Below are positions 1 through 64,000 of a DNA stretch of 64,000 nucleotides, piece by piece. Both the position numbers and the translations under genes were made by a program. Source of the stretch: an uncultured cyanobacterium. GTDB taxonomy: Bacteria > Cyanobacteriota > Cyanobacteriia > Leptolyngbyales > Leptolyngbyaceae. The notes under the pieces were generated by a model. The model was given only the letters and a program-made list of their open reading frames with translations, was not told the DNA's origin and searched no databases. The stretch is taken from NCBI GenBank assembly GCA_963766075.1, contig CAVYAN010000072.1, forward strand, positions 96,001 to 160,000, in the 5' to 3' direction. The stretch's first letter is position 1. Each line of letters starts with the position of its first letter.

Positions 1-1339
1 GTCCTGAGTGCGCTGCCCGCATTCTATATTGTGCTGCGACTCAATCGGCAGCAGTATCAGTGGAACCAAAAAATCACCACCGATCAGCGCTGGCTGATGT
101 ACTACGAATTACTGCTGACCAACAGCGCCGTAGCCGCCGAAGTCCGCCTGTTTGACTATGGTGACTACATTCGCACCGCTTACCAACGGATTCGTAAACG
201 CCTGCGGCAAGAACGATTGGCGCTGGTTCAGAGCCAAGGACTAGGCCGATTCGGGGCGGGCCTGATTGCCCTCACGCTCTCTAGCTTAGCCCTAGTGTGG
301 ATGGGACATCAATTGCTTTTGGGTGTGCTCAAGCTGGGTGATCTGGCGCTGTTTTATCAGGCGTTTACCCGAGGCCAGGGCATGGTCAGCGCTATTTTTG
401 GGGGACTCGGGCAGCTCTATCAAAATAGTTTATTTATGGGTGACTTGTTTGATTTCCTGAAGCTGCAGCCCCAAATTGTCGATCCACCCCAGCCATTGCC
501 CCTGCCGCAGTCCATGCAGTCCGGCATTCAGTTTAAAGGGGTGCGATTTTGCTATCCTGGGGCACCCCAGTCCCACCTTGGATAACTTTAATTTAACGAT
601 TCCGGCAGGCCAGATTGTGGCGATCGTGGGCGACAATGGCGCGGGCAAAAGCACACTGATTAAGTTACTCTGCCGACTCTACGATCCCCAGGCTGGATGC
701 ATCGAAATCGATGGGCAAGATATCCGCCAATTTTCCGTCAAGGCGCTGCGGCGATTCATTACCGTGCTGTTTCAGTCTCCCATTCCCTACTACACGACGG
801 CCACGGAGAACATCACCCTCAGTGATATTCACACGCCACCGCCCGCCGGGGCCATTGAAGCTGCGGCTAGGGCCGCTGGCATCCACGACAAGCTGCTGAG
901 TTTGCCCAGTGGGTACCAAACCCTATTGGGCAAGCTGTTTCCCGAAGGTACGGAGTTGAGTGGTGGCCAGTGGCAGCGGTTGGCTCTCGCCCGAGCTTTT
1001 TTCCGTCAGGCTCCGCTGATTATTTTGGATGAGCCGACCAGTGCCATGGATTCCTGGGCCGAGTTTGACTGGTTAAAGCGGTTTCGTCACCTGGCCCACG
1101 GGCGCACGGCGGTGGTGATTACCCATCGGTTTACCTTGGCCATGCAGGCGGATGTGATCCATGTGATGCGGGCGGGCCAAATTGTGGAAACGGGCACCCA
1201 CCGTGAGCTGTTGGATCAGGCTGGAATCTATGCCCAATCGTGGCGATCGCAAATGGAAACGCCTGCCGATGCAGCAGTTGAAGCCCTGGACACCGCCAAT
1301 AGCCCTGCTCAAAATCTCGCCGGAAAATTCTCACCATAG
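1..1339 (+). CDS. ABC transporter permease/ATP-binding protein (peptide exporter type); 5' end outside window; 1-bp frameshift near 565
   Basis: ORF 31-585 gives TM helices. ORF 476-1339 gives Walker A GDNGAGKST, signature LSGGQ, Walker B IILDE and the H-loop. Removing one C from gcaccccagt restores YPGAPSPTLDNF. Confidence 0.9.
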
Positions 1340-1371
1340 GGTTTTCTCGGGCAAACCATGCCGCCATCCCC

Positions 1372-2097
1372 ACACTGTCGTCTCATCCTCAAGGCCATGT
1401 GAATCCTATGCAAACAACCCGCTTGCCGCATTCGCCCGATCTACCTTCGCCAGACCCGCTACAGTCGGTGCCCCAGAACGTTCAGCCGCCCATCTCGCCA
1501 GAAATGAATTTGCTGATCGACTGTGCCCGCACCCAGATTGCCGATCCAATGGCGCAACACATTCGGGCGCTCTGTGGCTCGGCGTTGGATTGGGCGGTGC
1601 TGTTGCAGCTTGCCCAGCAGCATCGCCTGCTGCCCTTGCTGTACATTAACCTGAACACCATTTGTCCGGAGTTAGTGCCCGCGCCCATACTGCAAGAGTT
1701 GCAAAGGCTCTATCGACAAAACGGGCTACACTGTCGTCTCATCCTCAAGGTCATGTCCTCCAGGTCATGTGAATCCTATGCCAACACCCTGCTTGCCGCA
1801 TTCGCCCAATCTAGATTCGCCAGATCGGCTACAGTCAGTGCCCCAGAACGTTCAGCCGCCCATCTCGCCAGAAATGAATTTGCTGATCGACTGTGCCCGC
1901 ACCCAGATTGCCGATCCAATGGCGCAACACATTCGGGCGCTCTGTGGCTCGGCGTTGGATTGGACGGTGCTGTTGCAGCTTGCCCATCAGCATCGCCTGC
2001 TGCCCTTGCTGTACATTAACTTGAACACCATTTGTCCGGAGTTAGTGCCCGCGCCCATACTGCAAGAGTTGCAGAGCCTCTATCGACAAAACGGACT
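1372..2097 (+). repeat. Imperfect tandem duplication (~356 bp unit) of the 5' end of the nucleotidyltransferase gene
   Basis: acactgtcgtctcatcctcaagg starts at both 1372 and 1728. The centres are nearly identical, with substitutions mainly near the ends. Confidence 0.95.
1399..1727 (+). pseudogene. Truncated duplicate N-terminus of nucleotidyltransferase family gene
   Basis: The first ~110 aa match ORF 1769-2689, then the ORF reads out of frame into copy 2. Confidence 0.8.
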
Positions 2098-3074
2098 GCA
2101 TAATCTCCGCTTTACAGGGGAGCTGATCCAACTCTTGAAGAGCTTAAAGGCACAGGGGTTTGAGGCGGTGCCCTTTAAAGGCCCGGTGTTGGCGATCGCG
2201 GCCTATGGAAATTTGAACCTGCGGATGTTTGGCGATCTGGATATTTTGGTACAGACCAAAGACTATCTGCCCGTCCGGAACTTCCTGATCAGCCAAGGCT
2301 ATAGGACGGGTGAATCATGGCATTTTTCCAAAGCAGAAGAAGAAGCCCATATCACCTGGTTTGGTGAATGTGCCCTCATCCACCCGGAGCGGCGGGTCTC
2401 GATTGACCTGCATCAACGTTTAGTCGCGGGCTATTTATTTCGACTTTCTAGAAACTTTGATGCGATCTGGACGCGGCTAAAACCGATCGCGATCTTAGAA
2501 AAAACGGTGGAAAGCCTCAAGCCGGAGGACTTGCTTTTATATCTATGCATCCATGGCACCAAGGATTTCTGGCAACGCCTCACTTGGATCTGTGATATTT
2601 CCGAATTGATTGAGAGACACCCCACACTGCAATGGGATGAAGTGTTCGAGCAAGCCAAAGAACACGGGCAGAGCGGATGCTGCGCTTAGGGCTGGCCCTC
2701 GCGCATCAGATTTTAGGCACAGTCTTACCCTCCTGAAATTCAGGCCAAGATCCGAACGGATGTCTCCCTGGAGCGGGTAGTCTAGCGACCTCCGCCAGAA
2801 GATATACCACAACACAAACACACCACCCGGCAGGGTGACACCCAATGAGTTTTGGTACTACATGCAAGTGATGGACAATTGGCTAGAGCGCTTACATCTT
2901 AGCCGCCTCTACCTATGGCATTGGACGTTCTTTTCAGTGCAGAAATGGATTCGGCCCACCGCTAACGATCGCCTGTTTTGTCAATTGCCGGATGCTTGGT
3001 ACGGTCTGTACTATCTGATTCGTCCTTTCCGCTTAACAACTAAACTGCTGGGTTTAGCGAGACGGCACCCGTAA
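1769..3074 (+). CDS. Nucleotidyltransferase family protein (NTP_transf_5-like), frameshifted at 2670-2790
   Basis: Motifs FKGPVLA, RMFGDLDILV, IDLH and LCIHG..W.RL.WICDI. The C-terminus continues in other frames (ERMLRLGLALAHQILG; LYYLIRPFRL, stop 3074). Confidence 0.8.
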
Positions 3075-3194
3075 TGCACTGGGCGGATCGCGCGATCGCC
3101 CGCTTTCGGGGAAAGGAGTACGCCAGAACTGGCCTATACTTGAAGGTGACTAAGATCTGATATTTCCTTCCGCTCCCGCAGGGGAGAGCGAGTT

Positions 3195-4031
3195 GTGATG
3201 TACCAACCGACTTATCCAAGCAATGCCCCCCGACCTCCGGCGGAAACGTTGCCCACGATGTACGATTTGCCCAGTGAAGATCCGGAGGATCTTGATCTGA
3301 GCAATGCGCCGCGACCTCCGGCAGAAGTGCTGCCCACGATGTACGATTTGCCCAGTGAAGATCCGGAGGAGCCCGGTTTGCCCGATGAATTTCATGATTT
3401 TCAGCCGAAGTTGCTGCGTGAGACGTATCAGCGGATCGGGGAGGGTGTGGAGCCAGTGTTTATCGGGGCTGACCTGAATCTTTATTACGATGCCCGCCAT
3501 CCGCGTTGGTATAAACGCCCGGATTGGTTTTTGGTGTTGGGGGTGATCTCGGGAACGCAGCAAAGCGATTTGCGGTTGAGCTATGTGACGTGGCAAGAGG
3601 GCGTTGACCCATTTTTAGTGGTGGAGCTGCTGTCACCGGGAACGGAGGCGGAGGATTTGGGGCAGACGTTGCGCGAGGTGAATCAGCCGCCAACAAAGTG
3701 GCATGTGTATGAGCAAATTTTGCGGATTCCTTACTATGCCGTGTTTGACCGCTACACGATGCAGTTTCGCTTGTTTCGGCTAGTGGCCACGCACTATGAA
3801 GAACTCCCACTGGACGATCGCCGCTATTGGTTTGCGGAGTTGCAGTTGGGTCTGGGGGTGTGGTCGGGCCGGTATAGCGGCGTGGAGGGCCAATGGTTGC
3901 GTTGGTATGACGGGGCGGGGCATTGGCTGGCGACGGCGGTGGAGCGGGCGGAACAGGAAGCCCAACGGGCGGACCGATTGGCGGCTCGGTTGCGATCGCT
4001 CGGCATTGATCCGGACCAAATTGATGACTAA
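3195..4031 (+). CDS. Uma2/DUF820 family endonuclease-like protein
   Basis: LPTMYDLPSEDPEEPGLPDEFH, RPDWFLV, PFLVVELLSPGT and the C-terminal ADRLAARLRSLGIDPD typical of cyanobacterial Uma2. Confidence 0.9.
   Translation: MMYQPTYPSNAPRPPAETLPTMYDLPSEDPEDLDLSNAPRPPAEVLPTMYDLPSEDPEEPGLPDEFHDFQPKLLRETYQRIGEGVEPVFIGADLNLYYDARHPRWYKRPDWFLVLGVISGTQQSDLRLSYVTWQEGVDPFLVVELLSPGTEAEDLGQTLREVNQPPTKWHVYEQILRIPYYAVFDRYTMQFRLFRLVATHYEELPLDDRRYWFAELQLGLGVWSGRYSGVEGQWLRWYDGAGHWLATAVERAEQEAQRADRLAARLRSLGIDPDQIDD
3220..3370 (+). repeat. 81-bp in-frame tandem duplication in the Uma2 N-terminus
   Basis: SNAPRPPAE(T/V)LPTMYDLPSEDPE occurs twice. Confidence 0.95.
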
Positions 4032-4211
4032 TATTGATGACCAAATTGAGGCGTAGGCGATCGCGTTGGGGGCGGCGAGACTCCGATCCATTGCACGGCC
4101 TCGGGGTGATGGCGTCGCTTGGGCGATAGAATAAAATAAGCAGGGCTAGAATCAGCAGAACTTGCGTCACCCATGAGGACTGCATGATTTCCCTTCAGTA
4201 CTTCGTTCCAG

Positions 4212-4764
4212 AGGGTTTCCGCGATCGCGCCACAACCGATTACAGGACCGCCTGGTATTGTACTGCGGGGGATTAGTTGGGCAACCTATCAAGCACTGGT
4301 GCGCGAACTTGAGTGCCAACCAACCAAACGCTTCACCTATGATCAGGGTCTGCTGGAAATTTTCATGCCCCTACCCCCTCATGAAAGCTATAAGCGCTGG
4401 ACCGGTCGTTATTCAAAACGAGGCCACCATCCGGGGGAAAATGAACATCGATTTAGCGATCGACCCACCACCGGATTTGGCCATCGAAATTGATATCACG
4501 AGTCCGTCACTGCCTCGCTTACCGATCTATGGAGCGCTGGGGATTCCTGAGGTCTGGCGGTTTGATGGAGAAAACATGGTGCTGCTTGCCCTTGTCGGTG
4601 GTAGCTATCAGGAAATCCAAACTTCGATCGCGCTGCCCAGGGTGACTCCAGCCGTTTTGCAAACCTGGCTGAGCCAAGCAATCACGATGGGCGAAACCCA
4701 TTGGGCCAAGGCCCTGCGTCGCTGGGTCCGGGAGCAATCAACTCGGGCAACAGAGCTGAATTAA
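4212..4764 (+). pseudogene. Uma2/DUF820 pseudogene with internal deletion
   Basis: IVLRGISWATYQAL..RFTYDQGLLEIFMPLPPHE in one frame joins out of frame near 4410 to IQNEATIRGK..PPPDLAIEIDITS..GIPEVWRFDG. The central PD-motif segment is missing. Confidence 0.8.
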
Positions 4765-4940
4765 ACAGGCAAAACGTCACGGTGGGGCTTGAGACGGATT
4801 ATACCGGTGCCGATTTTCTCTACCAATACTCCGGACACTTTTGCCGACGTTTGCCATGCGGGTTTGAAGCACCTGGCGGTCATCTCAGAGGGGATGGCTG
4901 TGAAGTTAAGCGAGTATTGGTTGTGCGAAGTCTGTAGGGG

Positions 4941-5173
4941 ATATGACTTTGAGGTGCCCTTTGATAACAATCAAGCGGAGCGCGATATTCGCATGATGAA
5001 GTTGAAGCAGAAAATCTCAGGTTCGTTTCGCTCTCAGGCTGGGGCTCAGATGTTCTGTCGCATTCGCGGCTATCTCTCTACTCTCAGGAAACAAGGCATT
5101 GATGTGTTGGATGCCTTGACGAGTCTTTTTATGGGCGATCTTATCGTCCCCGACTTCTCCGCTGAGTAGTTAC
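4941..5173 (+). mobile_element. IS66-family transposase 3' remnant with right terminal inverted repeat
   Basis: [42 protein letters not shown]. Ends in gctgagtagttac (5161-5173; reverse complement GTAACTACTCAGC, a GTAA-type end). Confidence 0.85.
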
Positions 5174-5295
5174 CGCCTATCAATGAATGGGGGCGCTGGA
5201 TGAGTGCAGGCGGGCGATCGCCTAGGCCCTGTTATCTGCTTAGCCCGAACAACTTAACCCCAACACCTCACCCGAACACCTGAGGTCAAATTAAC

Positions 5296-5796
5296 TTAGC
5301 CCGGAACAAACCGTAACGACACCCCATTGATGCAGTAGCGTTTCCCTGTGGGCTTCGGTCCATCTTCAAATACATGTCCCAGGTGCCCGCCGCAGCGCCG
5401 ACACTTCACTTCCACCCGCGTCATCGCAAAGGATTTGTCGATGGTGGTTTCCACAGCCCCGTCAATCGGCGCATAGAAGCTAGGCCAACCGGTCGTACTG
5501 CTATATTTGGTTTTTGCAGTGAATAGTGGCAATTCGCAACCGGCACAAAAAAAAGTCCCCTGACCCCGTTCCTGATCTAAAGGACTGCTGCCAGCACGCT
5601 CTGTACCCTGCTGACGCAACACCCGAAATTGCTCTGGAGTAAGAATTTTGCGCCATTCCTGTTCGGTTTTAACAATTTTGAATGCCGGGTTTGCTGTTGT
5701 TGCTAGGGATTCTCTAGCTCTTCGCGGTACATAGTGGGACAAGCCGACGGTGCCAACTATCGCGGTGGCTGTCCATAGGAAATATCGTCTTTTCAT
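5296..5796 (-). CDS. msrB: Peptide-methionine (R)-S-oxide reductase with probable Tat signal
   Basis: GTER, CAGC, GWPSF, CRRCGGHLGHVFEDGP and RYCING motifs; N-terminal KRRYFL followed by a hydrophobic stretch. Confidence 0.95.
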   Translation of the reverse strand: MKRRYFLWTATAIVGTVGLSHYVPRRARESLATTANPAFKIVKTEQEWRKILTPEQFRVLRQQGTERAGSSPLDQERGQGTFFCAGCELPLFTAKTKYSSTTGWPSFYAPIDGAVETTIDKSFAMTRVEVKCRRCGGHLGHVFEDGPKPTGKRYCINGVSLRFVPG

Positions 5797-6079
5797 GGGG
5801 CAGTGTGTTCCTGTTGCGGTTCAGAAGATAATTTCAGGGGGTAATTTAGCTGCTAACTCAACGGGGACTGACGCAATCGCAATCGCGCAATCGTACTCTC
5901 AATGAAATGATGCGCAAATACTCTGAATGGGTGGTGAGGAATATCTGAAAGTCCGCTAAGAATAGCGCGATCGCACCTGCGTCTGGTGAGTCAAATATCA
6001 GCTATCGGGTATCAACTATCACGCTTTCAACGTCATTATCTATGCCATGATCCAGAGACAGGCGCGATCGCAGAACTAG

Positions 6080-7135
6080 ATGAAGGACTCCCTCAAACGC
6101 ATTCAAGTCGGGGCCACCTGCTTTGCCCTTATTTTCGGCATGGCCGTCACCGGCTATCGGATGGCGGGTTGGAGTCTATTGGATGCCATTTACATGGTCG
6201 TGATTACAGTATTTGGCGTGGGCTTTGGCGAAGTCAGGCCCATGAGTCCTTATCTGCGCATTTTTACCATTTTTGTCATCGTGTCAGGATATACCGCCGT
6301 CGCCTATATCGTCGGTGGATTTCTGCAACTGATTACCGAAGGCGAAATTAACCGAGCATTGGGAGCCAGACGCATGAAAAAGGACATTGCGACCCTCAAA
6401 CAGCATGTGATTATCTGTGGCTACGGGCGACTGGGACAAATCCTCGCGCACAAAATGGTGGAATCTCAACAGCCCTTTGTCATTATTGACAATAGCCTCA
6501 ACCGGGTGGAAACCGTGGCGGCCATGGGCTATTTGGTTTGTCACGGTAATGCCACAGATGAAGAAATTTTGGAAGCGGCGGGCATTCAACAGGCCAAGGC
6601 CCTGACGACGGTATTGCCAGATGATGCGGCCAATGTGTTCATTACTCTGACCGCGCGCAGCCTCAATCCGAATTTGGTGATTCTGGCACGGGGGGAGTTT
6701 CCTTCTACTGAAAAAAAGCTGAAGCAAGCGGGGGCGGATCATGTCGTCCTGCCTGCCACGATCGGGGCGCTGCGCATGGCTCACATGATTACGCATCCGG
6801 CGGCGATCGAGTTCCTGGACCAAAACGATGGCCGGAGCAATCTGGATGAACTGCTGGCTCAAATCGACGTGCAATTGGACGAGTTTGCCATTCCTCCCCA
6901 TTCGCCCCTAGTGGGGACCAGTCTGGGGGATCTGCTCGTGCGGGGCAAGCGTAATTTTATTATTGTGGCGTTGCGCCGTGCTACTGGGAAAACCTTGACT
7001 AACCCCAGCGATACCATTCGTCTATCCGAAGGAGATACGCTGATTTTGATGGGCCATAAGGGGGATATTCCGCAAATTGCACAGCATTATGCACTGCAAC
7101 GACAAATGAAGTACCGGGGAATCCGAGCGCGGTAG
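6080..7135 (+). CDS. Potassium channel protein (2TM pore + TrkA-N/TrkA-C RCK domains)
   Basis: Pore loop ITVFGVGFGEV, Rossmann motif IICGYGRLG and a C-terminal TrkA-C domain. Confidence 0.88.
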   Translation: MKDSLKRIQVGATCFALIFGMAVTGYRMAGWSLLDAIYMVVITVFGVGFGEVRPMSPYLRIFTIFVIVSGYTAVAYIVGGFLQLITEGEINRALGARRMKKDIATLKQHVIICGYGRLGQILAHKMVESQQPFVIIDNSLNRVETVAAMGYLVCHGNATDEEILEAAGIQQAKALTTVLPDDAANVFITLTARSLNPNLVILARGEFPSTEKKLKQAGADHVVLPATIGALRMAHMITHPAAIEFLDQNDGRSNLDELLAQIDVQLDEFAIPPHSPLVGTSLGDLLVRGKRNFIIVALRRATGKTLTNPSDTIRLSEGDTLILMGHKGDIPQIAQHYALQRQMKYRGIRAR

Positions 7136-7202
7136 GAAGCCCCATCGTAGCCCTTGGGAATTAGCTGGGGGATTCTAATGGGGGAATTTATGGATGCCGT
7201 GT

Positions 7203-8198
7203 TTAGTTGTCTGACTTGGTCTCTGACTTGCTTTCTGGCTGGCGACTCAAACTTCGCACGATCGCCAGATATTGGCCTAAGAAGGGTAATCCACCGATCG
7301 CGGGTAACACATACCGCGATGTGCACAACACGCCCAAAGCGGCTGCGGTTTGGGCATTAAAAAACGGTTGATAGAACACAATCAGGGCGGCATCCCGTGT
7401 CCCGACACCCGCAAAGGTTAGCGGTAGTAAACCCGCCAAAATCGCCAACGGCGACAGGGCTAAATTGGTGATAAACGGCGTCCAGGCTTTGAGGGCCAGG
7501 ATAAAAAACCAGATTTGCAGCAAATGCAGAAACCAAATAAAGATCGACGTGAGGGTGATGGTGAGAAATTGGCGGCGATCGCCCCAGAAGTACCCATGCA
7601 TCTCGAGCCAAGAATCGCGGAGTTTGGAGAGCTTTAGCTTGATTTTTGGTGGGGCGATCGCTTGGACTATATCAAAAAACAACCGGGCAAACCCTTGGGA
7701 CCCTAGGAGCAACGCCAACAGTAAAAATCCCCCCAGCACACTGGCCGTCATCACGCCAAACAGCCAGTCCTTGTGGGGATACAGGACCAACCCAAAGGCG
7801 CACCACAGCAGCAGCGATAGCATGTCACACGCTTTCTCAAAAATCACCAGCGACAGGGACAGAGCGCCACTCAAATGACCGCGCTCCCGCATGAAATAGG
7901 CTTTGGCAATGTCACCCATTTTCGAGGGCAGCACCATATTCAGGACACTGGCCACCAAAATGAGGCGATTGGCCTCGCCAAAGCTCAGACTGGCGTTTTT
8001 GCCCCGTTGCCGATTTGGCATGAGCTGCTGCAATCGCCAAGCTGTGATCAGGGTAATCGGGATCACCATAGCCAGACTGATGGCCATCCACGGGCGATCG
8101 CACTGCTGCAACACAGCCACCAATCCACGAGCATCAATCTTCCAGTAGATCACCCCCAAAATCAAAAGGCTAACGGCGATGGAAACTAAACGCTTCAT
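7203..8198 (-). CDS. Lysylphosphatidylglycerol-synthase TM domain (flippase-like) membrane protein
   Basis: Multi-TM; NMVLPSKMGDIAK, EKACD and LPLTFAGVGTRDAA motifs. Start placed at MKRLV (8198). Confidence 0.8.
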   Translation of the reverse strand: MKRLVSIAVSLLILGVIYWKIDARGLVAVLQQCDRPWMAISLAMVIPITLITAWRLQQLMPNRQRGKNASLSFGEANRLILVASVLNMVLPSKMGDIAKAYFMRERGHLSGALSLSLVIFEKACDMLSLLLWCAFGLVLYPHKDWLFGVMTASVLGGFLLLALLLGSQGFARLFFDIVQAIAPPKIKLKLSKLRDSWLEMHGYFWGDRRQFLTITLTSIFIWFLHLLQIWFFILALKAWTPFITNLALSPLAILAGLLPLTFAGVGTRDAALIVFYQPFFNAQTAAALGVLCTSRYVLPAIGGLPFLGQYLAIVRSLSRQPESKSETKSDN

Positions 8199-8313
8199 GA
8201 CAATTTTGGTAAAGGGGGCGGGCCAGCAGCAGCCTCTGTTAAGGCTACCATTCCTCACCGAGCGCTTGGCTCCTAAACCGGGGCTTCTAAACCTCGGGCC
8301 TAAGCCTCGGGGC

Positions 8314-10639
8314 CTAAACCTTGGCCACCGCGATCGCCCGCACCTCAGCCGCGCGATCAAAGAGCACACGAGGTTTTAGCAAAATGCGACAGAGCAGCCA
8401 CAGCGATCGCAGTTCGCCGGGACTGTTATAGCGTTGCCACTGTCCGGGACGGCAGAAGAGCATTTCCACTAAGCGACGCTGTTGGGCAAGCTCGACGGTT
8501 TGAAATTGCACCCGTACCGAGGGAAATCCCTCATCCACACCGCTATGGGTGACGACGCCCTTCAGGGGCAGATCCTCCTCCAAAATTTCTAGGGTTACGG
8601 GCAGTTCGGCACCGGGAGCCAGAGGAGGGGAATCCAGATTGAGTCAACTGCACTTCGGCTCCTCCCTCGGACATCATGGTGGTGATTCCCAAAAACTGAC
8701 GGCGTTGGGGCTGTGTCGATGCCGGTTGCTCGGCTGGCATCGGTTCCGGCGTATCCACCCGCAACCAGATGGTTCGGCGTAAATCAAACCAGTCATTCGG
8801 ATCGGGTTTGGGCACATCCAGCAAAATTAATAGGGCAATGCCGATCATCACCAGGTTGTATAGACTCCAGAGCCAGCCGAGGCCGATCCCTTTGACTTGG
8901 AGGGCAATGTCCGGAGACACGGTGGTTTGCCATGCCCCTTTAACCATGCACAGGCCCAGATTGCGCCACAGGCTGACGGCAGTCATCCCGAACAGCCCAA
9001 TCAGCGGCAGAGCTAGATTCCAGTTGAAGGAAAAGCGATCGCGGGAGCCCCCCTTTGGCGTCACCTGAAACCCTTTAGAAAAAGGATTCAGGAACACTTG
9101 CAACACCGTCAACGCGAGGGGAAAGGTCAACACGAGGGAATAAATATCCGACAGCAGGGCCGAACGCGATCGATGGTTTAACCAGGCAAACACCGTCAAC
9201 TGCACCAAGTAGTAGGGCAGAAAGAAATACATCGTCTCTTCTGGAGTGGCCCGCAGGGGAATAATGCCCACAGAATAGACCAAGGGCACCAGCAGATAAC
9301 CGACGCGGGACAAACTCGTAAACCAGTGCAGCAAGCCTTCCAGATGGGCCAACCGCTGCAACGGCGTCAAGCCGGGAATCGTCAGGGGATTGGCTTCGAT
9401 GAAAAAGGCTTGCAGCGTGCCCCGCGCCCAACGCAGGCGTTGGGTAGCATGGGCAGCCATGTCATCGGCGGCCAGTCCAGCACTGAGCTTTTCATCCAGA
9501 TACACAAGCTGATAGCCCTGGGCCGACAGGCGAATGCCCGTGAAGTAGTCTTCGCTGAGGGAATCGGTAACAAAGCCTCCCGTGGCTTCCAGGGCTTTAC
9601 GGCGCACCACAAAGGAGGTGCCGGAGCAAATGACACTGCCAGCACCATCCCGAATGGGTTGAATTTGGCGATAGAAGACTTCTTCTTCCGGGGTGAGGAT
9701 GTTTTCTAAGCCGAGATTGCGGGCGATCGGGTCGGAATTATAGAAGCTCTGGGGGGTCTGGACGAGGCCGATGGTATCATCCTGGAAAAATCCGACGGTG
9801 CGGGTGAGAAAGTTGCGGGTGGGAACAAAGTCGGCATCAAAGACAACAATCAAGTCGCCATCGGTTTGGGCGATCGCGTGATTCAGATTTCCCGCTTTGG
9901 CATGGAGATTATCCGGTCGGGTCCGGTACTCACAGCCCAAGTCGGCGGCCAGGGCCTGAATTTCGGGACGGCGGGTGTCGTCTAGTAAATAGATCCGTTT
10001 ATGGGCATAGTCCAGGGCCTGACAGCCAATGATCGTCCGACGCAGAATAAAGGGCGGTTCGTTATAGGTCGGAATGAAAATATCAACGCTGGGCGTAAAT
10101 TGACCGGATTGGACGGCGACCGCGCAGGCATCGGCCTGCTGCCGGCGATCGCGCACTCGGAGCATCAGAAAAAGTTGAATGGTGCCGCTGCTCAACATCA
10201 CCAACTCCAGCACAAATAAGCCCACACTGACGAGGCCAGTTGTGGCATTGGAGAGGTTCAGGGTGGAGAGCGATCGCCACAGCAAATAGCGCCCGGTCAA
10301 CACCAGCAAAATGGTAACGACGATGGTGCGGGACCAGGGACGGGGGACGGGGGAAACTTTCATAATCCCCCAGGCGACTACAAACAAAATCACGGTTGGT
10401 GCAATCAAGTATTCCCCGGCCACCATGGGTACGGCTAACCACAGGGGCGGGGACTCCTGCATCCGATTCAGTTGCCAGAAAATGCGCCCAATCGTATTCT
10501 CATGGGCAAACCAGGCCGCACAAATGCCCGCCGTCAGCAACAGTACAGCCACCATCACCAGCGTGGCCGTGGGGGGGCGTAAGGGCGATCGCCGTCGCGG
10601 TTTCGGGATCACAGGTTGACTCACGTCCGAAATTGTCAT
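8314..10639 (-). CDS. Cellulose-synthase-like GT2 (BcsA-like) with C-terminal PilZ-like region, frameshift near 8600
   Basis: PTYNE, LLDD, HAKAGNLN, FDAD, QTPQ, SEDY, QRLRW and FQVTPK motifs. The C-terminus continues in ORF 8314-8583 (RRLVEMLFCRPGQW). Confidence 0.85.
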
Positions 10640-10836
10640 GCCGGGAATTCTCCAACAGAGGGTGATCACGCATTCATCTTGGGCCTTGTAGCGCCCAAAA
10701 CAGAGCCGGCCAAGGGGTTCAAGGTAACTACGTCAAGGCATTGGACTTAGATTCACGGGAGACAGCGAGATTCCACCTTAAAACAGATGCCAAACCAGAT
10801 GCCTGCCTCCCCCGCTACAGACTACAGAATTTTTCA

Positions 10837-12027
10837 TCACGTGTGTTGAATAGGAACCTGGAGCCAGGTCGATAGTTCATAGGCGAGCCAGTCTAATTCT
10901 TGCTCCGTCAAGGGAGGATTTTCGCCCAGCTCAAAGGCGTGATTGCCTGCCCACAGCGTCAAGAGCGGGGCCACTAGGGGCGCGCTTGCCTCCTCCTGGT
11001 GGCGATAATTGAGGTGCTGGGGAGCAGTCCGGGCTGCTGTCAGCGATTGCCCCAGCCCTAGCCTTGGGCCAAGAGAAATTGTTTGGGCATCAATATAAAG
11101 CCGCATTTGTCCCCATAGTGGCGGGATCAGTGGAGCGGGGATCAGAATTTCTAGGGATTCTGCGTCCTTAATCAGCACAACCTGCGTACTGGGGGGCTGA
11201 GCCACGGGTACGCCCTGGGTGAGTAACCGATGCTCCAATGTTTGTAGTGCGTCTTGGGCCGAGCGCGCCCGCAGATCCAAATTCATCTCTGTCAGCCATT
11301 GCAGCCAGGTGGCAAACTCTGGGCTGATGTTGGACATCTGGCTAAAGTCAATCCGCCCGCCCTGATGGGGAAAGTTGGATGGCTGGGTCGCCGTTAGCAA
11401 CGCCGTCAGGGTCATGCCCACACTGTATAGGTCCGAAGCCAGCACGGCTCGTCCCAAAAATTGCTCCGGCGGCATATAGCCATAGGTGCCCACCACAGTA
11501 AACTCGTCGGGATGGTGGTGTCCCTCCGTGCGGACAGAGCCAAAGTCCACCAGATGAATCCGTCGGTTGGCCACCAGAATATTTCCGGGTTTAATATCCC
11601 GATGCACCACAGGGGGCGACTGGCTATGGAGGTAAATCAGAATTTTGAGCAACCCGCGGGCGACCTGGATGGCGTTAGCCTCGGACAGGGGTATCCCCTG
11701 TTGCAACCGCTGACCGAGGGATTGCCCCGCCACATAGCTACGGACTAGGGCGATCGCCTTGGCCCCTGGGAGCGGCTGCTCAAAGAAATCCAGATAGCGG
11801 GGAATGGCTGGATGAGACAGCGATCGCAAAATCTCTACTTCCCGCTCAAACAGCTTCAGATCGTCCCAGTCTAGGTGTTCATCTAAACGCAATATCTTGA
11901 TGACCACGGGGGTTTGGGTTATCTGATCCAGGGCCAACAGAGTCCAGCGCCCAGATTGTTGCCCCCCAGATTGTTGCCCCAGATATTGCTGGACGATGTA
12001 GCGATCGCCCAAAATTTTTCCAACCAT
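10837..12027 (-). CDS. Serine/threonine protein kinase (Hanks type)
   Basis: VVIK, HRDIKPGN, DFG and GTYGYMPPEQ motifs. Confidence 0.92.
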   Translation of the reverse strand: MVGKILGDRYIVQQYLGQQSGGQQSGRWTLLALDQITQTPVVIKILRLDEHLDWDDLKLFEREVEILRSLSHPAIPRYLDFFEQPLPGAKAIALVRSYVAGQSLGQRLQQGIPLSEANAIQVARGLLKILIYLHSQSPPVVHRDIKPGNILVANRRIHLVDFGSVRTEGHHHPDEFTVVGTYGYMPPEQFLGRAVLASDLYSVGMTLTALLTATQPSNFPHQGGRIDFSQMSNISPEFATWLQWLTEMNLDLRARSAQDALQTLEHRLLTQGVPVAQPPSTQVVLIKDAESLEILIPAPLIPPLWGQMRLYIDAQTISLGPRLGLGQSLTAARTAPQHLNYRHQEEASAPLVAPLLTLWAGNHAFELGENPPLTEQELDWLAYELSTWLQVPIQHT

Positions 12028-12253
12028 GATTGCGGTGCACTCCTCATTTCCTGGGTCAGACCCGTTTTCCCCCGGACCGGAATAATTCGGGGTAGCCTGT
12101 CCAAGTTTCTGAACAGGCACAGGGTCAGACCCTGGCGTTCTCTAAATTTCTGACAGACCGACGAATTTCTAAACGTTGAAGCTGCACCGCTGACTCTATT
12201 CCTTAATAACTCATAACGCAAAACTTAACACCTGTTCCTTTATCTTTATATTT

Positions 12254-12982
12254 ATGACTGTTTCCAAATCCTCCCTGCGCGAGCAACAACACCCCGCGAT
12301 TCGTCACCTTGCCGATCGCATTGAGACGCAATGGCATCGCTATTTAGATCTGTCGCCCTATCCCTTCCCGGCTGAACTGGGCTATGTCGAAGGGCGGTTG
12401 GAAGGCGAAAAGCTGGTGATTGAAAATAGGTGCTACCAAACCCCCCAATTCCGCAAACTGCACCTGGAGTTGGCCCGAGTCGGCACAGCCTTGGATATCT
12501 TGCACTGCGTCATGTTTCCCCGTCCAGAATATGACCTGCCCATGTTTGGCACGGATCTGGTCGGGGGCCGGGGCCAAATTAGTGCGGCGATCGCTGACCT
12601 GTCCCCCACTAATCCAGATCGCCGCCTGCCTGTCTATTACCAGAGCGCCCTGAAAGCGTTGCCGCCGATCGCATTCGCCCAGCCTCGGGATCTGCCGGAG
12701 TGGGGAAATATTTTCTCGGAATTTTGCCTGTTTGTCCGGCCCAGTAGTGGAGCTGAGGAAACGGCCTTTGTGGATCGGGTGACGGCGCTACTGCAACTGC
12801 ACTGTCAGCAGGCGATTGCCACTCCTGCCACTCCGGAACGCCAAGCCGAACTTCTGCGCGGCCAGCGGCATTACTGCACGCAGCAGCAGCAAAACGACAA
12901 AACCCGTCGGGTTCTCGAAAAAGCCTTCGGCACCGATTGGGCAGATTATTATATGACCACTGTTTTGTTTGACAGTGTATAG
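12254..12982 (+). CDS. pcyA: Phycocyanobilin:ferredoxin oxidoreductase
   Basis: [27 protein letters not shown] and [16 protein letters not shown] motifs. Confidence 0.95.
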
Positions 12983-13016
12983 ATTTAGGGCATAGAGTCT
13001 GCGTAGCCTGAGCGGG

Positions 13017-13634
13017 TTAGCGATCGCCAAAGCGTGCCCCCGTCCGCCCGGTGAACAACCACAGCATAGACCGTCCACAGTCCCGCAGCGTGCGGGCCCA
13101 GGATTCGGACCGGCCTGGACTGGAGGCCAGGGGCATAGGCGTAACAGCAATGCCCTGACTGCCAAATACCAGGGTGGCGATCGCCTGGGCACGGAGCATG
13201 TGGAAGTCGGATGTAATCAGGTAAACGTGTTGAATGTGGCGCTGTTTAAAATCAGGCACCAGGGTTGTAAAGTTGGTGACGGTGTCGGTGGCGCGTCGGT
13301 CTAGGTGCACCCGATCATCCGCAATGCCTACCTGCCGAAATATCCCCTGGGCATAGTCATGGGCGGTGCCTGAGGAGACCCAAATGTCCAGTTGGGGATA
13401 GCGCTGGGCAAACTGGGCGGCAAAAAATTCCCGGTCTGGGCCGCCACCGAGGACCAGAATGGTTTGGGGGAGAGGGGCTTGGTGGAGGGCGATCGCAATA
13501 CGGAGGGGAATGATGCTCCACATTACCAGCAGGGCTATTCCCAAGGCCCAAATTAATTGAGACCGTCTTAACTGAGACCGCTGGTGGAGCCATTTCTGCC
13601 ACCGCTGGAGTATGGCGTTGCGCTTGGTCATCAT
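13017..13634 (-). CDS. YdcF/DUF218 family protein
   Basis: N-terminal TM; LVLGG, ATDTVTNF and LITSDFHMLRA motifs. Confidence 0.88.
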   Translation of the reverse strand: MMTKRNAILQRWQKWLHQRSQLRRSQLIWALGIALLVMWSIIPLRIAIALHQAPLPQTILVLGGGPDREFFAAQFAQRYPQLDIWVSSGTAHDYAQGIFRQVGIADDRVHLDRRATDTVTNFTTLVPDFKQRHIQHVYLITSDFHMLRAQAIATLVFGSQGIAVTPMPLASSPGRSESWARTLRDCGRSMLWLFTGRTGARFGDR

Positions 13635-13780
13635 GGCTATCCGTTAACCCAGCAATGGCCCAGCAATGGCCCAAGAATAGCAAGAGTGCTCAATAAAAAA
13701 AGTGCTCAGATCACTTCTCTCAAAGTATGGCACATCCACAGGTTGCGGCGGAAACCTATGAGGGACGGGCAAAAAACCAA

Positions 13781-13947
13781 CAGTGGATTTCGGCTGCGCT
13801 CAATCCACAGGCCAATCGACGAGGAGACCAATCGATGAGGAGACCAATCGACGAGGGCTGAGCGCAGTGGATTTCGACTACGCTCAATCCACAGGCCAAT
13901 ACCCAATCTACGTGCCAATCGATGAGGGCTGAGCGTAGTCGAAGCCC
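13781..13947. repeat. Cluster of REP-like hairpins with a conserved 12-nt loop plus internal 16-bp repeats
   Basis: gtggatt-tcggctgcgctc-aatccac, gtggatt-tcgactacgctc-aatccac and gggct-gagcgtagtcga-agccc; ccaatcgaYgagg repeated. Confidence 0.9.
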
Positions 13948-13994
13948 GGTTGCAAGAACTCTATTAACCCGCAAGCTCAGTGCCATTGCTGGAT

Positions 13995-16621
13995 TTATGG
14001 CGTGGTCAATACTTCCGACGACAGGCGCTTGAATTCCAGGCGTTCGGTATCTCCCACGTCTACAAAAATGGTATCACCGTCAGCAAAGTCGCCCCGCAGA
14101 ATGGATTTGGCGATCGCCGTTTCCAACTCCCGCTGGATTGCCCGCTTCAGCGGACGGGCCCCGTAGACAGGATCGTAGCCCACATCGGCGAGAAAATCGA
14201 GGGAGGCATCGGAGAGCTTCAGGGACATCTTGCGATCGCTTAACCGACGGCTCAACCGAGCCACCTGCAGTTGCACGATCTTGCGCAATTCAGACTTTTG
14301 CAAGCTGTGGAAAATGATCGTGTCATCAATCCGGTTAAGGAATTCCGGACGGAAATTGCTACGCATCGCTTCCATCACCCGACTGCGCATCTCAGCATAG
14401 CGATTCTCATCTCCGGCCACATCGAGGATGTACTGTGAGCCAATATTACTGGTCATGATGATCACACAGTTTTTGAAGTCCACCGTGTGGCCCTGGGCAT
14501 CAGTGACCCGCCCATCATCCAGAATTTGCAGCATGATGTTGAACACATCGGGATGCGCTTTCTCAATTTCATCAAACAGGATGACGGCGTAGGGACGGCG
14601 GCGAATGGCTTCGGTAAGTTGTCCCCCTTCGTCATAACCCACATAACCAGGAGGCGCACCGATCAATCGAGCTACTGAGTGCTTTTCCATGTATTCCGAC
14701 ATGTCAATCCGCACCATGGCTTCGTCGGTATCGAACATATAGGTGGCCAGGGCTTTGGCCAGCTCCGTTTTGCCCACGCCCGTGGGTCCCAGAAAGATGA
14801 AGCTAGCAATAGGCCGATTGGGATCAGCGAGGCCCGCCCGCGATCGCTCGAATGGCATCTGCTACTGCCGTGACGGCTTCTTCCTGTCCCACCACCCGCT
14901 GGTGCAATTCTTCCTCTAGGTGCAACAGTTTTTCCATTTCTGAGGCCACCAATTTGCTAATCGGAATCCCCGTCCACTTGGAAATAATTTCGGCAACGTC
15001 AGACTCCGTGACTTCCTCTCGCAGCAGGGATTTGCCGCTGGTTTGAGTCTCGGCCAGTTTGGCTTCGGCTTCTTGCAGCTTGCGGTTGAGTTCGGTCATC
15101 TTGCCGTATTTCAACTCAGCGGCCCGATTCAGGTCATAATCCCGTTCTGCTTGGGCCACTTCAGTGTTGACACGATCAATTTCTTCCTTCAAGGTCTGGA
15201 TGTCATTAATGATGCCTTTTTCAGATTGCCATTGGGCATTAAACGTGGATTGCTCCTGTTTCAGATCAGCAAGCTCTCGTTCCAATTTTTCCAGGCGATC
15301 GCGGGAGGCGCGATCGCTTTCCTTCTGCAAAGACAGCCGCTCCATTTCCAATTGCAGAATTTTGCGATCGACCTCATCCAAATGTTCAGGTTTGGAGGTG
15401 ATTTCCATTTTCAATTTAGCGGCAGCTTCGTCCACCAAATCGATGGCTTTGTCGGGGAGAAAGCGATCGCGTAATGTAGCGCGTGGATAATGTAGCCGCA
15501 GCGACCAAGGCATTATCAGCAATCTTCACCCCATGATGCACTTCATAGCGCTCCTTCAGGCCCCGCAAAATTGAAATCGTATCTTCGACGCTAGGCTGAT
15601 CAACATACACCTGTTGGAAGCGCCGTTCCAACGCTGCATCCTTTTCCAAATATTTGCGATATTCATCCAGGGTTGTGGCACCCACACAGCGCAGTTCCCC
15701 TCGAGCCAACAGCGGCTTCAGCAGATTACCCGCATCCATGGCCCCTTGGCTGGCCCCGGCCCCCACCACAGTATGAATTTCGTCAATAAATAGAATAATG
15801 TGTCCCCGGGAATCCATGACTTCCTTCAGCACGGCCTTGAGGCGTTCTTCAAATTCCCCCCGATACTTGGCTCCGGCAATCAAGGCTCCCATATCTAAGG
15901 CGATCAGCTTCCGATCCTGCAAGGATTGGGGCACATCGCCATTGATGATGCGCTGGGCCAGTCCTTCGGCGATCGCAGTTTTACCTACACCAGGCTCCCC
16001 AATCAGCACGGGATTATTCTTCGTGCGGCGCGACAGGATTTGGATCGTGCGGCGAATTTCGTCATCTCGCCCAATCACCGGGTCCAATTTGCCCTGGCGG
16101 GCGGCTTCTGTCAGGTCGCGCCCATATTTTTCCAATGCCTCATATTTGCCTTCCGGGTTCTGGTCCGTCACTTTCTGGCTACCTCGAATTTGCGTGATTG
16201 CTTGTTTGAGTTTTTCGGGATCGAGTTTCAGTTCGGCAAATAGCCCTTTACCAAAGCGGGCATCCTCGCCGTAGGACAACAGCACATGCTCTACAGAAAT
16301 GAAATCATCGCCATACTGTTTTTTCACGGCATCGGCCCGGTCCAACAGTGTGTCCAAGCTGCGGCCCATGTAGACAGATCCCGCACTGTTCCCAGACACC
16401 TTCGGTTGGCGCTGAATAAAGCTGTCCGTATAGTCGCGCACGCGCTGCACACTCACGTCGAGCTTACTGAAAACGCTGTTGGTGATGCCTTCCTGCTCAA
16501 CCAACGCCTTCATTAGATGTTCCGTTTCAATCTGCTGTTGCTGGGCCTGCTTAACAATCTCCATGGTGCGGACGATCGCTTCCCAGGCTTTTTCAGTCAT
16601 TTGGGATTGGTTCGGTTGCAT
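13995..16621 (-). CDS. clpB: ATP-dependent chaperone ClpB (two apparent 1-bp frameshifts near 15470 and 14850)
   Basis: Two AAA+ modules ([16 protein letters not shown]), a coiled-coil M domain and [11 protein letters not shown], split over three ORFs. Confidence 0.95.
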
Positions 16622-16748
16622 GGTGCCATTCCCCCTAGCGTAATAGTTCTATTTAACGTCATTGTAGGGAATGCGACACCATTGCGGGGATCGGCGCTTA
16701 CGAATGGGTGAGGGGGGATTACCGGAGTTGGAGATGCCAAGCGATCGC

Positions 16749-17201
16749 TCAAGAGACCCGAGACACCAGAAAAGAGGCCACATAGCTGGGCGCACTGCTC
16801 GGCTGATGCGCCACCGGATAGGGCAGCAAATTCACCAACTTTACCCGGTGGCCCACCAGCGGCTTGCTGACAGCGGTGGACTGATTCGGCCCCTGGGTCA
16901 GTTCGAGGGTGCCTAGGGACTTACCATTCTGCATCACCTTCACGACCACCGTCGCCTGTCCAGCCCACAAACAAGCAGTGCCCTGGGGACAGCGCGAATC
17001 CTCTTTGACCTTGAGAAATTGTACGATTAGCCCCCGCTGCTTCACCACAGCTTTTTCACCCAGCTTGAGCTGAAAGGGCTGATCGGGATTCACCACGCGG
17101 ATACTGGTGTGGACCGGGGGCCGAAAAATGGGAGTAGCCATGACGGGCCCGCCCCCAAGGATCACGGTGAGGGCGATCGCCCACAGTAAGGAATAACGCA
17201 T
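16749..17201 (-). CDS. Hypothetical secreted protein with EDSRCPxxxxC motif
   Basis: Signal-like MRYSLLWAIALTVILG; VKEDSRCPQGTACLWAGQA. Confidence 0.7.
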   Translation of the reverse strand: MRYSLLWAIALTVILGGGPVMATPIFRPPVHTSIRVVNPDQPFQLKLGEKAVVKQRGLIVQFLKVKEDSRCPQGTACLWAGQATVVVKVMQNGKSLGTLELTQGPNQSTAVSKPLVGHRVKLVNLLPYPVAHQPSSAPSYVASFLVSRVS

Positions 17202-17221
17202 GGTAGAAAAGGGAAAAAGGA

Positions 17222-17531
17222 TTAGGTGCGCGCTGTAAAGGCCAGATCGCGCAATTTGGTTAGAAGTGGCTGCAACGGTGCTGGCGCGGTAATGTCGTTC
17301 AGAGATCGCGTGACTTGGCGATCGCCGTCCTGTATCGCCAATGTGTAGGAAATGATGTCGGGAATGGCGATCGGAGCGGGGAAATCCGCATCCGATCGCT
17401 CTCGAGATTCCCGACGTCGCCACTAGCAGAGAAAGTTCCTCGGCCAGATCTGGAGATAAATGAGCTGTATCTGCCTCATAGCTGAGTTGCAGATTGGCGT
17501 ACCCACCGGAACAGGTGAAATAGATGTGCAT
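17222..17531 (-). CDS. Emfourin-like (protealysin inhibitor) protein, frameshift near 17400
   Basis: N-terminal IYFTCSGGYANL. An alternate frame gives PDIISYTLAIQDGDRQVTRSLNDITAPAPLQPLL, stop at 17222-17224. It lies directly downstream of an M4 protease. Confidence 0.8.
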
Positions 17532-17600
17532 CTCTCGAGTTTAGATAGCGCCGCTACGCTAGAGGATTTTGGATTTTGCCGCTAGGTGAAAGGTGTCCAA

Positions 17601-18652
17601 TCAGGGGGCACTCGGCAATCCCACCGCTCGAAAAGCGGCTCTGATCTTTTGGGGAGAGCCTACGGGCACTTTGCCATCCCGAGTCAGGCTGCGAGCCGAG
17701 TCTACAATCACTTGCACCGCATCGTTGAATTTGGCTGTGGCCCATAGCTTTTGCAGAGCGGTGTACCATACCAGTCCAGCCTTATCGGTGCCAATTTCCA
17801 TTGCGCTAAGGTAAAATGCCTTGTTCAAGATGCCGCTGTTAATATGGACGCCCTGATTATCCTCTGGGCCTTTGAAGTAGTCCTTCATGTGGGCCGGTTG
17901 CGGATCTTTGCCCAGGAGTTTGTTGTCGTAGGCGGTGCCAGGTTCTTTCATGGAGCGCAGCGCCTCTCCGTACAGATCCGGTCCCATGATTTCATCGCCA
18001 ATCAGCCAGTCGGCATCGTGGGCGGTTTGGCCGGCGGCGTACTGGGTGATGACGGTACCAAATACATCGGACATGTGCTCGTTGAGGGCTCCGGATTGGC
18101 TCTTATATTCTAGTTTGGCGGTATATTGGGTGACGCCGTGGGTTAATTCGTGGGCGATGACGTCCAGCGATCGCGAAAAGCTGATAAAGATTTTGCCATC
18201 TCCATCGCCAAAGGTCATCTCGTCGCCATCCCAAAAGGCATTCAGATAATTGACCCCGTAGTGCACATTCAGAATCAGATCCAAGCCTAAATTGTCCACG
18301 GAGTTGCGATCCAGGACATTTTTAAATAGTCCCGCACCACACCAGCATAGTCGTAGACTTGGTTGACGGTATCGTCAGGCGTGGCGGGTTGCCCCTCGGT
18401 GCGGACGGAAAGGACGCGCTGTTTCCAGGTGCGCTGGGAGTCGAATACTTGGCGATTGGCGGTACCTACGGCGGCGGCGGTCCCGGCAAAGGTTTCAATG
18501 CCGACGACACTCTGGGCCCGTTGGATGCGAAATTGGCTGCTTTGTTGAAAGCTGACACGGGCGTTTTCAATGCCGTTGCGGGCCAAGTTTTCGGCAGCAT
18601 AGGGTGGAATGAACTGGCAGCAGCATTTTGTGCTGGGGCAAATATGAACCAT
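17601..18652 (-). CDS. Protealysin-like M4 metallopeptidase, frameshift near 18320
   Basis: Short propeptide with CQFIPPY; NAFW, HELTH, GALNEHMSD and GVHINSG motifs; no signal peptide. Confidence 0.9.
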
Positions 18653-18912
18653 ATAGCCTCGTTTTGGGGTGTATCCCGGTGGGGACTGACAAACTCCAGA
18701 GTCTCGGGGGCGTGCCCCTGATTTCACCGGGTTGAACGTTTCTATTATGGAAGGCATGAACGGATTTTCACGGAAGCCTTAATGATGCTTATCGCTATTC
18801 CGCAACTTCGGCCTGGTACGGCAATGTGCCAGAGTCGAGGCGGATCCCCAGAGGACGGTAGTTCAGAAGGGGTTCACAACCTAGAGCGTTTATTAAGCTG
18901 TGTGCGCAGAGA

Positions 18913-18941
18913 TTGAATTGATTGCATATCCCCCTTACACT
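18913..18941 (+). promoter_or_regulatory. Putative sigma70-type promoter
   Basis: TTGAAT (18913-18918), a 17-bp spacer, then TACACT (18936-18941); predicted TSS near 18948. Confidence 0.55.
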
Positions 18942-18947
18942 ACGGGT

Positions 18948-19240
18948 ATGGTTGTAAGACACGTCCAAATCCTAATTGTAGTTATCGTGTCGTTGACAAT
19001 ACCGAGCTACAGGCTTGCAAATACGGTTGATTAACAGTTGATTAACGCCTTTGCTGATCTTCTCAGGATCGTTTAAACGCAGTGGCGATTAAGCAAAGTT
19101 CTTTCCGAGCCCCATTGGGTCTGCATCTGCGGTTGTGTTGGTTTTGAGTGTGGCCGATTCGATTGGTCCGCACTACCAAGACTTATGCGTCCAGAATGCC
19201 TCGATTCAGCGGAGGTTCGCGATCGACTCGCGCATCCAGT
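18948..19240 (+). ncRNA. Candidate structured RNA / long 5' leader
   Basis: Four successive imperfect stems: 18952-18963/18986-18999, 19049-19059/19087-19098, 19140-19158/19162-19183 and 19185-19189/19231-19235. No convincing ORF. Confidence 0.5.
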
Positions 19241-19270
19241 TTGTTTTATTGTTTCAAGAGAGAACCCACC

Positions 19271-19495
19271 ATGATGTCTATCGAAGCATTGCCCCCCTCA
19301 AGCAAAGTTGGCTCCTATCGGGATCAACTGCTGCGCTGGTGTGTGCTCAGGGTTCTACCCAGTGGCGAAACCCAGGAAGTTATCCGTTTTCGTCGCCATA
19401 GCGATGCGGAAGCCCGCGTTCAGATTTTGCGCCGCACTCATCCGGAGTGGAATTACACTATGGGTTTTGATGCCCCATCGGCGGAGCAAGTCTAG
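19271..19495 (+). CDS. Small hypothetical protein (74 aa)
   Basis: Purine-rich gagagaa upstream. YRDQL..WCVLRVLP..RFRRHSDAEA..ILRR resembles a recurrent cyanobacterial hypothetical family (from recollection, not searched). Confidence 0.7.
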   Translation: MMSIEALPPSSKVGSYRDQLLRWCVLRVLPSGETQEVIRFRRHSDAEARVQILRRTHPEWNYTMGFDAPSAEQV

Positions 19496-19680
19496 CCCCC
19501 AACGGCAGGAGCGAACAGGCAGTAGGTTAATACTCTGCCGAGAGGGAATCGTCCACGCCCTCTCGGCAGAGCTATTGCCGTTGGCGAAATTCTCTCCATT
19601 GGCATCCATCTAGCGCGAAATCAACTAGTCTAGGAAGTGCAAAAGATGCGGTCAGCATCGCTGTGATGGGTTACGGGCAG

Positions 19681-19975
19681 TTAGTGTTGCCTGCTGTCTT
19701 GACAAAATTTTCGATCGGCGGGGTCAGCGTTGGGGTTGGTGAGCAGGTAGTCGTGCAGCCAACTACAACTGCGATTCACCAATGTTGCCAAACTCAAACT
19801 GTCCAATGTCCACAGCACGACATGGCGATCGTCACTAGCCGTGGCCAAGGTTTTGCCATCCGGGTTGAATTCAAGTCGTAGACGCTGGTGGTATATCCTG
19901 TCAGGGTGGCTTTGAGGGTGCCGTCTAGATTCCAGAGTTTGACGGTGCGATCGCCCCTAGCCGAGCTAAAACTTG
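19681..19975 (-). pseudogene. C-terminal remnant of a WD40-repeat protein
   Basis: GDRTVKLWNLDGTLKATLTG, then in another frame FNPDGKTLATASDDRHVVLW..RSCSWLHDYLLTNPN, stop 19681-19683. Confidence 0.8.
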
Positions 19976-20070
19976 ACCGCAAGTTCTCCAGATTGAGTCT
20001 ACTCATTCTCTAAAGGCATCCAATTCTTAACCCATGCCCGTGCCAGGAGCTTTACCCGTAGAGCCTCTGG

Positions 20071-20754
20071 CTAGGATTCTATCCATCGCCAGTTGGGCCG
20101 GTTCCAATCATAGATGGCCGGGATTTCGTATTCGCTGCCCGTGTCAAAGCGAACGATGCCGGTAATTTGGGGATTGGCGGGAAATGGTGGCACTGGCTCC
20201 GATGGAATTGGCGGGCCTGTTGTCGGTTTTAAGTCAGTCACTTGTTTCAGGCCAATCACCGTACAGGGGAACCATTCGCGCCTACAGGGTCCAGCCTCCT
20301 GCACCCATTCCCAGAGGGCGTTGGTAACTTCGATGCGATCGCCCACCTGTAACCGCATCTGCTCCCGATCTAGGGCATTCAGGTAAGGGGCCAGATGGAT
20401 TGGCTGCACGAGATCGAGCCAGGAAATGCCGTAGCGATCGCGAATCACCTGCACCGCGCCGGAATCGATCCCTTGCAGCCAATCGTTCAGCAGGGTGGTT
20501 TTCCAGGATTGATTTTCCTGGCTTTGGCGTTGGACAAAGTCGATAAAAATTTGCCGCTCTTGGGGATTCAGTTGATCTAAGGGATTGGTTTGGAGCTGGG
20601 CGAACTCTTGGGCAAAGGTTTGCAGCGTGTGGTGCAGCACCTCCAGTTGGCGATCGCTGAGGGGACATTCGGCTTCAGTACACGCATGCCGTGCAGCCTG
20701 CAATAGGTCCTCCAGATCCATATGTTCCAGATCCATGCGATTACCATCACCCAC
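20071..20754 (-). CDS. Conserved cyanobacterial hypothetical protein
   Basis: Intact 227-aa ORF; GDRIEVTNALWEWVQ and YDWNRPNWRW segments. Confidence 0.75.
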   Translation of the reverse strand: MGDGNRMDLEHMDLEDLLQAARHACTEAECPLSDRQLEVLHHTLQTFAQEFAQLQTNPLDQLNPQERQIFIDFVQRQSQENQSWKTTLLNDWLQGIDSGAVQVIRDRYGISWLDLVQPIHLAPYLNALDREQMRLQVGDRIEVTNALWEWVQEAGPCRREWFPCTVIGLKQVTDLKPTTGPPIPSEPVPPFPANPQITGIVRFDTGSEYEIPAIYDWNRPNWRWIES

Positions 20755-21147
20755 TGCCGCCTATTTTAAGCCAAACAGTGGGGAGTAGCGCATTCCCTAG
20801 AACCTGTTGCATTAGCTTGGCAGCCTGACTTGACAACTGGACTTGGCATCTAGACTCTGGGCCTACCATCATTGTCCCGAACATTGTCCCGAACTTGCCC
20901 TGGGAAAGGGGGGGGGATAGTCCGATCAATGGCCCAGAACTTAGGAAACCCCACGGCTCAGGCTAATGGGGCGGGTGGAGGAACAGCAACGGGCGATTTA
21001 GGACGCTCAGGGCACCTGCCCAACTTCCATCAGCACATTAAATGAAGCGCATTGATGGACGGTCGATAGGAAAGCCAAAATCACGGTAAGCTGATCGCAG
21101 GTGCTCCTACGCGCCGCTATTTCTTGCCCCCTTCGCCCCCCTTGGCT

Positions 21148-21579
21148 ATGAAGTTTCCTGCCGTTGCGATCGCCCTAGTCACTGCCTTTTTTTGGCTTTG
21201 CACCAGTTGGATGACCCCGCCCGCCTGGGCCCTGACTCAAATTCGTCTGTTTGACGTGGACTACCACATTTGTCCCGAAGAAATTGGCGCAGGTACAGTG
21301 GGCAGTGGTAGCTCCGCAGCCGCTAACTGCTTCATCATCACCGGCAAAGCGGAAAATAAATCGGGCAAACCCGTCACCAATGCTGATATTTTTGGCCGCA
21401 TCTACGACGCTAATGACGATTCCGTTATGCAGAACCGCACTCGCCTGGGTTCCGTTGACGAATTTCCCCCAGGCATCAGCGACTTTGAAATGCGAATTTC
21501 TGTACCTGCAAATCAGCCCACGCCGTTGAAGTTGACTCAGTTCAAAGCCGCTGGCTTTACGGGTGCAGTACGACGATAG
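21148..21579 (+). CDS. Hypothetical exported protein
   Basis: Signal peptide ending PAWA; NADIFGRIYDAN..MQNRTRLG segment. Confidence 0.75.
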   Translation: MKFPAVAIALVTAFFWLCTSWMTPPAWALTQIRLFDVDYHICPEEIGAGTVGSGSSAAANCFIITGKAENKSGKPVTNADIFGRIYDANDDSVMQNRTRLGSVDEFPPGISDFEMRISVPANQPTPLKLTQFKAAGFTGAVRR

Positions 21580-21730
21580 ACGTTGTGGGGAAGCCAAATG
21601 TTTTTGACCCACACTATAAAGCATTGAGAGAAAACCGTCAGCAAAGTGTCTCAGAAACCGCATTTATCGTAGCAGAGGCTTTCTCTGGTGGAGCTTGTGG
21701 TTGTTGCTCAGGTAGAACATGCAGCCCAGC

Positions 21731-21770
21731 AAAGTATCCCCGGAATTTCTAGAAATTCCGGGGATACTTT
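21731..21770. terminator. Perfect 40-bp palindrome between convergent genes
   Basis: aaagtatccccggaatttctagaaattccggggatacttt equals its own reverse complement. Confidence 0.75.
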
Positions 21771-21788
21771 TGATTTTAATCGCTAAAA

Positions 21789-22088
21789 CTAGAAAACAAG
21801 GCTTGCTTGCATTACGCTTTGGCTGAGGGCACCCAACAGAGGTTTTACCACCATCGACAGCAGCAGCAGCGCCAGCAGGGGCGAAAAATCCATGCCGCCC
21901 AAGGGGGGGATGATACTTCGAAAAATGTTTAAGTAGGGATCCGTCAACTGTGCCAAGGTCGCAAAGGGTTGACTAAACCAATTGACTTGGGGAAACCAGG
22001 TGAGCAAAATCCGTACCAGCAGCAATGCTGTGTAGATATTGATAAAGGTTAACAGGGTGGTGACAACTAATCCGACTAATGAACTCAT
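21789..22088 (-). CDS. YggT/YlmG family membrane protein
   Basis: RILLTWFP..LTDPYLNIFRSIIPPLGGMDFSP. Confidence 0.92.
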   Translation of the reverse strand: MSSLVGLVVTTLLTFINIYTALLLVRILLTWFPQVNWFSQPFATLAQLTDPYLNIFRSIIPPLGGMDFSPLLALLLLSMVVKPLLGALSQSVMQASLVF

Positions 22089-22258
22089 AGCAGCAGTGCT
22101 TCCTTCTTTAAGAGACTTAGAATAGGGGCCTAAATGGAGAGTCCATAAATACTGAACTCAATGTAATGGATATTGGTAGATTTTGGATCGGGGTGTGCCG
22201 AATGGGGTGTGGCGGATATCCCGTCAGGTATGATCATCCATCCTGGGAACAGGTATGA

Positions 22259-22600
22259 TCACCCATCTTTGGAATAGGCGCGATCGCCCACAGACTTCTT
22301 AGGCGAAGTGCCGTTAACCCCGCCTAACTGTTGACGGACCTCGTCAATCGCTTCGTTGAGCTGGGCAATTTTATCCTCTAAGCCGCGCCGAGAAGCTTCA
22401 ATGTCGCCCTGGCCCCGACTCGATTTCAGTGATCGGCGTTGGGTGGCCTGGATGGCTTTTTCCTCCGGGGTCAAATTCTCTTCCGCCGTCAACTCCGCCA
22501 GTTTGCCCGAAGCCAAGAGCGCTCCAACTAAGCCTCCCACAAGCCCCCCCACGAAGGTGCCCAACAGAAAACCACCCGAAAAATTATCTTGCTGACTCAT
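22259..22600 (-). CDS. Conserved hypothetical membrane-anchored coiled-coil protein
   Basis: Gly-rich TM FLLGTFVGGLVGG plus LEDKIAQLNEAIDEVRQQL; lies between upp and yggT. Confidence 0.8.
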   Translation of the reverse strand: MSQQDNFSGGFLLGTFVGGLVGGLVGALLASGKLAELTAEENLTPEEKAIQATQRRSLKSSRGQGDIEASRRGLEDKIAQLNEAIDEVRQQLGGVNGTSPKKSVGDRAYSKDG

Positions 22601-22779
22601 GGTCGTCCCGAAATAGAGTTCATCCAGGAGGCCATCGGATTGCCCTTGGCATGGCTTCTCCCTGCCTATAGCTTAGCTCTAGACCTGGCGCTTAGACTGA
22701 CAACATTGGGCCGCCAACATCGGGCCTATAAAATCAACCCGGCTAACCACATAGAGCCTTCACCGATGGTGCCGGATTA

Positions 22780-23430
22780 CTAGGTGCCAAAGGTGCGATC
22801 GCCCGCATCCCCCAACCCAGGAACAATAAAGCCCTGCTCGTTTAATCCCTCATCGATCGCCGCCGCATAAATCGTCAGACTGGGATAGGTCGCACTCAGC
22901 TTTTGCAGGGCTGCTGGAGCCGCCACCACTGAAATAATCCGCACCATCGCCGGATCGGCACCCCGCCGGATCAATTCCGCCATTGCCGCTACGCTGGTGC
23001 CCCCCGTAGCCAGCATCGGCTCAGTAATCAAGATCCGCGTGTTGGGATCAAGCTGGTCTGGGAGACGATTGAGATAGCAGGACGGTTCTAGGGTTTCCTC
23101 ATCACGGACAAACCCCACGTGATAAATCGAGGCCAAGGGTAGCACTGCCTGTGCCCCCTCTAGCAAAGCAAGCCCCGCCCGCAAAATCGGCATGACAGCC
23201 ACAGGGACTTCGGGATTGATAAAGGCGGCTGGACAGGGGGCCAAGGGGGTCTGGACGGTGGTTTCCGTCATCGGTAGCCAGTCTCGAATCGCCTCATAGG
23301 TCAACCAGCGCCCTAGCTCAGTCATGGCACTGCGAAACAGGGTGGAAGGGGTGGCCTCATCCCGTGCGACAGCCAACCAATGTTTAACCAAAGGGTGGGG
23401 GGGGACATAGATCCGAAGTTGGAGGGTCAT
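22780..23430 (-). CDS. upp: Uracil phosphoribosyltransferase
   Basis: HPL, PILRAG, PMLATGG and IVPGLGDAGDRTFGT motifs. Confidence 0.96.
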   Translation of the reverse strand: MTLQLRIYVPPHPLVKHWLAVARDEATPSTLFRSAMTELGRWLTYEAIRDWLPMTETTVQTPLAPCPAAFINPEVPVAVMPILRAGLALLEGAQAVLPLASIYHVGFVRDEETLEPSCYLNRLPDQLDPNTRILITEPMLATGGTSVAAMAELIRRGADPAMVRIISVVAAPAALQKLSATYPSLTIYAAAIDEGLNEQGFIVPGLGDAGDRTFGT

Positions 23431-23764
23431 AGCAAGAAGTGATGCTAAACAAATCAGACCCCTTATTTTACTCGGTTAACTCTGTTCAGCACTCACAGAA
23501 ATGCCAGTTTTACCGGGAAGCCTCACCGTTGCACCGCCAAAACCCTTACCGATCGCAACATCAAGAACCCCGACCTCAAGAACTCTGGTGCCCCCAGTCA
23601 AGACCCCTGGCACCCCCACCGGGCTTCCCACCGGACAACAGCAAGCCCCACTCAAAACTTTCTCCAGGGCGCGTTGGGGCGGGGCACTTCCGGATACACT
23701 AAAAATTGGTATTTTTGTTTAAGTATCTATTAAGTCTTGTTCGTTGCGCTCTTCTCCAGAACTT

Positions 23765-25325
23765 ATGCCGAATTCCGCTCCGCCATCGTCAGAAGTGACT
23801 CCCAATTCTGGTCTGCCCCTGACTACAGCCTTGACAGAGTCTCTAGATGTCATCGTGATTGGGTCTGGGATTGGCGGACTGGTGACGGCTACCCAGTTGG
23901 CGGCGAAGGGAGCCAAGGTACTGGTGTTAGAGAGCTACCTGATTCCGGGGGGCAGTTCTGGCTATTTTGAACGCAGTGGTTATCGCTTTGATGTCGGGGC
24001 ATCAATGATTTTTGGGTTTGGTACCCAGGGGACAACAAATTTGCTGACTCGGGCGCTGGAGGCCGTGCAGGTGAGCCTGGAAACCATTCCCGATCCGGTG
24101 CAGATTCACTACCATTTGCCCAATGGTCTGGAACTTAAGGTTCATAAGGATTACGAGAAATTTTTATCCGAACTGACCGCCAAGTTTCCCCATGAAGCCC
24201 AAGGGATTCGCCAGTTTTACGATGAATGCTGGCGGGTGTTCAACTGTCTGAATGTGATGGATTTGTTGTCCCTGGAGGAGCCGCGCTACCTGGCTCGGGT
24301 GTTTTTTCAGCATCCGTTGGCTTGCCTGGGTTTGGTGAAGTATTTGCCCCAGAATGCCGGGGATATTGCCCGCCGATTCATTCGGGATCCGGACTTGCTG
24401 CGGTTTATTGATATGGAGTGCTATTGCTGGTCGGTGGTGCCTGCCGATCGCACCCCGATGATTAATGCGGGCATGGTGTTTAGCGATCGCCACTACGGCG
24501 GCATCAACTATCCCAAAGGCGGCGTCGGGCAAATTGCTCAGAAATTAGTGGAAGGTTTGGTCCAGTGCGGCGGCAGCATTCGCTACAAGGCCAGAGTGAC
24601 CGAAATTCTGCGGGAACGGGGACGGGCGATCGGGGTGAAATTGGCCTCAGGGGAAACCTATCGCGCGAAGCGGATCGTCTCCAACGCCACCCGCTGGGAC
24701 ACCTTTGAAAAATTGATCCCCGCTACAGAAATGCCGATCGCCGAACAAAAATGGCAGCGGCGCTATCAAAAGTCTCCCAGCTTTTTGAGTCTGCATTTGG
24801 GCGTCAAAGCCACTGCCCTGCCCTCTGGCACGGAATGCCACCATATTCTGCTGGAGGACTGGACCCGCATGGAAGCCGAAGCGGGACTATATTTGTTTCC
24901 ATCCCCACGCTGTTGGATCCCAGTCTGGCTCCCCCAGATCACCACATCATCCATGCGTTTACGCCGTCCTGGTTGGAATCGTGGCAGGGACTGTCTCCCC
25001 AGGACTATCAGGAGAAAAAAGAAGAGGCAGCAGCGGCTTTAATCACGCGCCTCAAAAAATCTTTCCAGATCTATCCCGCCATCTGGACTATCAAGAAGTG
25101 GGTACACCGCGCACCCATCGCCGGTTTTTGGGGCGGCAAGATGGGACCTATGGCCCGATCCCCACCCGCAAATTGCCGGGATTGTTGGGGATGCCGTTTA
25201 ACCGCACGGCGATCGCGGGCTTCTACCGCGTAGGCGACAGCACATTTCCGGGGCAGGGATTAAACGCCGTTGCTTTTTCGGGATTTGCCTGTGCCCATCG
25301 GATTGCGGTGGATCTGGGCCTATAG
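23765..25325 (+). CDS. crtH: Carotenoid isomerase (two apparent frameshifts near 24885 and 25058)
   Basis: GSGIGG FAD motif, [25 protein letters not shown] and the C-terminal [17 protein letters not shown]. Confidence 0.9.
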
Positions 25326-25486
25326 GAGAACTGGGCCTATAGGATCTCGATTCCAACGGGCCCACGCTCCAGGGTTGTCGGGTGATCTACCATAGGGAGG
25401 TATGGCCAGAGAGTCGGGATACAGATTCGGGGCACAGAGTCGGGACGTAACGTCAGAAAATTGCTGCAAATGAGGTTTGGTTAAAC

Positions 25487-25714
25487 ATGGAAAATCCCCT
25501 GTCGGAAGACATCGGCACCGCCCCTACTGCGGCACTGCTTCCATCGGATCCGGAGATCGCTGTCCCCGTTGTGGCTTCTGAGCCACCCCCGAGTTATGTC
25601 AAACTGGCAATGCGGAACATGGTCCGTAAGCGGGGTCAGTCGCTGCGGCACTTTTTTTTGACGGCCACAGGACTTTTGGCAGTATTTGTGGGACTGGCTT
25701 ATTTAACGCGCTAG
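25487..25714 (+). CDS. DUF3285 family small membrane protein
   Basis: PSYVKLAMRNMVRKRGQSLRHF followed by a TM helix. Confidence 0.85.
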   Translation: MENPLSEDIGTAPTAALLPSDPEIAVPVVASEPPPSYVKLAMRNMVRKRGQSLRHFFLTATGLLAVFVGLAYLTR

Positions 25715-25726
25715 TGGGTAAAACCT

Positions 25727-26377
25727 TTGGATCAGCAAACCTTGGCACAACAGCCCGTGGGCATACCGCTTGGGCCTCAAGCCCTAGAACATCAAGATCT
25801 AGGCGATCGCGATTTAAGACAGGACAATCGGGTACGAGACGCCTCTGTCCGTGGGGTTGAGGTGTGCGTGCAGGACTGTTGGACAGAGATTATGGATGCC
25901 AGTCATGCCACGGCTTACGGGGTGCCATCGGCCACCTGGGAACAGTGGTTTCAGACCTGGCTCACCAGCTTGGAGCCGGATTTATCATCGGATCTCCTGC
26001 CGGAGGGCGGCTATGAACTCAGCCTGCGGTTGACGGGCGATCGCGACATGCAAGCCTTCAACCGTGATTACCGCCACCAAGACAAACCCACGGATGTGTT
26101 AGCCTTTGCTGCTCTGGAAACTGAAATCCCCATCACAGAGGAATGGCCCATCTCTCAACCCCTCTACCTGGGTGACATTGTGATCTCCATAGAAACAGCA
26201 CAAGCCCAGGCCCATCGGGCTGGCCATTCCCTAGAGGTGGAACTGGCGTGGCTTGCTGCCCATGGGTTGTTGCATCTCCTGGGTTGGGATCACCCCGATG
26301 AGGAGCAGTTACAGGACATGTTAGATCGCCAGGAAGCCCTGCTCCATGCCGTGGGGATCACGCTAGCGAGTCGATAA
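25727..26377 (+). CDS. ybeY: rRNA maturation RNase YbeY (start uncertain)
   Basis: NRDYRHQDKPTDVLAF, LGDIVIS and HGLLHLLGWDH motifs. Confidence 0.93.
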   Translation: MDQQTLAQQPVGIPLGPQALEHQDLGDRDLRQDNRVRDASVRGVEVCVQDCWTEIMDASHATAYGVPSATWEQWFQTWLTSLEPDLSSDLLPEGGYELSLRLTGDRDMQAFNRDYRHQDKPTDVLAFAALETEIPITEEWPISQPLYLGDIVISIETAQAQAHRAGHSLEVELAWLAAHGLLHLLGWDHPDEEQLQDMLDRQEALLHAVGITLASR

Positions 26378-26510
26378 GATCTACCTGCGTACCGCTCCAA
26401 ACAAATGGATCGTATTACGTAGATTGAGTAGATCGTATTTGGATTTAGATCTCATCCCGAATTTGATTATTTACTGATGTAACCTTTATTGTGTTTTCCT
26501 TTTGTGGTCT

Positions 26511-26996
26511 ATGCCCTCTGAACTTCCCACTTCGTCACCGGAACAAGCTGCGCCAGAGCATCCCCTGCATCAGCCCCATGCCCTCAACCGAGATTTTGCC
26601 CTACAGACGGCCCCGAGCCTATTGATTAGCTTTAAGTATGCTTGGGCGGGGGTAAGCTATGCCTTTCAAACCCAGCGAAATTTTCGGGTCCATGTCGGGC
26701 TAGGGACGGTGGCGATCGCCCTCAGTCTCTATCTGCACCTCCCCTCAACGGAACTGGCCATCATTGGGCTGACCACAGGGGCTGTACTGACGATGGAATT
26801 GTTGAATACGGCGATCGAGTCAGTGGTAGATCTGACGGTAAAGCAGTCGTACCACGAGTTGGCTAAGATTGCCAAAGACTGCGCCGCAGCGGCAGTCCTG
26901 ATTTCGGCGGCGGCAGCCGTTGGGGTGGCGGGCTCTCTGATTTTGCCGAAACTGTGGCTGGCGATCGCGCTCCTGGTTGCCCCCTACCTGGCTTAG
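26511..26996 (+). CDS. dgkA: Diacylglycerol kinase family protein
   Basis: SFKYAWAG, QRNFRVH, ELLNTAIESVVD and AKIAKDCAAAAV motifs. Confidence 0.88.
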   Translation: MPSELPTSSPEQAAPEHPLHQPHALNRDFALQTAPSLLISFKYAWAGVSYAFQTQRNFRVHVGLGTVAIALSLYLHLPSTELAIIGLTTGAVLTMELLNTAIESVVDLTVKQSYHELAKIAKDCAAAAVLISAAAAVGVAGSLILPKLWLAIALLVAPYLA

Positions 26997-27161
26997 TCCT
27001 GTGGTGCCTGCCGCACTATAGAGGAATGCAAAATTAAACGTGAAAAATTAAAAATGACGGATGGTGTGAACGGGAAGACTCCGGGCCGCCTTGCCAGCAG
27101 ATTTTTAATTGCGATTTTAATTGCGATCGCTCATGTCCTCCCATTCAAAGGGCTCAATTCC

Positions 27162-27812
27162 ATGATTCTCGTCATTGATAACTACGACAGCTTTACCTAC
27201 AACTTGGTGCAATATCTCGGTGAGCTGGGCACAGAATTTCCTGTTGCCGCTGATATTCAGGTCTATCGCAACGACCAAATTTCTCTGGAGCAGGTGCGCG
27301 CCCTCTGGCCCGATGGCATTGTCATTTCTCCCGGCCCCGGTCGGCCCGACGATGCCGGAATCTCCTTGCAGTTGATTCAAGCCCTCGGCCCTGAACTGCC
27401 GATCCTAGGCGTGTGCTTGGGACATCAAAGCATCGGGCAGGTGTTTGGCGGCACCATTACGGCGGCTCCAGTCCTCATGCATGGCAAAACATCCCCCGTC
27501 GAGCACACCAACGTAGGCGTATTCGCAGGCTTGGACAATCCCTTTACGGCTACCCGCTACCACAGCCTTGTGATTGAACAGCAGACCTGCCCTGACGTGT
27601 TAGAGGTCACTGCCTGGGTCGCCGATGGCACGATTATGGGCGTGCGCCACCGCCAATATCCCCATATTCAAGGCGTGCAGTTTCATCCTGAAAGTGTGCT
27701 GACGCTGTCGGGCAAGCCATTGCTCAGGAATTTCCTTGCGGCGTTATCGGGGGCATCCCCTGACGAACTGCGCGGAGAATCTACGGTGCCGATGTCGGCC
27801 ACAGAGCGCTGA
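27162..27812 (+). CDS. trpG: Anthranilate/aminodeoxychorismate synthase component II
   Basis: IDNYDSFTYN, SPGPG, GVCLGHQ, RYHSL and QFHPES motifs; could also act as PabA. Confidence 0.9.
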   Translation: MILVIDNYDSFTYNLVQYLGELGTEFPVAADIQVYRNDQISLEQVRALWPDGIVISPGPGRPDDAGISLQLIQALGPELPILGVCLGHQSIGQVFGGTITAAPVLMHGKTSPVEHTNVGVFAGLDNPFTATRYHSLVIEQQTCPDVLEVTAWVADGTIMGVRHRQYPHIQGVQFHPESVLTLSGKPLLRNFLAALSGASPDELRGESTVPMSATER

Positions 27813-27927
27813 TGGCATCCCTGCGGCGCAGGTAAAACGACAAACTGGCCCAAAAACAGACAACTTGGTTTTACCTTTTGGCAGTTGCCCTGTACGCTAA
27901 TTCCTAGTGGTTTTGCGAGGACGCGAT

Positions 27928-28707
27928 ATGAAACGACGGCAGCTAATACGCTATGCAGGAGCCGGATTGCTGGCAACTATCGGCACGGGCATCGGTTCAG
28001 ACTGGGCTGACCTCGGACAGAAGGCGCAGGCGCAGACGGGCGGGGTGTCTATCCAGTTTTTGGGGCACACCTGCTTTTTGATTACAGGCGGGGGGCATCG
28101 GGTATTGGTGAACCCCTTTAAGCCCATTGGCTGTACAGCGGGCTATCGCGCACCAAAGGTGGGATCGGATTTAGTGCTGATTAGCAGCCAATTGTTTGAT
28201 GAGGGGTTTGTGGACGGACTGCCGGGAAATCCTCAGATTTTGTTTGAACCGGGAGAATACAAGGTTGGCAATCAGAATGTCCGGGGTGTCCGTACGGAAC
28301 ACGATCGCGTCAAAGGCAAGCGCTTTGGTGTGAATGTGGCGTGGCAATGGCAGCAGGGCGGACTGAATATCCTGCACCTGGGCGGAATTGCGGGTCCGAT
28401 TTCTGTTGAACAAAAGATTTTGATGGGTCGCCCAGATGTGTTGATGATTCCGGTGGGGGGCGGTCCCAAAGCCTACACGGCGGCAGAGGCCCAGCAGGCG
28501 ATTCAGTTACTGAATCCGAAGCTGATTATTCCGACGCACTACCGCACGACGGCGGCGGCTAAGAATACCTGCGATATTGTCGGCGTAGACGAATTCCTGA
28601 AGCTGATGTCGGGAACCCCGGTGCGCAAGGGCGGCAGTGGCTTAAGCGTGGGCCGGGGTGATTTGCCCAGCAGCGGCTCGGTGATTCAGGTGATGAGTTA
28701 CGGTTAA
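27928..28707 (+). CDS. MBL-fold hydrolase-like protein with Tat signal
   Basis: KRRQLI signal; LGHTCFL, LMIPVGG and IIPTHY motifs. Confidence 0.85.
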   Translation: MKRRQLIRYAGAGLLATIGTGIGSDWADLGQKAQAQTGGVSIQFLGHTCFLITGGGHRVLVNPFKPIGCTAGYRAPKVGSDLVLISSQLFDEGFVDGLPGNPQILFEPGEYKVGNQNVRGVRTEHDRVKGKRFGVNVAWQWQQGGLNILHLGGIAGPISVEQKILMGRPDVLMIPVGGGPKAYTAAEAQQAIQLLNPKLIIPTHYRTTAAAKNTCDIVGVDEFLKLMSGTPVRKGGSGLSVGRGDLPSSGSVIQVMSYG

Positions 28708-28962
28708 AGCCCTGCGCACAAAAATCAGGTGGGGGTATGTCCGTATCCATGAAGACGAGTTGGATTATGGATTGAGTTGGGGGGTAACCCGTGTTTGAGA
28801 CGGTGGGCCTATTAATTTATCCTAGAAAATCAACACTATCGTCCTCAAAAGCCTGCCCCCATTTCCTTTGTTTATTTACGAAGGTTTATTTACGAACTTT
28901 GTCAATGCAGGGGTATCCTGCGTTATCAATACAGGTGTAGTGGGCATCGGTACACAGGTTTT

Positions 28963-30729
28963 CTAGCGCGCCGGACTCGTCCACCAGGCGATCGCATAGG
29001 GCTGTTGATCAGTATTGACTTGCCGCTGAAACTGAACCCGCAGCTTGTAACGTCCGGTGGCAGGCACCTGATGAAAAATATGCTCCACACTATCAACCGC
29101 ACTCACTGAAGACCAAATACTCTGGTTGACATCATTGTCTTCGACCCGCATAAGGTAAAGATTGAGATCATTTAAGCCGCGATCGCGAAAGCCTTCGCCC
29201 ATATCAAAAGCACCATTTCGGTTAGAGTCCACCAACTCTACCAAACGATTCCAGACCAACGTGACCGAGACAAAGCTGCCCTGCTGCAGGGGCCGTTCTA
29301 AAACATAATCTTGCACACCCGCGATCGCCGGCCTCGACAGATCGGGGCTAACGCTTTTCTGACTCTGAGTCCCCGCAGCCACTTGGCCATAATCCCACCC
29401 CAGCGGCGGCACTGCTGCCCGAGCTGGCCATTGTCCCGCGCTAAACTGTTGCATGGCCCGAGACGCATTCAACTGCCCTGTCCCCATTTGGATATGCAGC
29501 GGAATTTGGACATTTTGGGCAGCATCCGATTCCAGCCAAGTGCGGTTATTTTTATCCAAAATCGTGCGGCTCATGCCCAGATATGCGCCATTCCCCGTAT
29601 CTTGGACTTTGTCCGTTGCATTCATCAACACCGCCTTCATCACCTCCTGACGGCGTGCATCCAAACTCCATGGGGGCAAGCAACCCGGCGCAACCAGACA
29701 ACTGGATAGTTTTTGCTGCCGCAAATTCTGCACAATCGCGCGATCGCCATATTCCTGCAACAGCGCCACCGTCGCCGTTACATGGGGAGCCGCAAAGCTC
29801 GTACCACTGGAACGGGTGAGCGTGCCATCCATTTTCATCATCGCAATATCACTGCCGGGAGCAGTCAGTGAAATCGCCCGCCGTGCCCCCACATTGCTTT
29901 CCTGACCAATGATTGCCGTGCCCCCCACCGCCATCGGATCGCCCAAATTGGCAAAATCAACCTTGCGAAACACTCCCTCAACGCGCGTGGTAAAGGACAC
30001 ATTCATGCCATTAAAATTATCCGTTGGCACCGAAATGCCCCCTTTACCCTGATTGCCCGCCACCACGTACAGCACATTGTGCTGCCGTGCCGACCAATCG
30101 ATGCACTGCGTCAACAGGGCATTGCCATCCAACACCGGGCTAGTTCGCGGATCCTGTCGCAAGGACTCCCCAAAGCTGAAGTTAATCGCCCGCACATCAC
30201 CGCCATTTTGCAACGCCACATGCTGTGCCGCTAAACATTCCTCCGGCTGCCCATAGCGTTTAGGAGTCCCAGCGGCTGAGGAATACAGCCGTGCACCGGG
30301 AGCAATGCCCCGCATCGCCTTGGCCAGACTCAGCATCACGCTGGCCACATTAAAGGCATGCCCATCCACATTCGCGTTGAATCGCGGCGGGCGATCGCGA
30401 AAAAACACTCGAGTCACCCCCAGATTGCGCGGCTGGGTCAGCGCCTTATCAATGCCGAACTGTCCCGGACGGCCAATTTCCACTTGACCGATCGCCACCT
30501 TGCGTCCAGTTACGTTAAATGGCGGCTCATGTAGTCGCAGAGCGTCAATACCCGACGCTCCAGCAGAACTGGATTGCAGCAGCGTCGAGGAATTTTTCGG
30601 CGTCCGTCCGGCGATCGCGCCTGTGGCCCACCCCAGCATACCTAGTCCCACCAGTCCCAGACTGCCCACCAGTCTCACTCGCCCGCCACCCCTGCCTTCG
30701 GTCCGTCCCCCTTTACCCATCCCCGCCAC
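28963..30729 (-). CDS. S8 subtilisin-like serine peptidase
   Basis: DGHAFNVA, VAGN and SGTSFAAPHV motifs; start uncertain. Confidence 0.88.
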   Translation of the reverse strand: MAGMGKGGRTEGRGGGRVRLVGSLGLVGLGMLGWATGAIAGRTPKNSSTLLQSSSAGASGIDALRLHEPPFNVTGRKVAIGQVEIGRPGQFGIDKALTQPRNLGVTRVFFRDRPPRFNANVDGHAFNVASVMLSLAKAMRGIAPGARLYSSAAGTPKRYGQPEECLAAQHVALQNGGDVRAINFSFGESLRQDPRTSPVLDGNALLTQCIDWSARQHNVLYVVAGNQGKGGISVPTDNFNGMNVSFTTRVEGVFRKVDFANLGDPMAVGGTAIIGQESNVGARRAISLTAPGSDIAMMKMDGTLTRSSGTSFAAPHVTATVALLQEYGDRAIVQNLRQQKLSSCLVAPGCLPPWSLDARRQEVMKAVLMNATDKVQDTGNGAYLGMSRTILDKNNRTWLESDAAQNVQIPLHIQMGTGQLNASRAMQQFSAGQWPARAAVPPLGWDYGQVAAGTQSQKSVSPDLSRPAIAGVQDYVLERPLQQGSFVSVTLVWNRLVELVDSNRNGAFDMGEGFRDRGLNDLNLYLMRVEDNDVNQSIWSSVSAVDSVEHIFHQVPATGRYKLRVQFQRQVNTDQQPYAIAWWTSPAR

Positions 30730-31024
30730 TCCCCGACTCCCGCCCGATTTTCCTTCAGTGTAAATCCTCTGCCGTGGTCAGGGGGAAACACTGATGAACA
30801 ATATCCTAGAAGCCCCCACCATCCTGTAGAGTGGAGGATAATCCACAAAAAATTCCACTTTTCTTAAGAAGCTATTCTCAACACCACCCCTACTGCCATT
30901 AGTGGTGCATCTCCGCGCATTCCCCCTGAATGAAAAGATGAAAAGAAGTTGAGCTGAGCGTATTTATCAAATTTTGTGAATTTGTTACAATTACTACACC
31001 CGTTACTAGGAGGCTCTGCGCACC

Positions 31025-31726
31025 ATGCCCTCATCCCCAAAATCCGTCGTTATTTCTCCCTCAATTCTGTCCGCTGACTTTAGCCGCTTGGGCGAAGAAA
31101 TTCGTGCCGTGGATGCGGCAGGTGCCGATTGGATTCACGTCGATGTCATGGATGGGCGGTTCGTGCCCAACATCACCATTGGTCCATTGATTGTCGAAGC
31201 CATCCGTCCTTATACGACCAAGCCCCTGGATGTGCATTTGATGATTGTCGAACCCGAAAAGTATGTAGCCGACTTCGCCAAAGCGGGTGCTGACATCATC
31301 TCGGTCCATGCAGAGCATAATGCTTCCCCCCACCTGCACCGCACTCTTGGCCAAATCCGCGAATTGGGCAAGCAAGCTGGAGTGGTATTGAATCCCGGTA
31401 CGCCTCTGGAACTGATTGACAACGTTCTGGACCTGTGCGACTTAGTGCTGATCATGAGCGTCAACCCTGGTTTCGGTGGCCAAAGCTTTATCCCGACCAT
31501 GGTGCCCAAAATCCGTAAGCTGCGCCAAATGTGTGATGAGCGTGGTTTGAATCCCTGGATTGAAGTAGACGGTGGCTTGAAGGTAAACAACACCTGGCAA
31601 GTGCTAGAAGCGGGTGCCAATGCCATTGTGGCCGGTTCCGCCGTATTCAACGCCCCTGACTACGCCACGGCGATCGCAGGCATCCGCAACAGCAAACGCC
31701 CCGTACCCGAACTTGCGGCTGTTTAA
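31025..31726 (+). CDS. rpe: Ribulose-phosphate 3-epimerase
   Basis: [24 protein letters not shown] and EVDGG motifs. Confidence 0.97.
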
Positions 31727-31790
31727 TTTTCTCAGTCAATCGATTCTGCACTTGGCTAGCTCTAAGACCGGTTGATTAGTCAGGCTTTGC

Positions 31791-31824
31791 AAATAAGCGG
31801 CCCCTCGGGGGCCGCTTATTTTTT
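31791..31824. terminator. Intrinsic terminator between convergent rpe and aroF
   Basis: aaataagcggcccc-tc-ggggg ccgcttatttttt, a GC stem followed by a T-run. Confidence 0.85.
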
Positions 31825-31863
31825 ATGGAACGGTGGTCTTGGCCTCCCGATTAAACCTGGGAA

Positions 31864-32925
31864 TTAAACATGGGACAAAACAGGTTCAGGACGCCAGCGC
31901 CCCACGGCTTTGCCGACAACGGCCAACTCCCGCATCAGGCTATCGAAGCGATCCGGGGTCAAGGATTGGGGGCCATCGGACAGAGCTTTCTTGGGATTGG
32001 GGTGAACTTCGATCATCAGGGAATCGGCTCCCGCCGCGATCGCCGCCGCCGCCATGGCTGGCACATATTCCGACCGACCCGTGCCATGGCTGGGATCAAT
32101 CATAATCGGCAAATGGGTTAGGGTCCTGAGCACAGGAATACAGGCCAAATCCAGCGTATTGCGCGCATACTTACTATCAAACGTGCGAATACCCCGTTCA
32201 CACAAAATCACATTGGGATTGCCCGCCGCCAGCACATATTCTGCCGCCATTAGCCAATCATCGATAGTCGCTGCCATGCCCCGCTTCAAAAGAATCGGCT
32301 TATCCTGGGCACCCACCTTTTTTAACAGGGAAAAATTCTGCATATTGCGCGCCCCAATTTGGATCACGTCCGCCACGTCCGCCAAGGATTCTAGATCCGC
32401 CGCATCCATCAATTCGGTAATAATGCCCAAGCCCGTGGCCGCCCGCGCCGCCGCTAATAAATCCAGGGCACTTTCCCCATGCCCCTGGAATGCATAGGGC
32501 GATGTCCGGGGTTTAAAAGCGCCCCCCCGGAGAAACTGTGCCCCCGCTGCCTTCACCCGGTGGGCTGTTTCAATAATCATTGCTTCGTTTTCCACGGAAC
32601 AAGGGCCCGCCACCACCACTAAGGGTTGATGCTCACCAAAGCAAACGGGGCCATTGGGCGTAGACACCACCACATCGCTGGACTCACCCTGGCGATATTC
32701 CCGACTGGCCCGCTTAAAGGGTTGTTCCACACGCAAGACCTGCTCAATCCAGGGGTTCATTTCCTGGATTTGCAGCGGATCCAGGTCAACGGTTTCCCCG
32801 ACTAAGCCAATCACAATTTTGTGCTTGCCGATAATTTTCTCGGGAGAAAGGCCCCACGCAACGAGTTCATCACAAAATTGCTCAATTTCTGTAGCGGGAG
32901 AGCCAACTTTCATTACGACGATCAT
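31864..32925 (-). CDS. aroF: DAHP synthase (type I-beta)
   Basis: AGPCSVE, RGGAFKPRTSPY, QIGARNMQN, LLKRG and DPSHG motifs. Confidence 0.93.
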   Translation of the reverse strand: MIVVMKVGSPATEIEQFCDELVAWGLSPEKIIGKHKIVIGLVGETVDLDPLQIQEMNPWIEQVLRVEQPFKRASREYRQGESSDVVVSTPNGPVCFGEHQPLVVVAGPCSVENEAMIIETAHRVKAAGAQFLRGGAFKPRTSPYAFQGHGESALDLLAAARAATGLGIITELMDAADLESLADVADVIQIGARNMQNFSLLKKVGAQDKPILLKRGMAATIDDWLMAAEYVLAAGNPNVILCERGIRTFDSKYARNTLDLACIPVLRTLTHLPIMIDPSHGTGRSEYVPAMAAAAIAAGADSLMIEVHPNPKKALSDGPQSLTPDRFDSLMRELAVVGKAVGRWRPEPVLSHV

Positions 32926-33090
32926 AGAGAGTACGCCTATTTTTTAGAGTGGACCTGCTCAGGATCCTAGCGCACCCATCACCAACCCTGGTTTAAACTC
33001 AAAAACTCAAGGCCAACCCGAGGGATAAACCGCATCGGTGCTCTCAGTTTTGAGCTATTTTACTTCGGGTAAAGATTCACCCTACCTAAT

Positions 33091-33149
33091 CTGCTGGCTG
33101 AGCGGAATACCTGCTGGCTGAGCGGAGCTGAAGCCAGCAGGTATTCCGC
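33091..33149. repeat. REP-like hairpin, 18-bp perfect stem with 12-nt loop
   Basis: gcggaatacctgctggct-gagcggagctga-agccagcaggtattccgc. Confidence 0.85.
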
Positions 33150-33180
33150 CCGTCAAACGCTGTTATCCTTTAGCCTTTGC

Positions 33181-33705
33181 CTAGGCATCTTCTGAGTTGG
33201 ATAGCTCCCGAGATTCACGCCAAGACGCAATGATCCGGCCCACGTTCAGCCTGAATTCGCCCCAGCCCAGTAAGGTACCAACATGGCCTTCATCCCAGGA
33301 GGCTGAAATCACGCCGTAGCTCAATCCCAGAACCCCCAGACCGAAAAATCCCAAACTGACCAGCAGTACGGCGTAGTTGGGTAGCTTCGTCCCATGACTA
33401 ATCAGAATGTAGCTGACAACAAACGTGAGCATGGCACAGACTGACGGAATGCCACTAAAAAATGCCATCCGGCGAGCCATGCGATCGCTGACAACTTTGG
33501 GCATTGTCCTTGAAGTTGCGGGCGATCGCAGAGATGCACTCGTTTTATCCTTTACCGCAGAACCCTTCGCCGAAGTCGTAGGCGCTTTTTTCGGCACCTT
33601 CTTCTTGGTAGATACAGGTTCAAACGGTAGACCGGGCTGGCCTGAGTCATCCTTAGTAGACTTGCCACCGCTGGTTTCGGCGCTTTTGGGGGGCTTAGAG
33701 GCCAT
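33181..33705 (-). CDS. PAM68/DUF3464 family protein
   Basis: VSDRMARRM..G.P, two TM helices and LSYGVISASWD; adjacent to rpsO. Confidence 0.88.
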   Translation of the reverse strand: MASKPPKSAETSGGKSTKDDSGQPGLPFEPVSTKKKVPKKAPTTSAKGSAVKDKTSASLRSPATSRTMPKVVSDRMARRMAFFSGIPSVCAMLTFVVSYILISHGTKLPNYAVLLVSLGFFGLGVLGLSYGVISASWDEGHVGTLLGWGEFRLNVGRIIASWRESRELSNSEDA

Positions 33706-33752
33706 AGTTGCTTTTCCCTAAATCAGCCAGATTCACGTGATTCCGATCCGGA

Positions 33753-34022
33753 TTAGCCCCGAATTCCCAGTTTCGCAATCAGCGCCTTATAACGCGCTTG
33801 GTCTTGCTTTTGGATATAGGAGAGCAGGCGTTTGCGGGAACCAATCATTTTCATCAAGCCTTGGCGAGAGGCGTGATCTTTCTTGTTAGTTTTCAGGTGT
33901 CCGCTGAGACGGTTGATCCGCTCGGTCAACATGGCGACCTGAACATCCGCCGATCCCGTGTCGGTTTCGTGGACTTGGTAAGAGGAAATAATTTCTTGTT
34001 TTTGCTGTTGCAGCAGAGCCAT
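33753..34022 (-). CDS. rpsO: 30S ribosomal protein S15
   Basis: [22 protein letters not shown] and RLLSYI motifs. Confidence 0.97.
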
Positions 34023-34172
34023 TGGGGTCTATCTTCCTTGTCGATTATCTATGCGGCAGTTAAACATACTAGCATGACAGGCTGGCTACGAGCGTGTTTA
34101 TTTTTTGAGATCTGCCCATGCCAAATCTGTCTATGGCCAATTCACTGATTGAAAATCAGTCTAATTCTCTGG

Positions 34173-35543
34173 CTACTTCTCTGGTTCTGCCGCTTGAGCA
34201 CTCGCCCCTGGGACCAATCGAGACTTTTGATCGAGGCGCAGGGCTTGCTCTAGGGCAATTTTTTCGGCGGCCCGCTGGGCATAGGGTTGCAGTTGGGCGC
34301 GATCGCACCCTGTCAAAATGCTGAGATGATCTACGCTCAGACCGCGCATCAACATCTCGACGAACCAGGTGTGCTGGGCTTGGGTGATCGCTAGGGGTTG
34401 CCCACTGGCTGTCTGCAAGCCCTCTGTCCATTGGTCCCAGCAGGCGTGGATCCCTGCCAAGGTTAAAGGTTGACCGACGGCATCTAGGAACAGGGCCGAC
34501 TGGCTATCTTTACGGCTGCGGAGCCATTTGGTCAGTGGGTTATTGGTATAGGAGCCATAGCGTTTACCCAAAATCCATTGGTTGACTGGCACTAGCCGTA
34601 CGCTGGGCCTAGATGTGGCATGGGATTCCGGATCAGACTGGGTTTCGGAATCGCGATCGGATCTGGTGACAACGTGGAGAAGATGCTGGGTGGCATCGCT
34701 AATGGTGTGCGATCGCTCCAAATTGATTACATCGGAGGCGGAGACCCCCGCCCCAAACAAGACATAGCACAGGCCGTAATCTCGCAATCCCAATTTTCTG
34801 GCCCGCTGCAAGATAAGGTGCACGACGGGTCCGGTTAAATCGATAATTTTGGTCCGCTCTGGCCGGGGAATAGAGGAAACGGTGAGGGCAGTAGCAGTAG
34901 GACTCGCTATCGGCGCGGTGGTAGGGGCGATCGCGCCCTGCACGATCAGGTGCACTAAACTGTCCAGAAAGTCTTGGCGATCGCGCCAAAGCTGATGAAA
35001 TTCACTGGTCAATTCCAGGGTCGTGTAGCCCAATAGGGCGCTGTGCAGCACGCTAGCAAGTTTTTCGGGGGGCAGAGTCAGGGCGGTGGTGTCGCGCTGC
35101 TGCGTTTGCCCTAAGTATTGCTCAAAGGAGTGGGCGAAGTACTGGGCCACAGCCTGATTGATCTGGGTTAGGCCAGTCCCGAGCGAGCGACGATTTTCTT
35201 CAGGATATTGATCCGCTTCCCCCACAATCGACCGGACTAAATCGGGGGCCTGGGCGAATTGCTGCAAGCATATACTTGCATAATTTTGCATAATTTCTGC
35301 CAACGAAGCGGGCGGCAGGTCGGAGAATGGCTCAGGGGGCACTAGAGCCGCACTTAAGTTTTGAAACACGGCTGCCTCCTCCATCACAGCCAACAGCAGA
35401 CCGTATTTGTTGCCAAACTGTCGAAACAACGTGACTTCGTTGACGTCGGCGAGGTTCGCAATTTGCCGGGTAGTAGTACCGCTAATGCCTTGGTGACTGA
35501 AGAGGTCAAGGGCAGCTTGGATCAGGCGTTGACGGGTGGACAT
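34173..35543 (-). CDS. TetR-family regulator fused to a degenerate tyrosine-recombinase-like domain (PfsR-like)
   Basis: N-terminal TRQRLIQAALDLF..TTTRQIA..VNEVTLFRQFGNK HTH. C-terminal LFGAG.S..D and QHTW..EML..G..LSILTG..QPY resemble Int boxes I/II. Confidence 0.8.
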   Translation of the reverse strand: MSTRQRLIQAALDLFSHQGISGTTTRQIANLADVNEVTLFRQFGNKYGLLLAVMEEAAVFQNLSAALVPPEPFSDLPPASLAEIMQNYASICLQQFAQAPDLVRSIVGEADQYPEENRRSLGTGLTQINQAVAQYFAHSFEQYLGQTQQRDTTALTLPPEKLASVLHSALLGYTTLELTSEFHQLWRDRQDFLDSLVHLIVQGAIAPTTAPIASPTATALTVSSIPRPERTKIIDLTGPVVHLILQRARKLGLRDYGLCYVLFGAGVSASDVINLERSHTISDATQHLLHVVTRSDRDSETQSDPESHATSRPSVRLVPVNQWILGKRYGSYTNNPLTKWLRSRKDSQSALFLDAVGQPLTLAGIHACWDQWTEGLQTASGQPLAITQAQHTWFVEMLMRGLSVDHLSILTGCDRAQLQPYAQRAAEKIALEQALRLDQKSRLVPGASAQAAEPEK

Positions 35544-35573
35544 GGGCGGGGCAGGATAGGAGCGAGGAAAATA

Positions 35574-35639
35574 TTGCAAGTGATACTTGCAAAACTTGAA
35601 GAAGGGATGTTAGCATACACCCATGCAAGCGCTACTTGC
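35574..35639. promoter_or_regulatory. Two GCAAG-N5-CTTGC inverted repeats (candidate TetR operators)
   Basis: ttgcaagtgatacttgcaa (35574-35592) and tgcaagcgctacttgc (35624-35639) in the divergent gap. Confidence 0.7.
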
Positions 35640-35677
35640 TATTTTCCCACAGGACGGGATGATTGACCCGAAAAAAT

Positions 35678-36652
35678 ATGACTTCTAAGCAGCCTTCTCA
35701 TACGCAACCTTCTCATAACCCGTCTTCTCTTCATCAGCCTTCCCTGGCATCTAATTCCCTAGTAGCAGATCCTCAGGCCTTGAGTGGTGCACCGTTACCC
35801 GCACTGAACTGGACGAATGTAATCTTTTTCGGGGTGTTTCATGGAGCGGTGCTGTTGGCTCCCTGGTGTTTTTCGTGGTCGGCGTTGGGGGTAGCACTGT
35901 TGTTGCATTGGTTGTTTGGGGGCATTGGCATTTGTTTGGGCTATCATCGGTTGCTGAGTCACCGCAGCTTTCGGGTGCCACGCGGGGTGGAATATGCGAT
36001 CGCCCTCTTGGGGGCTTTAGCGATTCAAGGAGGCCCGATTTTTTGGGTGGGTGGGCATCGCCAGCACCATGCCCATACGGAACATGTCGATCGCGATCCC
36101 TACTCGGCTCAGCGCGGGTTTTGGTGGAGTCATATCCTGTGGTTATTTTTTACCCGGCCGGAATTTTTTAATGCTCAGATCTATCGCGCTAGCGCTCCGG
36201 ACTTGGCACGGCAGCCGTTTTACCGCTGGTTAGATCGCTACTTTTTATTGCTGCAAGTGCCACTGGCTGCGGTGCTGTATCTGTGCGGCGGTTGGTCTTT
36301 TGTGCTCTATGGCATTGGGGTGCGATCGGTGCTGCTGTGGCATTCCACTTGGTTTGTGAATTCGGCGGCGCACCTGTGGGGCTACCGAACCTTTGCGGCC
36401 AATGACGGAGCGCGCAACCTGTGGTGGGTGTCGCTGCTGACCTACGGTGAAGGCTGGCACAATAATCACCACACCTATCCCAATGTGGCCAAGTCAGGAC
36501 TGCGCTGGTGGGAAGTGGATACTACATGGTGGGCAATTCGGACCTTACAAATTTTGGGGGTGGCGAAGAAGGTGGTGATGCCTCCTAGCAACATCCAATT
36601 CTCCAAACTCAATGCGCGATCGCTCCCTGAATCCCGTACCTGCCTCCCGTAA
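35678..36652 (+). CDS. Delta-9-type fatty acid desaturase (DesC-like)
   Basis: His boxes HRLLSH, HRQHH and HNNHH; GEGW motif. Confidence 0.9.
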   Translation: MTSKQPSHTQPSHNPSSLHQPSLASNSLVADPQALSGAPLPALNWTNVIFFGVFHGAVLLAPWCFSWSALGVALLLHWLFGGIGICLGYHRLLSHRSFRVPRGVEYAIALLGALAIQGGPIFWVGGHRQHHAHTEHVDRDPYSAQRGFWWSHILWLFFTRPEFFNAQIYRASAPDLARQPFYRWLDRYFLLLQVPLAAVLYLCGGWSFVLYGIGVRSVLLWHSTWFVNSAAHLWGYRTFAANDGARNLWWVSLLTYGEGWHNNHHTYPNVAKSGLRWWEVDTTWWAIRTLQILGVAKKVVMPPSNIQFSKLNARSLPESRTCLP

Positions 36653-36683
36653 GAATTGCCTTTCTGCATGACGCGTGAATGCA

Positions 36684-36716
36684 AGAGCCCCGAATTCTTT
36701 GAGAATTCGGGGCTCT
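36684..36716. terminator. Inverted repeat between convergent desaturase and sufS
   Basis: agagccccgaattct-ttg-agaattcggggctct. Confidence 0.75.
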
Positions 36717-36754
36717 GACTTACCAGGTTGGCAGGCTACATCGGGTTTCTATAG

Positions 36755-36805
36755 GCCAGACTCATCTAAGCCAGACTCATCTAAGCCAGACTCATCTAAG
36801 CCAGA
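36755..36805. repeat. 15-bp tandem repeat (3+ copies) overlapping the sufS stop
   Basis: gccagactcatctaa x3 followed by gccaga. Confidence 0.9.
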
Positions 36806-38055
36806 TTGCCAAAGAACTCGATCGCGTCTTTTAGCGCCACGATAAAAGCATCAATATCGGCCTGCGTGTTGTAAAAATATAAACTAGCTCGGGCGGTGGA
36901 GGCAGCTCCAAGACGGCGATGTAAGGGTTGAGTACAGTGATGGCCCGAGCGAATAGCAATCCCTTCCTGATCCAGCAGGGTGGCTAAATCCTGAGCATGC
37001 ACCTCCCCACAGGTAAAAGCAGCCAACGCTGCACGACCACTGCCATCGGTGTGGGGTGGGGGGCCGTAGACTCGGACCGTGGGCAGTTGTTGCAATTGGC
37101 GGAACAGGTAGGCGGTGAGTTCGGCTTCGTAGGCGTGGATAGTGTCTATGCCGATGTGGGTGAGATAATCGATCGCGGCTCCCAGGGCGATCGCTTCCCC
37201 AATCGCAGGCGTACCCGCCTCAAATTTGTGGGGCAAATCCGCATAGGTGGAATGATCCAAAAACACATCCGCAATCATTTCCCCACCGCCCAAAAACGGC
37301 GGCATGGCCCGCAGCAGATCCAGCTTGCCGTAGAGAAAGCCAATGCCCGTGGGTGCACACATTTTATGCCCAGAGGCCACCAGCCAATCGCAGCCTATAT
37401 CCTGCACATCCAGCCGTAAATGAGGCGCACTTTGGCAAGCATCGATTAGCACTCTGGCCCCATAGCGATGCGCCTCATTGCAGATAGCTTTGACCGGATT
37501 AATGCAGCCCAATGTGTTGGAAACATGGACCACAGAAACGAGCTGGGTTTTCGCTGAAAGCAGGGATTGAAATTGAGCAAAGTCAAATCCCTCGGTTTCG
37601 TCTAATTCTACAAACTTAAGAATGGCTCCGGTTCTTTGGGCCACCATTTGCCAGGGCACCAAATTACTGTGATGCTCCATGACCGACAGGATAATTTCAT
37701 CCCCCGGTTGCAGTGTGTTCATGCCCCAGGCATAGGCCACCAGATTAATCGCTTCCGTGGCATTGCGGGTGTAGACAATTTCATTGCGCGAGGCAGCATT
37801 GACAAAGGCGGCCACCTTGTCTCGTGCGCCTTCATAGGCATCCGTGGCCCGTCCGCTCAGGGTGTGGGCCCCGCGATGGACGTTGGCGTTGTCCTGCCGA
37901 TAATACTCGAACAGGGCATCCAGAACGGCGGTAGGCTTCTGGGATGTCGCCGCATTGTCGAGATAAACCAGGGGATTGCCATTGACTGCCTGATTCAGGA
38001 TGGGAAAGTCTGGGCGGGTCCGGGTGGCGAGGGGTTTGAGTGGGGTGAAGGTCAT
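36796..38055 (-). CDS. sufS: Cysteine desulfurase
   Basis: [16 protein letters not shown] and RSGHHCTQP motifs. Confidence 0.96.
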
Positions 38056-38082
38056 AGCGTCGGCACAGGGGGTGGAGTGAGG

Positions 38083-39420
38083 CTAAAGGGCGATCGCCAC
38101 GCTATCGGCTAGGGCTTGGCGCAGGGATGCCGCTGGAATCTGCTGAATGACCTCTTGGGCAAAGGCATAGACCAACAGATGGCGGGCTGCATCTTGATCA
38201 ATGCCACGACTTTGCAGGTAGAACACTTCGTCATCTTCCAATTGGCTGACCGTGGCTCCGTGGGCACACTTGACGTTATCGGCGGTGATTTCGAGCTGGG
38301 GTTTGGTATCGACCCGCGCCTTAGGCGACAGCAGCAAGTTGCGACTGAGTTGGGAGGCATTGGTCAGTTGTGCCCGTTTAGGAACAAAGATTTTGCCGTT
38401 GAAGACGCCATGGGCGCGATCGCCTACTAAGCATTTATGCACTTGCTCACAGGTGCCATGGGGTTGGGTAAAGGCCATGAGGCTGTGGGTGTCAGCGAGG
38501 CGATCGCCCGCAACAAAGGTCAAGCCGCGCAGCACCGTATCCGTTTGTTCGCCCGTCTGGAAAATTTCCAGATTGTGGCGGGACATCTGCCCCCCTAAGT
38601 TAACGGCATTGCTGGTATAGCGGGAATCTCGCCCTTGGGACACGGCGGTTTTGCCAATGTGAAACGCAGCTTGGCTATCGCGTTGTACGCGGTTATGGTG
38701 CACCTGGGCATTATCGCCCAGCCAGACTTCCGTAACGGCATTGGTACAGTAAGGGGCATCGTGCAGGCTAACGTAGTCTTCGATCAGGGTGGACTGACTG
38801 CCCGCAGCGGCGACGATCAAACTGCGGGGATGGGCCAGCAGAGGCGCTGTCCCGGTGGCCACAAACAGCAGATGAATCGGATTTTCAACGATCTGGTTTG
38901 GGGGAATCCAGACTAAGGCCCCATCGGTCAAACTAGCGGTGTTTAAAGCGGTGAAGACTTCATCACCGCCTTGCTGCTGGGCAAAATAATTGCTGAGGGT
39001 GGGAATGAACTCGGCAGCGATCGCCAAGTTTGCCACACAAACACCATCGGGTAAGTCATCAATCGTGGATAAGTCCGGGGCATAAATACCATCCACAAAC
39101 ACTAACCGACTGGTAGCCTCCGGAAATAAGTACGGCTCCAACAGCTCAAAGCTGAGGGCGGCGGGTGCACCCACGGCTTGCAGCGGAGTTGCCAGCAGGG
39201 CCGACAAATCGGTAAACCGCCAGTCTTCATCACGGGTGGAGGGAATGGCCAGTTCTTGAACGCGGGCGGTGGCGCGATCGCGCAGCGGCTGCATCCAAGC
39301 ACCATCGGCATCCAAGTCCGCTCGCAGAGTGAGTAGATGGGCGAGGTAAGCAGTGCGATCGACCTTGGCCTTGCCGCTTAAATTCGGCGCGTCCGACACC
39401 GTAGACATGGAAATCGTCAT
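38083..39420 (-). CDS. sufD: Fe-S cluster assembly protein SufD
   Basis: [25 protein letters not shown] and FYLQSRGI motifs. Confidence 0.95.
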
Positions 39421-40217
39421 GCGCCTGCCCCCACGGGTTGTTCACTGGGTTGACCATCCACAATCCAGTCGTAGCCTTCTGCTTCCAGCTTCAGGGCCAA
39501 TTCCTTGCCACCCGTGGTTAGGATGCGACCATTGGCCATCACATGCACAAAGTCGGGGGTGATGTAGTCTAGCAAGCGCTGGTAGTGTGTCACCACCAGG
39601 GTGGCATTATCGGCATGGGTCAGGGCATTGACGCCGTTGGCGACAATCTTGAGTGCGTCAATGTCTAAGCCGGAATCAATTTCATCCAGGATGCCCAGCT
39701 TGGGTTCTAGCAGTGCCATTTGCAGAATTTCATTCCGCTTTTTCTCTCCGCCAGAAAATCCTTCATTCACACTGCGACCGAGGAACGCCGGATCCATTTT
39801 CAGCAGCTCTAACTTGGCCTGCACCACCTCATCAAAATCAAAGGCATCCAGTTCTTCTAAGCCGTGATGCTTGCGCTTGGCATTGTAGGACACCCGCAGA
39901 AAGTCCAGATTGCTAACACCGGGAATTTCCAAAGGATATTGAAAGGCCAAAAACACACCGGACTTGGCCCGTTCGTCGGGCTCCAAATCCAGCAAGTTCT
40001 GTCCCTGGAAAAGAATTTCGCCGCCGGTGACGGTGTAGGCGGGATGCCCCGCCAAAATTTTAGAAAAGGTACTTTTCCCCGACCCATTCGGTCCCATAAT
40101 GGCGTGGATTTCCCCTGCCTTAATTTCCAGATTCAAGCCCTTGAGAATCTGGGTTCCCTCCACATCGGCGGTGAGATCCTTCACCGATAAAATCACGTCA
40201 CTATTGGCATTAATCAC
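39417..40217 (-). CDS. sufC: Fe-S cluster assembly ATPase SufC
   Basis: [19 protein letters not shown] and LDEIDSGLD motifs. Confidence 0.96.
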
Positions 40218-40332
40218 ACGCTAACCTCTTGACTCTACTCTTATTGACTCTTATTGACAATCAAACTCTTACAGTGCAGTAAAACTTCTCCAGCAGGAAA
40301 CCTCTATGCATAATGTTCTATGCTGGCAGGCA

Positions 40333-40956
40333 CTAGAGCTGGGCAATGTACTTCAGGATTTTCAAAACATCGTACAAATCGTTACCCGGATTACGGATTT
40401 CAAAAATTCGAGATAACGCATATTGATTGACAGCACCTCGCACCAGCTTGACAAATGTAAACCCACCACCGCTGGCAATCAAGCCGTATCCGGGTTTCTC
40501 CGTCACTGGGTTTGCCAACATATAGGCTAGGAGTTGGGCTAGTCCGGCTTCAATCGAAAACTCAGCCTCTTTGGATTCAATCACTAACGCCCAAAACTGC
40601 TCCTTCAGTAGCCAAATATCAATGCTACCGCGAATAATGAGGCCATCAGCTTCTTCAGTAATCTCAACGGATTTCTCCGTTTGGATATGAAAAGGCGGTA
40701 AGCAAAAATCCGCCAGGAATAAAAGTGGCCCCAATACAAAGACTTGAATTGCTTTTTCTGAGAGCGGTGGATGCTCGACAAGGTTCCAGTAGCCCGCCTG
40801 CACTTTGTCAAGGAAAGTGCGATCGCCTTCAGGAAGTTCCGGCAACGACTCCCGCCATTCCGAGAAAAATTGCGGATCGCGCGTGACCCGGAGGTTGAAC
40901 CGCTGAATCAATTCCTGGAAATCAACCTTACTGGACTGTACTGCCTGTACCATCAC
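40333..40956 (-). CDS. Restriction-endonuclease-fold protein (HsdR N-terminal-like)
   Basis: EKSVEI..IRGSID..VIESK..GLAQLLAYM..YGLIASG..F.K, a PD-(D/E)XK-like pattern. Confidence 0.7.
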   Translation of the reverse strand: MMVQAVQSSKVDFQELIQRFNLRVTRDPQFFSEWRESLPELPEGDRTFLDKVQAGYWNLVEHPPLSEKAIQVFVLGPLLFLADFCLPPFHIQTEKSVEITEEADGLIIRGSIDIWLLKEQFWALVIESKEAEFSIEAGLAQLLAYMLANPVTEKPGYGLIASGGGFTFVKLVRGAVNQYALSRIFEIRNPGNDLYDVLKILKYIAQL

Positions 40957-40979
40957 CTCACCTCTCGCCCCATCAGCGC

Positions 40980-42416
40980 TTAACCCACACTCCCTTCCAA
41001 CTTCAGGCTCAGAAGTTTGTCCGCTTCCACTGCAAACTCCATCGGCAATTGATTAAACACGTCCTTGCAGAAACCGCTAATCATCATCGAGATCGCGTCT
41101 TCTGGCGAGATGCCCCGCTGGCTAAAGTAAAACAGTTGGTCCTCACCAATCTTGGAAGTCGAGGCTTCGTGCTCCACCTTGCCCGCATTGGTTTGCACTT
41201 GGATATAGGGAAACGTATTCGCCTGGGCATTGTCGCCAATCAGCATCGAGTCGCACTGGGAATAGTTGCGGGCTCCTGTGGCCTTCGGCCCAATTTTCAC
41301 CAAGCCTCGATAGCTATTTTGGGACTTGCCCGCTGAAATTCCCTTAGAAATAATCGTGCTCTTGGTGTTCTTGCCAATGTGGACCATCTTGGTGCCGGTG
41401 TCGGCCTGCTGGTAGTTATTCGTCAGGGCGACGGAATAAAACTCACCCACCGAGTTATCGCCGACCAAGACACAACTGGGATACTTCCAGGTGATGGCCG
41501 AACCCGTTTCGACCTGAGTCCAGGAGATTTTCGAGTTCACACCCTGGCAGAGGCCGCGCTTGGTGACAAAGTTGTATATACCACCTTTGCCGTTGGCATC
41601 GCCTGCGTACCAGTTTTGGACGGTGGAGTATTTGATGTCCGCATTATCCAGGGCGACTAGTTCAACCACGGCGGCATGGAGTTGGTTGCTGTCGTACATG
41701 GGAGCCGTACACCCTTCCAGATAGCTCACGGAACTGCCTTCTTCCGCGATGATCAGCGTCCGTTCAAACTGTCCCGAGTCGCCATTGTTAATCCGAAAAT
41801 AGGTGGACAGTTCCATGGGACATTTTGTGCCCTTGGGAATGTACACGAAGGAACCATCGCTAAAGACGGCGGAATTTAAAGCGGCGAAGTAGTTATCGCC
41901 AACGGGCACGACACTGCCAAGGTATTTTTGCACCAGTTCAGGATGTTCTTTAACCGCTTCTGAAATTGAACAGAAAATGACACCCTGCTCCGCCAGTTTT
42001 TCTTTGAAGGTGGTGGCCACGGAAACGCTGTCGAAAATGGCATCCACGGCCACATTACTGAGGCGCTTTTGCTCCGAGAGAGGGATACCCAGTTTCTCGA
42101 AGGTAGCCAGCAGTTCCGGATCCACTTCATCCAGGCTCTTTTTCTTTTCAGAGACCTTGGGAGCAGAGTAGCAGACGATATTCTGGTAATCGATCGGGGG
42201 ATAGCCAACGTGCGCCCAGCTAGGCTCAGCCATGGTCAACCACTTGCGGTAGGCCCGTAGGCGAAATTCCAGCAGAAAGGCGGGCTCCTCCTTTTTGGCG
42301 GAAATGAGCCGCACGATGTCTTCGTTAACGCCACGAGGGATGGTGTCAGCAGCGATGTTGGTGACGAAGCCGTACTTATAGGGCTGATTGACCAGGGTTT
42401 GAACCGATGCGCTCAT
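40980..42416 (-). CDS. sufB: Fe-S cluster assembly protein SufB
   Basis: [26 protein letters not shown] and EHEASTSKI motifs. Confidence 0.97.
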
Positions 42417-42478
42417 GTCTCGTGCTCTCTGTTTCAGGACGGTGGGTGGCAAGGGGCGAGGAACGTAAGCCATCTGGC

Positions 42479-42841
42479 TTACGCCAGATTGGTCACAGAC
42501 CGAATTTGCTCAAACGTGATGACTTGTTGATCGCCAGCGAAGTCGTTGTCGGGGGTAAGAAACAACATGCAGTGGCATTCTTTACGCTCGCGCATCGGTA
42601 CGCAGGGACAATTCCAATAAGCAGCGGCAACTTCGGCCTCCTTGTCTTCGTAGTGGCGACAGGGGCAGAGAGGGGCACCAAGGTCTTCCTTATGTTTGGC
42701 CAGCCCCTCAATGACAACAGCGGTGACACCCGGATCAACACAAAAATAAGTACCTGTGCGCTTGGCATAGGTCTCGGAAAAGTGCCGCATCAGTTCAAGA
42801 TTATTTTCGGTCGCTTGGTTGGGGTTGGTGTCTGGTGTCAT
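42479..42841 (-). CDS. ftrC: Ferredoxin-thioredoxin reductase catalytic subunit
   Basis: LCPCRHY, WNCPC and CHCMLF motifs. Confidence 0.95.
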
Positions 42842-42977
42842 GGGCTGCAATGAAGGCAAGGTAATAAGGGTGGACAGGATTCACTTGGGCAACAGCGTGA
42901 GGCGTTTTGGACTGGAGCAGCCGCAGAACCGTGAAAGTGCGATCGCCAGGGGAATCATTTAGCTCTTATAATTAAAG

Positions 42978-43030
42978 CAACATTTGGGTTGTTTTTCTCA
43001 TTGTAAGGTACTTTAACAATACTCGTGTTG
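42978..43030. promoter_or_regulatory. Two SufR operators
   Basis: CAAC-atttgg-GTTG (42978-42991) and CAAT-actcgt-GTTG (43017-43030), matching the known CAAC-N6-GTTG motif. Confidence 0.8.
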
Positions 43031-43157
43031 CTAAAGTCTAGAGCGTGCCCATGAATTAATCATGCCTGTCAACGAATGGATTGCGCCAAATGGCGTGATC
43101 CGAGGCGTGAAGGCCGAATCGTATGAATTCCTGTCCGCGTTATTTTGAGAATGAGTG

Positions 43158-43853
43158 ATGACCTCCTCACAGCAGCACTCCACCAAGCAGGATATTCTCC
43201 GCCACCTGCTGCGGGACGGGCAGGCAACGGCGCAGGATTTGGCCGATCGCCTTGCTATTTCCCCCCAAGCCATCCGGCGGCATCTCAAGGATTTAGAAGC
43301 CGAAGAATTGATCCTGCACCAATCTGTCCAGGCGGGGATGGGCCGTCCGAACAATGTCTATGCCCTCAGTCGTAAAGGGCGCGATCAGTTTCCTGATCGC
43401 CATGATGATTTTGCGGTAGCGCTGCTGGACACCCTGGCTGAAACGGTGGGCCCGGAGCAGATGGGGCGCATTTTGCAGAAGCAGTGGGAGCGGAAGGCCC
43501 TGGAATACCGCGATCGCATCGGTGTCGGTAGCCTCAAAGATCGGGTAGACAATCTAGTGGAAATCCGTCGCACTGAGGGCTATATGGCGGAATGTCATCG
43601 GGTGAAGCTGGAGGAGGATGGCCCAGAGGGACTGACCGGAGCCGTGGCGGTTAAAACAGAGGTTGAGCAGTACGTATTGACGGAATATCACTGTGCCATT
43701 TCCCAAATCGCCGAATCGTTTCCCAGTGTCTGTGGGCACGAGTTAGAGATGTTTGCGGCGGCGTTGCCCGATTGCACCGTGAAGCGGACCCATTGGCTAG
43801 TGGATGGTGAACATCGCTGTGGGTACTTGATTCATCCAACTCATTCAAAATGA
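43158..43853 (+). CDS. sufR: Fe-S cluster biosynthesis regulator SufR
   Basis: HTH ISPQAIRRHLKDLE, MGRP, EGYMAE and Cys ligands HCAI..VCGHE..HRCGY. Confidence 0.95.
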   Translation: MTSSQQHSTKQDILRHLLRDGQATAQDLADRLAISPQAIRRHLKDLEAEELILHQSVQAGMGRPNNVYALSRKGRDQFPDRHDDFAVALLDTLAETVGPEQMGRILQKQWERKALEYRDRIGVGSLKDRVDNLVEIRRTEGYMAECHRVKLEEDGPEGLTGAVAVKTEVEQYVLTEYHCAISQIAESFPSVCGHELEMFAAALPDCTVKRTHWLVDGEHRCGYLIHPTHSK

Positions 43854-44058
43854 TTTAATCGCAGGCGAGGTGATCGAGAGGTGAGGTGATGGAAACGGCT
43901 ATTTCGGCCTCATTCGTTGCATGTACAGTACGTGTAGACGCCGCGCCTTATGAAACGGACTGTTTACGCTGGATTACAACGTATGTTACAGGCCATGGGA
44001 ATTGGACGCATGCGATCGCCAATCTGCTGGATGATGGGGTTTTATCGGATCAGTGTGT

Positions 44059-44418
44059 ATGAAAATCCTTCGCTGTCTGCATACCCTCGTCCACGTCACC
44101 GACCTGGCCCGTGCGGAACATTTTTACGGCACTGTATTGGGTCTGACCCCAGTGGAGCGCCAGCTAAAGTTTCCCGGTACCTGGTATGAAGTGGCGGGGT
44201 TTCAGATTCATTTGGCTGTGGTGGAGGCCATGCCCAGTCACAAGCTGCCGGAAAAATGGGGCCGCGATCGCCATGTGGCCTTTGCTGTAGACAATTTGTC
44301 CATTGCCATGGCCCAGTTGCAAAGCCAGGGCTATCCTGTCCAAATGAGTGCCTCGGGACGGGCGGCGCTGTTTACCCAGGATCCCGATGGCAACGTGATT
44401 GAGATTAGCGAGGCCTAG
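44059..44418 (+). CDS. VOC/glyoxalase family protein
   Basis: LHTLVHVTDL..FY, QIHL, HVAF and DPDGNVIE motifs. Confidence 0.9.
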   Translation: MKILRCLHTLVHVTDLARAEHFYGTVLGLTPVERQLKFPGTWYEVAGFQIHLAVVEAMPSHKLPEKWGRDRHVAFAVDNLSIAMAQLQSQGYPVQMSASGRAALFTQDPDGNVIEISEA

Positions 44419-44424
44419 GGCTGG

Positions 44425-45767
44425 ATGCGCATTGTGGCCTACCTCTACAGTGATCCTTTGTTGGAAGCCACCCCGGATCCAGCCATTTGGGGGTGGGAAC
44501 TGGATCAGATTTATCAGGACCTAGCCAAGACTAAATCTGGGGCGATCGCCCCCAATGGGACGTGCTGATCCAGGACTGTCAATCCCAGCCCATCGATTAC
44601 TTACTGGTGCGGCGGTTGGAGGAATTGGGCGATCGCGTGGATGCGGTGGGCGATCGGCTGGCCCAACTGGAAACCCACCACATTCGCCTGATTTTAGTCG
44701 AGCAGCCCACTCCCCTTGATCCGGTTCAACCCAGTCCCCTAACGGCCCTCCACCCGGACACCCCCCAGGCCGACCTAATCAAGCTGCTGCAACACCTGCA
44801 AGCAGAGCAGCAAAGCCGAAAAATTCGTCAGGGGCATGCGCGCAATCGCATCCAAGCCCTGCCGCCCCCCGGCAAAGCCCCCTACGGTTACAAGCGTGGC
44901 AAAGAAAAATACAATTTGGACCGGACCACGGCTCCTGTAGTCAAAGACTTTTTCGAGCAGTTCTTGCTCTATGGTTCCGTGCGCGGTGCGGTGCGGTACT
45001 TGGCCCAAAAATACAGCAAGAAGATTTCCGTATCCACGGGGCACCGCTGGCTGACAAACCCCGTCTATCGCGGCGATTTAACCTACCAAACCGGCGATAC
45101 CATCCGGGACACCCATGCCGCCATCATTTCGCGAGATGAAGCAGCCCAGGTCGATCGCCTCCTGCGTCGCAATCGGCGTCTCCCCCCGCGCAGTGCCAGT
45201 GCCCCCCGTTCCCTCGCGGGTCTGGTGGTGTGCAGTACCTGCCAATCGCCTCAAACCGTGGCTCGGATCGCCGGACCAACTAAAGAGAAGGAATATCTCT
45301 ACCTCCGCCCCACCGCCTGTCCTCAAACGCCCAAGTGCAAGTCCATCCCCTATGACGCTGTCCTGCAAGGCACGATTGCCCGCATTTGCCAAGACTTGCC
45401 CCCTGCCGTTGCCACCCTGACAATGCCGGACATGCAGGGGATGAAACAGGGAATGGATGGGGCGATCGCCGCCAAGCAGGGCATTCTAGACCAGTTACCC
45501 GAGTTGATCACAACTGGCATCCTCGACCCGGAAACCGCCAAGCTGCGGGCGTATAAGCTCAGGACCGAGATCGCTATCCTCCAGGGCCAACTGGCCCAAC
45601 TGCCCCCTGTTAACCTGCAATCCGTTGCCCAGGCTGTCTCCATTCCTCAATTTTGGTTTGGCTTGTCAGAAGCGGAGCGCCGCTTCTATTTCCGAGAATT
45701 CCTCCGTCACATCGAACTCCATCGCCAGGGCCAAGACTGGCACCTCCAACTCGCCTTTATTTTCTAA
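44425..45767 (+). CDS. Large serine-recombinase-like protein with degenerate catalytic domain, frameshift near 44545
   Basis: MRIVAYLYS.. then RPQW..LLVRRLEELG; recombinase domain PYGY..LTNPVYRG..H.AII; zinc ribbon LAGLVVCSTC..C. Confidence 0.8.
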
Positions 45768-45846
45768 GCCCAGCTTTCTAGGCCCAGCTTTCTAGGCCAG
45801 TATTCCAAGTCCAACTTTACTCCGTTCAACGTTTTGTCGCTGTCCC

Positions 45847-47269
45847 ATGATTCGTCCCCTTGACCACGCCCAGCCGCCGCTAGAGTTTATTCCACCCCAT
45901 CTGGATCGCAACGTTGTCCGATTTTTGCATGGGGTATTGCCCTTAGTGATGCGATCGCGCACCTCCCTTCACACCATTCGCGCCGAAAATGTCGAAGTTT
46001 TGGTCGATCTCTATGAAAAATTCCAAGCCAGAAAAATCCGGTTTCTGATGGCTTTTCGTCATCCCAGTGTGGATGATCCCTTGTGTTTAGCCCATCTCAT
46101 GTCCCGCTCTGTGCCCCGCACTGCGAAGCGACAGGGGATTCGGCTTCGCGGGCCCCTGCATGCCCACTTCATCTACGATCGCGGCATTCCCCTGTGGGCC
46201 GGTTCCTCCGTCGGCTGGTTAGCCTCTCGTCTGGGGGCAACGCCAATTCAGCGGGGCAAGGTCGATCGGACGGGCCTCAAGTCCGCCCGCAATTTGTTTG
46301 CTAACGGGCCCCTACCCATGGCCGCTTCTCCGGAAGGAGCGACCAATGGCCACAGCGAAATCGTCAGTCCCCTAGAACCGGGCATCAGTCAAATGGGCTT
46401 CTGGTGCGTGGAAGACTTGCTGAAGGCAGGCCGGACCGAAGAAGTCTTCATCGTCCCCATCGGCATTCGCTACCGCTATGTCTCGCCCCCTTGGGCAGCC
46501 ATCGACCAATTACTCGCTGACATTGCTAACGATGTGGGTCTAGTTCCCCAAGCGGACGCGGGGGAAAGCCGAGACGCGGCCCGCTATCGGCAATTACTGC
46601 AAATTGGGGAACAATTGCTGACTAAAATGGAGCAGTTTTATACGCGGTTCTACCATCAGGCGTTGCCCGCGATCGCCGCCACGGACCTCGCAACCATGAG
46701 CCCCAACGATGTCCTAGCCGCCCGGATGCAAGCCCTGCTCAACGTAGTCCCTCCATGTGGCGGAACAGTACTTCAACCTCCAGCCCAAAGGTTCCTTGAT
46801 CGATCGCTGCCGTCGCATCGAACAAGCCGCATGGGATTGTATTTTCCGCGAAGACATTAAAGATCTTGAACGCCTATCGCCACTGGATCGCGGGTTAGCC
46901 GATCGCGTCGCCGAAGAAGCCAGTCTGCGGCTCTGGCACATGCGCCTCGTGGAAAATTTTGTCGCTGTCACGGGCAAGTACATCCTGGAATGCCCCAGCG
47001 TGGAGCGGTTTGCCGAAACCACCCTGATTACCTGGAATACCGTAGCCCGGATCACGGGCAAGGCGGGCGATCGCCCCAAGCTCGGCCAACAATCTGCCCA
47101 GATCACCATCGGCACGCCCCTATCCGTTTCTGCCCGTTGGGACAGCTACCAGGCCAACCGTCGCAGTGCTAAACAGGCCGTGGAAACCCTCACGCAGGAT
47201 CTTCAGACCGCTTTACAGGCGATGGTGGTATCCTCTTCTCCGCCAAACCAAAACGGAGTGATACCCTAG
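45847..47269 (+). CDS. Glycerol-3-phosphate acyltransferase family protein, frameshift near 46750
   Basis: FRHPSVDD (HX4D) and SPEG motifs; continues in ORF 46757-47269. Confidence 0.82.
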
Positions 47270-47290
47270 GTAAGTTATCCTTGGCAAAAT

Positions 47291-48688
47291 TTGACTGTGA
47301 CTCAAGACCCGCGATATCTCGCACTAATGGCACTGCGGACGGTTTATCGCGGCGCATTTGCCGACGTAGCCCTCAATAAAGTCCTGAATTCAGTCGAGAT
47401 TCCGCCCCCCGATCGCCGCCTGCTGACTGAATTGGTCTACGGCATCAGCCGCCGCCAGCGCACCCTGGATGCGTTAGTGCAGCAATTGTCTACGCGCAAG
47501 GGACAGCGCCAACCCCTGGATCTCCGGATTGTGCTGCATATGGGGTTGTATCAACTGCGCTACCTGAATCACATTCCTCCCTCGGCGGCGGTCAACACGA
47601 CGGTGGACTTGGCCAAACGGGTCGGCCTGGGGGGATTGGCGGGCTTGGTCAATGGCATTCTGCGACAATATATTCGCCTGACGGAGGTGCCGCAGTCTGA
47701 GGATGAAAATTTAGACCCTGAGGCTGAGGATCTCGGGTGTGGGGTTGATCCACTGGTGCTGCCTGCCGATCCAGTCCATTGCTTAGGGGTGTTGTATAGC
47801 TATCCGGATTGGATCATTCAGGTGTGGTTGCGGCAGACGAAGTTGGCGCAGGTGGAACGCCTGTGTGCCTGGATGAACCTGCCGCCCCACATCGATTTGC
47901 GAATTAATCCCTTACGGACGGATTTAAAGACGGTGGAGGCCGCGATGCAAGCGGCAGGCATTGCCGTGAGTCGGGTGCCGCATTTGCCTTGGGCCTTGCG
48001 GTTGGATGAGCCGGGGGGCGCGGTGCAGCAATTGCCGGGATATGCCGAGGGCTGGTGGATGGTGCAGGATGCCAGCGCCCAACTGGTGGGCTATTTGGTC
48101 GATCCGCAGCCGGGGGAACGGGTGGTGGATGCCTGTGCCGCGCCGGGGGGCAAGACGGTGCATTTGGCTGAGTTGATGGGCGATCGCGGTGTGATTGAAG
48201 CCTGCGATCGCACCTCCTCCCGCTTGCATAAATTGCACCAAAATGCCAAACGGCTGGGGATTCAGTCCATTCAAGCTTGCCTGGGGGATAGTCGGGCGAT
48301 GCCGCAGTTTGTCGGGCAGTGCGATCGGGTGCTTATAGATGCCCCCTGTTCTGGATTGGGCACCCTCCACCGCCATGCCGATGCCCGGTGGCGACAGACC
48401 CCCGCTACTGTGACAGAGTTGGCCCAATTGCAGCGAGAACTCCTAGAATCTGTCGCGACCTGGGTCAAGCCAAAGGGCGTTTTGGTCTATTCCACCTGTA
48501 CGCTTCATCCCACGGAAAATGAAGAGTTGATTCGCTATTTTCTAGCGCAGCACCCCAGTTGGCAGATTGAACCACCCGCACCTGATTCCCCGCCAGCCCA
48601 TTTTGCTACGCCCGAAGGTTGGGTCAAAGTTTGGTCCCATCAGCACAATATGGATGGTTTTTTTATGGTTCGCTTAAGACACCGGTGA
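47291..48688 (+). CDS. rsmB: 16S rRNA m5C967 methyltransferase
   Basis: NusB-like N-terminus; DACAAPGGKT, DAPCSG, YSTCT and DGFF motifs. Confidence 0.93.
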   Translation: MTVTQDPRYLALMALRTVYRGAFADVALNKVLNSVEIPPPDRRLLTELVYGISRRQRTLDALVQQLSTRKGQRQPLDLRIVLHMGLYQLRYLNHIPPSAAVNTTVDLAKRVGLGGLAGLVNGILRQYIRLTEVPQSEDENLDPEAEDLGCGVDPLVLPADPVHCLGVLYSYPDWIIQVWLRQTKLAQVERLCAWMNLPPHIDLRINPLRTDLKTVEAAMQAAGIAVSRVPHLPWALRLDEPGGAVQQLPGYAEGWWMVQDASAQLVGYLVDPQPGERVVDACAAPGGKTVHLAELMGDRGVIEACDRTSSRLHKLHQNAKRLGIQSIQACLGDSRAMPQFVGQCDRVLIDAPCSGLGTLHRHADARWRQTPATVTELAQLQRELLESVATWVKPKGVLVYSTCTLHPTENEELIRYFLAQHPSWQIEPPAPDSPPAHFATPEGWVKVWSHQHNMDGFFMVRLRHR

Positions 48689-48837
48689 AACGGTTGGGTG
48701 TAGGGTTGACCCAGACCTTTTATCCAGACCTGATATTCTCAAGCGCCAGGTTTTACTGGTGGATATTGTCTAGAAAATCTTCTTAAGAAAATAAATTCAG
48801 CAAAAGACTACATTGAACGCCTGGAGGGGCAATTCGT

Positions 48838-49278
48838 ATGGCTATAACGACGACGGAAGGCAATGTTGAAGGCAATGTCAAAACCCTGGTGAAGATTTTG
48901 ATTGGGGCAGCTTGGATCGATGGGGTGATTCAGCCCCAGGAGCGGGAGTATTTGCATCGGGTGGCGAAGGAAAAGGGCGTGGCTGAGGATCCAGAGATTC
49001 AGCCGCTGCTGTATGAGTTACGGGCTGTGAAACCTGAGGAGTGCTACGACTGGGTGCACCAGTATTTGGGTAGCCATCCCAGTCAGCAGGACTTTCAGGA
49101 TCTGATGGAAGCGATTAGCGGATTAATCTATAGCGATGGCACGGTGGCCAATGAGGAGGCGCGTTTATTGACGGGTCTGATGCATTTGGAGGCCGAGGAA
49201 GGCCGAGGTGGGGTGGGTACTCCGATTCTGAGGTCCATTCGCAGCCTCTATCAACGCTGGCTGGCGAAGTTGGGCTGA
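48838..49278 (+). CDS. TerB family protein
   Basis: AAWIDGVIQPQE and LIYSDGTVANEE motifs. Confidence 0.8.
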   Translation: MAITTTEGNVEGNVKTLVKILIGAAWIDGVIQPQEREYLHRVAKEKGVAEDPEIQPLLYELRAVKPEECYDWVHQYLGSHPSQQDFQDLMEAISGLIYSDGTVANEEARLLTGLMHLEAEEGRGGVGTPILRSIRSLYQRWLAKLG

Positions 49279-49438
49279 AGTTGAACTGAAGTTAAACGGA
49301 ACTGAAGTTGAACGAGGGGCGATCAGGGACATGCTTAATCCTTCTTATCCCCCTGAAAATGGTCTGATAGGTGTGATTGGAATCATCTTCCGGATAAACT
49401 AAGTGCCATCTATATAAGTCGGTATTGAGGTTAGGTCG

Positions 49439-50031
49439 ATGAAAGGGTTGATTGGTTACGCGATCGCACTATTTGGGATCAGTTTGGGTCTGCCTGCCCA
49501 GGCGCAATTCTACGCCGCAGACCCATCAACCCCGGTTTTGTCTGCGTTGAATCGAGGCGCTTCCCCATTTGGCCAGCCCAGCGTAGTGCCCAGCGCAATG
49601 CCCAATGGCGTGCAGCCCTGCGCCCAGTCCCGCGCCTAGCCCTGCACCCAACGGGATGCCCGATGGCGTGCCCAGCGAGGTCAATAAAGAGGGCGCTGAC
49701 GTCAGCGGCCTCTGAAAAGGGGGATGAAGGAGGAATTGAAGCCAATGCGGTCCCCAATCCTGTAATTGTGATTGGGCGATCGCCGCAGCATCCCTTTGCG
49801 GTGATTGTGCTGTCTGACCAGTGGAATACGCTCCAGATTGTACGGCAGTCTGTGGCGGCAGCATTTTTGACGGATTCTCGGTTAGGGGCGTATGTATTTG
49901 CCGAGAGCTTTTCCCATCGTCGCAGTGCCGAAGCATTGTCCCGCGCGTTGAGATCGCAGCGGTTAGACGCACGGGTGATCTACTTCCCCCAGCGGGTGGC
50001 GCTCCCGAATACGCTGTGGGGAAATGAGTGA
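49439..50031 (+). CDS. Hypothetical secreted protein, probable frameshift near 49620
   Basis: Signal peptide (AQA) in ORF 49439. A Pro-rich linker leads to ORF 49663-50031 (SRLGAYV..RRSAEALSRALRS..DARVIY). Confidence 0.6.
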
Positions 50032-50172
50032 ATTCCAAAATCGGGGCGATGAATTTTTAGAACATCCCAGGGTAGTGATATTGTCGTTTTTAAAGGGGTA
50101 TCGTTTTCAGAAAAGTTGTTTTTAGAAGAAAACAGTTAAGACTAGGGTGAACGTCTGGAGCAAGCTTAAAAA

Positions 50173-51039
50173 GTGGCAATGAAGACGGTTCGGGTATACC
50201 TCATGACGACAGCTATTAGCGTGTTGCTCATAGCCACGGCGGGATTGGCTGAAGTGGTGCAGGTGCGGATTGATCGCTGGTTAACCGTGCAGCAGGTGGT
50301 CGGTAGGGTCTTCTATCTCGGGAATGTGCTCTATCAAGGTGAGTCAGGAACGCAGCCGGCCCATGTGGGCATGCGCCTCACCACTGTCGGGGAAGGTATC
50401 CAGACGGGCGATCGCGCTAAGGCAGTTTTGGCCTTGGATACGGGTGTCGGTACGGTGCATGTTGCTGAAAAGACAGATGTGCGCATTCAGCAATTACAAA
50501 TGACCCCGAATGGTGCGCGCATCACGCGCCTGCGGGTGAATCAGGGGCAGATCCGCTTGAAAATCCGGCGATTCACCAATCCAGATTCCCGCCTGGAAAT
50601 TCAAACTCCGGCGGGCGTGAGTGGTGTCCGGGGCACAGAGTTTGGCGTCAGTGTGCAGCCCAGCGGGCGCATGGGGGTGGCAACTTTGGTGGGCCGGGTG
50701 GTGGCAGCCGCACAGGGGCAAGAAGTGGTGGTTGAAGCTGGGTTTCAGAGTTTAGTGATTCCCGGCGAACCGCCGCAACCCCCGACGCGTTTGACCGAAA
50801 ACCTCCGCCTCGATTTGCGTTATCTGGTACCGTTGCGGGCTAGAAAGGGCGATCGCCAAGTGCGGATCGCCGGTCAGATTGACCCCGTTAATCTGCTGGT
50901 CATTGCGGGTGTGGTGCAAAACACCGATCGCATGGGCAACTTTGATGTCACGGTTCCTCTACCCAACAATCGGCAGGTGACTGCGGTTGTGACCACTCCC
51001 TTAGGGAAGGAACAAGTGTATGAATTGGCCGTTCCTTAA
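50173..51039 (+). CDS. FecR-domain protein
   Basis: Signal/TM; IQTGDRAKA..., LEIQTPAGVSGVRGTEF and G.V motifs. Confidence 0.85.
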   Translation: MAMKTVRVYLMTTAISVLLIATAGLAEVVQVRIDRWLTVQQVVGRVFYLGNVLYQGESGTQPAHVGMRLTTVGEGIQTGDRAKAVLALDTGVGTVHVAEKTDVRIQQLQMTPNGARITRLRVNQGQIRLKIRRFTNPDSRLEIQTPAGVSGVRGTEFGVSVQPSGRMGVATLVGRVVAAAQGQEVVVEAGFQSLVIPGEPPQPPTRLTENLRLDLRYLVPLRARKGDRQVRIAGQIDPVNLLVIAGVVQNTDRMGNFDVTVPLPNNRQVTAVVTTPLGKEQVYELAVP

Positions 51040-52687
51040 TCTTGCTCAACTCTCAGCGCAACTTTCAACATCCCGTGGTGGTGGGTGGCGTTTTCGGGCA
51101 GCGCTGTCCCGGATGTTTCCGGGGGCTGTTTCGGCGCTACTGGTGGTTGGGCTGCTGAATTTGGGAGTTTGGCAGCCGCTAGAATATTTAATCTATGGCG
51201 CACTATTTCAAGCTAGAGGGGAAATTCCCTGGGATCAGCGTGTGGTGGTGGTGGATATCGACGAAGCTAGCCTGAGTGTGCTGGGTAGCTTTCCCATCCC
51301 CCGCCGACATTACACCACCCTCCTACAAACTTTGATCCAAGCTAAGCCCAATGTGGTGGTGTTTGATTTGGTCTTTTCGGAGTCCAGTCCTGACGATCTC
51401 CCCTTAGCCTTGGCGATGGAGCAGCATGGCCAAGTGGTGCTGGCACGGGCCTGGGATGGGCAAGGGGCCGCCTGGGTACCGACGCCCAAGCTTAAGGCCG
51501 CCGCCATCGCCACGGGGCACATTCTCAAACTAGAGGATGCGGATGGCCTGAGCCGGACAATCTTGCCGGAGGTGCAGGGGATTCCAGCCCTCGCCATTAG
51601 TGCCGCGACTGCATACGCCATGAGTTGGGATGCGCCAGTTCCCAACCCTGAGGCATCCCGACTCTGGCTCAATTGGTTTGGCCCCATGACGCAAATTCCG
51701 CACTATTCCATGGTGGATGTGATCCAGCAGCGTGTGCCTCTCCGTGCCTTCCAAAACAAGATTATTGTGATCGGTGTAACTGCGAGTGGGCTAGACGCTC
51801 AGCCGACTCCCTTTGATCGGCAGCCGCCCGCCAGTGGGGTTCATATCCACGCCACGGCCATTAGCAATCTGCTGCAGGGGCGTCCTTTACACATTCCAGA
51901 CCCGAATTGGGTGCGGACGGCCCTGCTGCTGGGTGGCTTAGGCTTCAGTGCACTGATCGCCCACTGTCGGATTCGCTGGCATCTTGCTATTTGGCTGGGG
52001 GCCTGTTTGGGCTGGGGATTGGTAGCCCTGGGGGCGCTATGGTTGGGGTACTGGCTGCCCGTGGCGGCTCCGATCGCCCTATTCAGTGGCGTTGCTAGTT
52101 GTCATGCTTGGCGGCAGTGGCAGGTGCTGTTGCAGGCAAACGATAACTTGAAGCAATTGGTCGCCCGCGATAGTCTGACCCAGTTGGCCAGTCGGCGACG
52201 ATTTGATGAGTATCTTGCCCAGGAGTGGCATCGGCTGACCCTAACCCAAGCGCCGCTAGCCCTGATTCTCTGTGATGTTGATTTCTTTAAGTGCTACAAC
52301 GACACCTACGGGCATCAGATGGGCGATCGCTGTTTGCAGCAGGTGGCTATGGCGCTTTCCAGTGCAGTCAAGCGTCCAACCGACCTGGCAGCCCGCTATG
52401 GGGGAGAGGAGTTTGCCGTCATCCTGCCCAATACAGACATCGACGGGGCGGTGCAAGTTGCCGAGGCCATTCGTCTCCAGATCGGGGCCTTGGCCATTCC
52501 CCATGCCAGTTCAGAGATTAGTTCCCACGTCACGTTCAGTTTAGGCGTGGCCGGAATGATTCCCAATCCCCAATCCTCTTTGGCGGCATTGATTGCGGAT
52601 GCCGATCGCGCCCTTTATCAAGCTAAGTATCAAGGCCGCAATCGCACCTGTGTCAGTTCGGCACCCGTGCTTTTCGAGGGCAACTAA
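51020..52687 (+). CDS. CHASE2-GGDEF diguanylate cyclase
   Basis: VDIDEASL, VFDLVF, DADGLSR and GVHIHA (CHASE2); three TM helices; DVDFFKCYNDTYGH; RPTD I-site; RYGGEEF. Confidence 0.92.
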   Translation: MNWPFLNLAQLSAQLSTSRGGGWRFRAALSRMFPGAVSALLVVGLLNLGVWQPLEYLIYGALFQARGEIPWDQRVVVVDIDEASLSVLGSFPIPRRHYTTLLQTLIQAKPNVVVFDLVFSESSPDDLPLALAMEQHGQVVLARAWDGQGAAWVPTPKLKAAAIATGHILKLEDADGLSRTILPEVQGIPALAISAATAYAMSWDAPVPNPEASRLWLNWFGPMTQIPHYSMVDVIQQRVPLRAFQNKIIVIGVTASGLDAQPTPFDRQPPASGVHIHATAISNLLQGRPLHIPDPNWVRTALLLGGLGFSALIAHCRIRWHLAIWLGACLGWGLVALGALWLGYWLPVAAPIALFSGVASCHAWRQWQVLLQANDNLKQLVARDSLTQLASRRRFDEYLAQEWHRLTLTQAPLALILCDVDFFKCYNDTYGHQMGDRCLQQVAMALSSAVKRPTDLAARYGGEEFAVILPNTDIDGAVQVAEAIRLQIGALAIPHASSEISSHVTFSLGVAGMIPNPQSSLAALIADADRALYQAKYQGRNRTCVSSAPVLFEGN

Positions 52688-52704
52688 GGCAATTCACTTT
52701 AGCC

Positions 52705-52762
52705 AAGATTGTTCCCTTCGACTCCGCTCAGGGAACAATCTTCCGCTGGCTGAGCGGAGTTG
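52705..52762. repeat. REP-like hairpin, 13-bp perfect stem with 12-nt loop, plus an inverted half-copy
   Basis: aagattgttccct-tcgactccgctc-agggaacaatctt, then ctgagcggagttg. Confidence 0.85.
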
Positions 52763-53028
52763 TAGTTTACTTTCCGCAGGGTAGCCAGCAGAATTATTTC
52801 TTGGAAATCCTAGGGTATGAAGCTTTAGTGTAAAAAAGCATGAGGGGACATGGATCTTACGATGTATGGCTTTGGGAGTAATACTCCAGACTTTTCCGTC
52901 CACATCGGAGGATGAGTTCTGGTTTAGCATGATCACTGAGTCAGTGGTGGTTGCCCGGTGGGTTCGACGGTCGAGAAGACCGCGATGCGTAGCGCTTTCA
53001 AAATCCAAAATCCAAATCTCTTTTGTTT

Positions 53029-54279
53029 ATGTCAGCATCTCACCTAATTTCTCTACGATTGGCGAAACCTGACGAATTAGGGATTGTGGCCAATTTGGAG
53101 CGATTGGCCTTTGCCCCCCATCGATCGGATTATGAAATCGAAAAAGACTGGTTTGGTGGCCAGGTTCAGCTACCGGGGCAATCGCAGTTTCTCGCGGTAG
53201 ATGTTCAGGGACAGCCGGTTGGGTGCTACAGCCAGCTTGACCTGGGGATTTGGCTAGAGAAGCAGTTAATTCCGACCTTGGGACTGGGCGGCGTGGCCGT
53301 AGCCCCCCATCGGCGCGGCCAAGGCGTCGCGCGCCACATGCTTGAACATGCCCTGAAAACCGCCCTCCAACAAAACGTCCCCCTAGCCATGCTGTATCCC
53401 TTTCAGCAGGGGTTTTATCGGGCCTTGGGCTGGGCCTGGGTGGGTGAAACCCGGCAGTATCGGGTGGCTACCCGAGATTTACCGGAGTTTGCCGAGTCGC
53501 AACAGGTCGTGCCCTTTGATCCAGAGGCGCATCAGCTTGGGGTGCAGCAACTCTACGAGCAAGGGGCAATCCTTCAAAATGGCTGGCTCCAACGGCGCGA
53601 TTGGCAGTGGAAAAGTTTCTTCAAACCTACTGCAGGGCAGGAGATCTACTGTTATGTAGACGCTGGAAAGGTGCTGGGCTATGGCATGGGGCAATTTACC
53701 GAAATCAATGGGCAATGGGCGATCGCCATTCGGGAATGGGTGGCGTTAACCCCAGCGGCTTATCGGGGCATTTTAGGCTGCTGGGCAGGATGGCGGGACC
53801 AAATTTCCACGGTCATTTGGAACACTTATGCGACCGATCCATTTCCCCATTTACTGCGGGAGCAGCGGCGAACGCCCCATTTGCCTACGGAACCCTTTGG
53901 CTTTGGCTTGACCCAAAACTTTGGAGCGATCGGCAGTGGCTTTATGTGGCGCTTGGTGGATTTGCACCGTGCTCTAGAATTGCGTCCGATTCAGCCGGTT
54001 GTGGCCTTTGCCCTGACCTTTGTGGTGCAGGATGCGGTGCTGGGTAATCAAACCCTGTCCGTGGCCTTTGAGGAGGGCCGGATGCGGATCCTGGACCAGG
54101 CCACTGATACCGTGATCACCCTGTCTGTCGAGCAGTTGACCCTGGTGTGGAGTGGGGTGCGGCGGATGACGGAATTGGTGGCCATGGGATCGGTAGATGT
54201 GCTGGGCGATCGCACCCGACTGTCCCTGTTGGATGCCGCATGGCAGGCTAAGCCGCCCTTCTGCTGGGACTTTTTCTAG
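53029..54279 (+). CDS. Eis-like GNAT acetyltransferase with SCP2-like C-terminus
   Basis: GVAVAPHRRGQGVA, LYPF..FYRALGW, MWRLVD and the terminal PFCWDFF. Confidence 0.88.
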   Translation: MSASHLISLRLAKPDELGIVANLERLAFAPHRSDYEIEKDWFGGQVQLPGQSQFLAVDVQGQPVGCYSQLDLGIWLEKQLIPTLGLGGVAVAPHRRGQGVARHMLEHALKTALQQNVPLAMLYPFQQGFYRALGWAWVGETRQYRVATRDLPEFAESQQVVPFDPEAHQLGVQQLYEQGAILQNGWLQRRDWQWKSFFKPTAGQEIYCYVDAGKVLGYGMGQFTEINGQWAIAIREWVALTPAAYRGILGCWAGWRDQISTVIWNTYATDPFPHLLREQRRTPHLPTEPFGFGLTQNFGAIGSGFMWRLVDLHRALELRPIQPVVAFALTFVVQDAVLGNQTLSVAFEEGRMRILDQATDTVITLSVEQLTLVWSGVRRMTELVAMGSVDVLGDRTRLSLLDAAWQAKPPFCWDFF

Positions 54280-54347
54280 GGCGGATTCGTTCTACGGCTG
54301 CTTCGCCCCTGCCTTTGGCACACCGGGTTAGCCGATGGCCCCTGGAA

Positions 54348-55502
54348 CTAGGATTCGTCCGTGCTGTCCGGAGAGATGGTCTTGAGGGCATGAATTTGTT
54401 GGTGCAAACTGTTGAGGAGGTCTTCTAAGGTGGGGAGGATACTTTGCTGTTCTGGCGTGGTCACGGGATAGAATTGCATCCGCGTGCGGATGTGATTAAT
54501 TTGCCGTTGGAGCGACTGGGCTGTATTCAGCGCATCCTGGGTCAGCATGGTCACCTGCTGCTGCTGGTGAAATTTCAGGGCGGCTCCCCGCAGGACCTGC
54601 AAGTTGGCTTCTTCGCCGTGGGGGCCGGATAAAATCCGCAGCCGCAGCAACAGCCGGGTGTTCTGATATTGACGCTCCAATTCCAAGTATTGCGGTTTGC
54701 GCACTGGGTCCGGGGGCAATTCGGCGAACTGCTTCAGGGCAGCGATGGTGGCTTCAAATTTGGCCTGGGACAAATCTTCCAGAACGGCCTGCATGACCCC
54801 ATTTTGGCTCCACAAAATTCGCCCATGCTGCGGGTGGCGCTCAAAATACAAGCGCCCAATTCCCCCGGTCAGCATGCGTCCCAGGAGTTCTTCTAGCAGC
54901 TCAGGGGCGGGCAACTCGGCTAGTACAGAGAGCGCATCGGCCAGGTGAGGAGTCGCCACTCGCAGCACGGGCGGTCCCTGGGGATCGTTGGTCAAGGCGG
55001 GCTCTGGGGGATCACTGGGGCCCACGCGGGGCGGGGCGGGCATTTCCGGCTCTAACCGCAAGGTGGCGCGTTCATTGATTTCCGAGGACTTGGGAGGGGC
55101 AATCTTGGGGGCGGGGGGACGACTGGGCTGAGCTTTGCTACTGGCATAGTTGAGATAGGCCGTCAGAACCGCATGGTGCATCTCGGAGGCGATCGCCTGG
55201 GGCGTCAGGGAGCAATTCATGTACCCCATAATGCGCCGAACATAGTCCAGCGCCACACTATCGTCTAGCGAAACCATGCCCAGCTTGAGTCGGCTCCCTT
55301 CCAAGGCCAGCGGCAAAACTTGGTGATAGAGACAGGCTTCAAAGGGCAGAATGCTATCAATCAGCCGAAAGGTCAGCTCAGCATTAATCTGGCCGGTCCA
55401 GTCGGACTTGGCCGCAGACGCTGAAGGGACCGTGGATTGGGCCACCGCCGGAGGCACCATTGTCTCGGCATCGCGTTCAGTGGGTTTGCCTGACAGGGAC
55501 AT
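54348..55502 (-). CDS. GspE/PilB N-terminal-domain protein lacking the ATPase domain
   Basis: LPFEACLYHQVLPL..LKLGMV and GRLYFE..GRILWSQNG..LRLR..HGEEA.L.VL segments; no Walker A. Confidence 0.7.
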   Translation of the reverse strand: MSLSGKPTERDAETMVPPAVAQSTVPSASAAKSDWTGQINAELTFRLIDSILPFEACLYHQVLPLALEGSRLKLGMVSLDDSVALDYVRRIMGYMNCSLTPQAIASEMHHAVLTAYLNYASSKAQPSRPPAPKIAPPKSSEINERATLRLEPEMPAPPRVGPSDPPEPALTNDPQGPPVLRVATPHLADALSVLAELPAPELLEELLGRMLTGGIGRLYFERHPQHGRILWSQNGVMQAVLEDLSQAKFEATIAALKQFAELPPDPVRKPQYLELERQYQNTRLLLRLRILSGPHGEEANLQVLRGAALKFHQQQQVTMLTQDALNTAQSLQRQINHIRTRMQFYPVTTPEQQSILPTLEDLLNSLHQQIHALKTISPDSTDES

Positions 55503-55814
55503 AGCAAGGGAGTATCAGTAAGGGCTAGAAAATCAGGGGCTAGAAAATCCGTAAAGCACCGCCAAGGATCGATCAAACCGTCAGCCTTATCCAAATCCAA
55601 CACATTAAACCGTCAGCTCTAAATCGTAAGCTTTATCCAACCGTAGCCTGTAATCTGGCAACTGTAATGTGCCATACGTAATTACCCCCTAGGAAACGGC
55701 AATTCCTCTGGAATTATAGGTAGAATTCCGGGTGGTCCACTCAGTAAATTTCCGGAAGCAGTCGTTCTCGGCCTCCGCCTGCGGCCCACGGGTCTAAACC
55801 GGCTAACCTAGACC

Positions 55815-56744
55815 CTAGTCTGACTTTGTTCCTAACCAACTGGCCACCAGTTCCGGCTGATTCTTGGTCGCAAATACCCGGACGGCATGGTAGGTGATTT
55901 TTTCGCGCAGGCGATACACTTGCTTGACGGGAATATCCAGGCTCTGGGCGATCGCCTCCTGGGTTTGCCCCTGTAAATATAACCGCAGCCACTCCGCCGC
56001 TAGCGGCTCTACGGCTTTTTCCAGGTACGTTTCAAACGATTCCACCACCGATTGCCGCAGTTCCTGCTGCTCTTCAGCAGCGCGGGCCTGCTGGTACTGG
56101 GCCACCGCCTCATTATCCAACAGGCTGAACGATCCATCGGAATCGTCTGGGGCCACCTCGTCGGACACCAGCCGGATGAAGTCACCGGAGGGCACCTGGG
56201 TCATCCCGCCCCGTTGGGAGCGGCGCAGATAGTTGACAAATCGGAACGCCAGCAAAGGCTGATTCCGAATCGGACGCAGACAGTACTCTTCCACACTGGC
56301 TAAGAGCAAGGCATTTCGCAGGCGCGGCTCCGCCGTGCACTCGGCGATCCAGCGCATTTGCTGCTGCATGTAGGTGTCGTTTTGCAACAGTTCTTGAATC
56401 ACCTCTTGCAGCACGTCCACGACCGTTCGTTGGCGATCGCGCGATAGGGCAATCCAGGTTTTAATCTTGTTACGAATCAGAAAGAGGCTACTCAGGCGCT
56501 GGATCAGCCGCTGATACCCCCGCTCCTGGGAAACATCCAGATAGCGCTGCCGCAAAATCCGATAGCGATAATCCATCGCTTGGTCGGAGATATGGCGCAG
56601 GCTGGGGGTCAGGTCTTCAAATCGCGATCGATCCTCACCCAGCAGCCAGTTCACAATACTGCCCTGGGTTGCAGAACTGTGTTTTGGGAGTTCCGTTTGG
56701 AGTCGCAATTTCCAAGAAGTCGCAAATTCTTCCGCCACTGCCAT
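55815..56744 (-). CDS. HetZ-related protein (sigma-like C-terminal HTH)
   Basis: SIVNWLLGED, YRYRILRQRYL and LSRDRQRTVVDVLQEVIQE; C-terminal WLRLYLQGQTQEAIA..VKQVYRLREK. Confidence 0.75.
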   Translation of the reverse strand: MAVAEEFATSWKLRLQTELPKHSSATQGSIVNWLLGEDRSRFEDLTPSLRHISDQAMDYRYRILRQRYLDVSQERGYQRLIQRLSSLFLIRNKIKTWIALSRDRQRTVVDVLQEVIQELLQNDTYMQQQMRWIAECTAEPRLRNALLLASVEEYCLRPIRNQPLLAFRFVNYLRRSQRGGMTQVPSGDFIRLVSDEVAPDDSDGSFSLLDNEAVAQYQQARAAEEQQELRQSVVESFETYLEKAVEPLAAEWLRLYLQGQTQEAIAQSLDIPVKQVYRLREKITYHAVRVFATKNQPELVASWLGTKSD

Positions 56745-57249
56745 GAGGTTATTGTCCGGTTCGTAATAAATTCACTCCACCTAGAGTGTGCCTCACACTG
56801 GCCCAATTAATCACTTCCCCCCACGGGGAATAGACACTCTGTGACTACCCTGATATGTCATATCCGCTATCTTGCCTGTGAGATCACGCCTCTACCTGCC
56901 ATCATTCTAGGATGGAAGCTCCAGAGATTGACGATTTAGCCCGCTGCGAGCTGAAAATCCGTTGCCCTAAGGGTTCACCCTCCCTGCGGGGTATACAGAC
57001 TGCAGTTAAGTGCATCTTGCTGCACCGTCCTACGCTCCAGAGCGCCTTTGGATTAGGCTAACCCATCGACAGCACTGCCGTATAAGTACGGAATAAGTAC
57101 GGAAAATTCATCGTAAGTTTAGGGAAACCTACCGTAAAAATCCGGAAAATCCGGAAAAATACAGCCCACCTCAATAAAGATTTAGATAAAGATGCAGCAA
57201 AAACCTATAGTTTGGGCAGAATAGCAGAGCCGTTCTGTGGTTGATAGCG

Positions 57250-60200
57250 ATGCCTGATAGTGTAGGTAATTCTTTAAGTACAGCGTTAGGGATTTCCCTG
57301 AGTCCTTCTCAAAGCTTTACAGAATCTGTTGAAGCGGGTGATCTTGACTTTTACCGCTTCTCCCTCGGGAGCGCCAGCACCGGGGTCACCCTCACCCTCA
57401 CAGGGTTGACAGCCGATGCCAATTTGGAATTGCTCAACGCGGCGGGAACCCCCGTCTCTGATAGCTCTGGGCCCCTCGTTTCCACCAATGGTGGCTCACT
57501 GATCGAGGCGATTAATACGGTCCTCGGTCCAGGCACCTACTACATCCGCGTTTCGCCTGGTCCTGCGGCAGATCCTGCCAACCCGCTCAGCACGACCCCT
57601 TCAACCAACTACAGCCTCAACGTTTTCCAAGACAACGGCATTCGGGCTGATATTGTCTGGCGCAATTCCGTAACGGCTGAGAGCTTTGCCTGGTTTCTGG
57701 ATGGCAGTGGTAATGTGGCCAGCACGGGGATACCGCCTGGTGTGGGCGGGGGCTGGGACTTTCAAACGGCCAGCGGCGATTTTAACAATGACGGCAATGG
57801 CGACATTGTGTTGCGTAACTTTGACCCCACTAGCCCTGACTTTGGCAAGAGTGGCGTGTGGTTTATGAACGGAGCGACCCGGCTGAGTAGCGAAATCAGC
57901 AGTGTCGTGATTCCAGATGCCAATTGGCAAATTCGCGGCGCGGGCGATTTTGATGGTAATGGTCAAACCGACTGGGTCTGGCGCAACTCAGTGACGGGCC
58001 AAAACTCCATCTGGTTCTTGAATGGGGTGCAGCCATTGAGTGGGCCGTTGATTGATTCCCGTTCTGGCCCTTGGCAAATTCAGGCCGCGGGTGACTTTAA
58101 TAGTGACGGTAAAGCGGATATTGTTTGGCGCAATCCCACGACCGGCGAGAACGACGTGTGGTTTATGGACGGGACGGCGGTGATTGGGACCGCACCGCTT
58201 CTGACTGTGAATCTTCCTGGGTGGCAGATTCGGGGCAGTGCCGATTACAACCAAGATGGCAAAGCCGATCTGCTGTGGCGCAATCCGTTGACGGGTGAAA
58301 ATGTTATTTGGTTCATGAACGGGACAGAGCGCACCAGTGACTTGTTCATTCCTAAGGATCCAATTGGCGGGTGGCAGTCTTATGCACTATCGGGGAGAGG
58401 AGTTCCGCGGCCAAAGGATATTGCTGGAAATACAGCGGCAGCGGCCTTAGACCTTGGACCATTGAATGGCAATGGCTTGTTTAAAGGCACGATTAATGCC
58501 AACAATCCGACCGACTATTATCAGTTCACGTTACCGACGGCTAGCCGCGTGGCGCTTTCCTTGGCTGGCGCAACTGGTGGCGATTTGGCCGGCGACTTGG
58601 ATATTTTTCTGTCCAACGCCAGCGGCACCTTTACCCTGAATCTGAACCAAACAGCACTGACACCTCAGGTGGCGACAACGAGTCTGCTACCTTCTGGGGT
58701 CTATAACGTGCGGGTGTTGGCGAAGGGAGCGGCAAGCAGTGCGTATCAGTTGGGGTTGAATACCCTGGCCACGCTAGTGAGTAATAATCCCTTGACGCTG
58801 AATGAAGGTGCGACGCAAACGATTTCCAGTACGAGTTTGCTAGTCAGTGATGGGGCGCAGTCACCCGGTTTGATTACCTATTCTGTCTTGACAGCACCGA
58901 ATCCGATCGCCGGTTCTTTGAATCTAAACAGCACTGTTTTAGCGGTGGGTGGCACCTTTACGCAAGCGGATATTAATGCGGGTCGCCTCACCTATCGCCA
59001 AAGCGGCAGCGAAACTCCGCTAAGCGACAGTTTTGTGTTTAGGGCAGCCACTGGCTCCACGGGGCCGCTGGCGAGCACGATTCCGCCAACCACATTCTCG
59101 CTGAATTTCCTGCCGGTCAACGATGCCCCGCAACTATTGTCTACTAACCTAGGTGTTACCCTCACCGAGGGGACAGCGATCGCGATTACCAGCACGCTGC
59201 TTTCGGCCACGGATGCGGAGCAAGGGCCAACGCAGTTGGTCTACAGCATTAACAACGCTCCGACGAATGGGACGCTGCTGCGAAGCGGGCTGGCGTTAAC
59301 CACGGGCGGCACCTTTACCCAAGCTGAAATCACTGGGAATCTGTTGACCTACAGCCACAATGGCAGTGAAACGCTGAATGATGGCTTCACCTTTACATTG
59401 ACGGACGGTGCAGGCGGCTTCCTGACCCCGCCCACGCGCAGCCTCAGCATTAGCGTCATTTCAGCACCGGACCGCCCCGTTTTGCTGACCAATACCGGCC
59501 TGACCCTGGGCGAAGGATCCTCGCGGTTGATTGCCACCACGCTGTTGAGCGCAACCGATGTTGATACTCTCGCCGATCAAATCGTTTACTCCATTACGTC
59601 GGCTCCAACGAATGGCACCCTATTCCGGGGATCCCTGGGTCAGATTTCGACCTTTACCCAAGCGGATTTGGTGAACGGGCGCATCGTCTACGGCCATAAC
59701 GGCACGAAGACCAATAGTGACAGTTTTACCTTTACGTTGCTGGATGAGCAGGGTACAGCCTTACCCGGACCATCAGGCACCTTCAACATTGCGGTGACGG
59801 GAGTGAACTTTACGCCGGTGCTGGCGACGACCAACCCTCGCCTCACCCTAACGGAAGGGGCGATCGCCACGATCAACACCAGCATTCTGCAAGTCACGGA
59901 TGTTGACAGTGCGCCGCCGCAGTTGACCTACACGGTGCTCAGTGCACCAGCCAATGGCAGTTTGTTGAAGTTTGGTACGCCATTGACTGCGGGCCAGACC
60001 TTCTTCCAGAGCGACATTGATGCGATCGATGGCCGGATCACCTATCAGCACAATGGTAGTGAAACCATCAGCGATGCGTTTACCTTTACGGTGACGGATC
60101 AAACCAGTGGGCGGCTGGCCAACCAGACCTTTAGCATTACGGTGCAGGCCGTGAGTGATGCTCCGGTGCTGGTATCCAACCTCGGCGTGAGCCTGGATGA

Positions 60201-63200
60201 AGGTGCAACGGTGCGGATTCCCACCACACTGCTGAGTGCCACCGATGCGGATAATCTGGCGTCCCAGATTATTTATGAAGTAACGTCGCTGCCGGCTTCT
60301 GGCACCCTCCTGCAAGGGGTGACACCGATTACCACCACCTTTACCCAGGCCACGTTGAACTCGGGTCTGCTGAGCTACCGTCATAATGGCAGTGAATCAA
60401 TTACCGATACGTTTGTCTTTAATTTGCTCGATGGGACGACAACGGTTCCCGGCAACACCTTCAATATCACCATCAATCCGGTCAATGATCCTCCGGTCCT
60501 GGCGGTGAACACTGGAGCGACGGTGACTGAGGGCGGAGTGGCCACCCTGTCCGATGCGGAACTGCTGGTCACCGATGGGGGCGATGGCCCGAGCATCCCG
60601 GCCTACACCCTGGGAACGCTACCGACCAGTGGGACGTTGCTGCTGGGCAGTACCCCGCTGGCCAGTGGTGGCACCTTTAGTCAGGCCGATATTAATACGG
60701 GATTGATTACCTATCAGCACAGTGGTAGCGAAACCCTGCGCGATGGCTTCACTTTTAGTGCATCTGATGGCGGCACTGGCCTGCTGTCGCTGCGCAGCTT
60801 TACGATCACGGTGACCCCGGTCAATGATCCTCCCAGCTTGACCGCACCCGAAAGCATCACGGCAACGGAGGACACGGCCTTCACCTTCTCCGGTGGCAAT
60901 CGGTTGGCGGTGGTGGACCCCGATTCCACTAACCTGACGGTTAGCCTCGGAGTCTTGGAAGGCACGCTCAACATTACGGGAACTGGCTTGACGGTGACGG
61001 GCAATGGCACCAGCGCTGTGACGGTCACAGGGGCGGCAGCCGCGCTCAATACCGGCTTGAGCAGCCTGCGCTATCAAGGGCGGGCCAATTTCAACGGTGC
61101 GGATATTCTCACGGCGACGGTGGCCGATGAAAACGGCGCTATCGCGCCGAAAACCGTGGCGGTGAACGTGCTGGCGGTGAATGATACGCCGACTTTGGTG
61201 GTGCCGGGTGCCCAGCGCGGGCTGGAAGATGTGCCCCTGACCTTTGTCAACGCCAACGCCATCACCTTGTCGGATGTGGATGCGGGCAGTATTCCCCAGA
61301 CGCTGCGACTGGCAGTATCCAATGGGACCTTGAATATTGGAGATTTGCCTGCCGTCAGCTTCTTGGGCGATACCATCAATGGCGGCAGCACCCTGTCTTT
61401 GAGTGGCACGGCGGAGGATTTACAAGCCGCACTGACCAGTCTGGTGTATCAAGGCCGAACCAACTTCAGCGGCACGGATAGCCTCACGATTTCGGTGACT
61501 GATGGTGGCTTGCCGCCAATTACCCGCTCTGTACCGATTACGCTGGTGGCATTGAATGATGCGCCCGTGTTTACGGCAGGTTCGGAGGCGATCGTAGTCA
61601 ACGAGGACTCTGCCCCCTATAGCTTAGGATGGGCCACGGGTATTGGTCCCGGCGGCGGCACCGACGAACAATCCCAGGCGGCGGCCTTGAGCTTCCTGGT
61701 GGCGAATACCAACTCCGCCCTGTTTACGCCAACGGGGCAGCCCGCGATTAACAGATCGGGCGTGCTCACCTTTACCTTGGCCAAGGATGCCAATACTGCG
61801 GTCAGCGGGCCGGTGAATGTCTCCGTGCTGCTCCGCGACAACGGTGGCACCCTCAGCGGTGGGGTCAATACCTCGGAAGAGCGGACTTTCACCATCAACG
61901 TTAACCCTGTCAATGATGCGCCCACGTTTGTGAAGGGGGCCAACGTCAGCTTTGCAGAAGATGCGGGTCCACGGGCCGTAGCCTGGGCCACGAACATTCG
62001 CAAGGGGCCTGCTGATGAAGACGGTCAAAATCTGTTGTTTACCCTGGAAACGCTGTCTACGACGAATCCCAATTTGTTTGTGACTGCGCCCAGCATCGAT
62101 CCCGTCACCGGTATCCTCACCTATGAGACAGCTCCGGATGCCAACGGTTCTGCGGTGATTCGCGCCACCCTAAGTGATGATGGCGGCATTGACAATGGCT
62201 TTGGGGGCACTGGCAGCGATCGCTCCAGCCAAACCTTTACCATCACTGCCACCCCGGTCAACGACCTGCCCGTCCTGTCATTGCCCGTAGGCCCACTGAG
62301 TGTGGATGAGGACGCACGCCTCGCCATTCCAGACATTACGGTCACGGATGCGGATGCGGGAACGGCCCCGATCCAGCTCACCCTATCAGTGACCAACGGC
62401 ACCCTCAGTGTAGGTTCTGCCCCCACGGTAACGGTGACGAGTAACAACAGCCGCAGCGTGACGGTACGCGGCAGTCAGGCCGCCTTGACTCCGGTGCTCT
62501 CCGCGTTGACCTATCAGGCCAACGCTAACTTTGCGGGCACCGCAGGCACCCCCGCCGATAGCCTGACCATTACGGCGAGTGACTTTGGGGCCACGGGGTC
62601 CGGAGCCACGACTACGGTTTCGCGCTCGATTGGGATTATCGTTAACCCGGTGAATGATGCCCCCAGCCTGAGCGTGCCCACAACGACCTTGACAGTGGCG
62701 GAAGACTCCAGCCTTGCCATCACGGGCATTCGCGGCACCGATGTGGATTCTAATTCGCTGACGGTGACCGTTTCCAGCACGAATGGCGGTCTGTTGACCC
62801 TGGGCACCCAGACGGCTGCCTCAACGGTGACCACCACACTCACCCCGGCGACGTTTAACACCGGCCTGACGGGGCTGACCTATCGCGGGGCGGCGAACTA
62901 CAATGGGCCAGAAATCTTGACCGTGAGCGTCAACGATGGCGCGGCGGATCCCGTACTGCGGACGATTAGCCTCAACGTCACCCCCGTAAATGATGCGCCA
63001 GTAATTACGCCGCCGACGGGGCCGATCGCCCCGTTCCGGAAAATACGCCCATTTTCTTTGCGGGCGACACGGCGATCGCCGTCACAGACGTTGACAGTCC
63101 TCAGCTCACGGTGGGCCTTGCCGTGCGCAGCGGTACCATCAACCTCGCCTCGCTGGATGGACTCACGGTTGTCCGGGGCACCAATGGCTCCGCTACGGTA

Positions 63201-64000
63201 ACCTACTCTGGACCTACATCCCTGGTCAGCTCGGCGTTAAGCAACGTCACCTACAGTCCAAATCGAGCCTTCAGCGGCACGGATACGCTAACCATCACAG
63301 CCAGTGATGGCACCGCGACCACGGGCACAGCAACGCCTCGGGTGATTAGCCTCACGGTAACCCCCGTGAACGATGCCCCCGTGATCACGACCCTGGCCCC
63401 GTTAGTCGTGACCGAGGGCAACTCGCCACTGGCCCGTCAGATTACCACCCGACTGCTGTCGGCAACAGATCCTGACACGGCACCGGGCAGCATGGTCTAC
63501 ACGGTGGTGACCGGCCCAACCAATGGCACCCTGCGGGTGGGCGCGGCGGTAGCGAGTCTGTTTACCCAGGCGGATCTGGCGGCAGGGCGCGTGACCTATA
63601 CCCACAACGGATCGGAAACGACGTCGGATAGCTTTGTCTTCCAGCTATCGGATGGGGATACCAATACGGTGCAGCCACTACCGGGCACCTTTAGCATCTC
63701 GGTGTTGCCGATTAACGATGCGCCAGTGCTGCAAACCACGAATCCGGAACTGCTGATTCCCGCAGGAACGCCTCGGGTGATTGCCTTGACGGTGAATCAA
63801 CTGTCGGCAACGGATGTGGATACACTGCCCACTCAGTTGGTTTACACGCTGCTGAGCAACCCGGATGTGGCCTTGGGCAGTCTGCTGAAGTCAGGCTCGA
63901 CGGTGCCATTAGCAGCAGGCAGTTCCTTTACGCAGGCCGATCTCACGAGTGGCACAATTGTCTACAACTACACCGGTCAACCGGGAGGCTCAGACAGTAT
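57250..64000 (+). CDS. Giant surface/adhesin-like protein (PPC-like, FG-GAP-like, cadherin-like and Ig-like repeats); frameshift near 63030; runs past window end
   Basis: Four DF/YNxDGxxD repeats, many TFTQADI..Y.H.GSET..D.F.F and VNDAP repeats. After 63030 another frame continues (PENTPIFF..VNDAP..FTQADL) with no stop to 64000. Confidence 0.88.

Follow-up and report, generated by a model that had tools for sequence, protein, structure and literature searches.

The window analysed here (the whole 64,000 nt stretch of DNA from an uncultured cyanobacterium) carries a small ORF of 74 aa on its + strand (19271-19495), set among accessory genes as an earlier reading of the sequence alone had claimed. 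Gene content, Atlas protein clusters and matches on plasmids likewise point to a cyanobacterial host. Upstream, on the - strand, an M4 peptidase gene split over two frames precedes emfourin (17601..18652); this neighbour was recognised by Pfam and is not part of the unit. Downstream lies a convergent C-terminal fragment of a WD40 protein, also in two frames (19681..20006, - strand; weak Pfam match, E 0.01). The emfourin and WD40 matches fall below the Pfam cut-offs, and a contig from a related strain has one extra base inside the WD40 fragment. The genes at 13995-16621, 17601-18652, 16749-17531 and 23744-25325 are all split across frames; they comprise a ClpB-like chaperone, the M4 peptidase, emfourin and a carotenoid-isomerase-like gene (names partly assigned by eye), and frame splits of this kind suggest indel errors in the assembly. 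Linkage of the small gene to the M4 operon was rejected, as it is present in none of 19 other M4 loci (flanks of ~1.5 kb, with one locus extended to 6 kb). Past the stop codon, a perfect 14-bp inverted repeat forms a hairpin (19533..19571, + strand; z -7.6), which has no U-tract, was not called by a terminator scan, and is likely to represent the 3′ end or a bidirectional terminator. It is one of two strong hairpins, the other at 18799-18845, that the sequence-only reading had missed.

By sequence comparison the 74-aa ORF is real, and its product belongs, as a divergent member, to a multicopy family of cyanobacterial small proteins that is widespread yet uncatalogued. It matches proteins of other genomes at E values down to 1.5e-13 and displays the family pattern of invariant and near-invariant alignment columns (Y..L..W....LP....R.R...DAE....L....P.......FD). 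A longer ORF of 115 aa was rejected; the upstream in-frame extension is taken to be non-coding because a 95%-identical protein, P0190, departs from it before the conserved part. The protein had been described as basic and Arg-rich, and the Arg cluster is indeed present, but with 9 R and 1 K against 9 D/E (net charge +1) it is barely basic, its pI of 7.98 comparing with a family median of 9.5. There is no membrane helix (maximal 19-residue Kyte-Doolittle value 0.57; globular alpha/beta model). A paralogue count and a structure prediction, both proposed with the earlier reading, gave three paralogues in the same genome and a fold of a short helix followed by beta-beta-alpha-beta (pLDDT 75), and a second model made without an alignment shows the identical topology (pLDDT 60). 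The invariant Arg residues of the family are located at the strand-helix junction. Fold searches of the PDB with the model produced nothing clear (best Z 4.3), so that ClpS and other matches at Z ≤ 4.3 were rejected; PDB sequence matches at E 0.2-0.3 were discarded as weak, and no solved relative of the family was found by that search. In a viral structure library searched with Foldseek, about 50 small uncharacterised phage proteins resemble the model at TM ~0.6, none at E ≤ 0.001. A DUF2188 protein ranks third there (E 7e-3, TM 0.65, rmsd 3.1 over 67 columns), but none of the 44 aligned family members matches the Pfam DUF2188 profile and identity is 19%; the likeness is one of a shared common small fold only. 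Judged from its predicted structure, the protein is most likely a small nucleic-acid- or protein-binding regulator kept at a low level.

The family is found in 90/90 genomes of the same taxonomic family and in 110/401 genomes of the class at E ≤ 1e-9, with at most about 10 matches per genome, while several sampled taxonomic families are without it at that threshold. It comprises 131 clusters at 50% identity. Nine of 72,556 plasmid records, all of them cyanobacterial, contain a match; no relatives were found among GenBank phages or in IMG/VR. The 44 aligned members have no credible match in Pfam, NCBIfam, PHROG or PADLOC (best E 0.005), and a literature search, mostly without subscription journals, found no description of the protein family or the leader. 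A parallel by description is Norf1, which is reported as a widely conserved, cyanobacteria-specific microprotein missing from picocyanobacteria (PMC5126843, accessible text). Compared by description alone, Norf1 and the present family are both cyanobacterial small proteins with gaps in their distribution; the accessible text on Norf1 (PMC5126843) makes no mention of paralogues or copies, unlike the multicopy family described here, and the two may yet be the same family. Each genome carries one core-type copy together with accessory copies, and in a quick tree of 58 columns the core-type clade is spread over many genera of the taxonomic family. The 74-aa protein groups with P0190 (95% identity) and P0062 (55-59%) in a long-branch subfamily (branch 1.66), which joins one accessory class loosely (SH-aLRT 83). 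P0190 and P0062 are known here from their protein sequences alone, and the DNA of this subfamily was not found in metagenome contigs, genome contigs or 400 genomes of the class, in searches that may leave out very near records.

Upstream of the ORF, the sequence-only reading had proposed a promoter, a direct repeat and a leader of four successive stems. The promoter-like sequence TTGAAT-N17-TACACT exists as stated (18913..18941, + strand; TTGAAT at 18913-18918 and TACACT at 18936-18941) and would place a TSS near 18948, but it does not exceed chance. It is an 8-of-12 match, below the threshold of the scan tool; sites of this quality occur 1.9 times per kb per strand in intergenic DNA of the genome, a density that predicts about 1.2 on each strand of the 620-nt gap, where the + strand has two. 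A TTGACA at ~18994 has no matching -10.

The direct repeat GTTGATTAAC (19026-19035 and 19037-19046, 11-bp period) is likewise present as written but not special: it is a generic tandem repeat, and the genome collection contains 15 exact copies whose contexts are unrelated, many lying inside ORFs. It may still be a DNA-level regulator site, since the genome has similar repeats of 11-bp period elsewhere in its intergenic DNA. GATTAAC repeats with the same period are found in triple form at 182471-182496 of contig C72 and in double form at 71884-71898 of contig C12 (both in genome G000 and intergenic), and these could possibly be sites for one response regulator. The cyanobacterial Pho box (SphR site) consists of three 11-bp-spaced repeats with a TTAA core before phosphate genes. 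GTTGATTAAC differs from that consensus in having two repeats only, and the similar intergenic sites in the genome have no obvious phosphate genes downstream (translations judged by eye).

Folding of the 331-nt region gave z -2.46 on the + strand and +0.85 on the - strand; z ≤ -2.46 was reached by 22/127 random intergenic segments of this length (127 of 914 eligible segments with 10 shuffles each, a noisy control). The complementarities of the four stems are all present, and stem 3 alone exceeds chance (z -4.7). Stem 1 (18953..18998, + strand; z -1.78, equalled by 14/200 shuffles), stem 2 (19049..19098, + strand; z -1.34, 19/200 shuffles) and stem 4 (z +0.7) are at chance level, and the inner helix of stem 4 is consumed within a larger rod described below. 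The earlier statement that no named RNA family is recognisable here was borne out: Rfam gave no match in the window at the gathering score, and a further scan returned a single chance match (E 1.9) outside the leader.

The upstream hairpin at 18799..18845 (+ strand) contains G·U pairs and gives z -5.3 on the + strand and -1.4 on the - strand; the fold enclosing it (18772-18903, + strand) gives z -2.9. A TATTAT -10-like site at 18743-18748 overlaps the -10 of the M4 gene on the opposite strand, and the hairpin may be part of a longer leader that begins there. No homologue of the structured region 18772-18903 was found; 28-nt matches to the hairpin were rejected, as they lie inside WD40 coding sequence.

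According to the fold models, the main structured element of the leader is a rod at 19107..19218 (+ strand; 46 pairs, 11 of them G·U), of which stem 3 (19140-19183) is the tip, and the long untranslated leader probably folds into this one RNA rod. Pair probabilities along it are mostly >0.9, and its z score is -4.2 on the + strand (equalled by 1/200 shuffles) against -0.4 on the - strand. Well-placed windows over the rod, whose boundaries were picked post hoc, rank among the 2.6-4.4% of intergenic windows with the lowest composition-corrected energy, and 1.8% of windows match their strand asymmetry of ~20 kcal/mol (10,972 intergenic 130-nt window-strands on contigs up to C72 of 126). The rod stands out among intergenic windows, but moderately, being notable and not extreme. 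Between the rod and the start codon there is a small GCGA/UCGC hairpin (19219..19231, + strand; probability ~0.8 in two folds and 0.4 in a third) over a degenerate HIP1-like octamer, and a purine-rich SD-like sequence, AAGAGAGAAC (19256..19265, + strand), ending 5 nt before the ATG. An anti-SD arm, GUUCUUUC (19098..19105, + strand), is predicted to pair with the SD-like GAGAGAAC at 19258-19265, with a probability of 0.96 in the fold of 18945-19275 versus 0.29 in that of 19090-19300; how likely 19258-19265 is to be unpaired also varies with the segment chosen for folding, from 0.0-0.3 to as much as 1.0.

The related-strain contig, a single contig of depth 2.7, spans 19151-19476 with nine differences, six of them listed; individual differences may be errors because of this depth. 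Five of the listed changes are in the leader and one, which is synonymous, in the ORF. None of the five breaks a pair: four fall at positions that the reference fold leaves unpaired, and the fifth turns G19109·U19216 into G-C. With the strain differences the MFE drops to -64.0 kcal/mol, compared with -57.6 for the reference, in part through the closing of an A·C mismatch, and random sets of four transitions and one transversion did equally well in 35/1500 trials (p ~0.02). Beyond this strain contig the rod has no comparative support, and none of the changes there is two-sided.

Searches for homologues of the leader itself were negative. By blastn, no true homologue was found in 60 relatives or 89 genomes of the taxonomic family (a single 43-nt match was rejected as a generic direct repeat), and none was found on plasmids. 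A one-sequence covariance model found no homologue of the rod in its own genome, the 89 family genomes or 32 loci, and none was found at 26 homologue loci. Patterns for the rod tip gave no matches in IMG/VR, and eight matches in metagenomes were rejected as unrelated by context and without the protein. No homologous leader was found, and hence no covariation for this RNA. Conservation of the upstream region among homologues, whose absence the sequence-only reading had named among the outcomes that would refute it, was thus not found among the homologues that could be reached.

The 116 homologue loci examined for their context were the best-ranked matches and are not a random sample. A divergent XRE/Cro-C1 gene is present at 36/116, frequently accompanied by a palindromic promoter spacer and a leader hairpin that covaries; at 13/116 the small gene follows a co-oriented HTH-like gene; 48/116 show the core-type promoter and its inverted repeat, and 19/116 were left unassigned. 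The window copy has no divergent XRE/Cro-C1 gene within ~400 nt, and an XRE remnant near or upstream of it was rejected, as tblastn with 15 XRE proteins gave no match below E 0.1. Judged by their sequences, the small-protein family uses several unrelated leaders.

The leader of accessory class 1 is a single hairpin with a loop of the GCCUGGAAAAC/GUCUGGACAAC type, often closed by GCGATCGC arms, and located downstream of a promoter of the TTGACA-17-TTTAAT type whose spacer is palindromic, with an XRE gene running divergently (L011:1319-1373(-), L022, L026, L027, L034, L059, L086, L093, L117, L174 and L178). The alignment contains 21 cells with two-sided changes compared to 8.5 in shuffles; it holds 17 sequences, five of them poorly registered and from neighbouring classes, with the helix set by eye, and RNAalifold found no consensus in it. 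A model of this hairpin picked up two further loci, from a single genome; each precedes a family gene and lies opposite an XRE gene. Among the 12 top matches examined, the three with the loop inside the hairpin all precede the family and none of the other nine non-training matches does (0/9). The off-family matches are mostly HIP1-armed hairpins without the loop, and one is a loop without the stem. The class 1 hairpin is a candidate for a new RNA motif.

Class 2 leaders are about 240 nt long and form three hairpins (L009:1665-1903(-), L019, L031, L042, L107 and L112; also L010, L106 and L110). Two-sided changes occur in 11/40 pairs and in 0/500 shuffles, for an alignment of six related sequences and a shuffle control that ignores relatedness, and the model built from them matches L010, L110 and L106 at E ≤ 1e-12. 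In front of the core-type copies the promoter is conserved: two CGCTATCTATAGT-like sites lie around the -10 in inverted orientation, and in many cases CCATTAGCCA directly precedes the start. This promoter is seen at L003 (G000:C105, ~75100-75230) and 47 other loci, by a pattern hand-built from the same sequences, and the inverted pair looks like the operator of a regulator. Rfam gave no match over the leaders of 20 homologue loci; a Whalefall-1 match in L076 was rejected, as it did not reach the gathering score and lay on the opposite strand, downstream of the gene.

Class 2 is the class loosely nearest to the window protein in the tree (SH-aLRT 83). Models for the GCCUGGAAAAC-loop hairpin (R3) and the three-hairpin leader (R2) gave no match over the window leader with filters off. 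The sensitivity of R2 is low, the sister leaders L113 and L114 being found at E 0.009 and 1.6 and those of L102 and L105 not at all. As R2 barely detects some sister leaders, distant homology of the window leader to the three-hairpin leaders is possible. Sister-class leaders also end in a hairpin closed by GCG/CGC, but a layout aligned by hand (TTGACA ~275 nt upstream and a final GCGA/UCGC hairpin) was rejected, as the profile had no match. On these comparisons the window leader is a singleton, matching no other leader class of the family.

The window element is a structured leader on a small accessory gene of an uncatalogued family. The rod is predicted on the sense strand only, and a strong hairpin follows the stop codon. 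Of the possibilities raised by the sequence-only reading, the cis-regulatory leader fits best, on the one rod at 19107-19218 and not on the four stems from which it was originally drawn. The reading preferred here, at an even chance, is a lineage-specific cis-acting leader on a monocistronic accessory gene, with a rod that closes the ribosome site and stabilises the mRNA. Transcription would start ~320 nt upstream of the ORF, or ~515 nt if from the TATTAT site, and end at 19571. The rod would bring GUUCUUUC beside the SD-like GAGAGAAC, and the ribosome site would be closed by default because of this juxtaposition; the rod would also stabilise the mRNA. Translation would proceed only once the short basal helix opens, through heating, co-transcriptional folding, binding or processing, so that the rod, as modelled, may damp translation of the small gene. 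The product would be a beta-beta-alpha-beta domain of phage type, in which a conserved Arg patch precedes the helix, and in homologues other covarying leader hairpins and a divergent XRE repressor would do the equivalent job. RNA thermometers and the SD-sequestering leaders of type I toxin mRNAs are translational-control leaders of this cis-acting kind; the window leader is like them in its length, its G·U-rich irregular helix and the predicted SD/anti-SD pairing ahead of a small gene, and has no Rfam match.

A simpler explanation, somewhat unlikely, is that an ordinary small gene lies beside neutral, decayed intergenic DNA between two promoters, and that the rod is a product of chance or the remains of an old inverted duplication. 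The 22/127 random 331-nt segments that fold equally well are consistent with this, as are the ~3% of 130-nt windows that match the corrected energy of the rod, the chance level of three of the four stems and the failure to find conservation of the leader. Strand asymmetry of ~20 kcal/mol in just 1.8% of windows argues against it, together with strain differences that favour the rod (p ~0.02) and the covarying structured leaders in two other classes of the family.

An autoregulatory pair, in which the protein binds its own leader hairpin through the Arg patch and represses translation, with leaders co-evolved in each subfamily, is improbable. The invariant Arg residues at the strand-helix junction would suit such binding, the window protein combines a long branch (1.66) with a unique leader, and a loop-conserved covarying hairpin stands before accessory copies, all three loop-in-hairpin model matches preceding the family. 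No RNA motif, however, is common to the classes or to the window leader, the net charge of the window protein is +1, and fold searches with its model did not turn up any known RNA-binding protein (best Z 4.3). The related proposal of an ncRNA with a cognate binding protein is not supported for this copy, as no homologue of the leader was found at the tested homologues or in 89 related genomes and the family has several unrelated leaders.

A toxin-antitoxin-like unit, with the rod silencing a toxic small protein and an antisense RNA or XRE partner as the antidote, is highly improbable. Long leaders with a masked SD are typical of type I toxin mRNAs, and the window leader is long, with an SD predicted to be masked at a probability of 0.96 or 0.29 according to the stretch folded; homologues are multicopy, on plasmids and beside XRE genes, and the fold is common to small phage proteins. 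The accessible text of PMC12390103 describes RBS sequestration in type I toxin mRNAs, for example tisB and bsrG. The window protein is soluble and not a membrane peptide, failing the membrane-helix test (maximum 0.57), although cytosolic type I toxins are named as exceptions, SymE and RalR, in the same text (PMC12390103). No antisense partner was found, there being no minus-strand promoter match over 19200-19900, and there is no PADLOC or Pfam toxin match. The XRE genes of the homologues are divergent and not co-transcribed, and the core-type clade extends across many genera of the taxonomic family, both of which argue against such a unit. Least probable, and scarcely credible, is an independent trans-acting sRNA (~18948-19240, or the processed rod alone) the ORF then being carried by another transcript or by read-through. 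In its favour, the rod folds on its own and a U-rich stretch at 19240-19255 after it could end a short transcript, but no canonical terminator was called, the sole promoter between rod and ORF is an 8-of-12 site at 19223 with its -10 ~20 nt before the ATG, and neither conservation nor paralogues of the rod were found.

The cis-acting leader thus remains the preferred reading for the window copy, and the earlier suggestion of a small mobile module agrees better with its relatives: many homologues are compatible with it (36/116 with divergent XRE, and the nine plasmid records), but this copy has no XRE remnant. Phage immunity regions include the lambda cI/cro layout and the c4-type leaders of P1 and P4. 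The likeness to the cI/cro-type layout consists of the divergent XRE/Cro-C1 genes in 36/116 homologue loci, the hairpin leaders and the phage-like fold; it differs in that the small protein is not an HTH protein and has no PHROG match, and that the window copy is without XRE. Rfam families of the C4 type did not match the leaders of the homologue loci. A bolder and rather unlikely proposal is an undescribed, probably phage-derived regulatory system common in cyanobacteria, in which each member would bind a subfamily-specific leader hairpin, usually under a divergent XRE repressor, and one copy per genome would have become a core gene; the window copy would lack the XRE gene and use a new 112-nt G·U rod as its switch. 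If each member does bind its own leader hairpin, the covarying leader hairpins would be new RNA motifs, and leader binding or control of mobile elements by the protein, if real, would amount to a new regulatory layer in cyanobacteria. The protein family is a more useful outcome than the singleton element of the window: it occurs in every one of the 90 family genomes yet has no Pfam, NCBIfam, PHROG or PADLOC model, and brings with it a conserved inverted repeat that resembles an operator, as well as two leader structures that covary and match nothing in Rfam.

Several further loci were observed along the way. In a third arrangement (L001:3940-5006(-), L002 and L039), a 126-aa gene, an HTH-like gene and the small protein gene are co-oriented; it adjoins a probable integrase gene in L001 (by eye from the translation) and is also found near mobB on a Brasilonema plasmid. 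A short ORF at G000:C48:69369-69464 has a weak look-alike of the core motif (E 1.6) and may be a more remote member of the family. Another plasmid copy, in Anabaena (L040), is situated inside a CRISPR locus.
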